In this document: piece after piece, positions 1 to 64,000 of the stretch
Layout of the letters: each line of letters opens with the position of its first letter
Numbering within the stretch: position 1 is the stretch's first letter
Source of the DNA: an uncultured Gemmatimonadales bacterium
GTDB taxonomy: Bacteria > Gemmatimonadota > Gemmatimonadetes > Longimicrobiales > Gaopeijiaceae
Assembly (NCBI GenBank): GCA_963809895.1
Contig: CAWELD010000010.1
Coordinates: 992,001 to 1,056,000, forward strand
DNA length: 64,000 bases
Reading direction: 5' to 3'
Notes under the pieces: generated by a model
Database searches by the model: none
Told to the model about the DNA's origin: nothing
Seen by the model: only the letters and a program-made list of their open reading frames with translations
Program-made: the position numbers and the translations under genes

Positions 1-819
1 ATAGCCCAGGCGCGGATCGGCATAGCGGGCGCGCATCGGCTCGGCAGGTAGCAGGACCAGCGACTGGCTCAGGGCCAGCGTGATGGTGTTCGTGTCCTGG
101 TCCGAGGGCGGTGCGCCGGCGTCGAAGGTCTGCGTATGTCGAACCTCGACGTTCTGTGGATAGGCGCGGATGGCGTCGATGAACGATCGGGCGGCGTCCA
201 GGCGGCGTACCTGATACTCGCGCCGCATGGCCGACGTGAGACCGGCCAGCGCCGGCGTGTCGCCTGCGAAGAAGTCGGTGACGTCCACCACCGTCGACGC
301 CGAGTCCGGACCCAATGCCTCGATGTCGAAGGACGCCAGCACCGGAGGCAGGTTGTTCACCACCACCGACCGATGAATGGGCAGCGAGTCGTCGGCCACC
401 TGCTGGAACGACTGCTTGCGCACCAGGATGCGGTCGCCCTGGCGCTGGAAGCGAATCACCTGCTCGCGGAGACTCACGCCGGCCGGCAGGTAGCCGCTGA
501 AGCCAGGAGGAACGCCGGCGAGACGCGTGATGAGCAGGATGTCCCGGCCCAGAAGGGAATCGGGGATCTCGAAGTGCCAGCGCTCACCCACCCGGTGCAC
601 GTGGATCATGCCCGAGTCCGTCACGGCGTCGGCGGTGACGACCTGGCCGAAGGGCTTGGGGCCCTCCTGTGGGCCACGGGCGTCCCGCGATGGCGTCGCC
701 GGGCCCGCCGCCTGCGGCCGACCGCCGTGGAAGAGGCTACACCCACCCAGGGTCAGGCTGGCCGCAGCGGTCAGGGCGAGCAGCCCCGGGCGCGTCATCC
801 ATCGACAGACTCTCACCAT
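1..819 (-). CDS. Zinc-dependent metalloprotease (DUF5118/DUF5117/EcxA-like) lipoprotein, N-terminal part; runs off the window edge
   Basis: Not in the ORF track; translated by hand: (MVRVCRW)MTRPGLLALTAAASLTLGGC...WHFEIPDSLLGRDILL...LVLLPAEPMRARYADPRLGY. Lipobox LGGC. Start is ATG 819 or 798. Confidence 0.85.
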   Translation of the reverse strand, partial: MVRVCRWMTRPGLLALTAAASLTLGGCSLFHGGRPQAAGPATPSRDARGPQEGPKPFGQVVTADAVTDSGMIHVHRVGERWHFEIPDSLLGRDILLITRLAGVPPGFSGYLPAGVSLREQVIRFQRQGDRILVRKQSFQQVADDSLPIHRSVVVNNLPPVLASFDIEALGPDSASTVVDVTDFFAGDTPALAGLTSAMRREYQVRRLDAARSFIDAIRAYPQNVEVRHTQTFDAGAPPSDQDTNTITLALSQSLVLLPAEPMRARYADPRLGY

Positions 820-826
820 GAGGTCC

Positions 827-1357
827 TCAGCTGCTCCACGGCGGCACCACGCCGTTCGTGCGGGCGTAGGCGATGGACTGTCCGAGATGCTCGTGACAGT
901 GCGTCTGCATCAGCATGAGAGCGGCTCGCACGTTGGTGTCGCGGCCGAAGACCTTGGCGGCGCGGTCCAGATCCGGGTCCGCGGTGGTGCGGACCACCGA
1001 GATGAGGTGATCGAAGCCTTCGCGGAGCGCTTCGATGACGGCCGGCTTGTCGGTGAGGGTCTCGCCCTGCTGCAACCACGCGGGTGGGCCGCCCTCGGGC
1101 ATGGATGCCCCGATCAGGTTGGTGGGCAGTCCCATGTTCGCGCTGGCGATGTGCATGTACACCTCGCTCACCGAGCGGACCCCGTCTTCGGGCCGCCAGC
1201 CGTAGGTGGAGGCGGGCATCGCTTCGGCCAGGCCCAGGAACTTGTCACGTACCTCCTCCAGGTCCCTGGCCATCTCCTCCTGGAAGGTCTGGGCTGCGGC
1301 GGGCGCGGCGAGGACGAGAAGGGCCAGGGCGGGGGTCCAGACGGGCACTCTACGCAT
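827..1357 (-). CDS. DinB family protein with signal peptide
   Basis: LAEAMP..YGWRPEDGVRSVSEVYMHIA and HCHEHLGQ motifs; GGAGG RBS before ATG 1357; AAA-Q cleavage site. Confidence 0.85.
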   Translation of the reverse strand: MRRVPVWTPALALLVLAAPAAAQTFQEEMARDLEEVRDKFLGLAEAMPASTYGWRPEDGVRSVSEVYMHIASANMGLPTNLIGASMPEGGPPAWLQQGETLTDKPAVIEALREGFDHLISVVRTTADPDLDRAAKVFGRDTNVRAALMLMQTHCHEHLGQSIAYARTNGVVPPWSS

Positions 1358-1394
1358 GGTGGGCCTCCGATGGAGAGAGTCGTGCTGACACGTG

Positions 1395-1437
1395 GCGAGC
1401 CCCCGGGCACGTCGACTGCGACGCGCCCGGGGCTCGC
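1395..1437 (-). terminator. GC-rich hairpin between the ADOP permease and DinB genes (possible terminator)
   Basis: GCGAGCCCC(C)GGGCACGTCG...CGACGCGCCCGGGGCTCGC inverted repeat; no U-tract. Confidence 0.4.
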
Positions 1438-1494
1438 ATGATGGGGAGAGATACGTGTGGCGCGCCACCTCCATGACCGGGGCGAAGGCGCGTC

Positions 1495-4158
1495 TCAATC
1501 CCCCCGCAGCACCTCCACCGGATCGACGCGGCTGGCAGCACGGGCCGGCAGCAGCGTCGCCGCGAACGACGCGGCGCCCAGGAGAGCGGCGACGGCCAGG
1601 AAGGTCACGGGGTCGGTGGGGGCGACGCCGAACAGGAAGGCGTCCAGGAAGCGGGTGAGCAGCAAGGCTCCGGCGAGTCCCAGGACGAGCCCCGGCCCGA
1701 CCAGGCGGGCGCCCTGTGCCAGCACGAGCCGCAGGACATCCCTTCGGGCCGAGCCGAGGGCCATGCGAATTCCGATCTCTCGTTTGCGGCGTCCCACCGT
1801 ATAGGCGACCACCCCGTAGAGGCCGATCACGGCCAGGACCGCGGCGACGCCCGCGAAGATGCCCAGCAGCGCGAGCGCGAAGCGCACGTCGGCGCTCTGC
1901 TGCCTCACGACGTCGGTCACGAATGCCGGCTCCGCCAGGGGGACTTCGGGATCCAGGCTCGCCACGGCCTCACGCAGGGCCGGGATGAGCCGGGTGCCTT
2001 CGAGCGAGCTCTGCACGAGCACGTCGACCTCCCAGTCCACCCAGGACCATCCGCGGCTGTCGAAGTAGATCGCCTCGCTCCCGATGTCGGCGAGGCTCTC
2101 TGCTCTCACGTCCTCTACGACGCCGATGACGCGAAAGGCCTGGGGCGCGCCGCCCCAGGGGCTGGCCATCACCGTCCTTCCCACGGCGGGCTGTCCGGGC
2201 CACGCCCGCTCGGCCAGGCTCCGACTCACCACCGCCACGTTCCGGTCCTGGCCGTCGGCGAAGAGATCGCCGTCCACGACGGGGATGCCCACGGTGGAGA
2301 AGTACGCTTCCGTGGCCAGCACGTAGTCGGCGTAGCGGTGCGTGTCGCCGTCCACGTCTCCGGCCGTGTACTCGCCGGTCCAGGTGGAGCCCGAGAAGGG
2401 CATCGGCCACACCGTGCCGGCGCCCGAGACGCCGGGCAGCTCATCGATCCGACGTTCGAGCGCTCGGTAGAAGCGGTCGGCGTCGTCGGGAAATCCGTAG
2501 CGCGCTCCGGGGATGGTGACGGAAAAGCTGAACATGTCTTCGGTGTCGAATCCCGGGTCGACGCCTCGCATGCGCAGGAGGCTTCCGGTGAGGAGACCCG
2601 CCCCGATGAGCAGGACCAGCGACAGGGCCACCTGCGCCACCACCAGACCGCCGTACATTCCGCGTGCGTGCAGCTGCGGGGCACGGCTGGATCGAAGGTC
2701 GCGGCCCGGCTCCGCGCGCGCGGCCCGCCGGGCCGGCACCAGCCCCACGAACACCGTGACGAGTCCCACCAGCGCCAGACCGAACGCCAGGACGCGGCCG
2801 TCGATACCCACCGTCTCCAGGAACGGCAGGTCGGCGGGTCCGAGCCCTCGGATGACGGCGAGCGAGGTGTGGGCGACCGCGACGCCCGCCGCCGCTCCCA
2901 TGGAGGCCAGCAGCAGGCTCTCGGTGAGCATGAGGCGGCCCACCCGGGTGGTCGAGGAGCCCAGTGCCATGCGCAGCGCCATCTCGGAGCGCCGGCTCTG
3001 TACCCTCGCCAGCAGGAGGTTGGCGACGTTGGCGCAGGCGATGAGGAGCACGAATCCCACGGCTCCGAGCAACAGGAGCAGCGTGCTCCGCACCCCTTTG
3101 ACGACCTGATCGTGCAAAGGCGCGACCGCGATGTGGAGCTCGGCTTCCGCGTACGCCGGAATATCACCGCGGAGTGCGGTCACCAGGGCGTCGGTGGCCG
3201 CCTGGGCCTGGTCGATGGTGACGCCGTCTTGCAGCCGTGCCAGGACCTGCAGGAGGCCGAACGCAGCTCCGTTCTCGTGCCAGACGTCCCCGTTCTGCCA
3301 GAAGGAGTCGGGGTTCTTCCAGAGGTCGGCACGGTCCGCGCTTCCACGGCCGGGGAGGTCCAGCCGAAAGTTCGCCGGCAGGACTCCCACGACGGTGCTC
3401 GGATGGCCGTCGAGACGGACGCTGCGACCGACGACGTCGGGATCGGACCCGAACTGGGCGACCCAGAGGCGGTGGGACAGCACCACGGTTCCCGGGGGAT
3501 CTTCGGGGCCGTAGAGGCGGCCCAGCCGCGGCTCCACCCCGAGCATCTGGAGGAAGCGGGGCGAACTCCAGGCGACCAGCGTCTGCCGCGGGCTCCCCGA
3601 GCCCGTGAGATTCTGTCGGATGAGGGCGATCCCTTCCACCTGAGCGAAGGCGTCGTCGCGGGCTCGGAAGCGATCCAGGAGGCCGCCGGCGAGTTTCGCG
3701 TCGTCCACGCCGTCGCGCCGAAGCTGGCCTTGCAGGTACACGAGGCGGTCCGCACCGGGATAGGGCAGCGGTCGCAGCAGGACCGCGTCGACCACACTGA
3801 AGATCGCAGCGTTGAGTCCGACGCCGAGGGCGAGCGTGGTGACGATCACCACCGACAAGATCGGCGACCGCTTCAGTCCCTGTACGGCGTGTCGAAGATC
3901 GAGAATCCATCCCGTCATCCACCCCTCCCTGGTCGTCGTTCGTCGACTTCGTCCCCGCGGCGGACGCACTCGCAAGCGGTATGCGCCCAGCAGAAGATCC
4001 GCGCTCACGAGACAGGCTTGCCACACACGCGCCAAGCCACCTGGACTTCGCGCCAACTCCGCGGCCGCGTGATCCTGCGCCTCCTCGGCGTGGGTCTCCC
4101 GGAAATCACGTGGGTAGAGGAGCAGGAGAAGACGGACCCAGGTGCGCATGGGCGTCAA
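1495..4158 (-). CDS. ADOP-family duplicated orphan ABC permease (MacB/FtsX x2), copy 1
   Basis: TLALGVGLNAAIFSVVDAVLLRPLPY, LLIACANVANLLL, RRKREIGIRMALG, RAASRVDPVEVLR motifs. Confidence 0.93.
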   Translation of the reverse strand: MTPMRTWVRLLLLLYPRDFRETHAEEAQDHAAAELARSPGGLARVWQACLVSADLLLGAYRLRVRPPRGRSRRTTTREGWMTGWILDLRHAVQGLKRSPILSVVIVTTLALGVGLNAAIFSVVDAVLLRPLPYPGADRLVYLQGQLRRDGVDDAKLAGGLLDRFRARDDAFAQVEGIALIRQNLTGSGSPRQTLVAWSSPRFLQMLGVEPRLGRLYGPEDPPGTVVLSHRLWVAQFGSDPDVVGRSVRLDGHPSTVVGVLPANFRLDLPGRGSADRADLWKNPDSFWQNGDVWHENGAAFGLLQVLARLQDGVTIDQAQAATDALVTALRGDIPAYAEAELHIAVAPLHDQVVKGVRSTLLLLLGAVGFVLLIACANVANLLLARVQSRRSEMALRMALGSSTTRVGRLMLTESLLLASMGAAAGVAVAHTSLAVIRGLGPADLPFLETVGIDGRVLAFGLALVGLVTVFVGLVPARRAARAEPGRDLRSSRAPQLHARGMYGGLVVAQVALSLVLLIGAGLLTGSLLRMRGVDPGFDTEDMFSFSVTIPGARYGFPDDADRFYRALERRIDELPGVSGAGTVWPMPFSGSTWTGEYTAGDVDGDTHRYADYVLATEAYFSTVGIPVVDGDLFADGQDRNVAVVSRSLAERAWPGQPAVGRTVMASPWGGAPQAFRVIGVVEDVRAESLADIGSEAIYFDSRGWSWVDWEVDVLVQSSLEGTRLIPALREAVASLDPEVPLAEPAFVTDVVRQQSADVRFALALLGIFAGVAAVLAVIGLYGVVAYTVGRRKREIGIRMALGSARRDVLRLVLAQGARLVGPGLVLGLAGALLLTRFLDAFLFGVAPTDPVTFLAVAALLGAASFAATLLPARAASRVDPVEVLRGD

Positions 4159-4499
4159 TGCTCTCCTTCGGGCAGCAGACGTTCCGCGCGGGCGTAGCGT
4201 ACGATCCCGTCCAGGCGTCGCAGCTCCTCCTGGAGGATCGCACTCCCCTCCGACGTGATGCGGTAGACCCGTTTGCGGGCGTCACCCTCGCTGTCGACCT
4301 CCTGAATCCACTCGTCGGCCTCCATGCGGTGGATGGCCTCGTAGAGGGTGCCCGGACCCAGGTTGAGCGCACCGTCGGTGCGGGCTTCGACATCCTGCTT
4401 GATGCCATATCCGTGAAGGTCCCGCCCTGCGAGTGACAGCAGGATGTGCAGGGCGGCGGGCGTCAGGAGGTCCCTGGGGCTGCGAGGTGAGGAAGCCAT
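4155..4499 (-). CDS. PadR family transcriptional regulator
   Basis: HILLSL...LHGYGI...LGPGTLYEAIHRM...RVYRIT; 4-bp overlap with ADOP copy 1. Confidence 0.92.
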   Translation of the reverse strand: MASSPRSPRDLLTPAALHILLSLAGRDLHGYGIKQDVEARTDGALNLGPGTLYEAIHRMEADEWIQEVDSEGDARKRVYRITSEGSAILQEELRRLDGIVRYARAERLLPEGEH

Positions 4500-4502
4500 G
4501 AT

Positions 4503-4538
4503 AGGTATCGGTGAGTGATATATCGGTCACCGACTATA
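4503..4538. promoter_or_regulatory. Candidate PadR operator pseudo-palindromes in the divergent promoter
   Basis: AT-rich overlapping sites GGTATCG-N5-TGATATA and TATATCG-N5-CGACTATA just upstream of padR. Confidence 0.45.
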
Positions 4539-4631
4539 CGGCGTGCCGCCCGTGCGAGCAAGACTCTTGTCAACTGCGGTGATCATCGATATAGTGGCGA
4601 GCGACGTAGTTGCGACCCTCGGAGGCTCGTC

Positions 4632-4985
4632 ATGCCCGATTCCAATGAACCGAACCTGCCCCTGACCCCGCTCACGCATGCCGTCCTGGTGGCGTTGGGT
4701 GGTGGAGAGCACCACGGGTACGCATTGCTGGAGGAGATCGCGGACGTCACGGACGGGGCGGTGCGCCCGGGGACAGGGACACTCTACGCTGCACTCCGGC
4801 GCCTTCAGGACGAGGGGCTCATCGAGGATTCGGGGCGGGAGCCCGAGCCCGGAGAGGACAGCCGGCGTCGCTACTACCGACTCACACGGCTCGGGCGTCG
4901 GACGGCCCGTGCCGAGAGCATGCGACTCAGCCGGTTGGTGGACGTGGCGCGTCGACGGAATCTCCTGCCGGAGAGCACACCGTGA
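4632..4985 (+). CDS. PadR family transcriptional regulator
   Basis: HHGYALL...GTGTLYAALRRL...RRRYYRLT; GGAGG RBS before ATG 4632. Confidence 0.92.
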   Translation: MPDSNEPNLPLTPLTHAVLVALGGGEHHGYALLEEIADVTDGAVRPGTGTLYAALRRLQDEGLIEDSGREPEPGEDSRRRYYRLTRLGRRTARAESMRLSRLVDVARRRNLLPESTP

Positions 4986-7618
4986 TCTCGCGAATCGTGC
5001 GGGCCCTCCACGGTGGCCTGCTGCGCTTGCTGCCCGGTGCCTTGCACCCCCACAGAGGGGAGATGGCCGCCGCCTTCGACGAGATGGAGCGCGCGGCACG
5101 GGCGCGCCACGGTGCCCTGGGATCCGTGATCGTGCTCCTGAGAGACGGATGGGACCTGCTGGTGACCTCGGTGACGGCGCGTGCGCGTGCGTGGCGTGGA
5201 TCGTCGGGGTCGCCACGCGTGGCCGCCGCCGCCAGATCGGTGGCCCGACGGCCGGGGCTCGCCCTGGCCGTCGCGAGCGTGGCCGCGGTCAGCGTCGCCG
5301 GAGCCACGGTGGTCTTCACCCTGGCCGACGGCGTTCTGCTGAGGCCGCTCCCGTATCCGGAGCCCGGGCGGCTGGTCAACGTCTTCCAGACCAATCCGGA
5401 GCTGGGCTGGGAGAGGGGGCCCGTGTCGCTGCCCAACTTCGACGATTGGCGCCGGCAGGCCGACGTCTTCGAGGACATGGGCGCCGTGCAGATGGGCCTG
5501 CGCGAAATCGTGAGCCGTGAGGACGGCTCGCGGGTGGTGCTGGGATCCCGCGTCACCGGGGGATTCTTCGCGACCCTGGGCGTGGCTCCGGTGCTGGGCC
5601 GGACCCTGGACGACGACGACATGCGTCCCGGCGCTCCGGCGGTCGCGGTGCTCGGCCACCACATGTGGCAGGACTTGTTCGGGGGCGATCCGGGCCTGGT
5701 CGGGCGCGCGGTGGAGCTCGGGGGCGTGCCGACGCGGGTCGTGGGGGTCATGCCGGCGAGCTTCCCGCCGCTCTTCGGCGGCGAGGAGTTCTGGGTCCCT
5801 CTGCGCCAAGATCCGGCGGAGGCCGATCGCGGAACCAACTTCCTCACCGTCTTCGGACGCCTGAAGCCAGGAGCCACGGTGGCCGAGGCCGGTGCGTACA
5901 TGGCGGCGCTGTCGGACCGCATCACCCGTGTCACACCGGAGGGGAACGAGGGGCGCGAGGTCCGCGTGGAGGCGCGGGACGCGGTGGTGCGGGGCAGCCT
6001 TCGGACGCCGTTCTTCCTGCTGCTCGCCTCGGGGCTGCTTCTGCTGGTGGTCGCGGCGGCGAACCTCGCGGCGCTTCATCTCGTGCGCGGTGTGCGCCGC
6101 CGCACGGAGCTGTCGATCCGAACCGCCCTGGGCGCGGGGAGCCGTGACCTGTCGGCCTATCTGACAGCCGAGTGGACGCTGCTGTGTGCGCTGGGGACCG
6201 TGGCGGCGATTCCACTGGCGCACGTGGCGCTGGCGGGCGTGATCTCCCTGACACCCCCGAGGATTCCCGGTCTCGACGCGGTCGCCCTGAACGGACGGGC
6301 GTTGGCGTTCGCGCTGGGCGCGGGAGGGCTCCTCATGGTGGTCTCGGGCTGGATTCCCGCGCGCCGGATCATGCGTTCCGCGGGGCGCGGGGTGGGCGTG
6401 GGATCGACGCTTCGCCAGGGGCCGGTGGCAGCCACGAGGCCGCAACGCCTGCTCATGGTGTTCCAGGTGGCCGTCGCCGTGGTCCTGATGGTCGGCACGG
6501 CCCTGCTCACCGGCTCCGCCCGCCGGCTGGCCGGCGCAGAGCGGGGCTTCGACAGTCGGGGCGTCCTGACGTTCCAGGTCGTGCCCCCGTCGGATGCCTA
6601 CGGAGATCCCGAGGAGCTCGACGACTTCTACACGCGCCTGTTGGCGGCGCTGCGCACCGTGCCGGGAGTGAGCCACGCCGGCGCGACCTGGGCCCTTCCG
6701 CTGGGCACCGCCTTCGGATCGACCCGCTACGGCTCGGATGGACTCCCCGAGGGTGAGGACGTGCTCGTCCAGATGGTCCCCGAGCGCGGTGACTATCTCG
6801 CCGCCCTCGGCATTCCGCTGCTCCGGGGGCGGGCGCTCACCGACGCCGACGGCCGCGACGGGCAGTTGGTGGCCATGGTGAACGAATCACTGGCGCGCCG
6901 GCTCTGGCCCGACGGAGAAGCCGTGGGTCACGAGCTGCGGAAGGGCAGCGGGGAAGACGCCACACGCATTCCAGTGGTCGGCGTGGTGGCGGACGTGGTC
7001 ATGCAGTCGCTGGGCGAGAGTCCGTCGCTGCAGGCGTTCTTTCCCCACTCGGCCGTACCCTGGGCTCGGGAACTCTACGTGGCGCTGCGCAGCGAGGGCG
7101 ATCCCCTGGCTCTCGTGCCGACGGTCCGGGCCGCGGTGGGTCGTGTGGACGAGCGTGTCGGCATCGCCGGCATCACCACCATGAGCGGGCGGGTGGACGC
7201 CCAGCTCGCGGGCCCGAGGTTCCGTGCCTATCTGGCGGCGGGATTCGGAGGACTCGCGGCCGTGCTCGTGGTGGCCGGACTCTTCGGTCTCACGGCGTTC
7301 ACGGTAGCCGCGCGCACCCGGGAGATCGGCGTGCGCATGGCGTTGGGTGCCCGCCGACCGGGAGTGGTGCTCGCCGTGCTACGCGACGGCCTGGCCATGA
7401 CGGGCCTGGGGGTCGTGATGGGCCTCCTGCTGGCACGGAGCGCGGCGGGGCTCGTCAGCGGCCTTCTGTTCGGCGTCACTGTCGGAGAGCCGGGGATCTA
7501 CGCCGGGGTGGCAGTGGGCGTGCTGCTCGTGACGACCCTCGCCTGCGGGGCCCCGGCGTATCGCGCGAGCCGGGTGCCCCCCACGGAGGCCCTCAGGGAT
7601 CGAGGCGCGGTGACCTGA
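4982..7618 (+). CDS. ADOP-family duplicated orphan permease, copy 2
   Basis: GVLLRPLPYPEPGRLV, RRTELSIRTALGA, RTREIGVRMALGA; GTGA overlap with padR. Confidence 0.9.
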   Translation: MISRIVRALHGGLLRLLPGALHPHRGEMAAAFDEMERAARARHGALGSVIVLLRDGWDLLVTSVTARARAWRGSSGSPRVAAAARSVARRPGLALAVASVAAVSVAGATVVFTLADGVLLRPLPYPEPGRLVNVFQTNPELGWERGPVSLPNFDDWRRQADVFEDMGAVQMGLREIVSREDGSRVVLGSRVTGGFFATLGVAPVLGRTLDDDDMRPGAPAVAVLGHHMWQDLFGGDPGLVGRAVELGGVPTRVVGVMPASFPPLFGGEEFWVPLRQDPAEADRGTNFLTVFGRLKPGATVAEAGAYMAALSDRITRVTPEGNEGREVRVEARDAVVRGSLRTPFFLLLASGLLLLVVAAANLAALHLVRGVRRRTELSIRTALGAGSRDLSAYLTAEWTLLCALGTVAAIPLAHVALAGVISLTPPRIPGLDAVALNGRALAFALGAGGLLMVVSGWIPARRIMRSAGRGVGVGSTLRQGPVAATRPQRLLMVFQVAVAVVLMVGTALLTGSARRLAGAERGFDSRGVLTFQVVPPSDAYGDPEELDDFYTRLLAALRTVPGVSHAGATWALPLGTAFGSTRYGSDGLPEGEDVLVQMVPERGDYLAALGIPLLRGRALTDADGRDGQLVAMVNESLARRLWPDGEAVGHELRKGSGEDATRIPVVGVVADVVMQSLGESPSLQAFFPHSAVPWARELYVALRSEGDPLALVPTVRAAVGRVDERVGIAGITTMSGRVDAQLAGPRFRAYLAAGFGGLAAVLVVAGLFGLTAFTVAARTREIGVRMALGARRPGVVLAVLRDGLAMTGLGVVMGLLLARSAAGLVSGLLFGVTVGEPGIYAGVAVGVLLVTTLACGAPAYRASRVPPTEALRDRGAVT

Positions 7619-7627
7619 CCGCGCCCT

Positions 7628-8917
7628 TCAGGCGGCCGGTGCGACGGGTCTCGCGGCGGCGGCCCGGTCCATGTCCCGGTCGATCCGGTCGATGTAGACG
7701 GTGGCCGACAGATCGCCGACGACGTTGAGCGTGGTCCGGCACATGTCCAGGATCCGGTCCACACCGAGGACGATGGCGATCCCCTCGGGGGGCACGCCCA
7801 CGGTGGCCATGACCACCATCATCAGGGGCAGCGATCCCCCCGGGACGCCCGCGGCGCCGATGGCCGTCAGGACCGAGAGGATCACGACGGCGATCTGCGC
7901 GGGGAGCGGAAGGCCCACGCCGAACACCTGAGCCAGGAAGAGCACCGTGACGCCCTCGAAGAGCGCGGTACCGTTCATGTTCATGGTAGCGCCCAGGGGC
8001 AGGACGAAGCCTGCGATCTTGGGCTGGGCCTTGAGCTGGGTCTCGGCCGTCTCGATGCTCACCGGCAGCGTCGCCATGGACGACGAGGTGGAGAAGGCCG
8101 TGATGATGGGTGCGTCCACAGCCCTGTAGAAGCGCATGGGGCTCATGCGCCCGAAGACCCGGACCAGGAAGGGAATCCCCACCAGGGCATGGATGAGAAG
8201 GCCGCCCACCACCACGACCACGTACATGCCCAGTTGTCCCAGGAGGCTCCAACCGAAGCGTGACGTCATGACGAAGATCAGGCCGAACACGCCGTAGGGC
8301 GCCAGCTTCATGGCCATGTCGATGATCTTGATGACGGCTTCGCCGATCCCGTCCAGAACCTTCACCACCGGTTCCGATTTCTCCTTGGGGATCATGGTGA
8401 GCGCGGCGCCGAAGATCAACGAGAAGAAGATGAGCGCCAGCATGTCCATGTTGGCCATGGCGCCCACCGGATTGCGGGGCACGATGTTGACGAAGGTACT
8501 GACCCCGAACTCCGGCGGTCCGGCCGCGGCCAGCCCTTCGGCGTCGGTGGAGTAGGTGGCCATGAGAGCGTCGCGGGTGACCTGATCCACGCCGCCTCCC
8601 GGATGCAGGGTGTTCACCAGCGTCAGGCCGATGATCGCCGCGATGAGGGTGGAGAGCGCGAAATAGCCGAACGTCCGCCCGCCCAGGCGTCCCACGGTGC
8701 GAATGTCCCCGATGCCGGCTACCCCCAGGGTGATGGAGACGGCCACGATGGGCACCACCGTCATGAAGAGCATGCGCAGGAAGATCTGGCCCACCGGACC
8801 GGCGATGTTGTCGCCGATCCACATGACCCACGGAGCCCCCGGGAAGAGGGCATTGAACGAGCCTCCCACCAGCGCGCCGAGCACGAGTCCCAGCGCGATC
8901 TTCGTATGTAGCTTCAC
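7628..8917 (-). CDS. Dicarboxylate/amino acid:cation symporter (DAACS, GltP-like)
   Basis: FSTSSSMATLP, LPLGATMNMNGTA, GVDRILDMCRTTLNVVGD motifs. Confidence 0.95.
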   Translation of the reverse strand: MKLHTKIALGLVLGALVGGSFNALFPGAPWVMWIGDNIAGPVGQIFLRMLFMTVVPIVAVSITLGVAGIGDIRTVGRLGGRTFGYFALSTLIAAIIGLTLVNTLHPGGGVDQVTRDALMATYSTDAEGLAAAGPPEFGVSTFVNIVPRNPVGAMANMDMLALIFFSLIFGAALTMIPKEKSEPVVKVLDGIGEAVIKIIDMAMKLAPYGVFGLIFVMTSRFGWSLLGQLGMYVVVVVGGLLIHALVGIPFLVRVFGRMSPMRFYRAVDAPIITAFSTSSSMATLPVSIETAETQLKAQPKIAGFVLPLGATMNMNGTALFEGVTVLFLAQVFGVGLPLPAQIAVVILSVLTAIGAAGVPGGSLPLMMVVMATVGVPPEGIAIVLGVDRILDMCRTTLNVVGDLSATVYIDRIDRDMDRAAAARPVAPAA

Positions 8918-9053
8918 CCGATCGTTCTCCTCGTAACGGAAGGCGTCCGGGGTCGGTGCAGGGTCGCCCGCGGACGCGACGGGCCAAGATAGACGCTGCG
9001 CCGGGAGAGGGGCAACGCAGGCAGCGTGTGGGGTCGGGGCGGCGTGAGCGGTA

Positions 9054-9605
9054 TCAGGACTCCAGCGTGTCCAGCAGCCGCTCCAGCGCTCGGAGGACGG
9101 TGTGTTGCTCCCGCCCGTTCAGGGCGGCCAACGCCCTGGGTCCGTCTTCGTCCAGGACCGGGTCCAGCCTCTCCAGGAGCTCCATGCCCGGCTCCGTGAC
9201 ACGGCAGTAGACCACCCGCCGATCCTCCGCGTCCCGCTGCCGCACGACCAGGCCCCGATCCACCAGCTTGTCCACCAGTCGGGTAATGGCGGGCGCCCGC
9301 TCCACCATGCGGTCGCGAATGGTCAACGTCGGCAGCCCGTCGGGACCCGCCCTGCGCAGGATACGCAACACGTTCAACTGTGGGAGCGTGAGCTGTTCGT
9401 GATCGATGAGGGCCTGGAAGTGGCGCTTGAGGGCGTCGGCGGTACGGATGATCGTGGTCATGAGCTCGAGCTCGCGGCTCATGGCCCACTGCGTCGTGGA
9501 GACGGCCAACTGTGCTTGCGACACGATCGCTCCCGGTTCGGACTGGGCTGGGCCGGGGGGCGGAGTGCCCGGCCGGGAAGGCTGGATTGGTACGACCGAA
9601 ACCAT
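9054..9605 (-). CDS. MarR family transcriptional regulator (start 9605 or 9482)
   Basis: LTLPQLNVLRIL, ITRLVDKLVDRGLV, DRRVVYCRVTEPG. Confidence 0.88.
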   Translation of the reverse strand: MVSVVPIQPSRPGTPPPGPAQSEPGAIVSQAQLAVSTTQWAMSRELELMTTIIRTADALKRHFQALIDHEQLTLPQLNVLRILRRAGPDGLPTLTIRDRMVERAPAITRLVDKLVDRGLVVRQRDAEDRRVVYCRVTEPGMELLERLDPVLDEDGPRALAALNGREQHTVLRALERLLDTLES

Positions 9606-9655
9606 CCATGTCGCAAGTGTCGGAAGGTGAAGGTTTCTTAGTAGTGACGCGGGGC

Positions 9656-10723
9656 TCAGCGGAGGAGGAATCCCTCGGCGAGCGGGTCCGACGCATCGAT
9701 GATCCACTCGCTGCGACCGGTGATGTAGGCGCGCCCCTCGACCTCGGGCACCACGGCGGCGCGGCCACCGGGCCCCGCGATCTCCTCGACGATGCGGCAT
9801 GCGAAGCGGGACCCGATCAGGCTCTCGATGATCAGCGTCTCACCCACCGCGACCTCGCCGCGGGCGTGATGCAGCGCAAGTCGGCCGCTCACTCCTGTGC
9901 CGGTGGGACTGCGGTCCACCTCTCCATCCGCGAACACGCACACGTTCCGGCTGTGGTGCGCGGCGTCGAAGGCCTCGCTCACGAAAATGGTCCCGTAGAG
10001 GAAGGAGAGGTCGGGGCCCTCCGGGTGGACCGGGGGTGCGGTGCGGGCGACGGCGTCCTTGATGGCCCGTCCCGCTGCGATGATGCGGTCGGTCCAGGAC
10101 GGCTCCAGCTCCAGCCCGACGTCATCGGCCCGCACATAGGCGTAGAAGGCGCCGCCGAAGGCGAGGTCGTATCGAACGGATCCGAGGCCTGCCACTTCGA
10201 CGGTCTGGTCCAGCGCTGCGACCCAGGAGGGAACGTTGCGAAAGGACACGTCCTTCACCCGTCCACCGTGTACCGACGCCCGCGCCCGCACCGGACCCGC
10301 CGGGGTATCGATGACCAGGCGGGTCTCGGGCTCGGTAATCGGCACGAGTCCCAACTCCACCACCACGCGGGTCACGGCCAGGATGCCGTGCCCGCACATC
10401 GTGCTGTAGCCCGCGTTGTGCGTGAAGAGCACGCCGAGATCCGAGTCCGGGCGCTCCGGCGCGGTCACGATGCAGCCGTACATGTCCGCGTGTCCTCTGG
10501 GCTCCCACATGAGCGCGCGCCGGATGCCATCGTGGTGCGTCCGGGCCGCTGCGCGCCGTTGGCGAATGGACCCGCCGCCCAGCTCGGGAAACCCCGAGAG
10601 GATCACGCGTAGCGGCTCGCCTTCGGTATGGGACTCCACGGTGACGACGCGGCGGGCTCCCGGAGGGGGCTCCCAACTCCAGACCGCGTGGGCCCGGTCC
10701 GGTGGTTCGGCGGCCAGAGACAT
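9656..10723 (-). CDS. Proline racemase family protein, probable trans-3-hydroxy-L-proline dehydratase
   Basis: HTEGEP, EPRGH, MCGH and DRSPTGTG (Cys/Thr catalytic pair). Confidence 0.88.
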   Translation of the reverse strand: MSLAAEPPDRAHAVWSWEPPPGARRVVTVESHTEGEPLRVILSGFPELGGGSIRQRRAAARTHHDGIRRALMWEPRGHADMYGCIVTAPERPDSDLGVLFTHNAGYSTMCGHGILAVTRVVVELGLVPITEPETRLVIDTPAGPVRARASVHGGRVKDVSFRNVPSWVAALDQTVEVAGLGSVRYDLAFGGAFYAYVRADDVGLELEPSWTDRIIAAGRAIKDAVARTAPPVHPEGPDLSFLYGTIFVSEAFDAAHHSRNVCVFADGEVDRSPTGTGVSGRLALHHARGEVAVGETLIIESLIGSRFACRIVEEIAGPGGRAAVVPEVEGRAYITGRSEWIIDASDPLAEGFLLR

Positions 10724-10884
10724 GGCGGCTCCATCCCTTGCTGGGGTGAGGTGACCCGTGCCCTGGAGAGGATGGCCGCTAGTCGGTGCTCGCGCCACGG
10801 GGTCGGCTGTCGGCAGGCGCACCGAGCCCCTACCTTGTCGCCTGCGACCCGAGCAATCGCCGCCAGACCGGAGACGCCGCGCGC

Positions 10885-11598
10885 ATGGCGATGTGGGTGG
10901 GAACGAGCGGTTGGGCCTACGACGAGTGGAAGGGAGCCTTCTATCCGGAAGACCTCCCCGGCGAAGCCATGCTCGCCTACTACGCCGAGCGACTGGGCTC
11001 GGTGGAGGTGAACAACACCTTCTACCGCATGCCCCGCCGTGAGGTGTTACGGTCCTGGCGCGAGCAGGTCCCCGAGGGATTCCGTTTCGTGCTCAAGGCC
11101 TCGCGCCGGATCACGCACCAGGCCAAGCTGGGCCCCGACGCCGTGGATCCCCTTGGCTATCTGACCACGAACGCGGGAGAGCTCGGGGACAAGATGGGCG
11201 CGATCCTCTTCCAGACCCCGCCCTGGTTGAAGAAGGACGCCGAGCTGTTGCGCGCCTTTCTCGGGCACGTGCCCGAGGGCGTCCGCGCGGCGTTCGAGTT
11301 CCGCAGCACCTCGTGGTTCGACGACGAGGTGTGCGGACTGCTGGCGGAGCACGGTGCCGCCCTGGTCGCGGCCGACACGGGGAATCCCGACAAGGATCCG
11401 CCGCTCGAGGCCACGACGGACTGGGGCTACGCGCGGCTCCGACGTCCCGACTACGACGACAAGGACCTGGCGGATTGGGCCGCGCGACTCACCGGTCAGG
11501 GCTGGAACGACATCTTCGTCTTCTTCAAGCACGAGGACGAAGGGGCCGGGCCAGCGCTGGCGCGACGTTTCCTGGAACTCTGTGGGGGAAGCACGTGA
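10885..11598 (+). CDS. DUF72 domain protein
   Basis: VGTSGWAY..W.G.FYP, VEVNNTFYRMP, AFEFRSTSW, YARLR. Confidence 0.92.
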   Translation: MAMWVGTSGWAYDEWKGAFYPEDLPGEAMLAYYAERLGSVEVNNTFYRMPRREVLRSWREQVPEGFRFVLKASRRITHQAKLGPDAVDPLGYLTTNAGELGDKMGAILFQTPPWLKKDAELLRAFLGHVPEGVRAAFEFRSTSWFDDEVCGLLAEHGAALVAADTGNPDKDPPLEATTDWGYARLRRPDYDDKDLADWAARLTGQGWNDIFVFFKHEDEGAGPALARRFLELCGGST

Positions 11599-12116
11599 CC
11601 GTCCTCGACCTGAAGGACGTACAGGCTGTCATCGCCAGCGCCAAGGCCCGCGGGCTCGGGCCCCTCGAGCGGTTCATCCGCCGCCGCCTCCCCGACGCCA
11701 GCGACGAGCAGGTCCAGGAAGCCGCCGATGTGGCCGTCGAGGTGATCGAGAGCGTGCCGATCTTCCTGGCCCGCGCCGCCCAGGAGGCCGAATCCCGCCA
11801 TCTGGAGCCGGTGGTGCAGCCGCTGTTGAACCACGCGGTGGACTACTTCACCCGGCCCGTCGACGTCATTCCGGAGATGACGTTGGGGCTGGCCGGCCTC
11901 CTGGACGACACCTACCTGGTGCTCCGCATCCTCTCCAACCTCGAGAAGGGACCCGAGCCCTTCCTGGAGTGGGATCTGGAGCATCCCACCGCCTTCCTGC
12001 GGGGTTTGGTGGGGGAGGGAGTCGGGCGCCAGCTCGACCTCATCTCCATTCAGGCGATGGAGGAGGTTTCGGACCAGATCTCGCTGTTCTGGAGCCGCCT
12101 GTCGGCGCAGGCCTGA
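11595..12116 (+). CDS. YkvA/DUF1232-like protein
   Basis: YFTRPVDVIPEMTLGLAGLLDD resembles the DUF1232 motif; GTG start overlaps the DUF72 stop. Confidence 0.65.
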   Translation: MTVLDLKDVQAVIASAKARGLGPLERFIRRRLPDASDEQVQEAADVAVEVIESVPIFLARAAQEAESRHLEPVVQPLLNHAVDYFTRPVDVIPEMTLGLAGLLDDTYLVLRILSNLEKGPEPFLEWDLEHPTAFLRGLVGEGVGRQLDLISIQAMEEVSDQISLFWSRLSAQA

Positions 12117-13269
12117 CGGCGTCCAGAGCCTGCCGGACGTCGGAGACCAGGTCCCGCTCCGACTCGATTCCCACGGAGAGCCTCAGGAGCCCGTCCGCGA
12201 TGCCGGCCCTGGCTCGCGCGGACGCCGGCATGGAGGCGTGCGTCATGGTCGCGGGGTGAGCCACGAGGCTTTCCACCCCGCCCAATGACTCCGCGAGGCT
12301 GAAGTGGCGGAGACGGCTTGCCACCTGTTCCGCCGCCGCCCGACCCTCCGCCAGCTCGAAGCTGACCACGGCTCCGGGGCCGTCCTGCTGCCGCCTCGCC
12401 AGGTCGAAACCCCCATGGCTCGGCAGGCCCGGCCAATGGACCCGGCGGACGGCGGGGTGCCGGGCCAGCGCCTCGGCAACCGCCCGGGCGTTTCCGGCAT
12501 GCACTTTCATGCGCGCGTGCAGGGTGCGCAGGCCGCGAAGCGTCAGAAAGGCGTCGAAGGGGGATCCCGTCACACCCAGGGCATTGGCCCACCACGCCAC
12601 CTGTTCGAGAACGGACGCCTCGGCGGCCACCACCGCGCCACCCACGATGTCGCTGTGGCCGTTGAGATACTTGGTGGTGGAGTGCACGACCAGGTCCGCA
12701 CCCAGCTCCAGCGGGCGTTGGAGGGCCGGCGAGAGAAAGGTGTTGTCGGCCACCACCAACCCTCCGGCGGCATGACCCAGGGTGGCCGCCTGTCGAAGAT
12801 CGGTGATGCGCAGGAGCGGGTTGGACGGGGTCTCCACCCACACCAGATCGGTCGGCCGGTCCAGGGCCCGCGCCAGCGCTCCGGGCCGCCAGCTGTCGAC
12901 CAGCTCCAGTTGGAAGGCCTTCCGCCTCGCCAGCGCCGTGAGAAGGCGATGTGTGCCGCCATAGCCGTCGCTGGGCGCAACCACGCGTCCGCCCGCCGGG
13001 ACCAGGTGGAGCACCACGGTCACCGCCGCCATCCCCGAGGCCGTGACCACGGCCCCGCACCCGCCCTCCAATCCGGCGAGGGCCTCGCCCAGGAGGTCGC
13101 GGGTGGGATTCCCCGAGCGCGTGTAGTCGTAGCGCCGGGGACGGCCCGGAGCCTCGAAGGTGTACGTGCTCGACAGGTGCAGCGGCGGGATCACCGCGCC
13201 GTGCTCCCCGTCACGACCGACGCCGGCGCGGACCGCCCGGGTCTCGGGCCCGGTGTCGCGGGCGCTCAC
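12040..13269 (-). CDS. metB: Cystathionine gamma-synthase
   Basis: YTRSGNPTRD, ETPSNP, DNTF, HSTTKYLNGHSD (PLP lysine), SLGGVESL; GTG start overlaps the metX stop. Confidence 0.92.
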   Translation of the reverse strand: MSARDTGPETRAVRAGVGRDGEHGAVIPPLHLSSTYTFEAPGRPRRYDYTRSGNPTRDLLGEALAGLEGGCGAVVTASGMAAVTVVLHLVPAGGRVVAPSDGYGGTHRLLTALARRKAFQLELVDSWRPGALARALDRPTDLVWVETPSNPLLRITDLRQAATLGHAAGGLVVADNTFLSPALQRPLELGADLVVHSTTKYLNGHSDIVGGAVVAAEASVLEQVAWWANALGVTGSPFDAFLTLRGLRTLHARMKVHAGNARAVAEALARHPAVRRVHWPGLPSHGGFDLARRQQDGPGAVVSFELAEGRAAAEQVASRLRHFSLAESLGGVESLVAHPATMTHASMPASARARAGIADGLLRLSVGIESERDLVSDVRQALDAVRPAPTGGSRTARSGPKPPPSPEWR

Positions 13270-14279
13270 GGGTTGCCTCCCTGGTGAGCCGTGTCCGCCG
13301 GCCAGGGGCCGCGCACGGCCCGGTGCAGGAAGCGACCCACGGGGCCCGTCTCTTTCAGGAACGCGTCGTGCCCGAAGCGTGAAGGCAGCTCGGTACAGCG
13401 CACTGGCCCGCCGAGGCTCGCCACCAGTTCGCGCACCTGCCACAGGGGCACCAGCAGGTCGGACCTGGAGGCCAGCACCCAGGTGGGCGTCGACACGGCG
13501 GCGGGGTCCACACGGTGCAGATCCAGGCTCTCGGAGAGGGTGAGGAACGCGTCGGCGTCGAAGGACCCTGCGAAGGCCTCCCCACGGGCGTCCAGATACC
13601 CGTCCACCGGAAAGCGCACACCGTCGGGCGTCCAGCGGGGCGGCCCCTGGAAGCGCTGCTGGAACTCCTCCGGGGTGCGGTAGGTGGTCATGGCCAGCCC
13701 GCGGGCCAGGCGCAGACCCCGGTGCACGACGCCGGCGTCTCTGGCGAGACGAACGACCCGGCGTTGCAGACTGCGGAGGGCCGTCGCCATGGGATGGGGC
13801 GCGTGGGCGGCGCACAGCACCGCCAGGCGCCCGACGCGCTGGGCGTGTCGCTGGGCGAAGGCCAACGCCACCATCCCTCCGTACGAGGCACCCACCACGG
13901 CGTGCAGGCGAGCGAGTCCCAGCGCGTCGCACAACTCGCCCACCACGTCGGCCTGGACGGACGTGGAGACACCCGTCTGAAGCTCGCCCGCGGCCTGAGC
14001 CGTGCGGGCCGAGGCTCCGGCGCCGCCGACATAGTCGAGGCTCAGGAGGCGAAGGCGCTCCGGGTCCAGGGCCCGGCCCGGGCCTACCTGATCTTCCCAC
14101 CAACCCGGTGTGGGGTGGTCGGGCGACGAGGCGAGGTGCCGGCCGGCCGAAATGCCGCCCAGAACCACCACGGCCGGAGCGTCGGCCGGTCCGCGATCCT
14201 CGAAGGCCAGGTGGCCGCCGTGCGACAGGTGGACCACGCCGGTGCGCGCGCCCAACGTCACCGCGGCGCTCACGTCCAC
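13266..14279 (-). CDS. metX: Homoserine O-acyl (succinyl or acetyl) transferase, alpha/beta hydrolase fold
   Basis: LGGISA, GWW, GASYGG nucleophile, FGHDAFL; met operon context. Confidence 0.88.
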   Translation of the reverse strand: MDVSAAVTLGARTGVVHLSHGGHLAFEDRGPADAPAVVVLGGISAGRHLASSPDHPTPGWWEDQVGPGRALDPERLRLLSLDYVGGAGASARTAQAAGELQTGVSTSVQADVVGELCDALGLARLHAVVGASYGGMVALAFAQRHAQRVGRLAVLCAAHAPHPMATALRSLQRRVVRLARDAGVVHRGLRLARGLAMTTYRTPEEFQQRFQGPPRWTPDGVRFPVDGYLDARGEAFAGSFDADAFLTLSESLDLHRVDPAAVSTPTWVLASRSDLLVPLWQVRELVASLGGPVRCTELPSRFGHDAFLKETGPVGRFLHRAVRGPWPADTAHQGGNP

Positions 14280-15340
14280 CTCCCGGCGGCTCGCGTCGCG
14301 AGGATCCGTGCCAGGTCCGCCAGCAGCGCCCGGGCGGTGCCTGCGGCTCCCAGCCCGTGGCCCAGGTGCAGTCGCCGCCGACCGTCGTCGCTCTCGTAGA
14401 CGTACGCCACCCGATCTCGCGGAACGGCCAGGGGTGAGGTGCGGGGGAGGGACTCGTAGGCCACGCCCAGCACACCGCCTTCAGTCCGACGCGCGACCAG
14501 GCGCGTGGTGCGGCCCAGGCGCGCGTTGTGCCGAACCTCGTCGGGATCGAGGTCCCGCAGGTCCTGGGCGGGAATCGCCGCCGGGTCCACGGCGCGGCCG
14601 GTGAGCCCGCCGATGACCACCGCCAGCTTCACGGCAGCGTCCCGGCCCTTCAGATCCGCCGTGGGGTCCTCTTCCAGGAGGCCCAACCCCCGAGCGCGTG
14701 TGATTCCCTCCTCCAGCGTCGCCCCGGCCTCCATGGCCTCGAGGACGACGGTGGTAGAGGCATTGCCCGCCAGCGCCACCCGGCGCGTGCGGGCCCGGAG
14801 TCGGGGGAGCTCTTCCTGATACAGCCGTCCGGTGCCGCCCAGGGCCGCGTTGATGCCCAGGCGATCCGCGAGGCGAGGGGCCAGCCACTGGGGAGCCCGG
14901 GCCGCCAGCGCGTCCTTGGCCGCCAGGAGGAGGCCGCGGCGGCGCGCCACCACGCCCAGCGCCAGCGCAGCGTGCCAGCGAGGCCGGTCGGGGTCGGTGG
15001 CGGTGGCATCGATCACCACGTCGGCGCCGATGCGGGGAAGGAGCCGGTGGGCCTCGGTGTGGGAGGCGCCGGCCACGGCGCCCAGGGAGTGACGCTCCTT
15101 GAGGTCGGCCACGGCCGTGGGTTGTAGACCGTCGGGATGATACAGGGTGCCGCTGCGGTCGCTTACGGCCACGAGACGGACCCGGGTGGGATCCAGGGCC
15201 CGCAGGACCTCGCGGCCCACGGCGCCCGGACCCAGCAGATGCAGGGTCGGGAGGGGCGGAGCGTTCGTCGGCGAGGAGCCGGTGGTGCGATAGGCGTCGA
15301 GGTGGCCGGCGGACACGCCGGTGGAGGCGGAGCGGGACAC
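14270..15340 (-). CDS. hom: Homoserine dehydrogenase (short, divergent)
   Basis: LLGPGAVG Rossmann motif, EEDPTADLKGRDAAVKL, GHGLGAAGTA; first gene after the SAM riboswitch; GGAGGA RBS. Confidence 0.8.
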   Translation of the reverse strand: MSRSASTGVSAGHLDAYRTTGSSPTNAPPLPTLHLLGPGAVGREVLRALDPTRVRLVAVSDRSGTLYHPDGLQPTAVADLKERHSLGAVAGASHTEAHRLLPRIGADVVIDATATDPDRPRWHAALALGVVARRRGLLLAAKDALAARAPQWLAPRLADRLGINAALGGTGRLYQEELPRLRARTRRVALAGNASTTVVLEAMEAGATLEEGITRARGLGLLEEDPTADLKGRDAAVKLAVVIGGLTGRAVDPAAIPAQDLRDLDPDEVRHNARLGRTTRLVARRTEGGVLGVAYESLPRTSPLAVPRDRVAYVYESDDGRRRLHLGHGLGAAGTARALLADLARILATRAAGRWT

Positions 15341-15342
15341 GT

Positions 15343-15391
15343 GGTCCTCCTTGCGAGGGTTCGGATGAGCTCATCGGAACCCCGGAGGACC
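15343..15391 (-). promoter_or_regulatory. RBS-sequestering hairpin (riboswitch expression platform)
   Basis: GGTCCTCC pairs with GGAGGACC (the hom SD), enclosing GGGTTC..GATGAGCTCATC..GAACCC. Confidence 0.65.
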
Positions 15392-15470
15392 GGAAGACGT
15401 GGCCGCCTCGGCCCGGGCGAGTGCCCTGGCCGGCGCCGCGGGGTCGAAGGACCGCGCCACGCTCCGGCGA

Positions 15471-15585
15471 CTCATCTCTCGGCGACCGTTTCCGGTCCCG
15501 CAGGAGTTGGCACCACTCGAAGGGTCACCACCCTCGAAGGTTGCCCCGGCGTCTTCGGGCCTGTCCCTCAGCCGGTCTCGATGAG
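15471..15585 (-). ncRNA. SAM-I (S-box) riboswitch
   Basis: Minus strand reads CTCATCGAGACCGGCTGAGGGACAGGCCCGAAGACGCCGGGGCAACC...GGTGCCAACTCCTGC...GAGAGATGAG, a canonical S-box core with P1 CTCATC/GATGAG; upstream of met genes. Confidence 0.93.
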
Positions 15586-15593
15586 GCGGAAGG

Positions 15594-15623
15594 ACGCTAA
15601 TGCACGCGGGGCAGAGGGGTCAA
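15594..15623 (-). promoter_or_regulatory. Putative sigma70 promoter of the met operon
   Basis: TTGACC-N18-TAGCGT, ending 8 nt before the riboswitch. Confidence 0.55.
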
Positions 15624-15653
15624 GCCCCGTCCTCGAGCCGCGGCGCGGAGCTA

Positions 15654-16112
15654 GTACTTCTGTGCGCCGACGGGCTGAGTAATGGTGCCGTCGCGGAGGA
15701 CGGTCTGGAAAGCCACGCACCATCGGCGACGACGAGGTCATGGCACTCCTGCAGAAGACGCTGGAGACCGACCCTCCGGACGGCAGTACGCACTGGAGCT
15801 GCCGGTCCATGGCCAAGGCCACCGATCTATCGAAGTCCACGGTTCAACGCATCTGGTCGGCGTTCAACGTCCAGCCCCATCGGCAGAAGACCTTCAAGCT
15901 GTCCACCGATCCGTTCCTTGTCGAAAAGGTCCACGACATCGTTGCCATCCGCCGCGGGCTCCTTCTCCTCGGTCCAGCAGCTCGTCGACAAGATCCGCCG
16001 TTTCACCGACGCTACAATCCCCAGGCCGTCCCCTTCATGTGGACCGCAACCGCCGACTCCATCATCCAGAAGCTCGAACGACTTTGTCAGGCTATCTCTG
16101 GAACAGGACACT
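15654..16112 (+). mobile_element. IS630-family remnant, copy 1 (internally deleted, 5' truncated)
   Basis: THWSCRSMA, STVQRIW, FKLSTDPF then a jump to PFMWTATADSI..ISGTGH; DDE domain missing; appears identical to 19025-19483. Confidence 0.88.
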
Positions 16113-16287
16113 GGCCGGAGACGGTCAATCCAGATTCGTCGTGCGGGAGACATCTAACTCCGGTACCAAGTACTGTCCCAGCACGCACGTTACTGTACCC
16201 GACGACAGGGCGAGACTTGACCTGGATGGGTCGATCCTCACACCACCGGACCTCCGGCACCATGCGCGCGCCCACGCTCATGGTACC

Positions 16288-16323
16288 AGAGGCCACTTCA
16301 GGTGGAGAGGCCAGTTCAGGTGG
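16288..16323. repeat. 18-bp tandem repeat x2
   Basis: AGAGGCCACTTCAGGTGG followed by AGAGGCCAGTTCAGGTGG (one mismatch), 4 bp past the stop of Cys-rich protein A. Confidence 0.75.
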
Positions 16324-16327
16324 CTGC

Positions 16328-16702
16328 CTACCGATCAGCCTCCGCCACTGAGACAGGTCGTGTAATCAGCGCGCCTCCTATTCCCACGTCGAGCGCGGCC
16401 ACAACCGCGAATCCTCGTTCTGGACATCCGTCGAGTATACCTGCTGGAAGACCTACCTCACTGAGAGCTACCACACCGCCTCCGCTACATTCGACTTCGC
16501 CGCATGATGAGGTCGTCGCGGTACATGAGAATTCGCCTTCCCCCTCTTCTACGGTAACACAGCCGTGTCCGACAACATCACCATTCTCATTAGTGACGTT
16601 GGCACACTTCTTCTCGCAATACTGCGCCTCGAGCCGATGCGGGAGCAGGGCTGCCGATCCCAAGACGGCCAGTATGAGTAACACTCGTCGAAGCATGTTC
16701 AT
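16328..16702 (-). CDS. Small secreted Cys-rich protein A (124 aa, unknown family)
   Basis: Signal peptide ending LEA-Q; 7 Cys in the mature part; ATGA overlap with the propeller gene; paralog of 17723-18109. Confidence 0.8.
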   Translation of the reverse strand: MNMLRRVLLILAVLGSAALLPHRLEAQYCEKKCANVTNENGDVVGHGCVTVEEGEGEFSCTATTSSCGEVECSGGGVVALSEVGLPAGILDGCPERGFAVVAALDVGIGGALITRPVSVAEADR

Positions 16703-17748
16703 CCTCCCGAAATGAGTGAATAGGGTACTCTGTCAAAGGTTGGTGCCAACTTTTCTTCGGCCGCGACCCACAGGATCTGGCGCACTGAGTCCACCGCCGC
16801 CACGCTCTTCCACTCCGATGGTATGGGCTGGGATTCCAGGAGCCGGCCGTCAGGCGACCACAAGTCCAGAGACCGCTCACTGCCACGCGTATGTCCTGCC
16901 AACAACCATCCGTCTCCGACAGCGCGAGCCGTATGTGGCCTCAGCACCGGAACATCCAAGGTCTTATATGTCACTCGGTTTCCATCCACTTCTCTACTGA
17001 ATGCATCCTCAGGTCGGAATTCGGAAACCATCCTACTCTTCCATGTGGCGCTGGTGGTACCCTCCTCGGAAAGGACAACGATCTCGTAGGGCAACCGGCG
17101 CGTGTACACCAAGTGATCATCCCCAAGCTTGGTAAGGCCGCCCATGCCCCAGCGATCCAGCACCCAGTCAACAGCCACCTCCGGGGGTTCACCGAAAGAT
17201 CCTTGGTATCTAAGATGATCATTGAAGAGATGGATCGCGTGAGCAGTGCCTGAATCCCCCCATCTCGTCACACCGGCAATGGCGACCCCTCCCCCCGACA
17301 GTGGCACAATTCCGTCAACCTGCCGGAACCGAAAAGGGAGTCTCAACCGAGGTATGTCGTCAGTGGAGTCTGAGAATATCGTGAAATCCTGACGCTGAAG
17401 GTCGAACGCCCACAGGCGCTCCTCCCCATCGAAGGCGATACGGTAGAGGAGTTGAAACTCCCCAGGGCCATCGCCTTTTCCGCCGAATCGTCGGACTTCG
17501 TGACCACGGGCGTCCAGCTCGACCAACTCATTTGTTGCCATGTCTGCCACTATCAGCCCGCCGGCACGGGTCAAAGCGGTGGCAACGGGGATCCCGAGCT
17601 CAACGGCGGGATCGATCGGTACAGGCGTGCCCAGCTGAAGGATCGTGCTCTCTCGACCGCGTGCCGCTGAACCGAGGCCGGCGATGCAGAGGCAGAGCAC
17701 AACCCCTCGGGAACGCCACGGGCTACTTCGTTTCATCTTGCGCGGCAT
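16699..17748 (-). CDS. Exported 6-bladed beta-propeller (NHL-like) protein
   Basis: N-terminal hydrophobic segment; GLIVAD..., RRFGGKGDGPGEF, LWAFD blade motifs. Start 17748 or 17736. Confidence 0.75.
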   Translation of the reverse strand: MPRKMKRSSPWRSRGVVLCLCIAGLGSAARGRESTILQLGTPVPIDPAVELGIPVATALTRAGGLIVADMATNELVELDARGHEVRRFGGKGDGPGEFQLLYRIAFDGEERLWAFDLQRQDFTIFSDSTDDIPRLRLPFRFRQVDGIVPLSGGGVAIAGVTRWGDSGTAHAIHLFNDHLRYQGSFGEPPEVAVDWVLDRWGMGGLTKLGDDHLVYTRRLPYEIVVLSEEGTTSATWKSRMVSEFRPEDAFSREVDGNRVTYKTLDVPVLRPHTARAVGDGWLLAGHTRGSERSLDLWSPDGRLLESQPIPSEWKSVAAVDSVRQILWVAAEEKLAPTFDRVPYSLISGG

Positions 17749-18109
17749 GCGATTCAGCTACCCCATCCGGCGCCAGCCATGCGCCCCGTGCCGCATCCCA
17801 GAGAGCGACAATTCTCACCCGACCCGGCTGACACGCGATGACACTCGCGGCAGGTATGCCGTCCGACGCGAGGGCCACTACCAGACCGCAATCCAACTCG
17901 CCCCCGCATTCGTCGACATGGCCCGATTCGGCATAGACCTTACAATTGCGAAGTCCGGACTCTTGCCCGCCAATGCAGGCCGTCCCCACCCGATCACCAT
18001 TTTCGTCCGCTAGGCCTACGCAGGCTTCGCAGTCTTGGGCGGCTAACCCGGCGGCGAACACAGCCGAAATGACCAGCGCCCATCCAAGGACAAACGACGG
18101 TTTCATCAC
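17723..18109 (-). CDS. Small secreted Cys-rich protein B (128 aa, unknown family)
   Basis: GAGGGAGGG RBS; signal peptide ending LAA-Q; 7 Cys aligned with protein A. Confidence 0.8.
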   Translation of the reverse strand: MMKPSFVLGWALVISAVFAAGLAAQDCEACVGLADENGDRVGTACIGGQESGLRNCKVYAESGHVDECGGELDCGLVVALASDGIPAASVIACQPGRVRIVALWDAARGAWLAPDGVAESHAAQDETK

Positions 18110-18157
18110 CCCTCCCTCACATTTGGGTTTACGCAGGTCCCCTCTCTCGAATTCAAG

Positions 18158-18183
18158 TGCGGCGAGAGAGCGAAACGGTTTAC
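18158..18183 (-). promoter_or_regulatory. Candidate ECF-type promoter for the Cys-rich operon
   Basis: GTAAAC-N16-CGCA, resembling AAAC-N16-CGT ECF promoters. Confidence 0.3.
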
Positions 18184-18191
18184 CTTTGTCA

Positions 18192-18712
18192 CTACTCGTT
18201 TCCTGATCGCACAGCCAGCTTGGTTCTTTTCAGGCGCGCCAAACCGCGATGCATGGAGGCCTTGATAGTGCCCTCAGCCCGCCCCAACACTCGTGCGGTG
18301 TCCTTGACAGAGAGTCCATCGATGATCCTCAACTGGATCACCCTGCGCTGTAACTCCGGCAGCCCCGCCAACAGCCGAGCGACGTCCGAAGCGTCCGTCA
18401 TCGTTGCGGGGGATATCCTCCCGTGGCCTAACCGGAAGAGTTGATGAAGAAGCTTCTTGCGTCGCGTGCGCTTCCGCCGCGCCGCCATTCCAACACGGTG
18501 GGCGATCCGCACTAGCCAGGCTTTCGGCCTCCGGGGGGGGGGGAGGCCTTCTCAAGCGCAATAACCCAGACTTCCTGAACGAGGTCCCCCACCTCAAGAT
18601 AGCCACCGGCGTACGGGAGGAGGACGCGCCTCAGAGCCTCGCCGTGAGCCCTGGCCCATGCGCTAACTCTGTTCTGGGCGGTGGGAGACGGAGTGGTGGC
18701 AGGAGATGACAC
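18192..18712 (-). pseudogene. ECF sigma-70 factor, frameshifted at a G11/C11 tract (18533-18543)
   Basis: Region 2 (DLVQEVWVIAL) is in one frame; AWLVRIA and region 4 (LPELQRRVIQL..GLSVKDTARVLGRAEGTIKASMHRG) are in another. C12 or C9 restores the frame. Start uncertain. Confidence 0.85.
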
Positions 18713-18862
18713 ATCTTGCGGAGTTGAGCCAGACCGCCCCTCAGCGTCGCATGGCCCAAGCGCATCAAGAGGCCCGGTACTCGATCCCATCGGCGCCACT
18801 CATGTCGCTGAAAGGTGCAAAGCTACCGCCACCTTCGCGCGGCCCTAGGGGGGGAGATTCAC

Positions 18863-18891
18863 AGTCTATCATGAAGTCGGTGATGCTGCAA
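18863..18891 (-). promoter_or_regulatory. Putative sigma70 promoter upstream of the ECF sigma gene
   Basis: TTGCAG-N17-TAGACT with a TGn extended -10. Confidence 0.45.
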
Positions 18892-18958
18892 CCGCGGACC
18901 CGACGGGCAGAATCCCAACACTTCTGACCGACCACATGGGTAACGGCCACAGGATACT

Positions 18959-19485
18959 ATGGAGCTCGAATCCTTGGCACGCTCGCGCAGTTTGCCCGCG
19001 GGTCTCGTGCGCCGCGCCAAGACCGTACTTCTGTGCGCCGACGGGCTGAGTAATGGTGCCGTCGCGGAGGACGGTCTGGAAAGCCACGCACCATCGGCGA
19101 CGACGAGGTCATGGCACTCCTGCAGAAGACGCTGGAGACCGACCCTCCGGACGGCAGTACGCACTGGAGCTGCCGGTCCATGGCCAAGGCCACCGATCTA
19201 TCGAAGTCCACGGTTCAACGCATCTGGTCGGCGTTCAACGTCCAGCCCCATCGGCAGAAGACCTTCAAGCTGTCCACCGATCCGTTCCTTGTCGAAAAGG
19301 TCCACGACATCGTTGCCATCCGCCGCGGGCTCCTTCTCCTCGGTCCAGCAGCTCGTCGACAAGATCCGCCGTTTCACCGACGCTACAATCCCCAGGCCGT
19401 CCCCTTCATGTGGACCGCAACCGCCGACTCCATCATCCAGAAGCTCGAACGACTTTGTCAGGCTATCTCTGGAACAGGACACTAG
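18959..19485 (+). mobile_element. IS630-family remnant, copy 2 (internally deleted)
   Basis: LESLARSRSLPAGLVRRAKTVLLCADG N-terminus; same deletion as copy 1; ends GGAACAGGACAC-TA. Confidence 0.88.
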
Positions 19486-20983
19486 GAGCCTGTCCGAGTA
19501 ATCGTCCCGGGTCGTAATATTCTGCGACCTTGGACGAGGAGACAGGCGGAGTGGCAAAGACGTTCCGAGAGTATAGTCCAGACCAGTTGCTGTTGCTGGC
19601 GCCGTCGCTTCGGGAGTGGCTGCCCGAAGACCATTCGGTCTACTTCGTATCGGACCTGGTGGAGACGCTGGACCTGAGCGCGATCTACGCGAGTTACGAC
19701 GAAGAGCGCGGCTACCCGCCGTATCATCCGCTGCTCATGACGAAGTTGCTGGTCTATGGCTACACGCGAGGGGTGGGGAGTTCGAGGAAGCTGGAGCGGG
19801 CGTGCCTGGAGGCCGTGGACTTCCGGATCCTGGGGCAGGTCAACAGCCGGACCACCGGACGATCTCCGCGTTCCGGGCGCGACATCTGGCGGCGCTGGGC
19901 GGGCTGTTTCAGCAGGTGTTGGAGCTTTGCCGAGCGGCGGGGCTGGTGAAGCTGGGCCACGTGGCCATCGACGGGACGAAGGTCCGGGCGAACGCGAGCA
20001 AACACAAGGCGATGAGCTACGGCCGGATGAAGCAGGAGGAGGCGCGCCAGCGGGAGAAGATCCGGCGGTGGTTCGAGGAGTGCGAGGCGACGGACGCCGC
20101 CGAAGACGCGCTGTACGGAGCGGACAAGACGGGCGACGAACTGCCCGAGGAGCTCCGGGATCCGAAGCGGCGGCTGGAGAAGATCCGCGAAGCGAAAGCG
20201 GCCCTGGAAGCGGAAGCGCGGGCCAAGGGCAGGAAGGAACCGGAGGCGAAGGCCCAGCGCAACTTCACGGATCCGGACAGCCGCATCATGCTGTCGAGCG
20301 ACAAGGCGTTCATCCAGGCCTACAAGTGTCAGGCGGCAGTGGATGCGGGCTCGCAGGTGATCGTGGCGGCCGATGTGATCCAGGCGGCGACGGACCACCG
20401 GCAACTGATGCCGCTGCTGGAGCAGATCGAGGAGCGCTTGGGCGACAAACCCGAGGTGGCAAGCGCGGACGCGGGCTACTGGGTGGAAGAAGAACTGGAG
20501 CGAGTTGAGGCCAAAGGAACCGAAGCGCTGGTGGCGCCGAACAAGATCCGTCACAGCGAGTGGAGAGACGCAGAGCCGCCACGGGGCCGTACCCCGAAGG
20601 GCCTCAGCCGCAAGGAGCTGATGGCTCGTAAGCTGAGGACGAAGCGGGGCCGTGAAGAATACGGAAAACGCAAGACAACGGTCGAACCTGTCTTCGGACA
20701 GCTCAAAGGACCCCTGGACTTCCGGCAGTTCCTCCTGCGAGGCCATCAGAAGGTGAGCGGCGAGTGGATGCTCGTCTGCACCGCCAGCAACATCTTGAAG
20801 CTATTCCGGGCTGGGGCGCTGATTCCGGCCCTCGAAATGGCCTGATGGGGGTGGGAACCGTGCGACCTGCTACCAAATCGCGTTCATGAACCCGCACCCA
20901 CCCTCGAAATCCCGATGAACCAGCCTGATCGACCACCATCACGCCCCGCCACCTGCCCCTGGTCCATTACTCGGACAGGCTCC
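19485..20983 (+). mobile_element. IS1182-family insertion sequence
   Basis: Perfect 18-bp terminal IR GGAGCCTGTCCGAGTAAT / ATTACTCGGACAGGCTCC, with TA outside each end. Confidence 0.92.
19551..20845 (+). CDS. IS1182 transposase, one frameshift near 19832-19835
   Basis: GYPPYHP..M.KLLVYGY, SSRKLE, PDHRTIS, AIDGTK, NFTDPDSRIM, ADAGY, VEPVFG; a G4 run needs to be G5. Confidence 0.9.
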
Positions 20984-23657
20984 TATTCCGCCCGGAGCGA
21001 GATCGCAGGGTCCACCGCGGTGGCGCGCCGGGCGGGCACGTAGCACGCCAGGGCGGCCACTCCCGCCAACAACGCCACCACCGCTGCCAGGGTGGGCGGA
21101 TCGGTGGGCGCGATCCCGTACAGCAGCGCTCCCAGCGTTCCGGCGGCCAGGAGTGCCCCGGCGAGCCCCACCACCAGGCCCACGGCCACCACGAACATCC
21201 CCTGGAAGAGAATCATGCGCAGCACCTGGCGACCGCCGGCGCCCAGCGCCATGCGGATCCCGATCTCCTGCGTGCGCTTGCGCGCGGCCTGGGCCGTGAC
21301 CCCGTAGATACCCACCGCCGCGAGCAGGAGGGCCATGGCCCCGAACGCGCCCATGAGGGTGAGCAGGAACTCCTCGTCGGCCATGGATGCCCGCCAGACG
21401 TCGTGCATGGGCTTCATGTCGGCGATGGGAATCAACGGATCGATCTCGTGCAGCACGGCCCGCACCGTGGGGATGGCGCTGGCTCCGGAGCCCTCGGTCC
21501 CGACTACGTACCACATGGTCCGGGACCAGTCCTGGCGGCGGCTCTCGAAGACCTCGGCGCGCGGGGCCTCCGCGGGGTTCTCCTGGGCCTGATCGCCCAC
21601 GATGCCGATGATCTCGTGCCAGGTGGACTCCGGCGTGGCCTGCCGGTCGTAAGCGATCCGCTGGCCGATGGGGTCCTCGCCGGGAAAGTGCTGCCGCGCG
21701 AACGTCTCGTTCACCACGACCACCAGCGGTGACTCCGGGCCGTCATCGGGACCGAAGAGGCGCCCTCGGATCACCGGTATGTCCAGTGTCGCGAAATATC
21801 CGGGATCGACCTGTCGGTGCAGGATGTCGAACCCGATCCGGTCGGGAGGCCAGCCCTCGGCCTGGAACTGGCTGGACCAGCTCGCACCTGCCAGGGGAAG
21901 CTGGTTGACGATGCCCACGTTCTCGATCCCCGGGCGCGCCTCCAGCCGGCGCTCGAAATCGTCCTGGAAGGCCAGCACCTGATCGCGGTTCTCGTATCGG
22001 GCCGACGGGATCCCGAACTGCAGTGCGAGCACTCCTGAGGTACGGAAGCCGGGGTCCACGCTACGGAGCAGCCAGAAGCTCCGCACCATGAGGCCCGAGC
22101 CCACGACGATGAGCACGGCGAGGGCGACCTCCACGGCCACCAGCGTGCTCACGGTGCGTGTGCCCGTCCGCACCGCGGAGCCGCCGCGGCCCCCGTCCTT
22201 GAGGGCGTCGTGGACCCGCCCCGCCGCCGTGCGCCAGGCCGGGGCGGCGCCGAAGATCAGCCCGCTGAGAACGGCGGTGGCACGCCGTGAACAGCCACCA
22301 CGCGCCAGTCCAGCGTCAGGGTCGTGGCGCCCTCGATGCCCATTGTGCGCTTCGATGCCAGCATCTGGATGCCGAGCCACCCCAACCCCAGCCCGACCAC
22401 GCCACCCACCGAGGCGAGCAGGAGGCCCTCCGTGAGCATCTGGCGCGCGACCCGGGCGCGGCCCGCGCCCAGCGCGAAACGCAGCGCGACCTCGCGGGTG
22501 CGGTCGCTGGCCCGCACCAACATGAGATTGGCCACGTTCGTGCACGCCAGCAGGAGGAGGAGCATGACGGCCCCCATGAGCACGGTGAGGGGCCCGCGCA
22601 CCTCCATGGTGAGGAAGGTGCGCAGGGGCATCATGCCGGCGCCCATGACCTTGTTGGTCTCGGGAAAGTCGGTCTGCAGGCGGCGGACCACGGTCTGGAA
22701 GGCGGCATCGGCCTGGCTGGGGGTCACCCCCGGCGCGAGGCGTGCGATGGGACGCACCCAGTGGGCACGGCGGAACCACACGGCCTGGCGGTTTGCCGGA
22801 TCCCACCCCCAGGGCGTCCAGAACTGGATGCCCGACGGAAAGCGCATGCCCGCCGGCGCAACGCCCACGATCTCGGGTGAGGCCGTGGTCAGGTCCAGCG
22901 TCGTGCCCACGACGTCGGGATCGGCACCGAAGTGGGAGACCCAGAAATCGTGGCTCAGCACGATCACGTTGTCGGCACCGCTCCAGGTCTGCTCCCAGCG
23001 GAACCCGCTGCCGAGCTCCATGGGCACGCCCAGCACCGAGAAGAAGTTGCCCGACACCTGCGCGAAGGAGAGCAGCTCCGGCTCGCCGTCCCGGATGTGC
23101 GTGGCCTGGTTCATGAACTCCGAATAGACGGCCACGTCGGAGAATGCGTCGACCTGATCCCGCCAGTCCAGGACGTTGGCCGGGGCCGCGGTCTCATGGA
23201 CCCACCCGAACTCGGGGTTGCTCTCGTAGAGCATCACGAGCCGGTCGGGATTGCCGAACGGAAGCGGCCGGAACAGGTAGGCGTCAGCGGCGGAGAAGAT
23301 CGCGGTATTGGCGCCGATGCCGAGGGCGAGGACCGCCACCGCGGTGAGAGTGAAGCCGGGATTGCGCCGTAGGGTGCGGATCGCGAAGCGGATGTCCTGT
23401 CGCATGCCCTCCATCATCGTTCTTCCTCCTCCCTGCGCGATCTGCCCATGGCGACCCGGCCCGTCCCGGCCGAGGCGTAGCTTCACGATGGTCCACGCCA
23501 ATCCTCCAACCTCGCGCGCCGCGAAGGCCACCCGCCGCGGGGCGGACCGACCCTCCGGGCGCCGGGCACGGTGGACGTCCAGGACCTCCGGCCCGTACCT
23601 CTCCCTGAACTCGCGGGGAGCCAGGCGGAGCAGGAGGCGGAGGAGGGTGGCGGTCAC
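20983..23657 (-). CDS. ADOP-family permease, copy 3 (frameshift near 22270-22300)
   Basis: LALGIGANTAIFS, LACTNVANL, RTQEIGIRMALGA, PARRATAVDP split across two ORF-track frames; GTGA overlap with padR. Confidence 0.9.
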
Positions 23658-23980
23658 GTCGCTCCTTCGGCCCACAGCTTTCGGGCTCGCGCCGTGGCCA
23701 CGAGCTCGGCAAGGCGGGCGGACTCACGCTCGCCCGCATCCCGCCCCCGCTGGGTGATGCGGTAGTAACGCCTGCGGCGATCTTCGCCGTCGTCGGGGAA
23801 GGGCGCCTCTTCGATGAGGCCGTCGGCCTCCATGCGTTGGAGCGCCAGGTACATGGCGCCGGTGCTGGGGGCGTCTCCGCCGACGCCGCGGGCCTCGATC
23901 TCCTTGAGGATTCCGTAGCCGTGGCGATCCCCGTCGGCCAGGGCCAGGAGGATCTCGTAGGTGAGAGCGGTGAGACTCAT
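23654..23980 (-). CDS. PadR family transcriptional regulator
   Basis: EILLAL..RHGYGI..GAMYLALQRM..RRRYYRIT. Confidence 0.92.
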   Translation of the reverse strand: MSLTALTYEILLALADGDRHGYGILKEIEARGVGGDAPSTGAMYLALQRMEADGLIEEAPFPDDGEDRRRRYYRITQRGRDAGERESARLAELVATARARKLWAEGAT

Positions 23981-24001
23981 GGCATGTAGCTCAGTGGATA
24001 A

Positions 24002-24021
24002 TGTATTTACGATAAATATAG
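24002..24021. promoter_or_regulatory. Candidate PadR operator
   Basis: TGTATTT-ACGAT-AAATATA, an AT-rich palindrome just upstream of padR. Confidence 0.45.
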
Positions 24022-24107
24022 ATAGGCCGATGGGCCGCTGTGCGCAACGGGATGGGTAGGGCCAATTGGACGGCGCGGCGGGGTTGGGCCGGCCGTGTGC
24101 GAGGCGG

Positions 24108-25628
24108 TCAGCGCGCGGTCGCCGCCAGGCCGCGTTCGGCCGCCGGACGGCCCGGAGTGCGCTCCAGCGCGGCTCGGAAGACCTCCGCCGCGGCGGCCAC
24201 CTGTCCTTCCTCGAGGAGGACCTCGCCCAGGAGCTCGTGGGCCGGCTTCGGCAGCGGAGGAGGCCCGAACTCGAAGGGAAGCGCCGCTTCGCTGTCGGCA
24301 GCGGCCCGCAGGAGCCGAATCGCGTCCGCGCCGCGGCCCTCGGCGGACGCCACCAGTGCCCTCATCTCCGAGACCATGAGGCGCGGCCATGCCGAGGTCC
24401 GGTCGCCGGCGGGGAGGCGTCCGGACCAGGTATCCACGAAGGCGTGGCCCGCCGTGACGTCACCGCGGCGCACGGCGACCCAGGCGTCGGTCCAGGCCCA
24501 TACCGGACCGACCTTTCCTTCATCGGCCCATGCGGGGGCCGGGTCCGCGGACACACGATCCGCGTCCACGTCGGCGCCGTCCACCACCTGGCGCGCCCGC
24601 ATCATGGCGTACCCGGGCCGCGCCGACCGGTCCGTCGCCGCCAGCGCGGCGCAGTCGCTCAGCGCGTCGCGGGCATCGTCCAGCCGGCCCTGCATGAGAT
24701 AGCCGTAGTGCAGCCAGCTCGCGTAGTGGCCGCAGGCATTGGGCGGAAGGCCCTGCTCGGCGCGGGCCGAGTCCTGCACGCGGCGCGCCCTGACATTGGC
24801 CGTCACCACCTCGCTCCACATGCCCAGCGCCACGAAGATGTGCGAGGTCATGTGCTGGGCGTGGGCCGCCCGGGGCGCGATGCTCGAGTAGGCCCGGGCT
24901 GCGGGCAACGCCCGGCGGGCGTGCAGGGGGTCGTCCCAGGCGTGAATCAGGTAGTGGGCGGCGCCCGGATGGTCGGGATTACGCTCGAAGACGGGCTCCA
25001 CCTCGGCGGCGGCGCGCCCGTAGATGTCGAAGTCACGACCCTGATGGGCGCTGCCCAAAAGGGCCAGGGCGTGGAAGAGCGTCGCCTCGTCGTCGTCGGG
25101 ATAGGCCTGGTGGAGGCGCTCCATGGCCCCCAGATAGGCCAGATCCCGGTCGTCCTTGGCGCCGGTGCCCTCGTACAGTGCGTCCACCGCGGCCACATAC
25201 ATGCGCTCGCGGTCGGTGGGGGCACGGGCCTCCCGCTCTTCCGGGGTCGGCCCCAGCCGCGTCAGCACCCGGCGCGCCGCGGCCGGATCCTGCTCCATCC
25301 AGACCGGGTGATTGTAGGTCATGGCCTCGCCCCAGTAGGCCATCACCATGTCCGGATCGGCCTCCCGGGCAGCGCGGAAGGCCTGGGCGGCATCCTCGTA
25401 CTCGAAGCTGTGCAGAAGAAGGACGCCCCGGTGGAAGTCCGCCCGTGCCTCCGGGGTTCCGGTGACCGGGAAGGTGAGGGTGCCCAGGCCCTCGACGTGC
25501 ACGGGCGACGCCGAGTCCGCGGGCCCGCCGCCGGGATCCCCGCCGCACCCGTTCGTCGCAAGGACCAGCAGCGTGGCGAGAGCCGGGGCGAGCCGCCCGA
25601 TCCCGGAGCTCCCGCCCGTCCGACGCAT
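24108..25628 (-). CDS. TPR-repeat putative lipoprotein
   Basis: LATNGC lipobox-like; FHRGVLLLHSFEY..MAYWGEAM, HPGAAHYLIHAWD, HAQHMTSHIF. Confidence 0.75.
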   Translation of the reverse strand: MRRTGGSSGIGRLAPALATLLVLATNGCGGDPGGGPADSASPVHVEGLGTLTFPVTGTPEARADFHRGVLLLHSFEYEDAAQAFRAAREADPDMVMAYWGEAMTYNHPVWMEQDPAAARRVLTRLGPTPEEREARAPTDRERMYVAAVDALYEGTGAKDDRDLAYLGAMERLHQAYPDDDEATLFHALALLGSAHQGRDFDIYGRAAAEVEPVFERNPDHPGAAHYLIHAWDDPLHARRALPAARAYSSIAPRAAHAQHMTSHIFVALGMWSEVVTANVRARRVQDSARAEQGLPPNACGHYASWLHYGYLMQGRLDDARDALSDCAALAATDRSARPGYAMMRARQVVDGADVDADRVSADPAPAWADEGKVGPVWAWTDAWVAVRRGDVTAGHAFVDTWSGRLPAGDRTSAWPRLMVSEMRALVASAEGRGADAIRLLRAAADSEAALPFEFGPPPLPKPAHELLGEVLLEEGQVAAAAEVFRAALERTPGRPAAERGLAATAR

Positions 25629-25635
25629 CACCGCC

Positions 25636-28600
25636 TCACCGGTCCGAGATGATGGGTGGCAGCGCACGGTCCCGGAGCACCGCGTTGAGCGCCGCCAGAT
25701 CGGTGGACAGGAGCGTCTGCATGTCGGTCGTCGCCTCCTGGAGCCGGCCCTGCAGGATGCCGTGCACCTCCACCTGCTGATCGGTGGGCGGGAAGTCCGA
25801 GCCGTTGGCCGACAGGTCGCTGGCCAGCGCGCTCAGCCGCCCGTAGAGGCGCATGGGGTTGCGGAAGGCGTCTTCCCGGGCGCCGCTGAGCGCCAGGTCG
25901 AAGAGCCGGCCCTCGACGTCCAGGAGCTTGGTGCGGAACTCGCCGGCGGCCGCCACGACCTCGTCGCCGTCGTCTTCGTCGGCGAAGCGTGCCTGCACGT
26001 CCTCGATCTGCTCCCGGATCCACTCGAGGCGGTTGATCATGGTAGCCGTGCGGTCCAACTCGTCGCGCATTTCCAGGAGCTCGTCCACCTGGGCGCGGAT
26101 GTCGGCCACGGTGCCCGACGAATCGGGATCCTTGAGCACGGTCAGGGTGGTCTCCCGGGTCTGGTCGCCCACCGTGAGCCGCACGGTGTAGTCGCCGGGC
26201 ACCGCCCTCGGGCCGACCTGACCTCCGGTGAGGTCCAGGTCCCAGGTGCGCAGCCGGCGGGTGCCGTCGGGTCCCATCTGGATCCAGGGCATCTCCGGGG
26301 GCGGCGTGCGCAGCTGCGGACGGGTGGGAGGCTCGTGGCGAAGGTCCCAGGTGAGGCGGTTCATGCCCGCCTGGGCCGGACCTCGAAGCGAGCGCACCAC
26401 GGTCCCCGAGGCGTCCAGGATCTCCACCGTGGCTCGCCCACCGCCGCCTCCCGCCATCCACCAGTCGAGGTCGGCGCCGTACGACGGGTTGCGTCCCTGT
26501 ACCTGGCTCGTGGCCGTGGAATAGCGGCCCGTGCGGTCGGCGAAGCGATAGGCGGGACGGGGATCGAAGAGATGGAGGTCTTCCGCCAGGGTGGGCGCGT
26601 CCAGAGCCCGGAGCGGGGTGATGTCGTCCATGACCCAGATTCCCCGTCCGTAGGTCGCCACCACCAGGTCGTTGAAGTGGGGCTGCACCGTGAGCCAGTA
26701 GACCGGCGCGTGGGGCATCCCTCCCTGCAGCGCGAACCAGTGGGCGCCGTCGTCCAGCGTGGCCCACACGCCGTTGTCGGTGCCCGCGAAGAGCATCCCT
26801 TCGCGCACGGGATCCTCGCGCACCACGTGCACGAAGCTGAACACGGAGCGCTCGATGCCGGCGTCGACCCGCTGCCACGACTCGCCGAAGTCGGTGGTCT
26901 TGTAGACGTAGGGCTGGAAGTCGGCGAGCTGGTGGCGATCGACGGCCGCGTAGGCGGTGCCGGCGGCGTAGTGTGAAGGCTCGATGTTGCTGAACTGCCC
27001 ATCGGGCGGAAGGCCCGCCAGGTTCGCCGACACGTTGGTCCAGCTCTCGCCCCCGTCGCGGGTCACGTGGATCTGGCCGTCGTTGCTCCCGGCCCAGATC
27101 ACCCCGGCCTGCACCGGCGACTCGGCGATGGCGTACAGCACCGAGCCGTCGAAGGTGTAGAGGTTGTCGACGGTCTTGCCGCCGGAATCCTGCTGGCGCG
27201 CCTCGTCGTCCAGCGTCAGGTCCGGCGAGATGATCTCCCAGCTCTGACCGCCGTCGTCGGTCCGGTGCACGTACTGCGATCCCACGAAGACCACCCCCGG
27301 ATCGTGGGGGGAGAGGGCGATGGGGAAGGTCCAGTGCCAGCGGAAGCGCACGTCCTTGGGCGTCCACCCGTAGCTGGCCTCGGGCCACACGCGCACGTTG
27401 CGCACGTGCCCCGTGGCCGGATCGTAGACCTCCAGCCCGCCGTCGTAGCATCCGGACCAGACGATGTTGCCGTGCACGGTGTCGGGTACGGCGAACCCGC
27501 TCTCGCAGCCCCCGACCCCGATCCAGTCCCCGTCGGAGATGCCGCCGGCGACGGTGTTGGACGGACCCTTGTAGGAGTATCCGTCCTGACGGTTGCCGTA
27601 CACGTTGTACGGGATCTCGTTGTCGGTGTGGACGTGGTACATCTGTGCGATGGGAAGCGCGATCCGCAGAAAGCTCTCTCCGTGGTCCAGGGTCAGGGTG
27701 GCACCGCCGTCGTCGGCCACCATGAAGCGCTTCGCGTTCGTGGGATCGATCCACACGTCGTGGGTGTCGCCGCCGCCCCGCGGGGGATCGCTCGCCAGCG
27801 TCTCCCCGCCGTCGCGGCTCATGCCGAAACGCACACTGGCGAAGTAGATCCGGTCCGGGTCGGACGGGTCCACGGCGATGCGGGTGTAGTAGCTCGCCCG
27901 CTCCGCCATGTCGTGGTTGCGGTTCACCAGTCGCCAGCGCCGCCCGCCATCGTCGGAGCGGTAGAGCGAGGGATGGTCGTCCTCGATGAGCGCGTACACC
28001 CGGTCCGGGTCCGAGGGCGCCACGGCCACGGATACCTTGCCTACCGCATGGTCCGCAGCCGGCAGGCCGCCGCCCAGCTTCGTCCAGGTGTCGCCGCCGT
28101 CGCGGCTCACGTACACGCCTCCGCCGGTTCCGCCGCTCCCCAGCTTCCAGGGCTTGATCTCCAGCGACCACATCCCCGCGAACAGCACGTCGGGGTCGTT
28201 GGGGTCGATGTCCAGGTCGGCGCAGCCCGTGTCCTCGTCCACGAACAGCACCTGCTCCCAGGTCTTGCCGCCGTCGGTGGTGCGGTAGACGCCTCGCTCC
28301 TGCTGGGGTCCGTAGGCGTGTCCCAGGGCACAGGCGAAGACGATGTCGTGGTTCCGCGGATGCACCTCGACCCGCCCGATGCGGCCGGTGAGCTCCAGCC
28401 CCATGTGCCGCCAGGTCCGTCCGGCGTCGGTGGACTTGTAGATGCCGTTGCCCATGGCCACCGCCGGGCGGATGAGGAAGGTCTCGCCGGTGCCGGCCCA
28501 CACCTCGTTGGGAGCGGTGGGCGCCAACGCCAGGCTCCCCACCGACTGCACGTCGAAGTCGTCGAAGACCGGGCGCCAGTCCACGCCGCCGTTCTCGGTC

Positions 28601-28815
28601 TTCCAGATGCCGCCCGAGGCCGCGCCCACGTAGGCCACGGCCGGGTTGCCGGGCTCACCCACCACGGCGATGGCGCGATTGCCCGATGGGCCCAGGTGAC
28701 GGAAGGAGAGCGCCGACAGCGTCGCCGGGTCCACGGACTGGGCTCTCGAGACCGTGGGGGGAACCGCCAGCAACAGCGCGGCGAGGAGGACGATGGAGCG
28801 ACACGAGCGATGCAC
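25636..28815 (-). CDS. Secreted VPS10/sortilin-like BNR-repeat protein (glycosyl hydrolase-like)
   Basis: Many S/TxDGGxTW Asp-boxes; signal peptide; C-terminal helical tail. Confidence 0.88.
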   Translation of the reverse strand: MHRSCRSIVLLAALLLAVPPTVSRAQSVDPATLSALSFRHLGPSGNRAIAVVGEPGNPAVAYVGAASGGIWKTENGGVDWRPVFDDFDVQSVGSLALAPTAPNEVWAGTGETFLIRPAVAMGNGIYKSTDAGRTWRHMGLELTGRIGRVEVHPRNHDIVFACALGHAYGPQQERGVYRTTDGGKTWEQVLFVDEDTGCADLDIDPNDPDVLFAGMWSLEIKPWKLGSGGTGGGVYVSRDGGDTWTKLGGGLPAADHAVGKVSVAVAPSDPDRVYALIEDDHPSLYRSDDGGRRWRLVNRNHDMAERASYYTRIAVDPSDPDRIYFASVRFGMSRDGGETLASDPPRGGGDTHDVWIDPTNAKRFMVADDGGATLTLDHGESFLRIALPIAQMYHVHTDNEIPYNVYGNRQDGYSYKGPSNTVAGGISDGDWIGVGGCESGFAVPDTVHGNIVWSGCYDGGLEVYDPATGHVRNVRVWPEASYGWTPKDVRFRWHWTFPIALSPHDPGVVFVGSQYVHRTDDGGQSWEIISPDLTLDDEARQQDSGGKTVDNLYTFDGSVLYAIAESPVQAGVIWAGSNDGQIHVTRDGGESWTNVSANLAGLPPDGQFSNIEPSHYAAGTAYAAVDRHQLADFQPYVYKTTDFGESWQRVDAGIERSVFSFVHVVREDPVREGMLFAGTDNGVWATLDDGAHWFALQGGMPHAPVYWLTVQPHFNDLVVATYGRGIWVMDDITPLRALDAPTLAEDLHLFDPRPAYRFADRTGRYSTATSQVQGRNPSYGADLDWWMAGGGGGRATVEILDASGTVVRSLRGPAQAGMNRLTWDLRHEPPTRPQLRTPPPEMPWIQMGPDGTRRLRTWDLDLTGGQVGPRAVPGDYTVRLTVGDQTRETTLTVLKDPDSSGTVADIRAQVDELLEMRDELDRTATMINRLEWIREQIEDVQARFADEDDGDEVVAAAGEFRTKLLDVEGRLFDLALSGAREDAFRNPMRLYGRLSALASDLSANGSDFPPTDQQVEVHGILQGRLQEATTDMQTLLSTDLAALNAVLRDRALPPIISDR

Positions 28816-29042
28816 GGATGGATCTCCCGTCGAACGAGCTCTTGGATGAGGTGGCTGCTTCAGGGAGCCCAACATGAGCCCGCGCCGGCCTCCGGGCCAA
28901 CCCCGCGAAAAGCCTTGCGGAAAAATATAGTTCGATTTATACCTTGTGGCGTAAGGTTTATGGTGGTCGGCGGCGACCCTCCTTCGCCGACCGCGGGGCG
29001 CCAGGTATCGGGGCGCGGGGTGCGGAGGGGTGGAGAGCGACC

Positions 29043-31493
29043 ATGGGCACGGGACATCATCTGCGCGGGGCGGTCCGCAGGATCCTTCGCAATCCGGGAT
29101 ACGCCGCAGCGTTCGTCCTCACCCTGGGACTGGCCATCGGCGTGAACAGCGCCGTGTTCAGCGTCGTCCGAGGCGTGCTCCTGAAGCCGCTCCCCTTCGA
29201 TGAGGCGGACCGGATCCTGTACCTGCGCCAGCCGGTGGCGGCCGCGGGCGTGCCCAACGCCACGTTTTCCTTCCACGAGGTCGCCGACATCAGGTCGGGA
29301 GTCGAAGCCTTCGACGAGGTGGTGGAGTTCGGCGACTGGACCTTCAGCGTCGTGCCCGGAGGCGACGCCGAGCCCCATCGGGCGGTGGGCGGGCTCGTCA
29401 CGGCGAACTACTTCGAGGTATTGGGGATGCGAGCCGCGCTGGGCCGCACCCTCGTGCCCGACGACGAGCTCGACGGCGCCGAGCCGGTGGCGGTGCTGAC
29501 CGACGCCTACTGGACGCGGGTCTTCGGCGCGGATCCCCGGGTGCTGGGGCGGACGCTGGCCTTGAACGGAAAGCCAGCCCGGGTGGTCGGGGTGCTGGAG
29601 CCCGGAGTCCACTACACCGGCTCCCGGCGCCAGGACTTCTACGTCAACTACGCCACCAACGATCACTACCTCGGCGCCAGCATGCAGGACAGCCGGACGC
29701 ATCGCATGACCGACGTGTTCGCACGCCTCCGTCCCGGAGCCACGCTGGACGTGGCCCGGGCCGAGGCCGGATCGCTGATGGCCCGGCTGCACGACGAGTA
29801 TCCCGACGCCTATCCCGCCAACATGGGATACGACGTGGAGGTGACCCGCTGGCAGGACGAGCTCACCGCACGGGCGCGGCCGGTCTTCCTGCTCCTCATG
29901 GGGACGGTGGCCGCGGTGCTGCTGCTGGCGTGCGCCAACCTGGCCAACCTGACCCTCACCCGCCTGATCCGGCGCGAGGGGGAGCTCGCCACCCGCGGAG
30001 CGTTGGGGGCCACGCCCGAGGAGCTGCGTCGCGGGCTGGTGGCCGAGAACGTCGTGTTGGCCGTGGTGGGGGCCGTGCTGGGACTGGGGCTGGCGGTGGC
30101 GGGCCGGGGGGCGCTGGCCGCGTACGCCGCACGGTTCACGGTCCGCGCCGAGGAGATCGGCGTGGACGGGACGGTGTTCGGGGCCACCCTGGCGGTGGGC
30201 GTCGGCGTCGCCGTGCTGCTGGCGTTCCTGCCGGGCATGCCCGTGGCCCCCGGGGTCGCCGCCGCGTCGGCGTCTCGCACCACGGGCTCCCGCAGGCGCA
30301 AGCGCGCGCAGCGCGGGCTCGTGGTCGCCCAGCTGTCCCTGTCGTTCGCGCTGCTCGCCGGTGCCGGCCTGCTGGTGCGCAGCCTCCTCAACCTTCAATC
30401 CGTGGACCCGGGCTTCCGCACCCGCAACGTGCTCACGCTGCAGGCCTACCAGTCGTTCGCCACCGCCGGACCGGCCCTGTCCAACGACGAGCTCTTCCGT
30501 CAGGTCGAGCACCGCGTCATGGGCTTCCCGGGAGTCACCGCCGTGGGAGTGGCTTCCTTCGCTCCCCTCACCAATCCCATGGTGATGGCCTGGAACTTCA
30601 GGATCGAGGGCGGCGAGACGGCCGGCGGGACGGCCGAAGACGGCACCACGCGGGCGGTCTTCAACTCGGTCACGCCCGGATACTTCGACGCCCTGGGCAT
30701 CCGGCTCGTGCGCGGCCGGTTCCTCACCCGGAGCGACGACGCGGGGAGCGACACGGTGGCCGTGGTGAGCACGGCGTTCGCCGGCACCCACTTCGGTGAC
30801 GCCGACCCCGTGGGCCGGCGCGTGGCCTGGTCCTTCGACGGAGAGTCGTACGGTCCCTGGCACCGCATCGTCGGCGTGGTGGCCGACACGCGCCAGACCG
30901 GCCTGGGCGAGGACGCCGTGCCCATCGTCTACACGGCGGCGGAGCAGTCCGGATACGGTTACACGCTCGTGGCCGCCACCCGGGGCGATCCCGCACCGCT
31001 GGCCCGGGCCGTGGGCGACGCCATCCACGATCTCGATCCGTCCCGACCCGTGGACCGGATCCGCACCATGGACGACCTCATGGCCGAAGACGTGGCCCCC
31101 GCCAGGCTGAACGCCACGCTGTTCGGGGCTTTCGCCCTCCTGGCGCTGGCCATCGCGGCCGTGGGCGTGCTCGGCGTGCTGGCCTTCTCCGTGAGTCAGC
31201 GAACCAGGGAGTTCGGGTTGCGCATGGCCGTGGGCGCCGATCGGACCAGGGTGCTCATGGGGGTTCTGGGAGAGGGCGCGGCCCTGATCCTGGTCTCCCT
31301 GGTCCTGGGCGGGATGGCCGCCGCCTGGGGCGCCAGGCTCCTCGCCGGCCTTCTGTACGGCATCACCCCGCTGGACCCCGCGACCTTCGCCGCCGCGGCC
31401 GGAGCGCTGGCCGTGGTGGCGCTGGGGGCCTCGTTTCTTCCCGCGCGGCGCGCCACCCGCGTGGATCCCATCCAGGCGCTACGCGCCGACTGA
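29043..31493 (+). CDS. ADOP-family permease, copy 4 (no N-terminal extension)
   Basis: TLGLAIGVNSAVFSVV, LACANLANL, QRTREFGLRMAVGA, RVDPIQALR. Confidence 0.92.
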   Translation: MGTGHHLRGAVRRILRNPGYAAAFVLTLGLAIGVNSAVFSVVRGVLLKPLPFDEADRILYLRQPVAAAGVPNATFSFHEVADIRSGVEAFDEVVEFGDWTFSVVPGGDAEPHRAVGGLVTANYFEVLGMRAALGRTLVPDDELDGAEPVAVLTDAYWTRVFGADPRVLGRTLALNGKPARVVGVLEPGVHYTGSRRQDFYVNYATNDHYLGASMQDSRTHRMTDVFARLRPGATLDVARAEAGSLMARLHDEYPDAYPANMGYDVEVTRWQDELTARARPVFLLLMGTVAAVLLLACANLANLTLTRLIRREGELATRGALGATPEELRRGLVAENVVLAVVGAVLGLGLAVAGRGALAAYAARFTVRAEEIGVDGTVFGATLAVGVGVAVLLAFLPGMPVAPGVAAASASRTTGSRRRKRAQRGLVVAQLSLSFALLAGAGLLVRSLLNLQSVDPGFRTRNVLTLQAYQSFATAGPALSNDELFRQVEHRVMGFPGVTAVGVASFAPLTNPMVMAWNFRIEGGETAGGTAEDGTTRAVFNSVTPGYFDALGIRLVRGRFLTRSDDAGSDTVAVVSTAFAGTHFGDADPVGRRVAWSFDGESYGPWHRIVGVVADTRQTGLGEDAVPIVYTAAEQSGYGYTLVAATRGDPAPLARAVGDAIHDLDPSRPVDRIRTMDDLMAEDVAPARLNATLFGAFALLALAIAAVGVLGVLAFSVSQRTREFGLRMAVGADRTRVLMGVLGEGAALILVSLVLGGMAAAWGARLLAGLLYGITPLDPATFAAAAGALAVVALGASFLPARRATRVDPIQALRAD

Positions 31494-31513
31494 GGAGCTG
31501 TCCGGGTACCGTC

Positions 31514-31870
31514 ATGAACCGATCCGTCGATGATTTCGCCCCGCTGAGCACGCCGGTCTTCCACATCCTGCTGGCGTTGGGCCGCGAGGCCCTGCACGGC
31601 TACGGCATCATGGAGGCCATCGAGGAGAAGACCGGGGGCAAAGCGGTCATCCTCCCGGGCACCCTGTACGCCACCATGAATCGCATGCTGGACGACGGCC
31701 TCATCGCCGAAGCCCCGCGTCCCGAGGGGGCCGACGCGCGGCGGAAATACTATCGGATCACGCCGTTGGGTGAACGCGTGGCGGCGGCGGAGTCGGAGCG
31801 GTTGAGGGTGCTCCTGGAGGTGGCCCGTAGCGAGAGGCTGACGCCCGACACGGTGGCGGACGAGGCGTAG
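31514..31870 (+). CDS. PadR family transcriptional regulator
   Basis: FHILLAL..LHGYGI..PGTLYATMNRM..RRKYYRIT. Confidence 0.92.
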   Translation: MNRSVDDFAPLSTPVFHILLALGREALHGYGIMEAIEEKTGGKAVILPGTLYATMNRMLDDGLIAEAPRPEGADARRKYYRITPLGERVAAAESERLRVLLEVARSERLTPDTVADEA

Positions 31871-31876
31871 GGTATC

Positions 31877-34600
31877 ATGTCTTCCCTCCCGGAGCGGCTC
31901 TACCGCCTGTTGCTGCACGCCTATCCGTCGGAATTCCGGCGCCTGTACGCCGACGACATGACCGAGGCCTTCCTGGACCTGCGGCTCAGAGAGGCGTCCA
32001 GGGGACCCGGCGCGCGGCTCCGGCTGTGGGCGGCGACGACCATGGACACCGTGCGCACGGGGTTGTCGGAGCGCGCGTCCAGACGCGGGTATCGACGCGG
32101 TCGCAGCCTGCTCCGGATCCCGCGCACGGGTCTCGTGCAGTGGGGAGCCGACCTCGCGCAGGACCTTGGGTACGCCTTGCGCTCCCTGGGGCGCGCCCGG
32201 GGCTACGCCGCGGTGGTGGTGGTGACGCTGGCGCTGGGCATCGGCGCCACCACGGCTCTTTTCAGCGTCGCCTGGGGGGTGCTGCTCAAGCCGCTGCCCT
32301 TCGGCTCCGGGGAGCGACTGGTGCGCCTGGTCCAGGAGCACGCGCCGGTGACCGATCAGGACCAGGGGTCCCGGCGCATGGGATTCTCCGTCAAGGACCT
32401 GGAGGACTTCGGGTCCCGCACGCCGGGCCTCGAGGCCGTCGCCGAGTACCACCGCATGTCGTTCTCGTTGATCGACGGCGATGGACCCCACGAGATCAGG
32501 GCGGGTGTGGTGTCGTCCAATTTCTTCGATTTTCTGGGCCTCCACGCCTTGAAGGGCCGCGTTTTCAATCCGGTGGAGGACCACCTCGGCGCCGATCCGG
32601 TGCTCGTGCTCTCGTACGAGTACTGGCAGAAGCGCTGGGGGGGCGATCCCGACATCGTGGGGCAAGAGGTCCGCATGAACGGGGCGGTGCACCGGATCGT
32701 CGGAGTCCTCGGTCCCACATCGCAGTTTCCGGACCGCAACGACGTCTTCCTGCCCATCTCCGTGTGCCCCATCCGCTCGAGCCCCGAGTTCATGGCGGAT
32801 CGACAGTCGCGCATGATGTACGCCTATGCCCGGCTGCGTCCCGGGGTCAGTGTCTCCGACGTGCGCGGCGAGCTCCACCAGGTGGCCGAGGACCTGGAGG
32901 CCAGGTACCCGGAGGCCTACGACCTGCCCTCGGGCTACGGCATCGACGCGGTGCCCCTGCGCGAGGAGATGGTGGCCGGCGCCCGGCCGGTGGTGGTGGC
33001 GCTGCTCGGCGTCTCGGGTCTCGTCCTCCTGATCGCGTGCGCAAACGCCGCGTCGCTGGCGCTGGCGCGCGGCAACCGCAGAAGCCGGGAGCTGGCCGTG
33101 CGCACCGCCCTGGGCGCTGGGAGGGGCCGTCTCGTGCGGACCCTCGTCACCGAGAGCGTTCTGCTGGCGCTGGCCGGTGGCATCGTGGGGCTCGTCCTGG
33201 CGTTCGCCGGCCACGACGTGTTGGTGCACTTCGCGGCGCGCTTCACGACGCGGGCCGGCGAGATCACGCTGGATCGTGTCATTTTGGGATTCGCGCTGAC
33301 GACGTCGGTGCTCACGGGGTTGATCTTCGGCGGTGTGCCCGGTCTGCTCGCAGGCCGTGATCCCAGGGCCACCCTGCTCGATTCCGGTGGGCCTTCGACG
33401 CCGGGAGGCCGGAATCGGCGGGCGCAGGGCCTGCTGGTGACGGTCCAGGTGGCGGTGGCGTTCGGGGTGCTGGCGGCGGCGGGGCTCATGCTCAGGAGCG
33501 CCTGGGCCGTGAGCCGTACCGGTGTGGGCTTCGCCACGGAGTCCATGGCGAGCATGCGCGTCGGGCTGGGTGGGCTCCGGTACCGCAGCCGGGCCCAGTC
33601 GGACAGCTTCTTCACGGCGCTCCAGGCGCGCATGCTGGCGCATCCGGCGGTCAGGGACGTAGCGCGCACCATGGGCTCGCCCTTCGAAGGCGGTCACGAT
33701 CACCGCGACGCCTTCTTCATCCGCAGCCCCGACGGCCGCGAGCAGAATTCGGGCGTGGGGCTCTGGCGCGGAGCCGGCGCCGACGTCTTCCGGGTGTTGC
33801 AGGTGCCGGTCCTGCAGGGAAGGGGATTCCTGCCTGGCGACACGCTGGGCGCGCCCCGGGTCGCGCTCGTCAACCAGACCTTCTACCGGCGATACCTGGA
33901 GGGTGTCGTGCCCCTGGGGAGCGAGTTGGTGCGCTGCAATTCGCCCGACGATTGCGACGCGCCCATGACCGTGGTGGGAGTGATGGCCGATGCCCGCTAC
34001 GACGGGCCCGATCAGGCCGTGTTGCCGGAAGTCTATCAGCCCACGGCGCAGTTGGACTGGGGGGGAGAGACCCTCCTCGTCCGCATCGCGGGAGACCCGC
34101 GGGCCATCGGTCCGGCGTTGACCGCGCTCGTGCACGACCTGGACCCCGACGTGCCCGTGTCGCAGTTCGCTCCACTGGAACAGCTGCGTCGCGAGAGCAC
34201 GGCTCCCCGCCGCTTCCTCGCCCTCATTTTGAGCCTGTTCGCCGTAGTGGCCGTGGGGTTGGCGGTGGCGGGCATCTTCGGTGTCGCGTCGCTGGCGGCC
34301 AGCGCGCGCCTTCAGGAGCTGGGCATCCGCCGTGCTCTCGGCGCGGCCCCAGGCTCGCTGGAAGGGCTGGTCGTGGGCGAGGCATTCCGGGTGGTGATTC
34401 CGGGCCTCCTGGCCGGCGGCGTCGCCGCCCTGGCGCTGGACACCTTCCTTGCACGCTTCGTGTGGGGGGTGGCTCCCCACGACCCTCTCACCCTCACGCT
34501 GACCGCGGTGCTTTTTCTGGGGGCGGCCGTGTTGGCCTCGTGGCTTCCCGCCCGGCGGGCGAGCCGCGTGGACGTGATGACGACGCTCAACGCGCCCTGA
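31877..34600 (+). CDS. ADOP-family permease, copy 5
   Basis: TLALGIGATTALFSV, LIACANAASL, RLQELGIRRALGA, PARRASRVD. Confidence 0.92.
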   Translation: MSSLPERLYRLLLHAYPSEFRRLYADDMTEAFLDLRLREASRGPGARLRLWAATTMDTVRTGLSERASRRGYRRGRSLLRIPRTGLVQWGADLAQDLGYALRSLGRARGYAAVVVVTLALGIGATTALFSVAWGVLLKPLPFGSGERLVRLVQEHAPVTDQDQGSRRMGFSVKDLEDFGSRTPGLEAVAEYHRMSFSLIDGDGPHEIRAGVVSSNFFDFLGLHALKGRVFNPVEDHLGADPVLVLSYEYWQKRWGGDPDIVGQEVRMNGAVHRIVGVLGPTSQFPDRNDVFLPISVCPIRSSPEFMADRQSRMMYAYARLRPGVSVSDVRGELHQVAEDLEARYPEAYDLPSGYGIDAVPLREEMVAGARPVVVALLGVSGLVLLIACANAASLALARGNRRSRELAVRTALGAGRGRLVRTLVTESVLLALAGGIVGLVLAFAGHDVLVHFAARFTTRAGEITLDRVILGFALTTSVLTGLIFGGVPGLLAGRDPRATLLDSGGPSTPGGRNRRAQGLLVTVQVAVAFGVLAAAGLMLRSAWAVSRTGVGFATESMASMRVGLGGLRYRSRAQSDSFFTALQARMLAHPAVRDVARTMGSPFEGGHDHRDAFFIRSPDGREQNSGVGLWRGAGADVFRVLQVPVLQGRGFLPGDTLGAPRVALVNQTFYRRYLEGVVPLGSELVRCNSPDDCDAPMTVVGVMADARYDGPDQAVLPEVYQPTAQLDWGGETLLVRIAGDPRAIGPALTALVHDLDPDVPVSQFAPLEQLRRESTAPRRFLALILSLFAVVAVGLAVAGIFGVASLAASARLQELGIRRALGAAPGSLEGLVVGEAFRVVIPGLLAGGVAALALDTFLARFVWGVAPHDPLTLTLTAVLFLGAAVLASWLPARRASRVDVMTTLNAP

Positions 34601-34693
34601 CGGTGTGATTCGAGCCGCACAAGCTGGACGACGATGACGATGACGCGGTGGAGAGCCGCGGCGACGCACCTTCCCTCCCTGGAGGAACGACAC

Positions 34694-35617
34694 ATGACGA
34701 CGCACGCATTCGAGCGCGGTGGACGGTGGATCCTGATCGGCCTGCTGGGCCTCCTGCTGGCGCCCCTGACCGCGCGGGCCCAGTCCGACCTGGTGGTGGA
34801 TGCGGCCTGGCTGAAGCAGCACCTGCACGATCCGGGGCTGGTCCTGTTGCAGGTGGGTCCCGACAGCGCCTTCGATCAGGGGCACATCCCGGGCACGCGC
34901 TTCGTCGACTACGACAGCTGGGTCACTCGTCAGGATCCGTCGGGACTCAGGCTCCAGACGCCCGACCCCGCGGCCTTCCAGGCCCTCCTCAGGAGCCTGG
35001 GCGTCGGGGAGGACTCGGAGCTCCTGGTCTATTGGAGCGAGGAGTGGGTCACGCCCACGGCGCGCATCGTCTTCACCCTGGACTGGGCCGGGTTGGGCGA
35101 GCGCACCCATCTGCTCAACGGAGGACTGGAGGCGTGGGCGGCGGCCGGAGGTGCCGTGACCACCGATGCCACGCCCGACGCCGCGCCTGGTGACGTCGTG
35201 ATCCGCCCCCGGAACTCGCTCGTCGTCGACGCAGACTGGATCCGGGATCACGCCGACGACGGCGCCCTTCTCGATGCCCGTGCGCCCGCCGTGTACGACG
35301 GCGTCAGGGAGGACCAGGGCAAGAAGGGACATCTGCCCGGCGCCCGCAGTCTCCCGTGGCAGGAGCTCTACACCACCGACGACGGTGGCCGTGCGGTGCT
35401 CAAGGATCCCCCGGGGCTGCGCGAAGCGTTCGCGGCCCGGGGGGTGACGCCCGGCGAGCCCGTGACCGTCTATTGCCACATCGGGCAGTTCGCCACGGCC
35501 GTGATCCTGGGCGCGCGTGTGCTGGGGCACCCGGTACGCCTGTACGACGGTTCCTTCCAGGACTGGGCCGCCCGCGATCTTCCGGTGGAGACGGGGGCAG
35601 GCGGGAGAAGGCCGTGA
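34694..35617 (+). CDS. Tandem-domain sulfurtransferase (rhodanese) with signal peptide
   Basis: GHIPG, LNGGL, LLDAR, GHLPGA, YCHIG active-site loop, LYDGSFQDW; ARA-Q cleavage site; GGAGG RBS. Confidence 0.9.
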   Translation: MTTHAFERGGRWILIGLLGLLLAPLTARAQSDLVVDAAWLKQHLHDPGLVLLQVGPDSAFDQGHIPGTRFVDYDSWVTRQDPSGLRLQTPDPAAFQALLRSLGVGEDSELLVYWSEEWVTPTARIVFTLDWAGLGERTHLLNGGLEAWAAAGGAVTTDATPDAAPGDVVIRPRNSLVVDADWIRDHADDGALLDARAPAVYDGVREDQGKKGHLPGARSLPWQELYTTDDGGRAVLKDPPGLREAFAARGVTPGEPVTVYCHIGQFATAVILGARVLGHPVRLYDGSFQDWAARDLPVETGAGGRRP

Positions 35618-36159
35618 GTCGTCGGGCCGCCCGGCCCTTCGCGGATCCGTACCTGGCGGGCGTGGGGCTGGGTCTGGTGCTGCTGGCCGCCTTCGTGACG
35701 GCCGGCCGGGGACTGGGTGCCTCGGGAGCGTTCGCCTCACTGGCGGCCACCGCCGTCGACGCCGTCGCCCCGATCCATGCCCAGGCGCGGGCCCCCTTCG
35801 CGGGCTACCTGGGAGACGGGACGCGCTCGCCCCTGGAGGACTGGATCGTGATCGAGATGGCCGGCGTGCTCCTGGGCGGGCTGGCCTCGGCGTTGCTCGC
35901 CGGACGCTTCCGGGTGGCGGTGGAGGGAGGCACCGGGGTCGGGAATCGTGCCCGGCTGGCCCTGGCCTTCGCCGGCGGTGGCCTCATGGGGACCGGCGCC
36001 ATGCTGGCGCGCGGTTGCACCAGCGGCCTGGCGCTCACCGGTGGTGCGGTGCTGAGCGCCGGCGCCTGGATCTTCATCGTGTGTGCGTTCGGGGCGGGGT
36101 ATCTGGCGGCGCCCCTGGTGCGACGGCAGTGGCCGTCCCGGGACCGGAGGGCGCGGTGA
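35614..36159 (+). CDS. YeeE/YedE family sulfur-compound transporter subunit
   Basis: PYLAGVGLG, GRGLGASG, GAMLARGCTSG. Confidence 0.88.
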   Translation: MSRRAARPFADPYLAGVGLGLVLLAAFVTAGRGLGASGAFASLAATAVDAVAPIHAQARAPFAGYLGDGTRSPLEDWIVIEMAGVLLGGLASALLAGRFRVAVEGGTGVGNRARLALAFAGGGLMGTGAMLARGCTSGLALTGGAVLSAGAWIFIVCAFGAGYLAAPLVRRQWPSRDRRAR

Positions 36160-36713
36160 GCGGGCTGCCCGGCGCCTTCGTGGTGGGCCTGGCCTTCGGG
36201 TGGTTCCTGGAGCGCGGGGGGATGGGTCACGCGCCGAAGCTGGCGGACCAGTTCTACCTGCGTGATCTCACGGTCTTCAAGGTCATGTTCAGCGCGCTGG
36301 TCACCGCCATGCTCGGCATCTTCTGGCTGGGTCGCATGGGGGTGATGGATCCCGGGGCCCTCTTCGTGCCCGAGACCGCACCGTTGGCGCAGACCGTGGG
36401 CGGTGTGGTCTTCGGCGTCGGGTTCGTGGTGGCCGGACTGTGCCCGGGCACGTCGTGCGTGGCGCTCTCGTCGGGACGCCTGGACGGGTTGGCAGCCGCC
36501 GTGGGCATGCTCGTCGGTGTGTATGCGTTCGGCGAGGCGTTTCCCTGGCTGGCCGACCTCTACGACGCCGCCGGGGCCCGCCCGTTGACGCTGCCCCAGG
36601 TCCTGCATGTGTCCACCGGGGTGGTGGTGTCGGCCGTCACGCTCGTGGCGCTCGGGGGATTCCTCGTGGCCGAGTGGCTGGAAGGGCGGGCGCGGCCGGG
36701 CGCCGAAGCGTGA
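36156..36713 (+). CDS. YeeE/YedE family sulfur-compound transporter subunit
   Basis: GLAFGWFLERGG, DLTVFKVMF, GLCPGTS. Confidence 0.88.
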   Translation: MSGLPGAFVVGLAFGWFLERGGMGHAPKLADQFYLRDLTVFKVMFSALVTAMLGIFWLGRMGVMDPGALFVPETAPLAQTVGGVVFGVGFVVAGLCPGTSCVALSSGRLDGLAAAVGMLVGVYAFGEAFPWLADLYDAAGARPLTLPQVLHVSTGVVVSAVTLVALGGFLVAEWLEGRARPGAEA

Positions 36714-37333
36714 CCGCCCGCGAGGCTCGTCCCTGGCTCGCCGGCGCCGCCCTGACCCTGGCGCTGGCGGCCGCCTTCGTGGGAGCACCCCGGCCTGGCG
36801 TCCCGGACCCCGCCGCGCTGGCCCGCCTCCAGGACGACGGCCCGGGAGTGGTGTCGCCGGTCGCCCTGGCCGAGTGGATCCGCCAGGGCCGCAGCGACCT
36901 GCGGCTCCTGGACGTGCGGAGCCGGTCGGACTTCGAGACCTTCCATCTGCCCGGCGCGGAGCACGCGCCCCTGGACAGCCTCCCGCTCCGTAGCCCGGAG
37001 GCGGGCGTCATGGTCGTGGTCTACGGGGAGCGCGACGCCGCCGGAGGCGCCCGCCTGTTGTTGCGTGCCGCCGGACAGGCCAACGTAGTGGGTCTCGAGG
37101 GTGGCGCGCGGGCGTGGGTCGATCAGGTTCTTCGGCCCGTGCTTCCGTTCGGTGCCGACACGACCATGCGGACCACCTTTGCCCATGTGGCCGAGTTGAG
37201 TCGATATTTCGGAGGAACGCCGCGCGAAGCGGGTCCCGACGACCCGGCGGCACCGGCCTGGAGCTGGAGCGACTCGGCGTCGGTGTCCCAGTGGGCGGCC
37301 CGCGAACAGGAACGCAGGGGGTGTGGATGGTAA
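36710..37333 (+). CDS. Membrane-anchored single-domain rhodanese-like protein with C-terminal Cys
   Basis: N-terminal TM segment; LLDVR, FHLPGA, LEGG; loop reads VVVYGE (no Cys); ends RRGCGW. Confidence 0.8.
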   Translation: MTAREARPWLAGAALTLALAAAFVGAPRPGVPDPAALARLQDDGPGVVSPVALAEWIRQGRSDLRLLDVRSRSDFETFHLPGAEHAPLDSLPLRSPEAGVMVVVYGERDAAGGARLLLRAAGQANVVGLEGGARAWVDQVLRPVLPFGADTTMRTTFAHVAELSRYFGGTPREAGPDDPAAPAWSWSDSASVSQWAAREQERRGCGW

Positions 37334-38706
37334 CGGCCGAGACCGCGACAGACCGTGAATTCTTCACCGAGCTCAGGGCTCGGGAATACACGCGTCTCGA
37401 CCGGCCGCCGCATGCATATCTGGACTACACCGGCAGCGGGCTCTACGGCGAGAGTCAGCTTCGGTGGCACCGGGACTGGCTGTCGGAGCGCGTACTGGGG
37501 AATCCCCACTCGGAGAACCCGGCGTCATTGGCCTCCACCCGGGAGCTCGAGCGCGTGCGCGAGCGTGTCTTCCACTTCTTCGGGGCCGATCCCGACGAGT
37601 GGGAGCTCGTCTTCACCGCCAATGCCACCTGTGCGCTGAAGCTCGTGGGTGAGGCCTTCCCGTTCACGGCCCGATCCCGCTACGTGCTCGCCACCGACAA
37701 CCACAACTCCGTGGGCGGCATCCGGGAGTACGCGCGCCGGGCGGGCGCGCCTGTCTCGTACCTGCCCCTCGACCGGGAGCTGAGGTTGGCCGTGGGCGCG
37801 GACGATCTCCCGGCGGCCGGCAAGGACGCCTCGCTGTTGGCCTTTCCGGCCCAGTCCAACTTCTCCGGCGTCAAGCATCCCCCCGAGCTCGTCGCTGCCG
37901 CCCGGGCCCGGGGATTCCGGGTGCTGGTAGACACGGCCGCCTACGCGCCCACGAACCCGCTGCGGCTCGACGAGATGGGCCCGGACTTCGCGTGTGTGTC
38001 GTTCTACAAGATGTTCGGCTATCCCACCGGACTCGGTGCGCTCCTGGCGCGACGCGACGCCCTGGCGGAGCTGCACAGGCCGTGGTACGCCGGCGGCACC
38101 GTGGACTTCGTGTCGATCCAGAACGACGTCCATCAGTTGCGGGCGTGGGGGGGCGGCTTCGAAGACGGCACGCCGGATTTTCTGGGAATCCCGGCGCTCG
38201 AGCCGGGCCTCGATCTTCTGGAAGACGTCGGCATGGGGCGCCTGCAGCGCTGGGTGAAGGCGCTCACGGGGCGCCTTCTCGAAGGTCTGGCGCAGCTCCG
38301 TCACGCCGATGGGACTCCCGGCGCCGTGGTGTACGGGCCGCGCACGGTGGAGGGCCGAGGCGGCACGGTCGCCTTCAATCTGCTGGATCGCCGCGGCCGC
38401 CCGATCCCGTACGAAGCGGTGGAGGGAGCGGCCCGCGAGGCCGGCGTCTCGGTGCGCGGGGGCTGCTTCTGTAATCCCGGTGCGGCCGAAGTGGCCTTCG
38501 ACATGCCCGCGGCCGAGACGCGACGCTGCCTGGAGTCGCTGCGTCGAGACTTCACGCTGGCCCGCTTCCGGGCTTGTCTCGGGGGTCATGTCGCCGTGGG
38601 TGCCGTACGGGCCTCGCTCGGCATCGCCAGCGTGCCCGCCGACGTCGACCGGTCTCTCGATGTCATGCAGGCCGTCCTGGAGGGCTTCTCCCCTCGCCAG
38701 CCGTGA
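37327..38706 (+). CDS. Class V PLP enzyme, Moco-sulfurase (MOCOS/ABA3/HxB) N-domain-like cysteine desulfurase
   Basis: YLDYTG, GNPHS, DNHNSV, AQSNFSG, SFYKMFGYPTGLGAL, RGGCFCNPGA. Confidence 0.85.
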   Translation: MVTAETATDREFFTELRAREYTRLDRPPHAYLDYTGSGLYGESQLRWHRDWLSERVLGNPHSENPASLASTRELERVRERVFHFFGADPDEWELVFTANATCALKLVGEAFPFTARSRYVLATDNHNSVGGIREYARRAGAPVSYLPLDRELRLAVGADDLPAAGKDASLLAFPAQSNFSGVKHPPELVAAARARGFRVLVDTAAYAPTNPLRLDEMGPDFACVSFYKMFGYPTGLGALLARRDALAELHRPWYAGGTVDFVSIQNDVHQLRAWGGGFEDGTPDFLGIPALEPGLDLLEDVGMGRLQRWVKALTGRLLEGLAQLRHADGTPGAVVYGPRTVEGRGGTVAFNLLDRRGRPIPYEAVEGAAREAGVSVRGGCFCNPGAAEVAFDMPAAETRRCLESLRRDFTLARFRACLGGHVAVGAVRASLGIASVPADVDRSLDVMQAVLEGFSPRQP

Positions 38707-39977
38707 TGGAAAACCTCCGCGACATCCGGGTGCTGTACGCCCGGGAGATCCGCTCCGCGCTGCGCGAGCGGACCATCGTCGTGAATGGGATCCTCATTCC
38801 CATCTTTCTGTACCCGCTGCTGCTGTGGGCCATCTTCTCGGTGATGCTCTTCGTGGAAGGCCTGGCCGAGGGCTTCGATTCGCGAGTGGCGCTTCCGGAG
38901 CAGATCACCGCGCCCGAGCTCGTGCTGGCCCTCTCGGCCAGCGAGGGCATCGAGGTGCAGATGCGGGCCGATCAGCACGCGACCCGTGCCCGTCTCGAAG
39001 CCGGCGATCTCGACGCCATCGTCCTGGTGGGCCCCGCCACCGGGGCCGCCGCCGCCCTCCCGGACAACCGTCAGGTGCGGGTGCTCTACAACCGGGCCCA
39101 GGAGCGGAGCCGCCGCGCGCTGGCGCGGGTGGAGAGCGTGGTGGACAGCCTCCGGAACGACCGGTTGGCATCGGAGGCGCGCACCCTGGGGGTGGATACC
39201 ACCAACCTCCGGGGCTACCGGATCCTGCCGGTCAACGTGGCGACCGAGCGGGAGACGGGCCGCACGCTGCTGTCGGTGATGGTGCCGTTCTTCCTCACGG
39301 TCATGGTGGCGCTGGGGTGCTTCATTCCCGCCGTGGACACCACCGCCGGCGAACGCGAGCGGGAGACCTGGGAGACGCTGTGGACCACCGGCCCGTCCCG
39401 GGGCGCCATCGTGCTGTCCAAGTACTTCTTCGTGGCGACCATGGGCACCGTGGCGGGGGTGCTCAACGTGGTGGCGGTGTCGGCGTCGCTGGGAGGAATC
39501 CTCACCCCGCTCATGGGCTCCCGGGCCGAGGACCTGGCGTTCGCGTTCCCCACGTCGGCGATCCCGGTGATGTTGGCCGGCGCCGTGCTGCTGGCCCTCC
39601 TGTTCGCCGCCGTGATGATGGTGCTGGCCGTCTTCGCCCGGACCTTCAAGGAAGGGCAGGCCATGGTCACTCCCGCCTACTGGTTGGCGCTGGTACCGCT
39701 GGTCCTGGGCAGCTCGCCGGACCGGACGCTCACCACCGCGCTGGCGCTGGTGCCCGTGGCCAATGTGGCCATGGCCGCTCGCGACGCCATCCAGGCCAGG
39801 ATCTCGGTGGACCTGGTCGTGGTGGCCTTCTGCGTCAACGCAGCCCTCGTGGTGGCGTGCCTGATCCTCGCCAACCGTCTCGTGAACCGTGAAGAAGTCG
39901 TGACCGGTGCCTTCGAGGGGAGCCTGTGGAGTTGGCTCCGCTCTCGCCGCCGTCGATCGGCTTCCGGAGCCTCGTAG
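38706..39977 (+). CDS. ABC-2 type exporter permease, NatB-like
   Basis: AVDTTAGERERETWETL; multiple TM segments; ARTFKEGQ. Confidence 0.85.
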   Translation: MENLRDIRVLYAREIRSALRERTIVVNGILIPIFLYPLLLWAIFSVMLFVEGLAEGFDSRVALPEQITAPELVLALSASEGIEVQMRADQHATRARLEAGDLDAIVLVGPATGAAAALPDNRQVRVLYNRAQERSRRALARVESVVDSLRNDRLASEARTLGVDTTNLRGYRILPVNVATERETGRTLLSVMVPFFLTVMVALGCFIPAVDTTAGERERETWETLWTTGPSRGAIVLSKYFFVATMGTVAGVLNVVAVSASLGGILTPLMGSRAEDLAFAFPTSAIPVMLAGAVLLALLFAAVMMVLAVFARTFKEGQAMVTPAYWLALVPLVLGSSPDRTLTTALALVPVANVAMAARDAIQARISVDLVVVAFCVNAALVVACLILANRLVNREEVVTGAFEGSLWSWLRSRRRRSASGAS

Positions 39978-39981
39978 CCGC

Positions 39982-40752
39982 ATGCCCGACTCGACACCGA
40001 CGATCGCGGTCCAAGGACTGCGCAAGACCTTCCTGGAGGCGGGCCGTGGCGAGGTGCGCGCGGTGGACGGCGTGGACTTCCACTGCAATGCCGGCGAGGT
40101 CTTCGGGCTGTTGGGTGCCAACGGTGCGGGTAAGACCACGACGCTGCGCATGCTCTCCACCGTGCTGCGTCCCAGTGGAGGCCGCGCCTCGGTGCTGGGA
40201 CACGACGTGGTCGCCGAGCCCGAAGCCGTGCGCCGGTCCCTGGGCTTCCACTCCGCGTCCACGGCGTTGTACCCGCGGCTCACGGCTCGGGAGACCCTGG
40301 AGTTCTTTGCCCGCGTGAACCGCTATCCCGCGGACCGCGTCGATGCCCGGGTGGACGAGCTCGTGGAGCGCTTCGGCATCGGCGAATTCGCCGACGCCCG
40401 GGTGGAGAAGCTCTCCAGCGGCATGAAGCAGAAGGTGGCCATCGCTCGCACCGTGGCCCACGATCCCCCGGTGCTGATCTTCGACGAGCCCACCGTCGGA
40501 TTGGACGTGCTCAACGCCATGGACCTCCTCGGCCTGGTCGAGGAGCTCCGGGACGAGGGCAAGACGGTTCTCTTCTCGACCCACATCATGAGCGAGGCCG
40601 AGCGCATCTGCGATCGCATCGCCATCCTCCACCGGGGCCGCATTCTGGCGGAAGGGACGCTGGAGGAGTTCCGGGATTCCACGGGCCTCCACTATCTACA
40701 GGACATCTTCGTCCGCTTCGTGCAGGACGCCGCCGAGCCGGCGGGCCGCTGA
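39982..40752 (+). CDS. ABC ATP-binding protein, NatA-like
   Basis: GANGAGKTT, LSSGMKQK, LIFDEP, FSTH. Confidence 0.92.
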   Translation: MPDSTPTIAVQGLRKTFLEAGRGEVRAVDGVDFHCNAGEVFGLLGANGAGKTTTLRMLSTVLRPSGGRASVLGHDVVAEPEAVRRSLGFHSASTALYPRLTARETLEFFARVNRYPADRVDARVDELVERFGIGEFADARVEKLSSGMKQKVAIARTVAHDPPVLIFDEPTVGLDVLNAMDLLGLVEELRDEGKTVLFSTHIMSEAERICDRIAILHRGRILAEGTLEEFRDSTGLHYLQDIFVRFVQDAAEPAGR

Positions 40753-42761
40753 TGCAGGCCCTGGGCACGCTCCTCCGCTTCGAGCTGCTTCAGCTCGTTC
40801 GGGACCGGCGGACCGTGCTGGTGGCGGTGGTGGCGCCGCTCCTCCTCTTCCCGGGTATGCTGGTCGTGAACCGGCTCACGGGCGAGGCCGATGCGACGCG
40901 CCGCCTGGACACCGTCTATCGCTATGCGGTCACCGGCAGCGACAGCGCCGCCACGGCGGCCCTGGTGGAGCGCGCCCGCGAGCTCCCACCGGACACGAGC
41001 GACGAAGACGCCGTGGCCGAGAGCGAAGCCGGCGGACTGCAGCTGGCTCGCGTCCTGACCGGAGCTCCCGATTCCCTTCTGGCCGCGGGCGGGCTGCAGC
41101 TGGTGGTGGAGAACACGGGCCCCGACAGCACGGGGGTGCCGGTCCTGGAGCTCCGGTATCGGGCCAGCTCCGATCTGTCCCGGACCGCGGCGAACCGCGT
41201 GTCGGAGCGCCTGCGCCGTCTGCGTTCACTCCGCAGGGACTCCCTCTTCCGGGCCTCGGGCTTGCCCGTGGACCGGGATCAGGTCCTCCCGCTCAGCAGC
41301 GAGAACGTGGCCTCGGCCCAGCGCGAGGCGGGCTCCTTCCTGGGGCTGGTACTCCCGCCGGTGATCGTCATGTTGATGCTCACCGGGGGGTCCATCGTCG
41401 CGGCCGACACGCTCTCGGGCGAGAAGGAACGAGGCACGCTCGAGACGCTCCTGACCACCGCCGTGTCGCGCCGGGAGATCGTGGGCGCCAAGGCTCTCGC
41501 CATCGTGCTGGTGGGGCTTGTGGTGACGCTGATCAACGTGCTCAACCTCGGGGTCTACGTGGGGTTGGGCCTGGTGGACGTGCCCGAGGGCATGGCGGCG
41601 TCGGTGACCGGTCCCAGCCTGCTGGCGCTCCTTCTGCTTCTGCTCCCGGTCGCCGCGCTGATCGCGGCCGTCCTCCTCCTCACCTCCGGTCTCGCCCGCA
41701 GCTACCGGGAGTACCAGCTCTATTTCCCGGTCGTCTTCCTCGTCATGCTCGTTCCCTCCGCCGCGGGGGCGCTACCGGGCCTCGATCTGCGCTCGGCGGT
41801 GATTCTGGTCCCGGTGGCCAATATCGCGCTGGCGCTGCGCGAGGTGCTGGCCGGGCGTCCCGACGTGCTCTTCGGGGGATTGGCCGCGCTGATCACCGGA
41901 GGCGCGGCGCTGTGGATCGGGCTCATGGCCGAGCACACCATGTCCACGGAGCGGCTGTTGGCCGATACCCAGGCCGACCGGGCGGAGCTCGTCGGCGGCG
42001 CGAGCCTGTTCCCGTACCGGGTGCTTCGCTGGTTCGGACTGCTGTGGGTGGCCTTCCTGGCGGTGTCCGTGTGGTTCGGCGCAGATCTGGGAGTCCGGGG
42101 GCAGATCCTGGTGAACATCCTGGGTCTGTTCCTGGGGAGCGCCCTGCTCATGATCCGCTGGTATCGGCTGCCGCTCCGCCAGGCCCTGGCGTTGCGACCG
42201 GTCCACCCTCTGGTCTGGCCGGCGGTGCTGGTCGGTGCGCCGTGCGCCCTCCTGACCGGGATAGGCCTGGCGAACCTCACGGGGCGTTTCATCCCGGTGC
42301 CCGATCGGGTCATGGAGGCGTTCGGGCAGTTCGTGACGCCCGATGGGGTGGGGACGGTGCAGCTCGTCCTGCTGTTGGCCGTGCTCCCTGGAATCTGTGA
42401 AGAGATCGCCTTCCGCGGCATTCTCCTCTACGGACTGCGCCGGCGCCTGGGGCCCGTCACGCTGGCCCTGGCGGTGGGGGGCATCTTCGGGCTCTTCCAC
42501 GTGAGCCTCTTCAGGATCGTGCCCACGGCGTACCTGGGCACCATCCTCGCCACCGTGGTCATCCTGACGGGCTCCATCTTTCCCGCCATGCTCTGGCACG
42601 CCCTCAACAACGCGGTGGCGTTGCTCCCGGCCTCGGCCGGGTGGGCGCAGGCGCCGATTCCCCCGTGGGCATACGTGCTCGCCGCCGGGGGGCTGGTGCT
42701 CTCACTCGTGGTCCTGAGACGCGTCGGGAGCGGCTACCCTGGGGTGACCCGCGCGGAATAG
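40752..42761 (+). CDS. NatB-like ABC permease fused to a CPBP (CAAX/Abi) intramembrane metalloprotease
   Basis: GEKERGTLETLL in the permease part; EEIAFRG, FGLFH, HALNN protease motifs. Confidence 0.88.
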   Translation: MQALGTLLRFELLQLVRDRRTVLVAVVAPLLLFPGMLVVNRLTGEADATRRLDTVYRYAVTGSDSAATAALVERARELPPDTSDEDAVAESEAGGLQLARVLTGAPDSLLAAGGLQLVVENTGPDSTGVPVLELRYRASSDLSRTAANRVSERLRRLRSLRRDSLFRASGLPVDRDQVLPLSSENVASAQREAGSFLGLVLPPVIVMLMLTGGSIVAADTLSGEKERGTLETLLTTAVSRREIVGAKALAIVLVGLVVTLINVLNLGVYVGLGLVDVPEGMAASVTGPSLLALLLLLLPVAALIAAVLLLTSGLARSYREYQLYFPVVFLVMLVPSAAGALPGLDLRSAVILVPVANIALALREVLAGRPDVLFGGLAALITGGAALWIGLMAEHTMSTERLLADTQADRAELVGGASLFPYRVLRWFGLLWVAFLAVSVWFGADLGVRGQILVNILGLFLGSALLMIRWYRLPLRQALALRPVHPLVWPAVLVGAPCALLTGIGLANLTGRFIPVPDRVMEAFGQFVTPDGVGTVQLVLLLAVLPGICEEIAFRGILLYGLRRRLGPVTLALAVGGIFGLFHVSLFRIVPTAYLGTILATVVILTGSIFPAMLWHALNNAVALLPASAGWAQAPIPPWAYVLAAGGLVLSLVVLRRVGSGYPGVTRAE

Positions 42762-43308
42762 GGAAGCCGCGAACGGCGGTGTGCAGGACCCGGATCTCGT
42801 CGGCGTCGTGGACCTTCCAGCCAGCATTCGTGCGCAGCAGCGTCATCACCTTCACCTCGGGCTCCGCCCCCTGGACCAGGCTCACGATCCGGTAGACCAC
42901 GTGGGCCGTGTCGCCACCTTCCATCACCGTCCCCAGCACATGGCTCCGCCGGGACACCAGGGAGGACAGCAGCCCCGGACTCTGGGCCTGGACCCCTGCC
43001 ATGATGCGCCGGAACACCTCCTCATCGTCCAGGCGCTCGTAGGCCGCGCGATCGGGGATTCCCCCGAGAAGGTGCTCCAGGGCCCAGCCCGTGGAGTCGG
43101 TGTCCAGGACGATTCGCACCGCCAGGCGGATGTAGGCGAGAGCGTCGGGGTGCACGCGCTGAGCCAGGCCGGCCCACGCCATGGACTGGAAGCCTCGCTG
43201 GAATTCGTCGGCCACCTGTTCCGGGGGGCTCTGGGCGAAAGCGCTCGCGGGAACGGCGGACGCCCACAGCCCGAGGGCGAGCAGGCCGGCCAGCCCGGTG
43301 CGGCTCAC
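42604..43308 (-). CDS. Hypothetical secreted protein
   Basis: Signal peptide (AFA-Q); GTGA coupling to yjbQ; the 3' end overlaps the convergent gene and is uncertain. Confidence 0.65.
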   Translation of the reverse strand: MSRTGLAGLLALGLWASAVPASAFAQSPPEQVADEFQRGFQSMAWAGLAQRVHPDALAYIRLAVRIVLDTDSTGWALEHLLGGIPDRAAYERLDDEEVFRRIMAGVQAQSPGLLSSLVSRRSHVLGTVMEGGDTAHVVYRIVSLVQGAEPEVKVMTLLRTNAGWKVHDADEIRVLHTAVRGFPIPRGSPQGSRSRRVSGPRVRAPAPRRRARMPTGESAPAPTRPRPGATPPRC

Positions 43309-43736
43309 GGCTCGCCGTTGCCCAACAGCGTCACGACCACGCGGCGCTGCCTGGGGCGGGTGTCCAGATCCACCAACACGACCTGCTGCCAGGTGCCCAG
43401 CGGGATGCTGCCCTCGCGGATGGGAAGTGCCAGGGAGGGGCCGATGAGCGCGGCTCGCACGTGGCTGTGGCCGTTGTCGTCGTGCCAGGTCTCCTCGTGG
43501 GCATAGCGCCCGTCACGGGGGGCCAGGCGCTCGAGCGCCGCGGCCAGGTCGTGCTCGACCAGGCCGGGCTCGAATTCCAGCGTGGTGAGGGCGGCGGTGG
43601 ATCCCACGACCATGGCGGTGACCTGTCCCGCGGAGATCCCGCTGGCGTCCACCAGCGCCTGGAGCTGTGGGGTGAGATCCAGGATGTGGTCGTTTCCCCG
43701 GGTCTTCACGTCGAGGGTGTGGCTCCGAACGATCAT
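43305..43736 (-). CDS. yjbQ: YjbQ/UPF0047 secondary thiamine-phosphate synthase family protein
   Basis: GSTAALT..E, Y.HE..DNGHSH, LGTWQ. Confidence 0.9.
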   Translation of the reverse strand: MIVRSHTLDVKTRGNDHILDLTPQLQALVDASGISAGQVTAMVVGSTAALTTLEFEPGLVEHDLAAALERLAPRDGRYAHEETWHDDNGHSHVRAALIGPSLALPIREGSIPLGTWQQVVLVDLDTRPRQRRVVVTLLGNGEP

Positions 43737-43775
43737 GCGCGAAAGCTAACACGTCTCCCGTCGTCGGTGGCCCGT

Positions 43776-43803
43776 CATACCCCCTCCCCCCCGGGGGGGG
43801 ATG
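43776..43803. promoter_or_regulatory. Probable CsoR operator
   Basis: CATACCCCCTCCCCCCCGGGGGGGGATG: a C-tract/G-tract pseudo-palindrome upstream of csoR. Confidence 0.7.
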
Positions 43804-43885
43804 TTGTTAGATTCCATTCGTTCCGGGAAACGAGGCCGAGCCATCGGACTCCGTCGGCCCGGACACCCGATCCCGGAGGAGCCGG

Positions 43886-44188
43886 ATGGCAGAAGCAAGA
43901 GCGGCGCCGCCCACCGACGAGACGGAGGGCCAGATCCTCGCTCGGCTGAAGAGCGTGGAGGGCCACGTGCGGGGGATTCATCGCATGGTCTCGGAGGGCG
44001 AGTACTGCGTCGATGTCGTGCACCAGATCCTCGCCGTGCAGAAGGCCCTGAAGAAGGTCTCGGCCATGGTGCTCGACCGGCACCTGCACCACTGCGCCAC
44101 GTCGGCAATCCGGGGACGCGATCCCGCCGAACGGGAGCGCGTGCTCGGGGAGCTGCTGGATCTCTTCGACGCGGCCGGCCGCAGTTGA
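43886..44188 (+). CDS. csoR: Copper-sensing repressor
   Basis: RLKSVEGHVRGI, EYCVDV, HLHHC. Confidence 0.92.
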   Translation: MAEARAAPPTDETEGQILARLKSVEGHVRGIHRMVSEGEYCVDVVHQILAVQKALKKVSAMVLDRHLHHCATSAIRGRDPAERERVLGELLDLFDAAGRS

Positions 44189-44239
44189 GGCCGGCCGGAC
44201 CAGACACCGACCCCAACCGAGAATCCCAGGGAGGACATC

Positions 44240-44449
44240 GTGGCCGACAGGACCGTCACCGTACCGAACATCAGCTGTGGACATTGCGTGAAGACCATCG
44301 AGCGCGAGCTGGCCGAGCTGGAGGGGGTCACCGCCGTGTCCGCACACCAGGACTCGAAGCAGGTCGACGTGACGTGGGACGAGTCCGTCACCGATTGGTC
44401 CGCCGTGTCGGACCTGCTCACCGAGATCAACTACCCGCCGGCGGACTGA
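44240..44449 (+). CDS. copZ: Copper chaperone (HMA domain)
   Basis: ISCGHC motif; 69 aa; GGAGG RBS. Confidence 0.9.
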   Translation: MADRTVTVPNISCGHCVKTIERELAELEGVTAVSAHQDSKQVDVTWDESVTDWSAVSDLLTEINYPPAD

Positions 44450-44473
44450 TCCACCGACCCCACGTCGTCGATC

Positions 44474-46934
44474 ATGCCTGAGCGTAACCTGACCTTCCCC
44501 GTCACGGGGATGACCTGCGCCAACTGCGCGGCCACCGTGGAGCGTACGCTCCGCAAGACTCCCGGCGTGTCCGAGGCCGCGGTGAACTACGCCACCGAGA
44601 AGGCCACCGTGACCTTCGACGCCGGCACCGTGCGTGAAGACGGTCTGGCCGAGCGCATCCGGCACGCGGGCTACGACGTTCCGCTGGAACGCTTCGAGCT
44701 CGCCCTGACCGGGATGACCTGCGCGAACTGCGCGGCCACCATCGAGCGCACGCTGCAGTCCCGGATTCCGGGGGTGGTGTCGGCCGCGGTGAACTACGCC
44801 ACCGAGAAGGCGGTGGTGGACGTCATGGCCGGTGCCGTCGCCCGGGCCGAGCTGGCCCGTGCCGTCGAAGACGCCGGCTACGGGGTCGTGGAGCCCGCCG
44901 GCGGGGAAGCCCCAGACGACGCCGAGGCCCGAGCGCGAGCCCGGGAGATCGCTCACCAGACCCGCACCTTCTGGGTGGGCGTGGCGTTCTCGCTGCCGCT
45001 CTTCCTGCTGAGCATGGCAAGGGATTTCGGCCTCCTGGGTGCGTGGGCCCATGCGCCCTGGGTGAACGTCCTGATGCTCGCGCTGGCCGCGCCGGTGCAG
45101 TTCTACGTGGGTTGGGACTACTACGTCGGCGGATTCAAGGCGCTGCGGAACCGGACGGCCAACATGGACGTCCTGGTGGCGTTGGGCTCGTCGGCGGCCT
45201 TCTTCTATTCGGTGCCGGTGACGGTCGCGCTGCTGGCCGGCTCGACAGGACTGGGTGAGCACGTCTACTTCGAGACCGCCGCGGTCATCATCACGCTCAT
45301 CAAGCTGGGCAAGCTCCTGGAAGCCCGGGCCAAGGGCCGCACCAGCGAGGCGATCCGGCGGCTGCTCGATCTCCGACCTCGCACGGCGCGCCTGATCCGC
45401 GACGGTGAAGAGGTGGACGTGCCGCTGGAGCAGGTCCGGGTCGGCGACCTCCTGCGCGTACGTCCGGGCGAGTCGGTGCCCACCGACGGCGAGGTGGTGG
45501 AGGGACATTCGGCGGTGGACGAGAGCATGCTCACCGGTGAGAGCTTGCCGGTAGAGAAGGCGCCGGGCGACGCCCTGGCCGGGGCGACCGTGAACCGGAG
45601 CGGTGTGCTGAAGATGCGGGCCACCCGCGTGGGATCCGAGACGGCCCTGGCCCGCATCGTCCACATGGTCGAGGAGGCCCAGGGTAGCAAGGCCCCCATC
45701 CAGGCGGTGGCGGATCGGGCCGCCGCCGTGTTCGTGCCGGCGGTCCTGACGATCGCCGTCGTCACCTTCCTCGTGTGGTTCCTGGGAGTGGGCGCGGGAT
45801 TCACGACCTCCCTCATCCGCATGGTCGCCGTCCTGGTGATCGCGTGTCCGTGCGCGCTGGGTCTCGCCACGCCCACGGCGCTCATGGTGGGGACCGGAAA
45901 GGGGGCGGAGTACGGGATCCTCTTTCGCGATGCCACGGCGCTGGAGCGCGCACGCCAGCTGACGACCATCGTGCTGGACAAGACGGGCACCGTGACGCGG
46001 GGTGAGCCCGCGGTCCTGGACGTCGTTCCCGTCGCGGGCGCGGGGGTGGACGCCGACGAGCTGTTGGCGCTGGCCGCGGCGGTGGAGCGGGGCAGTGAGC
46101 ATCCGCTGGGGGAGGCGGTCGTGGCCGAGGCCCGACACCGGGGCATTGCCCTGCGCGAAGGGGTGGGCGCCGCGGCGGAGACCGGGCGAGGCATCCGGGC
46201 GACGGTGGACGGTCGCATGGTCCTGGTGGGGAGTCGCCGCCTTCTGGAGGAGGCCGGCGTGGACCCGACGCCCGCGGCGGCCCTGGCCGAGGCTCAGGAG
46301 GCTCGAGCTCGCACGGCCCTGTTCGTGGCCGCCGACGGCCGCGTGCTCGGGGTCATCGGCGTTGCGGATACGGTCAAGGACGGCGCGCGCCAGGCGGTGC
46401 AGGATCTGCGGAGCGCCGGGCCTCCACGTGGTGCTCCTCACCGGAGACAATCCCCGCACCGCCGAGGCCGTGGCCCGACAGGTGGGTATCGACGAGGTCC
46501 GGGCCCAGGTGCTCCCCGAGGACAAGGCGCGGGTGGTGGAGCAACTCCGCGAGCGGGGACCGGTGGCCATGGTGGGGGACGGCATCAACGATGCCCCGGC
46601 CCTGGCCACGGCCGACGTCGGGATCGCCATGGGCACGGGCACCGACGTGGCCATGGAGACGGCCGACGTGACGCTCATGCGGGGTGATCTGAACGCCGTG
46701 CCCCAGGCGCTGCGACTGTCGCGGGCCACGCTGCGCACGATCCGGGAGAACCTGTTCTGGGCCTTCGGCTACAACGTGGTCCTCATCCCGGTGGCCGCGG
46801 GAGTGCTCTACCCGTTCGAGGGCCTGCCCGGGATGCTCCGCCAACTCCACCCCATCCTGGCGGCGCTGGCCATGGCCTTCAGCAGCGTGAGCGTGGTGTC
46901 CAACAGCCTGCGCCTGAGGAAGGTGCAGTTGTAG
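44474..46934 (+). CDS. copA: Cu(I)-transporting P1B ATPase (frameshift near 46418-46420)
   Basis: Two GMTCANC domains, [26 protein letters not shown] and MAFSS follow in the shifted frame. Confidence 0.93.
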
Positions 46935-46946
46935 GGTCGGTGACCC

Positions 46947-47627
46947 TCAGACGGTCTCCACCGGGTGGAAGAGCTCGAACCCTTCCTTCAGCCAGTGCTC
47001 CCGGAAGGGGTAGGGGGCCACCTCTTCCAGGGTGAGCGCCGCGGTCATGGGGTGCGGATAGAGGGTGATGCGGCCGCGTTCGTGCTCGTGCATGGTGTAG
47101 CGCCCGCTGATCTGCACGTCGGCCTTGAGCCGCTGCTCCCCGTCCATCATGTGCGACTGAAGCAGGTGGGTCGTGGAGTGCCACTCGTGCTGGGTGACGC
47201 TGAAGTCCACGATGGGAAGCCCTTCGGCCGAGATGCGCACCCTGACCTGATCGGCGCGTTCGATGAACTGCGCGTCGATGTTCTCGGGATAGGTGGGGAT
47301 CCGCAGCCGCTCCTCCAGGAGCGTCCGGCTCTCTTTGCTGCTGGTGGCGGTGAGAAACGGGTAGAAGCCGGCCTTGGGGTGCCGGGCCCAGCTTCCCACC
47401 ACGGGGGGCACGACCACCGCGAGGAGCAACTCCGCGTACGGACCGACCTCGCTCTCCCGGAAGTGGAACGCCGTGACGTTGAGGATGCTCCGCTGCGGCC
47501 TCACCTCGATGGGTTGGAGGTGGTCCGGGAGGATCCTCTCCGCGTCGGACGTGGCCATCTCGAAGAGAGCAGCCACCCCCGTGGAGAAGTAGGACTTGCT
47601 CACGGCGGATTCCGGTATACGCGACAT
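46947..47627 (-). CDS. Acetoacetate decarboxylase-like family protein
   Basis: ILPDHLQP, AFHFRESEVGPYAEL pattern of the ADC-like fold. Confidence 0.6.
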   Translation of the reverse strand: MSRIPESAVSKSYFSTGVAALFEMATSDAERILPDHLQPIEVRPQRSILNVTAFHFRESEVGPYAELLLAVVVPPVVGSWARHPKAGFYPFLTATSSKESRTLLEERLRIPTYPENIDAQFIERADQVRVRISAEGLPIVDFSVTQHEWHSTTHLLQSHMMDGEQRLKADVQISGRYTMHEHERGRITLYPHPMTAALTLEEVAPYPFREHWLKEGFELFHPVETV

Positions 47628-47741
47628 CGCGGCGCCGCGGGGGCCTCGGTTGGTCAGGAAAAGGGGAGGGTCGCCCCCCACACTCTCCTAATGTGGCCGC
47701 GCGAGTCGTGCCGGGGCAAGCGCGCTCCGGTCACGGATGTG

Positions 47742-47924
47742 TCAGCGCTTTCCCAGACGTCGCAGAATCTCGCCCAGATCGGGCCCGGTTTCGCATCCGG
47801 GTCCCGGGGGCTCGGGTGGCGGTGGCACCCGGGGTGGCTTCGGCGTGCAGGGTGGCTCGGGGATCCGCAAGCCGAAGGGGCGCTTGCGGTCGCGAGGTGC
47901 GTGTTGGCGTCGGTTCTTGGCCAT
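47742..47924 (-). CDS. Small proline-rich hypothetical protein (60 aa)
   Basis: GGAG RBS and ATG; fills the gap between two co-oriented genes. Confidence 0.35.
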   Translation of the reverse strand: MAKNRRQHAPRDRKRPFGLRIPEPPCTPKPPRVPPPPEPPGPGCETGPDLGEILRRLGKR

Positions 47925-48006
47925 GGCGTGACTCTCCATCGAGGTGCCGTGCACCCACTACTACGCGGCGGAGTCCCCGGAAGTGTCGTTCGCGTGCGTC
48001 GCGACC

Positions 48007-48645
48007 TTACCGCCGCCTGATCTCCAGACGGGCCACGTGGAGATTCAGGCCGTGGCTCACGCGCAGGCCGACGATGCCCACCACCGGCACGTCGTCGCGG
48101 GGGATGCTCGCCACCTGCTCGCCGTTGACGGCGAAGCGCAGCTCGTCGCGGCGCGCCTCCAGTGACAGCACGTTCTGCACCGACGCCGCGCCGGAGGGAC
48201 GGTCGGCGAAGGACCGCACGGCGCCGGAGGTCGCCCATCCCCGCAGATCCACGAGCTGGTCGCCGTCACGGACGCCCACCAGGTACTCCCCACCGTCGCG
48301 GATGAGGAAGTACAGGTAGCGGGGCGCACCCTCGGCGAGGTGTGTTCCACCCACGAAGATCCCGAATCCTTCCCGCCGTCCGCCGGGGTCGAACAGGTAG
48401 GTGTCGGCTTCCAGGCGAAAGATGCCCTCGGCGGCCTCGGCGGGATCCCAGAGGATGACCGCGGGGCCCGTGGTGACGTGCCACCCGGGAGGCATGTCCA
48501 CGAAGTAGACGTCGTCGAGGTCCGCGCCGGCATCGTCGGCGCGTATGCGCCAGGCGGGGGGCGACGTGAACTCGGCTTCCTGCGCCAGGAGCGTGCAAGG
48601 GGCCAGGGCCGCGACGGTGGCGAGCAGGGCCAGGGTGCGGTGCAT
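48007..48645 (-). CDS. Secreted hypothetical protein (DUF1080/ConA-like beta-sandwich)
   Basis: Signal peptide; GWHVTTGPA, EGFGIF, YLYFLIR, FAVNG, GIVGLRV. Confidence 0.7.
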   Translation of the reverse strand: MHRTLALLATVAALAPCTLLAQEAEFTSPPAWRIRADDAGADLDDVYFVDMPPGWHVTTGPAVILWDPAEAAEGIFRLEADTYLFDPGGRREGFGIFVGGTHLAEGAPRYLYFLIRDGGEYLVGVRDGDQLVDLRGWATSGAVRSFADRPSGAASVQNVLSLEARRDELRFAVNGEQVASIPRDDVPVVGIVGLRVSHGLNLHVARLEIRRR

Positions 48646-48734
48646 GGTCGGGATCGGTTGGAGGGCTCCACGGACCGTACCTGCACCGTACATTGGGCGT
48701 CGCCTTCCGGGCCCGTCAACTCCGGGCCTCCCGG

Positions 48735-50549
48735 TCACGCTCCGCGCTCGCCGGAGCCCTCGGCCTGACCGGCCACCGCGCGTTCGTAAAGCGCCAGCAC
48801 GTGTCCCCTGTCCAGGATCCCGAGGAGGCGGCCGGATTCGGGATCGGTGACGGGAAGCGTAGCCACGCCGCTGGTCCCCATGCGGCCGATGGCGGCCAGC
48901 AGCGTCGAGTCGGGGTGCAGAGGCGATACGGGATTCGCCACGTCGGCCGCCAACAGAAGGTTGGAGAGCTCGTGCTGGTCCTGCGCCAGGCGACCGAGCT
49001 CGGCCACACCCACCATTCCAACCAGGTGGAGATCCCGGTCCACGACCGGGAACTGGGTCTGCGTGCCCGGCTGGAGGTGTTCCAGCAGCTGGCTCACGGA
49101 GGCCTGTTCGCCGATGACCTGCGGGTCCGGATCGAAGGCGTCCTGTACGTGGAGTGTCGACAGCAGCGCGGCGTCTCGCCCTCCGGTGAGCGTCTCTCCC
49201 CGCTGGCGCAGCCACACCGCGTACAGCGAATCGGGCTGGAGGCGACGAGCGACCACGTGCGCCATGCCCGTGGCCAGCATGAGCGGCAGGACGATGGCGT
49301 AGTCCCCAGTGACCTCGAACACCAGGAGGATCGCCGTGAGGGGCGCCTCGAGGGTTGCCACCACCAGCGCTCCCATCCCCACGAGCGCATATCCCTGGGG
49401 ATCGAGGACGGTCCCGGGCAGGAGCTGCTGCGCCGCCACCCCGAAGGCGCCGCCGGCCGCCGCGCCCACGTAGAGGGCCGGCGTGAACATTCCGCCGGAA
49501 CCCCCGGCGCCCATGGTGGCGGCGGTAGCGAAGATCTTTCCCAGCGCCAGTGCCAGGAGGAGCCACCAGGCCGCGTTGCCGAACAGCTCCGGAGGGAGCG
49601 ACAGGTGTCCTTCTCCCACCAGGAGCCCGCCCGCGCTGGCCACCGCCAGGCCCACCAGCGCTCCGCCCACCCACGGTCGCACCGCCGCGGGTCCGGGCAG
49701 CGCTCGGGCTACCCGGTAGGCGCCGTAGTAGACCTTGATGAAGAGCGCCCCCAGGACACCGGCCAGCGCCCCCAGCAGGGGATAGAGGAAGACGACCTCC
49801 CGCACCAGCGGCGTCGCATGGGTCAGGGGCACCGGAAAGGCGGGATGCGCGCCGAACACCGACTGGCTCATGACCGCCGCCACGACGCTGGCCACGACCA
49901 CGGGTGGAAAGGCCGCCACCGAGAGCGACCCCAGCACCTGCTCCAGCGCGAAGAAGGCACCGGCGAGGGGCGCGTTGAAGGCCGCGGAGATGCCCGCGGC
50001 GGCGCCGGCTCCCACCAGGATGCGCATGCGAGCGGGACCCACGCGGAACCAGCGGCCCAGCGCCGAGCCGACGGTCGCGCCCAGGACCGCCACCGGCGCT
50101 TCCGAACCCACGGACCCTCCGCCGCCCACCGTGACCGCCGCGGCCGCGGTCTTCACCAGCGCCGGCCGCGCGGGGATCTGACCGCCCCGTCGGGCTACCG
50201 CGACCTGGACGTCGGGAATGTTGAGACCGTCGTGGCCCTTGGCGAGGCGACGCATGAGCCACCAGGCGGCTGCCAGCGCGGCTCCCGTGATGAGGGGGCG
50301 GCGCACCCAGATGAAGGCGTCGGGCACGTGCGAGCCCAGGCTCTCGTAGAAGGCCTTGTAGGCCAGGTCCACGAGCACGTAGAACGACGCCACTCCCAGT
50401 GCCCCCGCGACTCCGATGGCCACGGCGAAGCTGAGGAGGACCGTGTTCTCGCTGAGGGGCTTCCGCCCGAGCCAGGCGACCAGTCGGAGCCAGGCCCGGG
50501 TCAGCAAGCGGTTGGTTCGGTGCGCGGTACGGGGTGAGAGGGGACGCAT
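48735..50549 (-). CDS. ClC chloride channel/antiporter with CBS domains
   Basis: GGSVGSEAP, AAFNAPLAG, GGMFTP, APLTA, SLY; C-terminal CBS pair. Confidence 0.92.
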   Translation of the reverse strand: MRPLSPRTAHRTNRLLTRAWLRLVAWLGRKPLSENTVLLSFAVAIGVAGALGVASFYVLVDLAYKAFYESLGSHVPDAFIWVRRPLITGAALAAAWWLMRRLAKGHDGLNIPDVQVAVARRGGQIPARPALVKTAAAAVTVGGGGSVGSEAPVAVLGATVGSALGRWFRVGPARMRILVGAGAAAGISAAFNAPLAGAFFALEQVLGSLSVAAFPPVVVASVVAAVMSQSVFGAHPAFPVPLTHATPLVREVVFLYPLLGALAGVLGALFIKVYYGAYRVARALPGPAAVRPWVGGALVGLAVASAGGLLVGEGHLSLPPELFGNAAWWLLLALALGKIFATAATMGAGGSGGMFTPALYVGAAAGGAFGVAAQQLLPGTVLDPQGYALVGMGALVVATLEAPLTAILLVFEVTGDYAIVLPLMLATGMAHVVARRLQPDSLYAVWLRQRGETLTGGRDAALLSTLHVQDAFDPDPQVIGEQASVSQLLEHLQPGTQTQFPVVDRDLHLVGMVGVAELGRLAQDQHELSNLLLAADVANPVSPLHPDSTLLAAIGRMGTSGVATLPVTDPESGRLLGILDRGHVLALYERAVAGQAEGSGERGA

Positions 50550-50672
50550 GCCCAAACTTCGTCAAGGCGGGCGCCCGGGCCAACACTGGGTGACGGTTAT
50601 CTGTCTCCCTTGCGTCATGTCGCGGATCCCCGCGGGAATCCGCTCGTCTGCCTTCAGCAGAGGTCCTGCCCC

Positions 50673-53600
50673 ATGCGCGTTCTGCACTCCGGGAGGCTCG
50701 CCGCCCTGGCGGGCGCCCTCCTGGCCCCGACGCTGGCGTTGGCGACGCCGGCGCGAGCTCAGCTCAGCACGCCGCTGGATTCGGCCATGTTGGCGAGCTT
50801 CCAGTGGCGCAACATCGGCCCGGCCAACATCGCCGGCCGGGTCACCGACATCGAGGGGATCGGCAGTCCTTCGAAGACCTTCTTCGTAGCCAGCGCCGGC
50901 GGGGGGATCTGGAAGACCACCAACAACGGCACGACCTTCAAGCCGGTCTTCGACGTCGGGCGCGTGGTGGCCATGGGAGATCTGGCCATCGCGCCCTCGG
51001 ACACCATGCAGGTCTGGGCGGGCACGGGTGAGGGCAACACGCGCAATTCCATCTCACCCGGCGGCGGAATCTACAAGTCCACCGACGGGGGGATGACCTG
51101 GGCGCTCATGGGCCTCGAGGAGACCCAGGTGATCGCCCGGGTCCTGGTGGATCCGCGCAATGCGGACGTGGTCTACGCGGCGGCGTTGGGCCACATCTGG
51201 GACTCGAATCCCGAGCGCGGCCTCTACAAGACCACCGACGGTGGCCGCACCTGGCAACTGAAGAAGTTCATCAGCGACAAGGCCGGATTCGCGGACATCG
51301 TCATGGATCCGCGCAATCCCGACATCCTGTTCGCATCCAGTTGGCAGCGCGTGCGCGGACCCTGGTTCCTGGACAGCGGCGGGCCCGGCAGCGGGCTGTG
51401 GAAGTCCACCGACGCCGGCGAGACCTGGACGGAGGTCGTGGGCAACGGCTTTCCCACGGCGATGAAGGGCCGGATCGGCCTCGCCATCTCTCCGTCACGC
51501 CCGGACATCATGTACGCCCTGGTCGAGGCCGAGAAGGAGACCGACGGCTCCGGCGGATCGGGCCTCTACCGCACCGACGACGCCGGCGCCACCTGGCAGA
51601 AGATGAACGACGAGAACACGCGTCCCTTCTACTACTCGCAGGTGCGTGTGGACCCGGCGAACCCCGATCGCGTCTACTGGTCGTCCACGCCCGTGCGCTA
51701 CTCCAACGACGGGGGTCGCACGGCCGGCAACGCCACCGTGGGCATCCACGTGGACCAGCACGCCATGTGGATCGACCCCAACGATCCGCAGCACTTCGTC
51801 ACCGGCAACGACGGCGGCATCGCCCAGACCTGGGATCAGGGCGGCAGCTTCGAGTTCATCAACACCTTCGCCATCGGGCAGCTCTACCACGTCTCCTTCA
51901 ACATGGACGTGCCCTACCAGGTGTGCGGAGGCCTTCAGGACAACGGCAGCTGGTGCGGACCGTCGCGGCGCGCCCGCGGTGGGATCGACAACTACATGTG
52001 GGCCACCGTAGCCGGCGGTGACGGATTCTACTCGGCGCAGCATCCCGAGCTTCCCTACCTGGTGTGGGCCGAGTCCCAGGGCGGCAACATGTCGCGCGTG
52101 GACATGCGCACCGGCCAGCGCGTGGGTCTGCAGAAGCCACAGTGGCGGGATCGCTACCTCGAGTTCGAAGACTCCATCCTGGTCATCTGGGACGACTCGA
52201 CGCACAATCCCCCGGCAGACGCCCAGCGGCGCATCGAACGGATCCGGCAGGAGCAGCAGGCGGACTCCGCCGCCCGTGAGCTGCGCTGGAACTGGGACAC
52301 GCCGTTCTTCCTGTCACCCCACGATCCCGACGTCTTCTACGCCGGTGCCAACCGTGTGCTGAAGAGCACGAAGCTCGGTGACGATCTGCGGGTGATCTCG
52401 CCGGACCTGAGCACGCAGGACCCGGGCAAGATCCATGTCTCCACGGAGACCACGGGCGGCATCACCCCCGACGTCACCGGTGCGGAGACCCACGCGACCA
52501 TCGTCACGCTGGACGAATCGCCCATCGTGCAGGGGATGCTGTTCGCCGGCACCGACGACGGCAACGTCTGGATGAGCCCCGACGACGGCGCCCGTTGGAC
52601 GCAGCTCAACGACCGCTTCACCGGCAAGGTGCCCGACAGCACCTACGTGAGCCGCATCGAGCCGTCCAGCTTCGACCGCAACCGCTTCTACGTCACCTTC
52701 GACAACCACCGCCGCAACGACTTCACACCGTACGTGTTCGTCACCGACGACGGCGGCAAGAGCTTCCGCTCCATCGCCGGCGGGCTGCCCAGCGACGGCC
52801 CCGCGTACGTGCACGTGATCCGCGAAGACCCCACCAACCCCAACCTGCTCTTCGTGGGGACCGACCTGGGGGTGTGGGTGTCCACGGACCGTGGCGGCTC
52901 CTGGCAGCGCTTCATGAGCGGGATGCCCACGGTGCCGGTGCGGGACCTGGAGATCCATCCGCGGGACCGGGAGCTGATCGCGGCCACCCACGGGCGCTCC
53001 ATCTGGATCGTGGACATCGCCCCCCTGCAGCAGATGACGGATCAGGTCATGGCACAGGGTGCCGTGCTCTTCGAGCCCGCGCCGGGACTCGAGTTCGGCG
53101 ATCGGCCCATCGGTGGCGAGTCCACCGGGCACAAGTGGTTCGAGGGTGAGAGCCGGCCCTACGGCGCCGCCATCAGCTACTATCTGCCGGCTGACGTAGA
53201 GGGCCGTCAGGTGGAGCTGACCATCACGGGGCTCCGACGGCAAGGTGTTCGGGACCGCCAACGGTGTCGGCCGAGCCGGGTTGCAGACGGCGCTGTGGAA
53301 CTTCCGGGGCGAGGCCCCCCCGGCGGCCGCGCTGTCGCCTGCCGAGCGGCGGGACAGCCTCCAGTCCGTGGCCATGATGCGGGCCGTGGCCGATTCCCTG
53401 GTGGAGCACGAGGGCGCCGACCGGCAGGAGATGGACGACGCGCTGGAGAACATGCTTTCCGGCGGAAATCGGCGCTTCCGCGGCTTCGGTGGCGGGGGCG
53501 GTGGACGAGGGGGCGCGGCTTCCGACCGGCCCGGCGAGACGCCGACGGCGCCCTTCCAGGCCGAAGGCCAGGGTCGGGGCGGCTTCGGTGGGCCAGGCGG

Positions 53601-53883
53601 CAACGCCATGCGCGATCTGCTGGGCGCGATGCGCGATCGAGGCATGGGCTTCAACGCGCTGCGTGGCCGCGGTGGCCCGAGCGCGCCCATGGCCGAGGCC
53701 GGCGTCTACACGGTTTCCATGACGGTCAACGGCAAGACGCTGAGCGTGCCGTTGGAGATCATCCGCCAGGGCGACCTGCAGCCCGACGAGTCGCCCTTCG
53801 AGATGTTCGGGGGTGCCGGCTCGTGGGACGAGCTGTTCGAGATGCTCGACGAAGGCCGGTTGGAGTTGGACGGAGGGTTCTGA
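50673..53883 (+). CDS. Secreted VPS10/BNR-repeat protein (frameshift near 53228-53231)
   Basis: Asp-box repeats, GGLQDNG, LRWNWDTP; Gly-rich C-terminus continues in ORF 53245-53883. Confidence 0.88.
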
Positions 53884-53890
53884 AACAGTG

Positions 53891-53923
53891 AGGCCCGGGG
53901 TCGCGTGTCGCGGCCCCGGGCCT
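53891..53923 (+). terminator. Strong hairpin after the VPS10 gene
   Basis: AGGCCCGGGGTCGCG-TGT-CGCGGCCCCGGGCCT. Confidence 0.55.
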
Positions 53924-54247
53924 ACCGGCTGTCAGGTGGTGGCATGCCTCCTCCGTGAGAAGGTACCGACCCTTTGCTGCGGGCCCGGCACGGTGCCGGT
54001 ACACCGTGGATCCGTCCCGGTGGGGACGCCTGCCCGCGCTGCCTCCGCTCGTGCCACGCGGCCGTCTGCGTCGCCTCATTCCGAGGCTGCGGGAGCGTGA
54101 CCTCGCTCCCCTCTTGGCGGGGCCAGACCGTGGCCCACGGGGGGAAGCAGCTAACTCAATGATTGCTTCGGCAGAGCCTCCGCGCAAGCTTCTCGTGGGC
54201 GTGTTTCCTGCCCCCCTCGGCGGGGTCTCCGGAGCCGTGCCGACGAC

Positions 54248-55813
54248 TCACCGGAACGGGTCGGCGCGAAGGACGTCCGGCACCGGATTGAGCGCCGCGA
54301 CGGGTGCCCATTCGCCGGGAGCGACGTGCTGGGCCGCGAACCGCCGCGGCTCGAATCCCGCCCGCGCGACGGCGGCTGCCACGTCGGTGGCGTAGAGGCT
54401 CTGGGCGGAGGTGGTCTGGATCCAGTCACCGGCCCACAGGAACGCATCGTCGGGCACGTACGCCAGCAGGGCCCCGAAGGCCGCGCGGCCGCCGATGGTG
54501 CGCAGGCGCAGCTTGCCGCCCGCCAGGTCCAGGCCGTCATCGACGCCCACGAATCGGAACGGCACCGACGCTCCGGCCCGCACCCGTTCCAGGGCGTCGG
54601 GGGTATGGGTCCAACGCCGCTCCACCAGCCGGGTGAGGAAGTCGCGTGCCGATCGGTGCGCCACCACGGTGGCGCCACGGGCCACCCAGAACCGCACGCC
54701 GCCGATGTGAGGCCAGGCGAGGTCGGTCACCACCACCACGCGGTTGGGGGCATCGGGAAAGAGCGTGGCCGCCAACGCGGAGTCTTGCCGTGCGCGCTTT
54801 TCCGAGAGGGTGGCATCGAGCACGTAGACCGTGTCACCCACCTGTACCAGGGTCTCGTTGTACGCCTGGTCCGCCAACACCACGACATGGTCGGACTGGC
54901 GCACGGTGTCCGGCGGCTGGGCACTCCACGCCGCCAGAAATACGTCCTCGGTGGCCCGGGCGGCCTCGGCGGGCACCTCCGGGATGGGGGATCGGCTCCG
55001 GGGAAGTATTTCCATGCGGCCCAGCGTCCGCTCCCGCTGGATCCCGCCATCCTCGAGCTGATGGGCCGCGCTGGGAAAGTAGCCGCCGTCGCCGGTGGCG
55101 ATCCAGGTGCTCCACAGGATCTCCTCGTGCCGCTGGCCCCAGGTGGCGTGGGGTCGGATGCGCTCGAGCTTCACGGGGAGCGCCGTGGCGAGATCCAGGA
55201 ACAGTCGGTCGGGACCGAAGGCTCCCCCGCGGCTGAGCACGATGCGCGGCAGGTCGCGGTAGTCGCACACACCCGCCACGCGCACGTCGGACGCACGACT
55301 CCAGTCCAGTAGCACGGCCCAGGGGTTCATCTCGCGTTGCGGGGCCATGGCGGCGTGGAACGACGCGGCCTCCCGCAACTGTCCCTCCACCTCCACCCAG
55401 GTCGTGCGGGCGTCGGTGACGGCGGTGCGCGGCTCCCCCGGGCCGGTCTTGGGAAAGACGCCGGTGAAGGACTCGCGTTGGACGCCCGTCCGTGGATCGT
55501 ACCAGCTCTCCGCCGACTGCAGGGCCGAGAAGAACGGCGGATACGTGCGATCCGACTGGAAGTCCATACTCTGGGTGCCCATGCTCCAGAAGTGGAACAC
55601 CCCGTCGTCCGGCACCTCCATGGAGGCGCGGGCCGCGCTCAGCCAGGCATCGGCGGATCGTGAGTCGGCGGCGGCCCGACAGGCGTCCAGGCTCTGGGCA
55701 TGTGCGGGCCGGACGGCCAGCGTGCCCAGGAGGCATGCCAGAGCGACGCGTCGGCCGGTCGCGAGTGGGGCGCGGTCGGTGGGCCGGAAGGGGCGGGAAG
55801 GGGAGGGATTCAT
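54248..55813 (-). CDS. Secreted protein with a degenerate C-terminal metallo-beta-lactamase fold
   Basis: Signal peptide AHA-Q; YVLDA, VVVTDLAWPHIGG, FLWAGD, AAQH. Confidence 0.7.
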   Translation of the reverse strand: MNPSPSRPFRPTDRAPLATGRRVALACLLGTLAVRPAHAQSLDACRAAADSRSADAWLSAARASMEVPDDGVFHFWSMGTQSMDFQSDRTYPPFFSALQSAESWYDPRTGVQRESFTGVFPKTGPGEPRTAVTDARTTWVEVEGQLREAASFHAAMAPQREMNPWAVLLDWSRASDVRVAGVCDYRDLPRIVLSRGGAFGPDRLFLDLATALPVKLERIRPHATWGQRHEEILWSTWIATGDGGYFPSAAHQLEDGGIQRERTLGRMEILPRSRSPIPEVPAEAARATEDVFLAAWSAQPPDTVRQSDHVVVLADQAYNETLVQVGDTVYVLDATLSEKRARQDSALAATLFPDAPNRVVVVTDLAWPHIGGVRFWVARGATVVAHRSARDFLTRLVERRWTHTPDALERVRAGASVPFRFVGVDDGLDLAGGKLRLRTIGGRAAFGALLAYVPDDAFLWAGDWIQTTSAQSLYATDVAAAVARAGFEPRRFAAQHVAPGEWAPVAALNPVPDVLRADPFR

Positions 55814-55926
55814 TCGGGTCTCCTCGCGTCGTCGATTCGAAGGCTGACCCGATTGTCGCGCCGTGGATCCCGTGGCGGTATCGGCCAAAAGGACGAAGCG
55901 TGCCCGCCGGACCGTGTGCCCGGGCC

Positions 55927-58611
55927 TCAGAGCAGGCCCACCGCCTCTGCTCGCGCCAGGGCCTGTATCCGGGAGCCGGCGTCGAGCTTCCGATAGAGGC
56001 GTTGCAGGTGTGTCTTGACCGTGCTCAACGACACGCCCAGCTCCCTGGCCATGGCTTTGTTGCTCATCCCCCGGGCCAGAAGGTGCAGCACATCGGCCTC
56101 CCGGGCGGTGAGCTGTGGTTGCCCGTGGAGGGAACGAGCGGACTCGGCCTCGACGGCGCGGGCCACGCGGTTGAGGTGGGCCAGGCCGTCGGGAGCGGGC
56201 CGGACTCCTTCCAGCACGGGCGCGATGTGTGCAGCCTGGTCGGCGAAGACGCGGACCCAACCCTCGGGGCGGGCCTGGTTCAGTGCGCGCTCGAGGGCCT
56301 CGACCGCGGCGTCACGGTGGCCGAGCGCTTCCAGCGCGCCGGCTTCCAGCACACCGAAGTGGACCGCGAAGGCCGAGCGACGGCCCTCCAGCGCTGCGCC
56401 GCGCGCCGCGCGGGCCAACGCCAGCGCCTCGTCGTCCCGCTCCAGGGCGAGCAACGCCTCCACCACCGTTGCGATCTCCTGAAGTCGAGCGTGGAGCTCC
56501 GACGGAGGTGATTCAGCGAGAGAGCGGGGCTCGTACCTGCGCCGTCGGAGCCAGGTGGCCACGGCGTCGAGGTCGCCGGCCGCCAGTGCGAACCCGGCGC
56601 GCACCCCGTCCAGCCATTCCCGGTTGCGGTCCGATAGGGGGGTGGTCGCCATGAGACGGCCGAGATCGTCCAGGCGGGCACGGGCCTCGTCCGGGCGATT
56701 CAGGCGGAGCAGCACCGTGGCGAGTACCCGGTAGGCGCCTGTGAGCACGCCTCGATGCTCCAGCGGCTCGGCCAGCTCCACGGCTCGGGTCAACGAGGCC
56801 TCCGACTCCTCCAGCGCGTTCCATTCATACTGCAGATACCCGAGGAATTGATGCGCCATGGCCTCGCCCACCGGTGCCGCACCGTCGTGGCTGGAGGCCA
56901 CCTGAAGGGCGCTCTCCAGCGCCTCGCGCGAGGCGTGGGAGCGGCCGAGCATCATGAGGAGCACACCGGCCATGGAGCGCCCCACGGCCGCTTCGGCCGG
57001 ACGGTCCACCCGGGCTCCGACCTGGTGGGCCAGGGCAAGGGCGTCCTCTGCCAGCTCGGGATCGCCGGTGAAGCGGAATCCGACCTGGAGCAGGCTGAGC
57101 GTCTGGAGGGCCAGGAAGGGATCCCCGGCGGGCAGGGCCCCGCGGGCGCGGCGGGCCGCGGCGGCCGTCGCCGCCACGTCGCCCCGTGACAGGGCTCCCA
57201 CGGCCCGCACCAGGTGGTCCAGGCAGCGAAGGTCGGCGCCGGCGTCGTCGGGCAGGGGGGGCAGGTCCACGCCGCCGCCGTTGCCCCGGTGATAGGCGAA
57301 CCACGCCCGCAGCCGGGTGGCCACCGGCGCGTCGCGCAGGACATTTCCGGGAATGGCCTCGAGCGTGCGCGCCAACCAGCGACTCCGACCTCGCGCCAAC
57401 AAGGGGCCCGCGTCGGCCTCCATCCAACGCAGCGCCAGGCGCGGCCGCCGCGCCGTGAGGGCGTGCTCCACCGCCGACTCGATGCGACTCTGCGCCGCAT
57501 GGTGGTGCGCCAGTTTCAGGTGCAACGAGCGCCAGTCGCCCTCCTCGTGGGTATGCAGATCCTCCGCGAGCACCTCACGGAGCAGGGGATGCAGTCGGAA
57601 GGTGTCGAGATCGGGGCCCCGGGTCACGAACCAGCCGCGAGACTCCAGCGCCTCCAGGAAGCGCGTGGGGTCGCCTTCGGGGTCGAGCAGGGTTCGGGTG
57701 GGACCGTCCAGCTCGTCGGCTACCGACAGGCGGGCGAGGCGGGCCGCCGTGGCGTCACCCAGCGCAGGCACCACCTCCTGGCGGACGAAGTCTGCCAGAA
57801 GCCCCGATGACGCCGGTTCCGAGACCAGCGCGCCGCTGCCTTCCCGGGCCAGCACCCTGAGGGCCACCGGCCAACCGCCGGACCGTGCCAGGATCTGCTC
57901 GAGGGTTTCGGCGTCCGGCTCGAGCCCGGCTCCTTCCAACAACGCGCGAGCTTCGGCCTGGTCGGCGGCGAGCTCGGCGGGCCCGATCCTGCGCAGCGCT
58001 CCAGCCACCTCCAGGCGGGCCCAGCGGAGCTCGGGCAGGGTGCGTCCGGACAGGACCAGGAGGCGCCCCCCGGGCCAGCCTCGTGTGAAGGCGTCGAGCC
58101 AGGCCGCCAGCCCGGGGTCCGGGTCCGCTTCGTGAAGCTCGTCCAGGACCAGTGCGGTGCGGGGGGCGAGGAGGTCGGCCGACCTCGCCAGGGCGGCGCC
58201 CACGGCCCGAGCCTCGGGCGAGACCGCTTCCAGCCCGGCGCGCGCGGACCCGGCGGGTGCCCCCAGCCCCTCCAGCGCCGTCGCCGTTCGCCGGGCTGCG
58301 TCGGCCCATTCGTCGCCGGGCAGGAGGGTGACCCAGCCCACGGCCTGCTTCCGGTGGTGCGCCCATCCGGCCAACGCCCAGCTCTTTCCCCATCCCCCCG
58401 CCGCCTCCACGGCCACCACCCTCACCGGCTCCGGCGCCTCCAGGAGCGTCGAGATCCGCTCCCGGTGGACGTGGACAGGCGAAAGGGGCGGTGCCGACGT
58501 CAAGGGCCTCCCCCGGTACACGCGATCACGATCCTCCTCCCGCACGACGAAGACGCCGGTCAGGCCCGGCGCGAGGCCGCCACGATACGAGCCGGCCCGG
58601 GAGGTGGGCAA
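55927..58611 (-). CDS. MalT-like LuxR family transcriptional regulator (start uncertain)
   Basis: Walker A AAGGWGKS, LVLDELH, GWPVAL, FRLHPL; C-terminal LTAREADVL..SNKAMA..TVKTH HTH. Confidence 0.9.
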   Translation of the reverse strand: MPTSRAGSYRGGLAPGLTGVFVVREEDRDRVYRGRPLTSAPPLSPVHVHRERISTLLEAPEPVRVVAVEAAGGWGKSWALAGWAHHRKQAVGWVTLLPGDEWADAARRTATALEGLGAPAGSARAGLEAVSPEARAVGAALARSADLLAPRTALVLDELHEADPDPGLAAWLDAFTRGWPGGRLLVLSGRTLPELRWARLEVAGALRRIGPAELAADQAEARALLEGAGLEPDAETLEQILARSGGWPVALRVLAREGSGALVSEPASSGLLADFVRQEVVPALGDATAARLARLSVADELDGPTRTLLDPEGDPTRFLEALESRGWFVTRGPDLDTFRLHPLLREVLAEDLHTHEEGDWRSLHLKLAHHHAAQSRIESAVEHALTARRPRLALRWMEADAGPLLARGRSRWLARTLEAIPGNVLRDAPVATRLRAWFAYHRGNGGGVDLPPLPDDAGADLRCLDHLVRAVGALSRGDVAATAAAARRARGALPAGDPFLALQTLSLLQVGFRFTGDPELAEDALALAHQVGARVDRPAEAAVGRSMAGVLLMMLGRSHASREALESALQVASSHDGAAPVGEAMAHQFLGYLQYEWNALEESEASLTRAVELAEPLEHRGVLTGAYRVLATVLLRLNRPDEARARLDDLGRLMATTPLSDRNREWLDGVRAGFALAAGDLDAVATWLRRRRYEPRSLAESPPSELHARLQEIATVVEALLALERDDEALALARAARGAALEGRRSAFAVHFGVLEAGALEALGHRDAAVEALERALNQARPEGWVRVFADQAAHIAPVLEGVRPAPDGLAHLNRVARAVEAESARSLHGQPQLTAREADVLHLLARGMSNKAMARELGVSLSTVKTHLQRLYRKLDAGSRIQALARAEAVGLL

Positions 58612-58639
58612 CGGCGACGAGCCGGGTTCGACGCGAAGG

Positions 58640-59158
58640 TCAGCGCTCGTGACGAAAGACGGTGATGGCAGAATCTCCGACCAGATGGCGCTTGCCCCGA
58701 CCCGGTAGCGGGTGTTCCGCGCCGGTCTCCACCGTCAGCAACCCCGCCCAGGGCACCTCGCGCCAGAGCCGGACGATCCGGTCCGAAAGGCGCGAGGTGT
58801 AGGGTGGATCGCAGAGACAGAGATCGTACGCGCCGGGCTCCAGGCGCTCGATGAACGAGAGCGCGTCCATGCGGAAGATGCGGGTGCGCTCCTGGACGCG
58901 GAGCTTCGCCACGTTGGCCTTGAGCGCGTGCAGCGCCCCCGGCCCGTTCTCCACGAAATCGACGGACGCCGCTCCGCGCGAGAGGGCCTCCAGGCCCAGG
59001 GCTCCCGTGCCGGCGAAGAGCTCCAGGACGCGGGCGCCCTTGAGCTCCTTCTCCACCAGCGACATCCAGGCATCCCGCACGGGCTCGGCCGTGGGGCGCA
59101 CGCGCCCCCCGGGGGACACGAGGTCGGTACCGGCCCAGCGGCCGCGAACGATGCGCAT
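58640..59158 (-). CDS. rsmD: 16S rRNA m2G966 methyltransferase
   Basis: MRIVRG, RPT, LFAGTGALGLEALSRGA, DPPY. Confidence 0.9.
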   Translation of the reverse strand: MRIVRGRWAGTDLVSPGGRVRPTAEPVRDAWMSLVEKELKGARVLELFAGTGALGLEALSRGAASVDFVENGPGALHALKANVAKLRVQERTRIFRMDALSFIERLEPGAYDLCLCDPPYTSRLSDRIVRLWREVPWAGLLTVETGAEHPLPGRGKRHLVGDSAITVFRHER

Positions 59159-59320
59159 GGCAGGCAGTTCCTGGGGGGCGGAGCGGTGAGCCTTCCTCTT
59201 CAACGCTACCACCGGCCGGCGGCGACTCGCCATTCTCGCGTTTAACGCTCGCCGGGGCTCGGGCCTCCCACACTCGAACAGGCGACGACGCCACGGTACT
59301 CCCTCCCACCAGGAGGCCCA

Positions 59321-60592
59321 ATGGGCATCCGGCGACGCACTCCGTTCCTGCAGACACTCCTCATGGGTCTGGCGCCGGTGGCGTTGGGGGCCTGCGCCGA
59401 TGGCGATTCCCCCGCCACGATCGGGGTGGACCTCCCGGATCCGGCCGCGGGCGCCGAGGCCTTCACCACGGCGTGCGCGGAGTGCCATGGGAGTGGCGAC
59501 GGCTTCGATCTGGCCCTCTTCGGATTCGCGGACACGACCATCGTGCGCCGGGCCGTCGCTCACGTGGACACCGCGACGGCGCTGGACATCGTGGCGCACG
59601 TGAGGAGCCTCGGCGTGGCGTCCATGGGCGAGGAGCGGCGGCCCTTCCAGCCCGCGGTCCAGCCGGTAGCCGACGACGAAGCCTTCGCCGTGGCGCTCTT
59701 CGGAGACGACGCCTGGCCGGTGATGGACGAAGGCACCCTGAGCGACATCGACCCGAGGGTGGTCGCGACGGCGGTGGCCTTCCCGCGCTGGTCCGACGAG
59801 GACAGCAACCTCGATTGGATGCCCGATGCGCCGCTACCTCCCGATCTGCTCGATGCTCGGGGTGGCATGGCCCGGGCCACGCTGGCGGGCTATTACGCGG
59901 CCCCCACCGATGACAACCTGGCCCGGACCGTCGGGTTGTTGCGCGCCCTGTCCAGAGACCCCGCCGGTGCCGGCGCCGCTTGTCGCCTGGACGAGGAGCG
60001 CCGGCTCGCGGATCCCGAAGCGTGTTTCGAGATCGACCGTTGGATCGCGGCCCTGGCGGCTCAGCACATGCTCCGCAACGGGCGTGAGCTCCAGGGGATG
60101 CCCGTCGTACGCGACGCCTTCTGGGACGTGGGCATGGCGGCGCGCCGGTCGCTGGTGTCGAACCTCGATCCGGTGGACAACGCCGAGGCCAACTGGGGCG
60201 TGTGGATGTACCTGGGGTGGACGTTCGAGCCGGGCCGGCACGCGTCGGTCTACACGGCGTCGGCGCTGACCAGGGCGGGCCTGCCTCGGCACGCGACCTT
60301 CGTAGCGCTCCGCAGTCTGGTGGCCCGTCCCCCTGGGACACCCATGCCCTTCCAGGACCTGCGCGTCGCGGCGTCGAGCGCGCCGGACCGCTGGCTGGCG
60401 ACAGCCTACGAGACCGGACTCTCGGCGCTGGAGGCTCGGGAGCGACGCGGCATGGGACCCGATGCTCCCGAGGCGCGGGCCGACGCGGCGGATGCCCTGG
60501 AGGGAGCCGCGGCCGTTCTCCGAAGGCGGCTGGGCGTCGACGCCTCGCGAACGCTGGTGGAGCGGACCCTGTCGCTGGTCAACGCGCTGTAG
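59321..60592 (+). CDS. Hypothetical lipoprotein with an N-terminal c-type heme motif
   Basis: LGAC lipobox; CAECH (CxxCH); GGAGG RBS. Confidence 0.75.
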   Translation: MGIRRRTPFLQTLLMGLAPVALGACADGDSPATIGVDLPDPAAGAEAFTTACAECHGSGDGFDLALFGFADTTIVRRAVAHVDTATALDIVAHVRSLGVASMGEERRPFQPAVQPVADDEAFAVALFGDDAWPVMDEGTLSDIDPRVVATAVAFPRWSDEDSNLDWMPDAPLPPDLLDARGGMARATLAGYYAAPTDDNLARTVGLLRALSRDPAGAGAACRLDEERRLADPEACFEIDRWIAALAAQHMLRNGRELQGMPVVRDAFWDVGMAARRSLVSNLDPVDNAEANWGVWMYLGWTFEPGRHASVYTASALTRAGLPRHATFVALRSLVARPPGTPMPFQDLRVAASSAPDRWLATAYETGLSALEARERRGMGPDAPEARADAADALEGAAAVLRRRLGVDASRTLVERTLSLVNAL

Positions 60593-63197
60593 CACCCGCG
60601 CCCCGGCCGGTGCCGCCACCCTCCGGAACGGCACCGGTATCGGGAGGGGTCGTGTCGGGACGCATGCGAAGACCCGCCGAATCGGGCATGGGGGCCGGCA
60701 CGCTGTCGGTGCGCACCGGGCCGGGCCCGCCTCCGTTCAACGGCAGGCGCACCCGGGTGCGCACCCGGGCCTCGTCGCTGCCCCGGAGGGCGTCGGGCAT
60801 GAGGCCGGCGGGTCGTTGGAACGGTTCCCGCCCGATCCCGGGCAGGAGCCAGGGCCGCAGAAGCCTCTCGATCACCGTGAGCTCGACGGGGGTCGCGCCG
60901 GCGCCGGTGGTGATTCCCACCGCCACCGTGTCGCCCGGGGTGCCCCAGTGCAGGAGGGTGCGCACCGGCCCGCCCGCCGAGTCCGCCGGCGGAGGCACGG
61001 GCACGCCGTTCACCGACACGAACGCGGCCTGGCTGCCTTCCTCGAGCTCCAGGACGAGCACTTCCGCGCCGATTCCCGAGGCCACCCCCACCACCAGTTC
61101 GCCCACCGAAGCCGCGCTGTCGGTACGGGAGACGATGGCCGGGGGGGGCGCCTGTAGCGCGGGGCCGGGGCCGGTGTGGAAGCGGCCGCGCAGGAGGAAG
61201 CCCGCAAGCGAATCCTGCTGCACCAGCTCTCCCACCGCGCTCTGGGCCCATTCCAGGCCCGGATCACGGGATGCCCAGCGGGCCGTGCCCGCTTCCCGGT
61301 CCGCCACGTACAGCAGCGTGGTGGCCTGAGGTCGGGAGGGGCTGGGGCCCGCGCGCAGGATGCCGGTGGCCACGGCTCCGCCGGCCACGACCAGCGCGAG
61401 CACGGGCGCCCACCATCGGTTCGGCTCGTCGAGGCTGTCCAGTGCGGGGAGCAGCATCAGCAGGGTGAGCGCGGACAGGGCGCCCACGGCGGCGGCGACC
61501 TGGAATCCGAAGCCTCGCCACACCAGCGCCGTCAGGGGGACCGTCAGGACCATCACCGGCACCGCGAGCAGGAGGGTGAGCACCCACACTGCCAGCGGGT
61601 GCTTGCGGCGCGGGCGGGGCACGGCCACCAGCGCCGTGGCCAGGAGCGCCGCCGCCAGCGGAACCTGGAGGTTGACGGCGCCCAGGGGCACGGTCCAGGT
61701 GAGGGCCACGGTGGCGGCCAGCGGAACCACCAGGGCCCCGACCAGCAACCCACCCAGAGACATGCGGCGGCGGGCGAGGGTGAACAGCGACAGGACCAAC
61801 ACCAGGGCCACGGCCACGACCCCCAGCACATAGGGTCCCTCGCCGTAGAACGAGCCGGCGACCAGCGTGCCGTACTCGGCGTGCCGGGGACGGAGCCACT
61901 GGAACAGTCCCCACCCCGCGCCGGCGGCTCCCGCCACGGCCACGAGCCCGAGAACGAGCCCCGTGACCATCTCGCGCCAGGCCGCGCCTCGCGCCCGGGC
62001 CAGCGCGGCCACGGCGAGCAGCAGCACGGCCAGCCCCACGGTGATGGGAAGCGACCATCCGCCGGGGTAGTCCACCAGGCCCAGGAACGGCACCGTGAAG
62101 TAGGCTCGATCCGGTGCGTCGACGTCGGACAGGTCGTCGTCGCCCAGGGCCCGCGTCAGAGCCAGCACCTGCAAGCCGTGGTGTTCCAGCGTGCCCTCGC
62201 TGACGTTCTCGGGCACGTCGGTGGCCTGATGGTAGATCTCGGGGCTGCCGATGGCGGCGAAGTTGAGTCCCTGCACACCGGACTCCCTCAGCGGCGTGAA
62301 GTCCGTGTCGTTCGGCATACGCCGATACAGGGCCACCGTCAGGGAGTTGGCGAAGGGACGGGGATCGGCGCCGGCCAGCGCCTGGATGATCCACCCGTTG
62401 TCGGCGCCGGTCTCGAACATGATGGACGGGCCCGATCCCCCGCGCATCTCGACGGACAACGCGACGGAGACATCGGCCAGCCAGGGGTCGTCCCGTACGA
62501 AGGCCCGCGATCCGAGCAGGCCCAGCTCCTCGCCGTCGGTGATCAGGATGATCAGGTCGTTCCGGAGCGGCGGACCGGCCTGCATGGCCCGCAGCGTTTC
62601 CAGGATGGTGGCCACGCCCATGCCGTCGTCGCCGGCGCCGTGGGACAGCGGCACGGCGTCGTAGTGGGCCGTCAGCAGGACGGCACCGGTGGACGACGTG
62701 CCTGGCACCCGGGCCACGATGTCGTGCACCACCGCCGAGTGGACGGCGCCCCCCCGACGCACCACCGAGGTGGCGGAGTCGACCCGGGGATCGAGGCCCA
62801 GGGTGCGCAGGCGATCCACGATGAGCTCGCGCACGCGAGCGTTCTCCGGCGAGCCCGTGGGGTGGGGCGCCCGGGCGATCTCCACCAGCTCGGCCATGGC
62901 GCGTCCCGACGAGAACACCGAGTCGGGAGCGTTGGCCGCCACCGGGGCCGGCACCGCCCGGCCCGGGCTCGACATCCACGCGGCTACCAACAGGACGACC
63001 AGCGTCACGGCTCCACGCCACGGGCTCCGCGCTTCCGGGGGAGGGGCCGCGGGCGCGGGTCGAGGGGGCTCGGACCCGGGAGGCGGCGTGGCCTCGCCGG
63101 AGGCCTCGTCGGCCCCGGGCTCCTCTTCGGAGAGCCCGGCGATTCCCAACTCCTCGTCGGATGGAAGCTCGGGAATCTTGTAGTCGTCGCTGCTCAT
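60579..63197 (-). CDS. M28 family membrane metallopeptidase (ERMP1-like)
   Basis: AHYD, GAGDD, DGEELGLLG, NDTDF, YHQATD, then multiple TM segments. Confidence 0.9.
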   Translation of the reverse strand: MSSDDYKIPELPSDEELGIAGLSEEEPGADEASGEATPPPGSEPPRPAPAAPPPEARSPWRGAVTLVVLLVAAWMSSPGRAVPAPVAANAPDSVFSSGRAMAELVEIARAPHPTGSPENARVRELIVDRLRTLGLDPRVDSATSVVRRGGAVHSAVVHDIVARVPGTSSTGAVLLTAHYDAVPLSHGAGDDGMGVATILETLRAMQAGPPLRNDLIILITDGEELGLLGSRAFVRDDPWLADVSVALSVEMRGGSGPSIMFETGADNGWIIQALAGADPRPFANSLTVALYRRMPNDTDFTPLRESGVQGLNFAAIGSPEIYHQATDVPENVSEGTLEHHGLQVLALTRALGDDDLSDVDAPDRAYFTVPFLGLVDYPGGWSLPITVGLAVLLLAVAALARARGAAWREMVTGLVLGLVAVAGAAGAGWGLFQWLRPRHAEYGTLVAGSFYGEGPYVLGVVAVALVLVLSLFTLARRRMSLGGLLVGALVVPLAATVALTWTVPLGAVNLQVPLAAALLATALVAVPRPRRKHPLAVWVLTLLLAVPVMVLTVPLTALVWRGFGFQVAAAVGALSALTLLMLLPALDSLDEPNRWWAPVLALVVAGGAVATGILRAGPSPSRPQATTLLYVADREAGTARWASRDPGLEWAQSAVGELVQQDSLAGFLLRGRFHTGPGPALQAPPPAIVSRTDSAASVGELVVGVASGIGAEVLVLELEEGSQAAFVSVNGVPVPPPADSAGGPVRTLLHWGTPGDTVAVGITTGAGATPVELTVIERLLRPWLLPGIGREPFQRPAGLMPDALRGSDEARVRTRVRLPLNGGGPGPVRTDSVPAPMPDSAGLRMRPDTTPPDTGAVPEGGGTGRGAGATAR

Positions 63198-63430
63198 GGC
63201 CTGGGGTGGTGGCGGGGCGAGAGGGTCGGCACAGGTCCCTACGGATCATCCATGCGAATGGTGCCGACGCCGGGGTCGGGACGCCAGGGGAGCGGCCTCC
63301 TCTGCGGGCGACCTTCGGCCCGCCGTTCCGTCCGAGTCCGCGCCGTCGCCCGACCGCCTTTGACAATTGAGGTCGGTATGCGCGTATTGGGGGGTCCTCC
63401 AGACGTGGTTTCTTCGCAACTCCCGGTGGT

Positions 63431-64000
63431 ATGCGCCCCTTTCGCACACTCGTGGTCGTCGCCTGGACGGCGCTCCTGCTTCAACTCGCCGCGGGCGAGC
63501 TGGAGGCGTCGTCCGCCCCGCGACTCGTGGCCGGATCCGACACCCTGGCCGCACTCCGCATCGATCCGGACCTCGAGGGTGGGGTCCACGTCGACGGCTT
63601 GCTGTCGGAGCCCTTCTGGCAACGGGCGGCGGTGATCGACGGCTTCATGCAGAGGGAGCCCGAGGAAGGGGTGCCGGCCACGGAGACCACCGAGGTGCGA
63701 GTGGTCTACGACGACGATGCCCTCTATGTGGGGATCGTCGCCCGTGACTCGGAGCCCCAACGCATCGTCGCTCGATTGCTCCAGCGGGACCGCATCCTGT
63801 CCCGCGGAGGGTTCGGGGGATTCAGCTTCGCCGGCGACGACGCCGTGGCTCTTCTCCTCGATCCCTTCCACGATCACCGCAACGGCGTCGTGCTGGCCAC
63901 CAATCCCAACGGAGCCCAGTACGATGCCCTGGTCTCCGACGAGGGCTCGGAGATCAACACCGACTGGCGGGGGGTGTGGGAGGTGCGGGCGCAGCGCATC
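63431..64000 (+). CDS. CBM9/DUF5916-type secreted protein, N-terminal part; runs off the window edge
   Basis: Translated by hand: MRPFRTLVVVAW...VDGLLSEPFW..F.QREP..TEVRVVYDDDALY..LDPFHDHRNG..TNPNG. Confidence 0.85.
   Translation, partial: MRPFRTLVVVAWTALLLQLAAGELEASSAPRLVAGSDTLAALRIDPDLEGGVHVDGLLSEPFWQRAAVIDGFMQREPEEGVPATETTEVRVVYDDDALYVGIVARDSEPQRIVARLLQRDRILSRGGFGGFSFAGDDAVALLLDPFHDHRNGVVLATNPNGAQYDALVSDEGSEINTDWRGVWEVRAQRI

Follow-up and report, generated by a model that had tools for sequence, protein, structure and literature searches.

A Mobile Cassette of Seven-Cysteine Mini-Proteins and Their Linked Beta-Propeller in Gemmatimonadota

The locus and its mobile island

The window, which spans 64,000 nt of an uncultured Gemmatimonadales genome (assembly GCA_963809895.1, contig CAWELD010000010.1, positions 992,001 to 1,056,000), contains a compact group of minus-strand genes. 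Their order, as the first-pass annotation had read it and as the coordinates of each gene bear out, is an ECF sigma factor, protein B, a beta-propeller, and protein A. Protein B (17723..18109, minus strand) has 128 aa and begins at a GTG codon or at an ATG at 18106; protein A, its paralogue (16328..16702, minus strand), has 124 aa. Between them lies P0003 (16699..17748, minus strand), a 349-aa NHL/DUF5128-like six-bladed beta-propeller from the subclade that is tied to the seven-Cys family described below. The overlap of start and stop codons that had been noted among these genes holds for the propeller and A, which meet as ATGA, but not for B and the propeller, whose overlap is 26 nt long.

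The upstream gene was identified as an ECF sigma factor, and regions 2 and 4 are indeed present; however, the gene is split over two frames at an 11-base C run (18533..18543, minus strand; G on the plus strand), which is a candidate slippage switch. The N-terminal piece (18512..18799, minus strand) matches Sigma70_r2 with an E-value of 8.6e-4, below the cut-off, and its frame stops at a TAG past the C run. The C-terminal piece (18192..18539, minus strand) carries the end of region 2 together with region 4 (Sigma70_r4_2, E 1.8e-14). No anti-sigma gene lies between the sigma gene and the insertion sequence, in agreement with the absence of an adjacent one reported earlier. The intergenic segment upstream of B includes a candidate ECF-type promoter (18155..18183, minus strand), read from its letters as GTAAAC, an 18-nt spacer, and CACTT. 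This arrangement is conserved in a related locus, L064, and was not found at the other loci searched.

The genes had also been assigned to a mobile island, and their surroundings agree with this assignment. The GC content is 58-63%, versus about 69-70% in the flanks and in the genome as a whole, and two IS630-family remnants bracket the cargo, with an IS1182-family element beyond them. The left remnant (15654..16112, plus strand) comprises 459 bp that are 100% identical to the right copy and in direct orientation; the right remnant (18959..19483, plus strand) encodes a short, internally deleted transposase (NF033545, E 1.8e-8). The cargo between the two copies is a candidate composite transposon. 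The IS1182-family element (19483..20985, plus strand) has 29-nt terminal inverted repeats and occurs as a single copy in the genome; its transposase is apparently read in two frames, the long open reading frame being without an N-terminus. The island insertion adjoins a SAM riboswitch leader. The cassette is patchy in its distribution, occurring in 0 of 19 genomes of the same genus, and single-sequence searching found no true relative among 60 kin, in which the weak rows were non-members except G044.

A seven-cysteine family beside one propeller subclade

Proteins A and B are 35% identical (BLASTP E 4e-10), and their paralogy is borne out by shuffled controls: the local score is 116, versus maxima of 69 for free shuffling and 79 with Cys fixed, so that 0 of 2000 controls reach it in either case. 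Each protein contains seven Cys residues, an odd number, and the motifs ENGD.VG..C and VVAL are common to both. The alignment of all seven Cys stood only in part; pairwise MAFFT aligns six of the seven, whereas all seven fall in order given a 5-residue insertion in B. The Cys spacings are 3, 14, 11, 6, 4, and 20 in A and 2, 14, 10, 11, 5, and 18 in B. In A, C29, C33, C48, C60, C67, and C72 make up a six-Cys, two-hairpin core, and C93, the seventh, ends a C-terminal beta-meander; B carries the same Cys2-Cys3 hairpin. The signal peptide of A likely extends to about residue 26, as read from its sequence, and both proteins, judged by sequence and a hydrophobicity heuristic, are likely exported with a Sec signal cut before Gln. 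DsbA-like and VKOR genes occur elsewhere in the genome. Neither A nor B reaches any Pfam or NCBIfam cut-off, consistent with the initial failure to recognize a family. ADAM_CR and CooC_C matches for the family, which lie under their cut-offs, were rejected as Cys-driven.

Profile searches confirmed that A and B belong to a family of small, Cys-rich proteins in which an odd number of Cys is conserved. A single-sequence search returned a sole match, a one-residue variant of A, and a two-sequence A/B profile retrieved relatives in the class. Iterating the profile gave hits in 14 of 401 genomes of the phylum; the corresponding figures were 15 of 401 for another family and 17 of 301 for the order, tallies that include a few false or related-type rows. 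By exhaustive profile search at E <= 0.001, the family comprises 266 clusters at 50% identity. Among the 150 clusters listed, conservation is 97-100% in the seven Cys columns and 83%, 94%, 87%, and 94% at Gly41, Gly45, Ala62, and Gly84, respectively; of the 145 full-span, non-fusion rows, 143 have an odd number of Cys in the mature protein. The count is likewise odd in 42 of 43 members of the locus set and, among the related 7/9-Cys types from other genomes, in 14 of 15; one member, L059:968, has six Cys and is without Cys5. In related proteins the number of core Cys shifts by two while one C-terminal Cys is retained, and most short propeller neighbors without the C-terminal domain have, by reading, even Cys counts. 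Cys7 is therefore probably unpaired.

Locus counts were made after the false-positive loci L029, L030, and L089 had been dropped and duplicates merged (L023/040, 024/039/051, 025/036/052, 027/034/053/096, 028/037, 031/035, 038/097, 042/078, 083/093, and 087/094). The related 7/9-Cys types (L033, L060, L088, L102-110, and L112-114) were counted apart, and the contig-cut loci L026, L068, and L084 were kept in the adjacency count and out of the Cys count. Named records among the loci belong to Palauibacter, Longimicrobium, and Gemmatimonas, all Gemmatimonadota; two genomes from outside this phylum with weak propeller hits gave no family match, which is uninformative. The ESM Atlas held no usable match for the family, and A gave one hit only among PDB sequences (E 0.47). 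The predicted fold of A has no Foldseek match at E <= 0.001; its best VIA-align match (Z 3.3, rmsd 3.5, 40 aligned) covers residues 76-121 only. The likeness of residues 76-122 of A to single propeller blades (Z <= 3.3) is weak and was not counted in favor of a role as a seventh blade; the region also lies outside the predicted interface. No published description of the system was found in searches of the open-access literature.

The propeller is of the NHL type: its profile matches NHL domains in the PDB with E-values to 8e-34, and its chain has a pLDDT of 89-90 in the complex described below, with a blade number that is probably six. The likeness to the matched propellers (TRIM2/3/71, Brat, PknD, and PAL) extends to generic blades only; none has a solved partner like A, and no solved complex like the A-propeller pair was found by PDB sequence. 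The match to DUF5128 (PF17170) is weak, at 15.2 bits under a cut-off of 22.9 bits, and six of eight aligned partner propellers also match this domain weakly at E <= 0.01 (best E 2.6e-7). Sequence reading revealed no lipobox in the window propeller, and in most of the relatives aligned with it the cleavage site is of the A/V-Q type.

Homologues of A and B co-occur with propellers, as the first-pass proposal requires. One propeller subclade adjoins the mini-proteins at 35 of 35 distinct other loci. Of these, 26 (of 26) were reached by way of the mini-protein, and nine came from the 12 in-clade loci reached by way of the propeller; the remaining three propeller-first loci (L043, L067, and L074) gave no mini-protein. 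Two paralogues share one propeller at nine of these 35 loci, and in L031/L035 they flank it as in the window. A scan of 57 flanking ORFs showed only housekeeping genes unrelated to the unit, which is therefore a cassette of two or three genes. It is a real, conserved, and unnamed two-component module. P0068, in which a propeller and a mini-protein occupy one 474-aa frame, was rejected as a fusion and is read as a stop loss, since an internal signal-like stretch is retained. The co-divergence of the partners is weak and not significant (Mantel rho 0.16, reached by 365 of 5000 permutations). This genome has 98 propeller-matching frames, or about 95 genes. About ten other propellers adjoin a signal-bearing small protein with five or seven Cys and a lone C-terminal Cys, and many have no such small neighbor.

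The distribution of Cys in the propellers bears on the partner of Cys7, which had been proposed to link A to B or to another protein. Both Cys of the window propeller fall within its likely signal peptide. Of 18 partner propellers, 14 are free of Cys in the aligned core and the other four contain an even number there; a bond between the spare Cys and the propeller is therefore unlikely. The mini-proteins vary most between Cys3 and Cys6. The L064 relative of B is 88% identical to it and keeps all seven Cys, and the two differ mostly in this segment, with seven amino-acid changes in 31 codons versus two in the 59 codons that encode the hairpin and the C-terminal domain (Fisher p 0.007, for one pair and with regions chosen after viewing). 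Synonymous codon changes exceed nonsynonymous ones in all three genes of the cassette relative to L064. Across the family, the Cys3-Cys6 loops have the lowest identity, 0.12-0.14 versus 0.20-0.22.

A predicted complex and the possible roles of the propeller

The association between A and the propeller was examined by complex prediction, using residues 33-349 of the propeller and 27-124 of A. As had been anticipated, A is predicted to bind its propeller, with a score of 0.71 compared to 0.02 for the best control. The mark of 0.71 is reached by 116 of 157 solved pairs and two of 215 mismatched pairs, a calibration that is only roughly applicable to the alignments used. At least 88% of the contacts are shared between runs. 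The pLDDT of A within the complex is 42-47, such that its fold is uncertain there, and the confident contacts involve only its residues 32-46 and 49-50. In the model, N38-E39-N40-G41 of A faces V55/A56, Y102/R103, D145, G201/G203, R270/H272, and V316/A317 of the propeller; these residues, with R218, form the predicted pocket and are read as the entrance of a predicted central channel. When A was modeled as a monomer from 23 sequences (pLDDT 70.6, pTM 0.36), hairpins at 31-50 and 59-70 and a four-strand C-terminal meander were obtained; an AlphaFold run from two sequences was poor (pLDDT 46.5) and was set aside. Overall, the complex model supports binding between A and the propeller at the level of a prediction.

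Conservation on both sides fits the docking prediction in the length of the hairpin, its tip, G201/G203, and R103. The Cys2-Cys3 hairpin has 12-16 residues between its Cys in all 41 seven-Cys rows, and its tip reads [DNST]xxG in 36 of 43. In the pocket, G203 is found in 24 of 24 propellers and G201 in 23 of 24. Of 15 propellers located through their mini-protein, 13 have R103, versus 10 of 71 other parsed propellers of the genome, a contrast that lies between kin groups and is therefore not an independent test. An invariant His173 and a conserved Glu97 of the propeller are outside the listed interface.

These data suggest a reading that we advance tentatively, as one with somewhat less than an even chance of being correct: A and B would dock through their conserved acidic hairpin in the top pocket of their own propeller, which would act as a dedicated holder or carrier, with the variable loops and spare Cys facing outward. 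In this scheme, the mini-proteins are presumably exported by Sec and cleaved before Gln, and the parity of their Cys together with the model suggests that six Cys form three disulfides in the two-hairpin core. The Cys2-Cys3 hairpin, which is fixed in length and has a D/N-x-x-G tip, is predicted for A, and assumed for B, to plug the central pocket. The invariant seventh Cys, on a separate C-terminal hairpin and probably unpaired in the monomer, would then bond another mini-protein (A-A or A-B) or an outside target, rather than the propeller, and the Cys3-Cys6 loops would confer specificity for a partner outside the complex. The two-gene unit would move as a cassette, placed here under an accessory ECF sigma factor that, with its frame broken at the C run, may be switched off or decayed.

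A different role for the propeller would invert this relationship. The propeller could be the active exported agent, an enzyme or binding protein, with A and B as plug-type inhibitors or regulators that are duplicated like immunity genes. Propeller active sites usually lie on the top pocket face, which is the face that the hairpin is predicted to fill, and tandem small paralogues adjoin one larger gene at nine of 35 other loci; the many propellers without such a neighbor, among the roughly 95 in the genome, also count in its favor. However, the pocket positions show no conserved metal or catalytic set (D145 in 12 of 24, H272 in three of 24); they keep Arg, Tyr, and Gly rather than the His/Asp/Glu/Asn ligands of metal-dependent propeller enzymes of the PAL or PON/DFPase type, although His173 and Glu97, outside the listed interface, are conserved. 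Inhibition also leaves unexplained both the invariant odd Cys and the variability of loops off the interface. We consider this role unlikely.

Somewhat more doubtful still is a propeller that acts as a maturation enzyme, with the Asn/Asp-Gly hairpin tip as its substrate, on the model of peptide-modifying pathways or of small/large subunit pairs such as methylamine dehydrogenase. The closest predicted contacts are those of N40 and G41 at the tip, and the propeller profile weakly matches PAL of peptidylglycine alpha-amidating monooxygenase (E 8.8e-7, over one NHL stretch). The tip sequence varies, however, with N at position 40 in six of 23, and no conserved tailoring enzyme, protease, or transporter is found among the 57 flanking ORFs. 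In methylamine dehydrogenase (MauA/MauB), an exported small subunit that is rich in disulfides, and in which two Trp are conserved to form TTQ, is paired with a seven-bladed propeller. The locus resembles it in pairing a small disulfide-rich exported protein with a propeller, but differs in having a six-bladed partner and no sequence match: no methylamine dehydrogenase appears among 47 PDB hits, and no mau genes (MauD/E/G) occur in the 57 flanking ORFs. Moreover, A has no Trp, and Trp is not conserved in family cores, where its number ranges from 0 to 5, which excludes a TTQ-type cofactor for A. The data here may nevertheless fit all three roles for the propeller, namely holder or carrier, target of inhibition, and enzyme acting on a substrate.

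Two further explanations are improbable. In the first, A and B are diffusible peptide signals, and the propeller is a soluble receptor that passes them on to an ECF or two-component circuit. In its favor, an ECF sigma gene is in line at this locus, as it is in L064 and also in L034, where it sits behind a hybrid kinase, and L066 has an AraC gene. These regulators are not conserved: an ECF sigma gene is in line at only two of 35 other loci (L064 and L034), a lower bound given that most loci hold about 1.5 kb of flank, and the copy in the window is broken, which argues against the sigma factor as a part of the system, as it had first been taken to be. The propeller also has no membrane anchor or signaling domain, and the predicted receptor contact is the conserved, not the variable, part of A. 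Equally improbable is the second, which takes up the effector and immunity-partner roles originally suggested: A and B as antimicrobial effectors and the propeller as their immunity protein. The low GC content and mobility of the island, the patchy spread of the cassette (none in 19 genomes of the same genus), the variable loops, and the defensin-like size are suggestive of effectors. Family cores are mostly acidic, however, and a one-to-one immunity pairing is hard to square with a predicted contact that falls in the most conserved segment and with a propeller that serves two diverged paralogues (at nine of 35 other loci, and here two of 35% identity) via a shared motif.

Possible switching, known systems, and significance

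The C run that breaks the sigma frame is one of three runs of at least 11 in the genome, besides one 586-base artifact. Another contig on record (2929 bp) gives only a 69-aa C-terminal sigma piece, and a contig of that length encodes a one-residue variant of A, which together suggest that the frame break is real; visible indel errors elsewhere in the assembly make a consensus error at the C run possible. Compared with L064, the C-terminal part of the sigma factor has 15 synonymous and nine nonsynonymous codons, indicating purifying selection. Long G/C runs cluster within 3 kb of propellers, with eight of 18 runs of at least 9 located there versus 10% of the genome (p 1.8e-4). The TTG...TAnnnT spacer holds five of 95 G-run matches of at least 8, a total that includes pieces of the artifact run, versus seven of 2988 shorter runs, and five of 18 long G runs at the loci of relatives lie in such a spacer. 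From the enrichment and these positions, slippage switching of propeller loci can reasonably be inferred, and it would explain the missing anti-sigma. Decay is a possible alternative for the broken sigma frame.

The module resembles propeller neighborhoods in Bacteroidota, where small NVEALA proteins (PF14055) adjoin six-bladed propellers of the DUF5128/TolB_like/BF3164 kind. In both, a small Cys-containing exported protein adjoins a six-bladed propeller. By sequence, however, the module fails NVEALA membership: A, B, and 23 members have no match to PF14055 at E <= 0.1, and a genome search, run without a positive control, was empty. The loci here also differ in their fixed seven-Cys pattern and C-terminal beta domain, in the lack of a propeller lipobox, in the absence of a thioredoxin or exporter from the cassette, and in their occurrence in Gemmatimonadota. 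A structural analogy may be drawn with Keap1 and Nrf2, in which the ETGE motif of Nrf2 has a hairpin shape. The Kelch domain of Keap1, a six-bladed propeller, binds this motif in an Arg-lined top pocket (PMC4506958). By analogy only, an acidic turn likewise enters the top pocket of a six-bladed propeller in our model; the pair here differs in being NHL-like rather than Kelch and extracytoplasmic, with a disulfide-braced ligand and no ubiquitin pathway.

The system is a variant of a functionally uncharacterized kind, and the A/B family is without a name. Gemmatimonadota and Bacteroidota have many pairs of a small Cys-rich protein and a six-bladed propeller, for which there is as yet no explanation. 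The locus is a compact two-gene version for which predictions can be made at the level of residues, namely the hairpin tip, R103, G203, and one invariant spare Cys. A bolder extension, which we regard as speculative and unlikely, is that exported disulfide mini-proteins make up a venom-like library in Gemmatimonadota, in which a constant hairpin handle would load any member onto a dedicated propeller carrier, a hypervariable loop surface would be displayed, and the universal spare Cys would form a covalent link between the payload and its partner or target. Such a library would be spread as mobile cassettes and switched by poly-G/C slippage in promoter spacers or, at this locus, within an ECF sigma gene that would then have no need of an anti-sigma. 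If docking of A and B onto the propeller as their holder proves true, a large orphan class would gain its first molecular relationship, and a bacterial scaffold for disulfide mini-proteins, complete with a carrier, would be added to those known.

Edges of the island

A SAM-I riboswitch (RF00162, 76.6 bits) lies on the minus strand at window positions 15469-15587, approximately 70 bp from the left edge of the island, and the genes downstream of it resemble those of a methionine pathway. A 43-bp piece at window 18917-18959 resembles an IS630 end; it occurs in this genome at C3:1058693 too, immediately past another pair of Cys-rich and propeller genes.

Cys-rich and propeller loci across the genome

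Further signal-bearing small proteins with five or seven Cys, including a lone C-terminal Cys, fall into at least two subtypes and are encoded at C3:661338, 934502, 1056402, 1569122, 2226326, 2631468 and 2644479, at C8:20811 and at C10:521146. Each adjoins a different propeller. The C8:20811 locus has a near-identical duplicate at C3:3681535, at the end of the C3 contig, where indels point to assembly errors or redundancy. Propeller genes are densely clustered at C3:3250000-3360000, amid which lies VKOR (C3:3319894), and at C10:670000-735000, which includes a DsbB-like gene (C10:733989). A DsbA-like gene (C3:1034750) comes after a Cys-rich/propeller pair.

Poly-G runs of 9-12 nucleotides, mostly 5' of Cys-rich/propeller loci, are flanked by TTG-type and TAnnnT hexamers, an arrangement resembling phase-variable promoter spacers. 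They occur at C3:932525, C3:2642418, C3:3078925 and C6:35222, and at L024, L060, L088, L108 and L109 in other genomes.

Joined and nine-Cys relatives

One entry from the seven-Cys profile search, P0068, is a single 474-residue frame that joins a subclade propeller to a seven-Cys protein, with a signal-like stretch inside; this joining is probably a stop loss. A nine-Cys type (L102-L107, L112 and L113) is propeller-paired and has a very short first hairpin. Most of its propellers contain two Cys, and, in those whose motif was read, Trp replaces Tyr102, one of the pocket residues at which the Cys2-Cys3 hairpin of protein A is modelled to dock. Hairpin length may co-vary with the propeller pocket residue.
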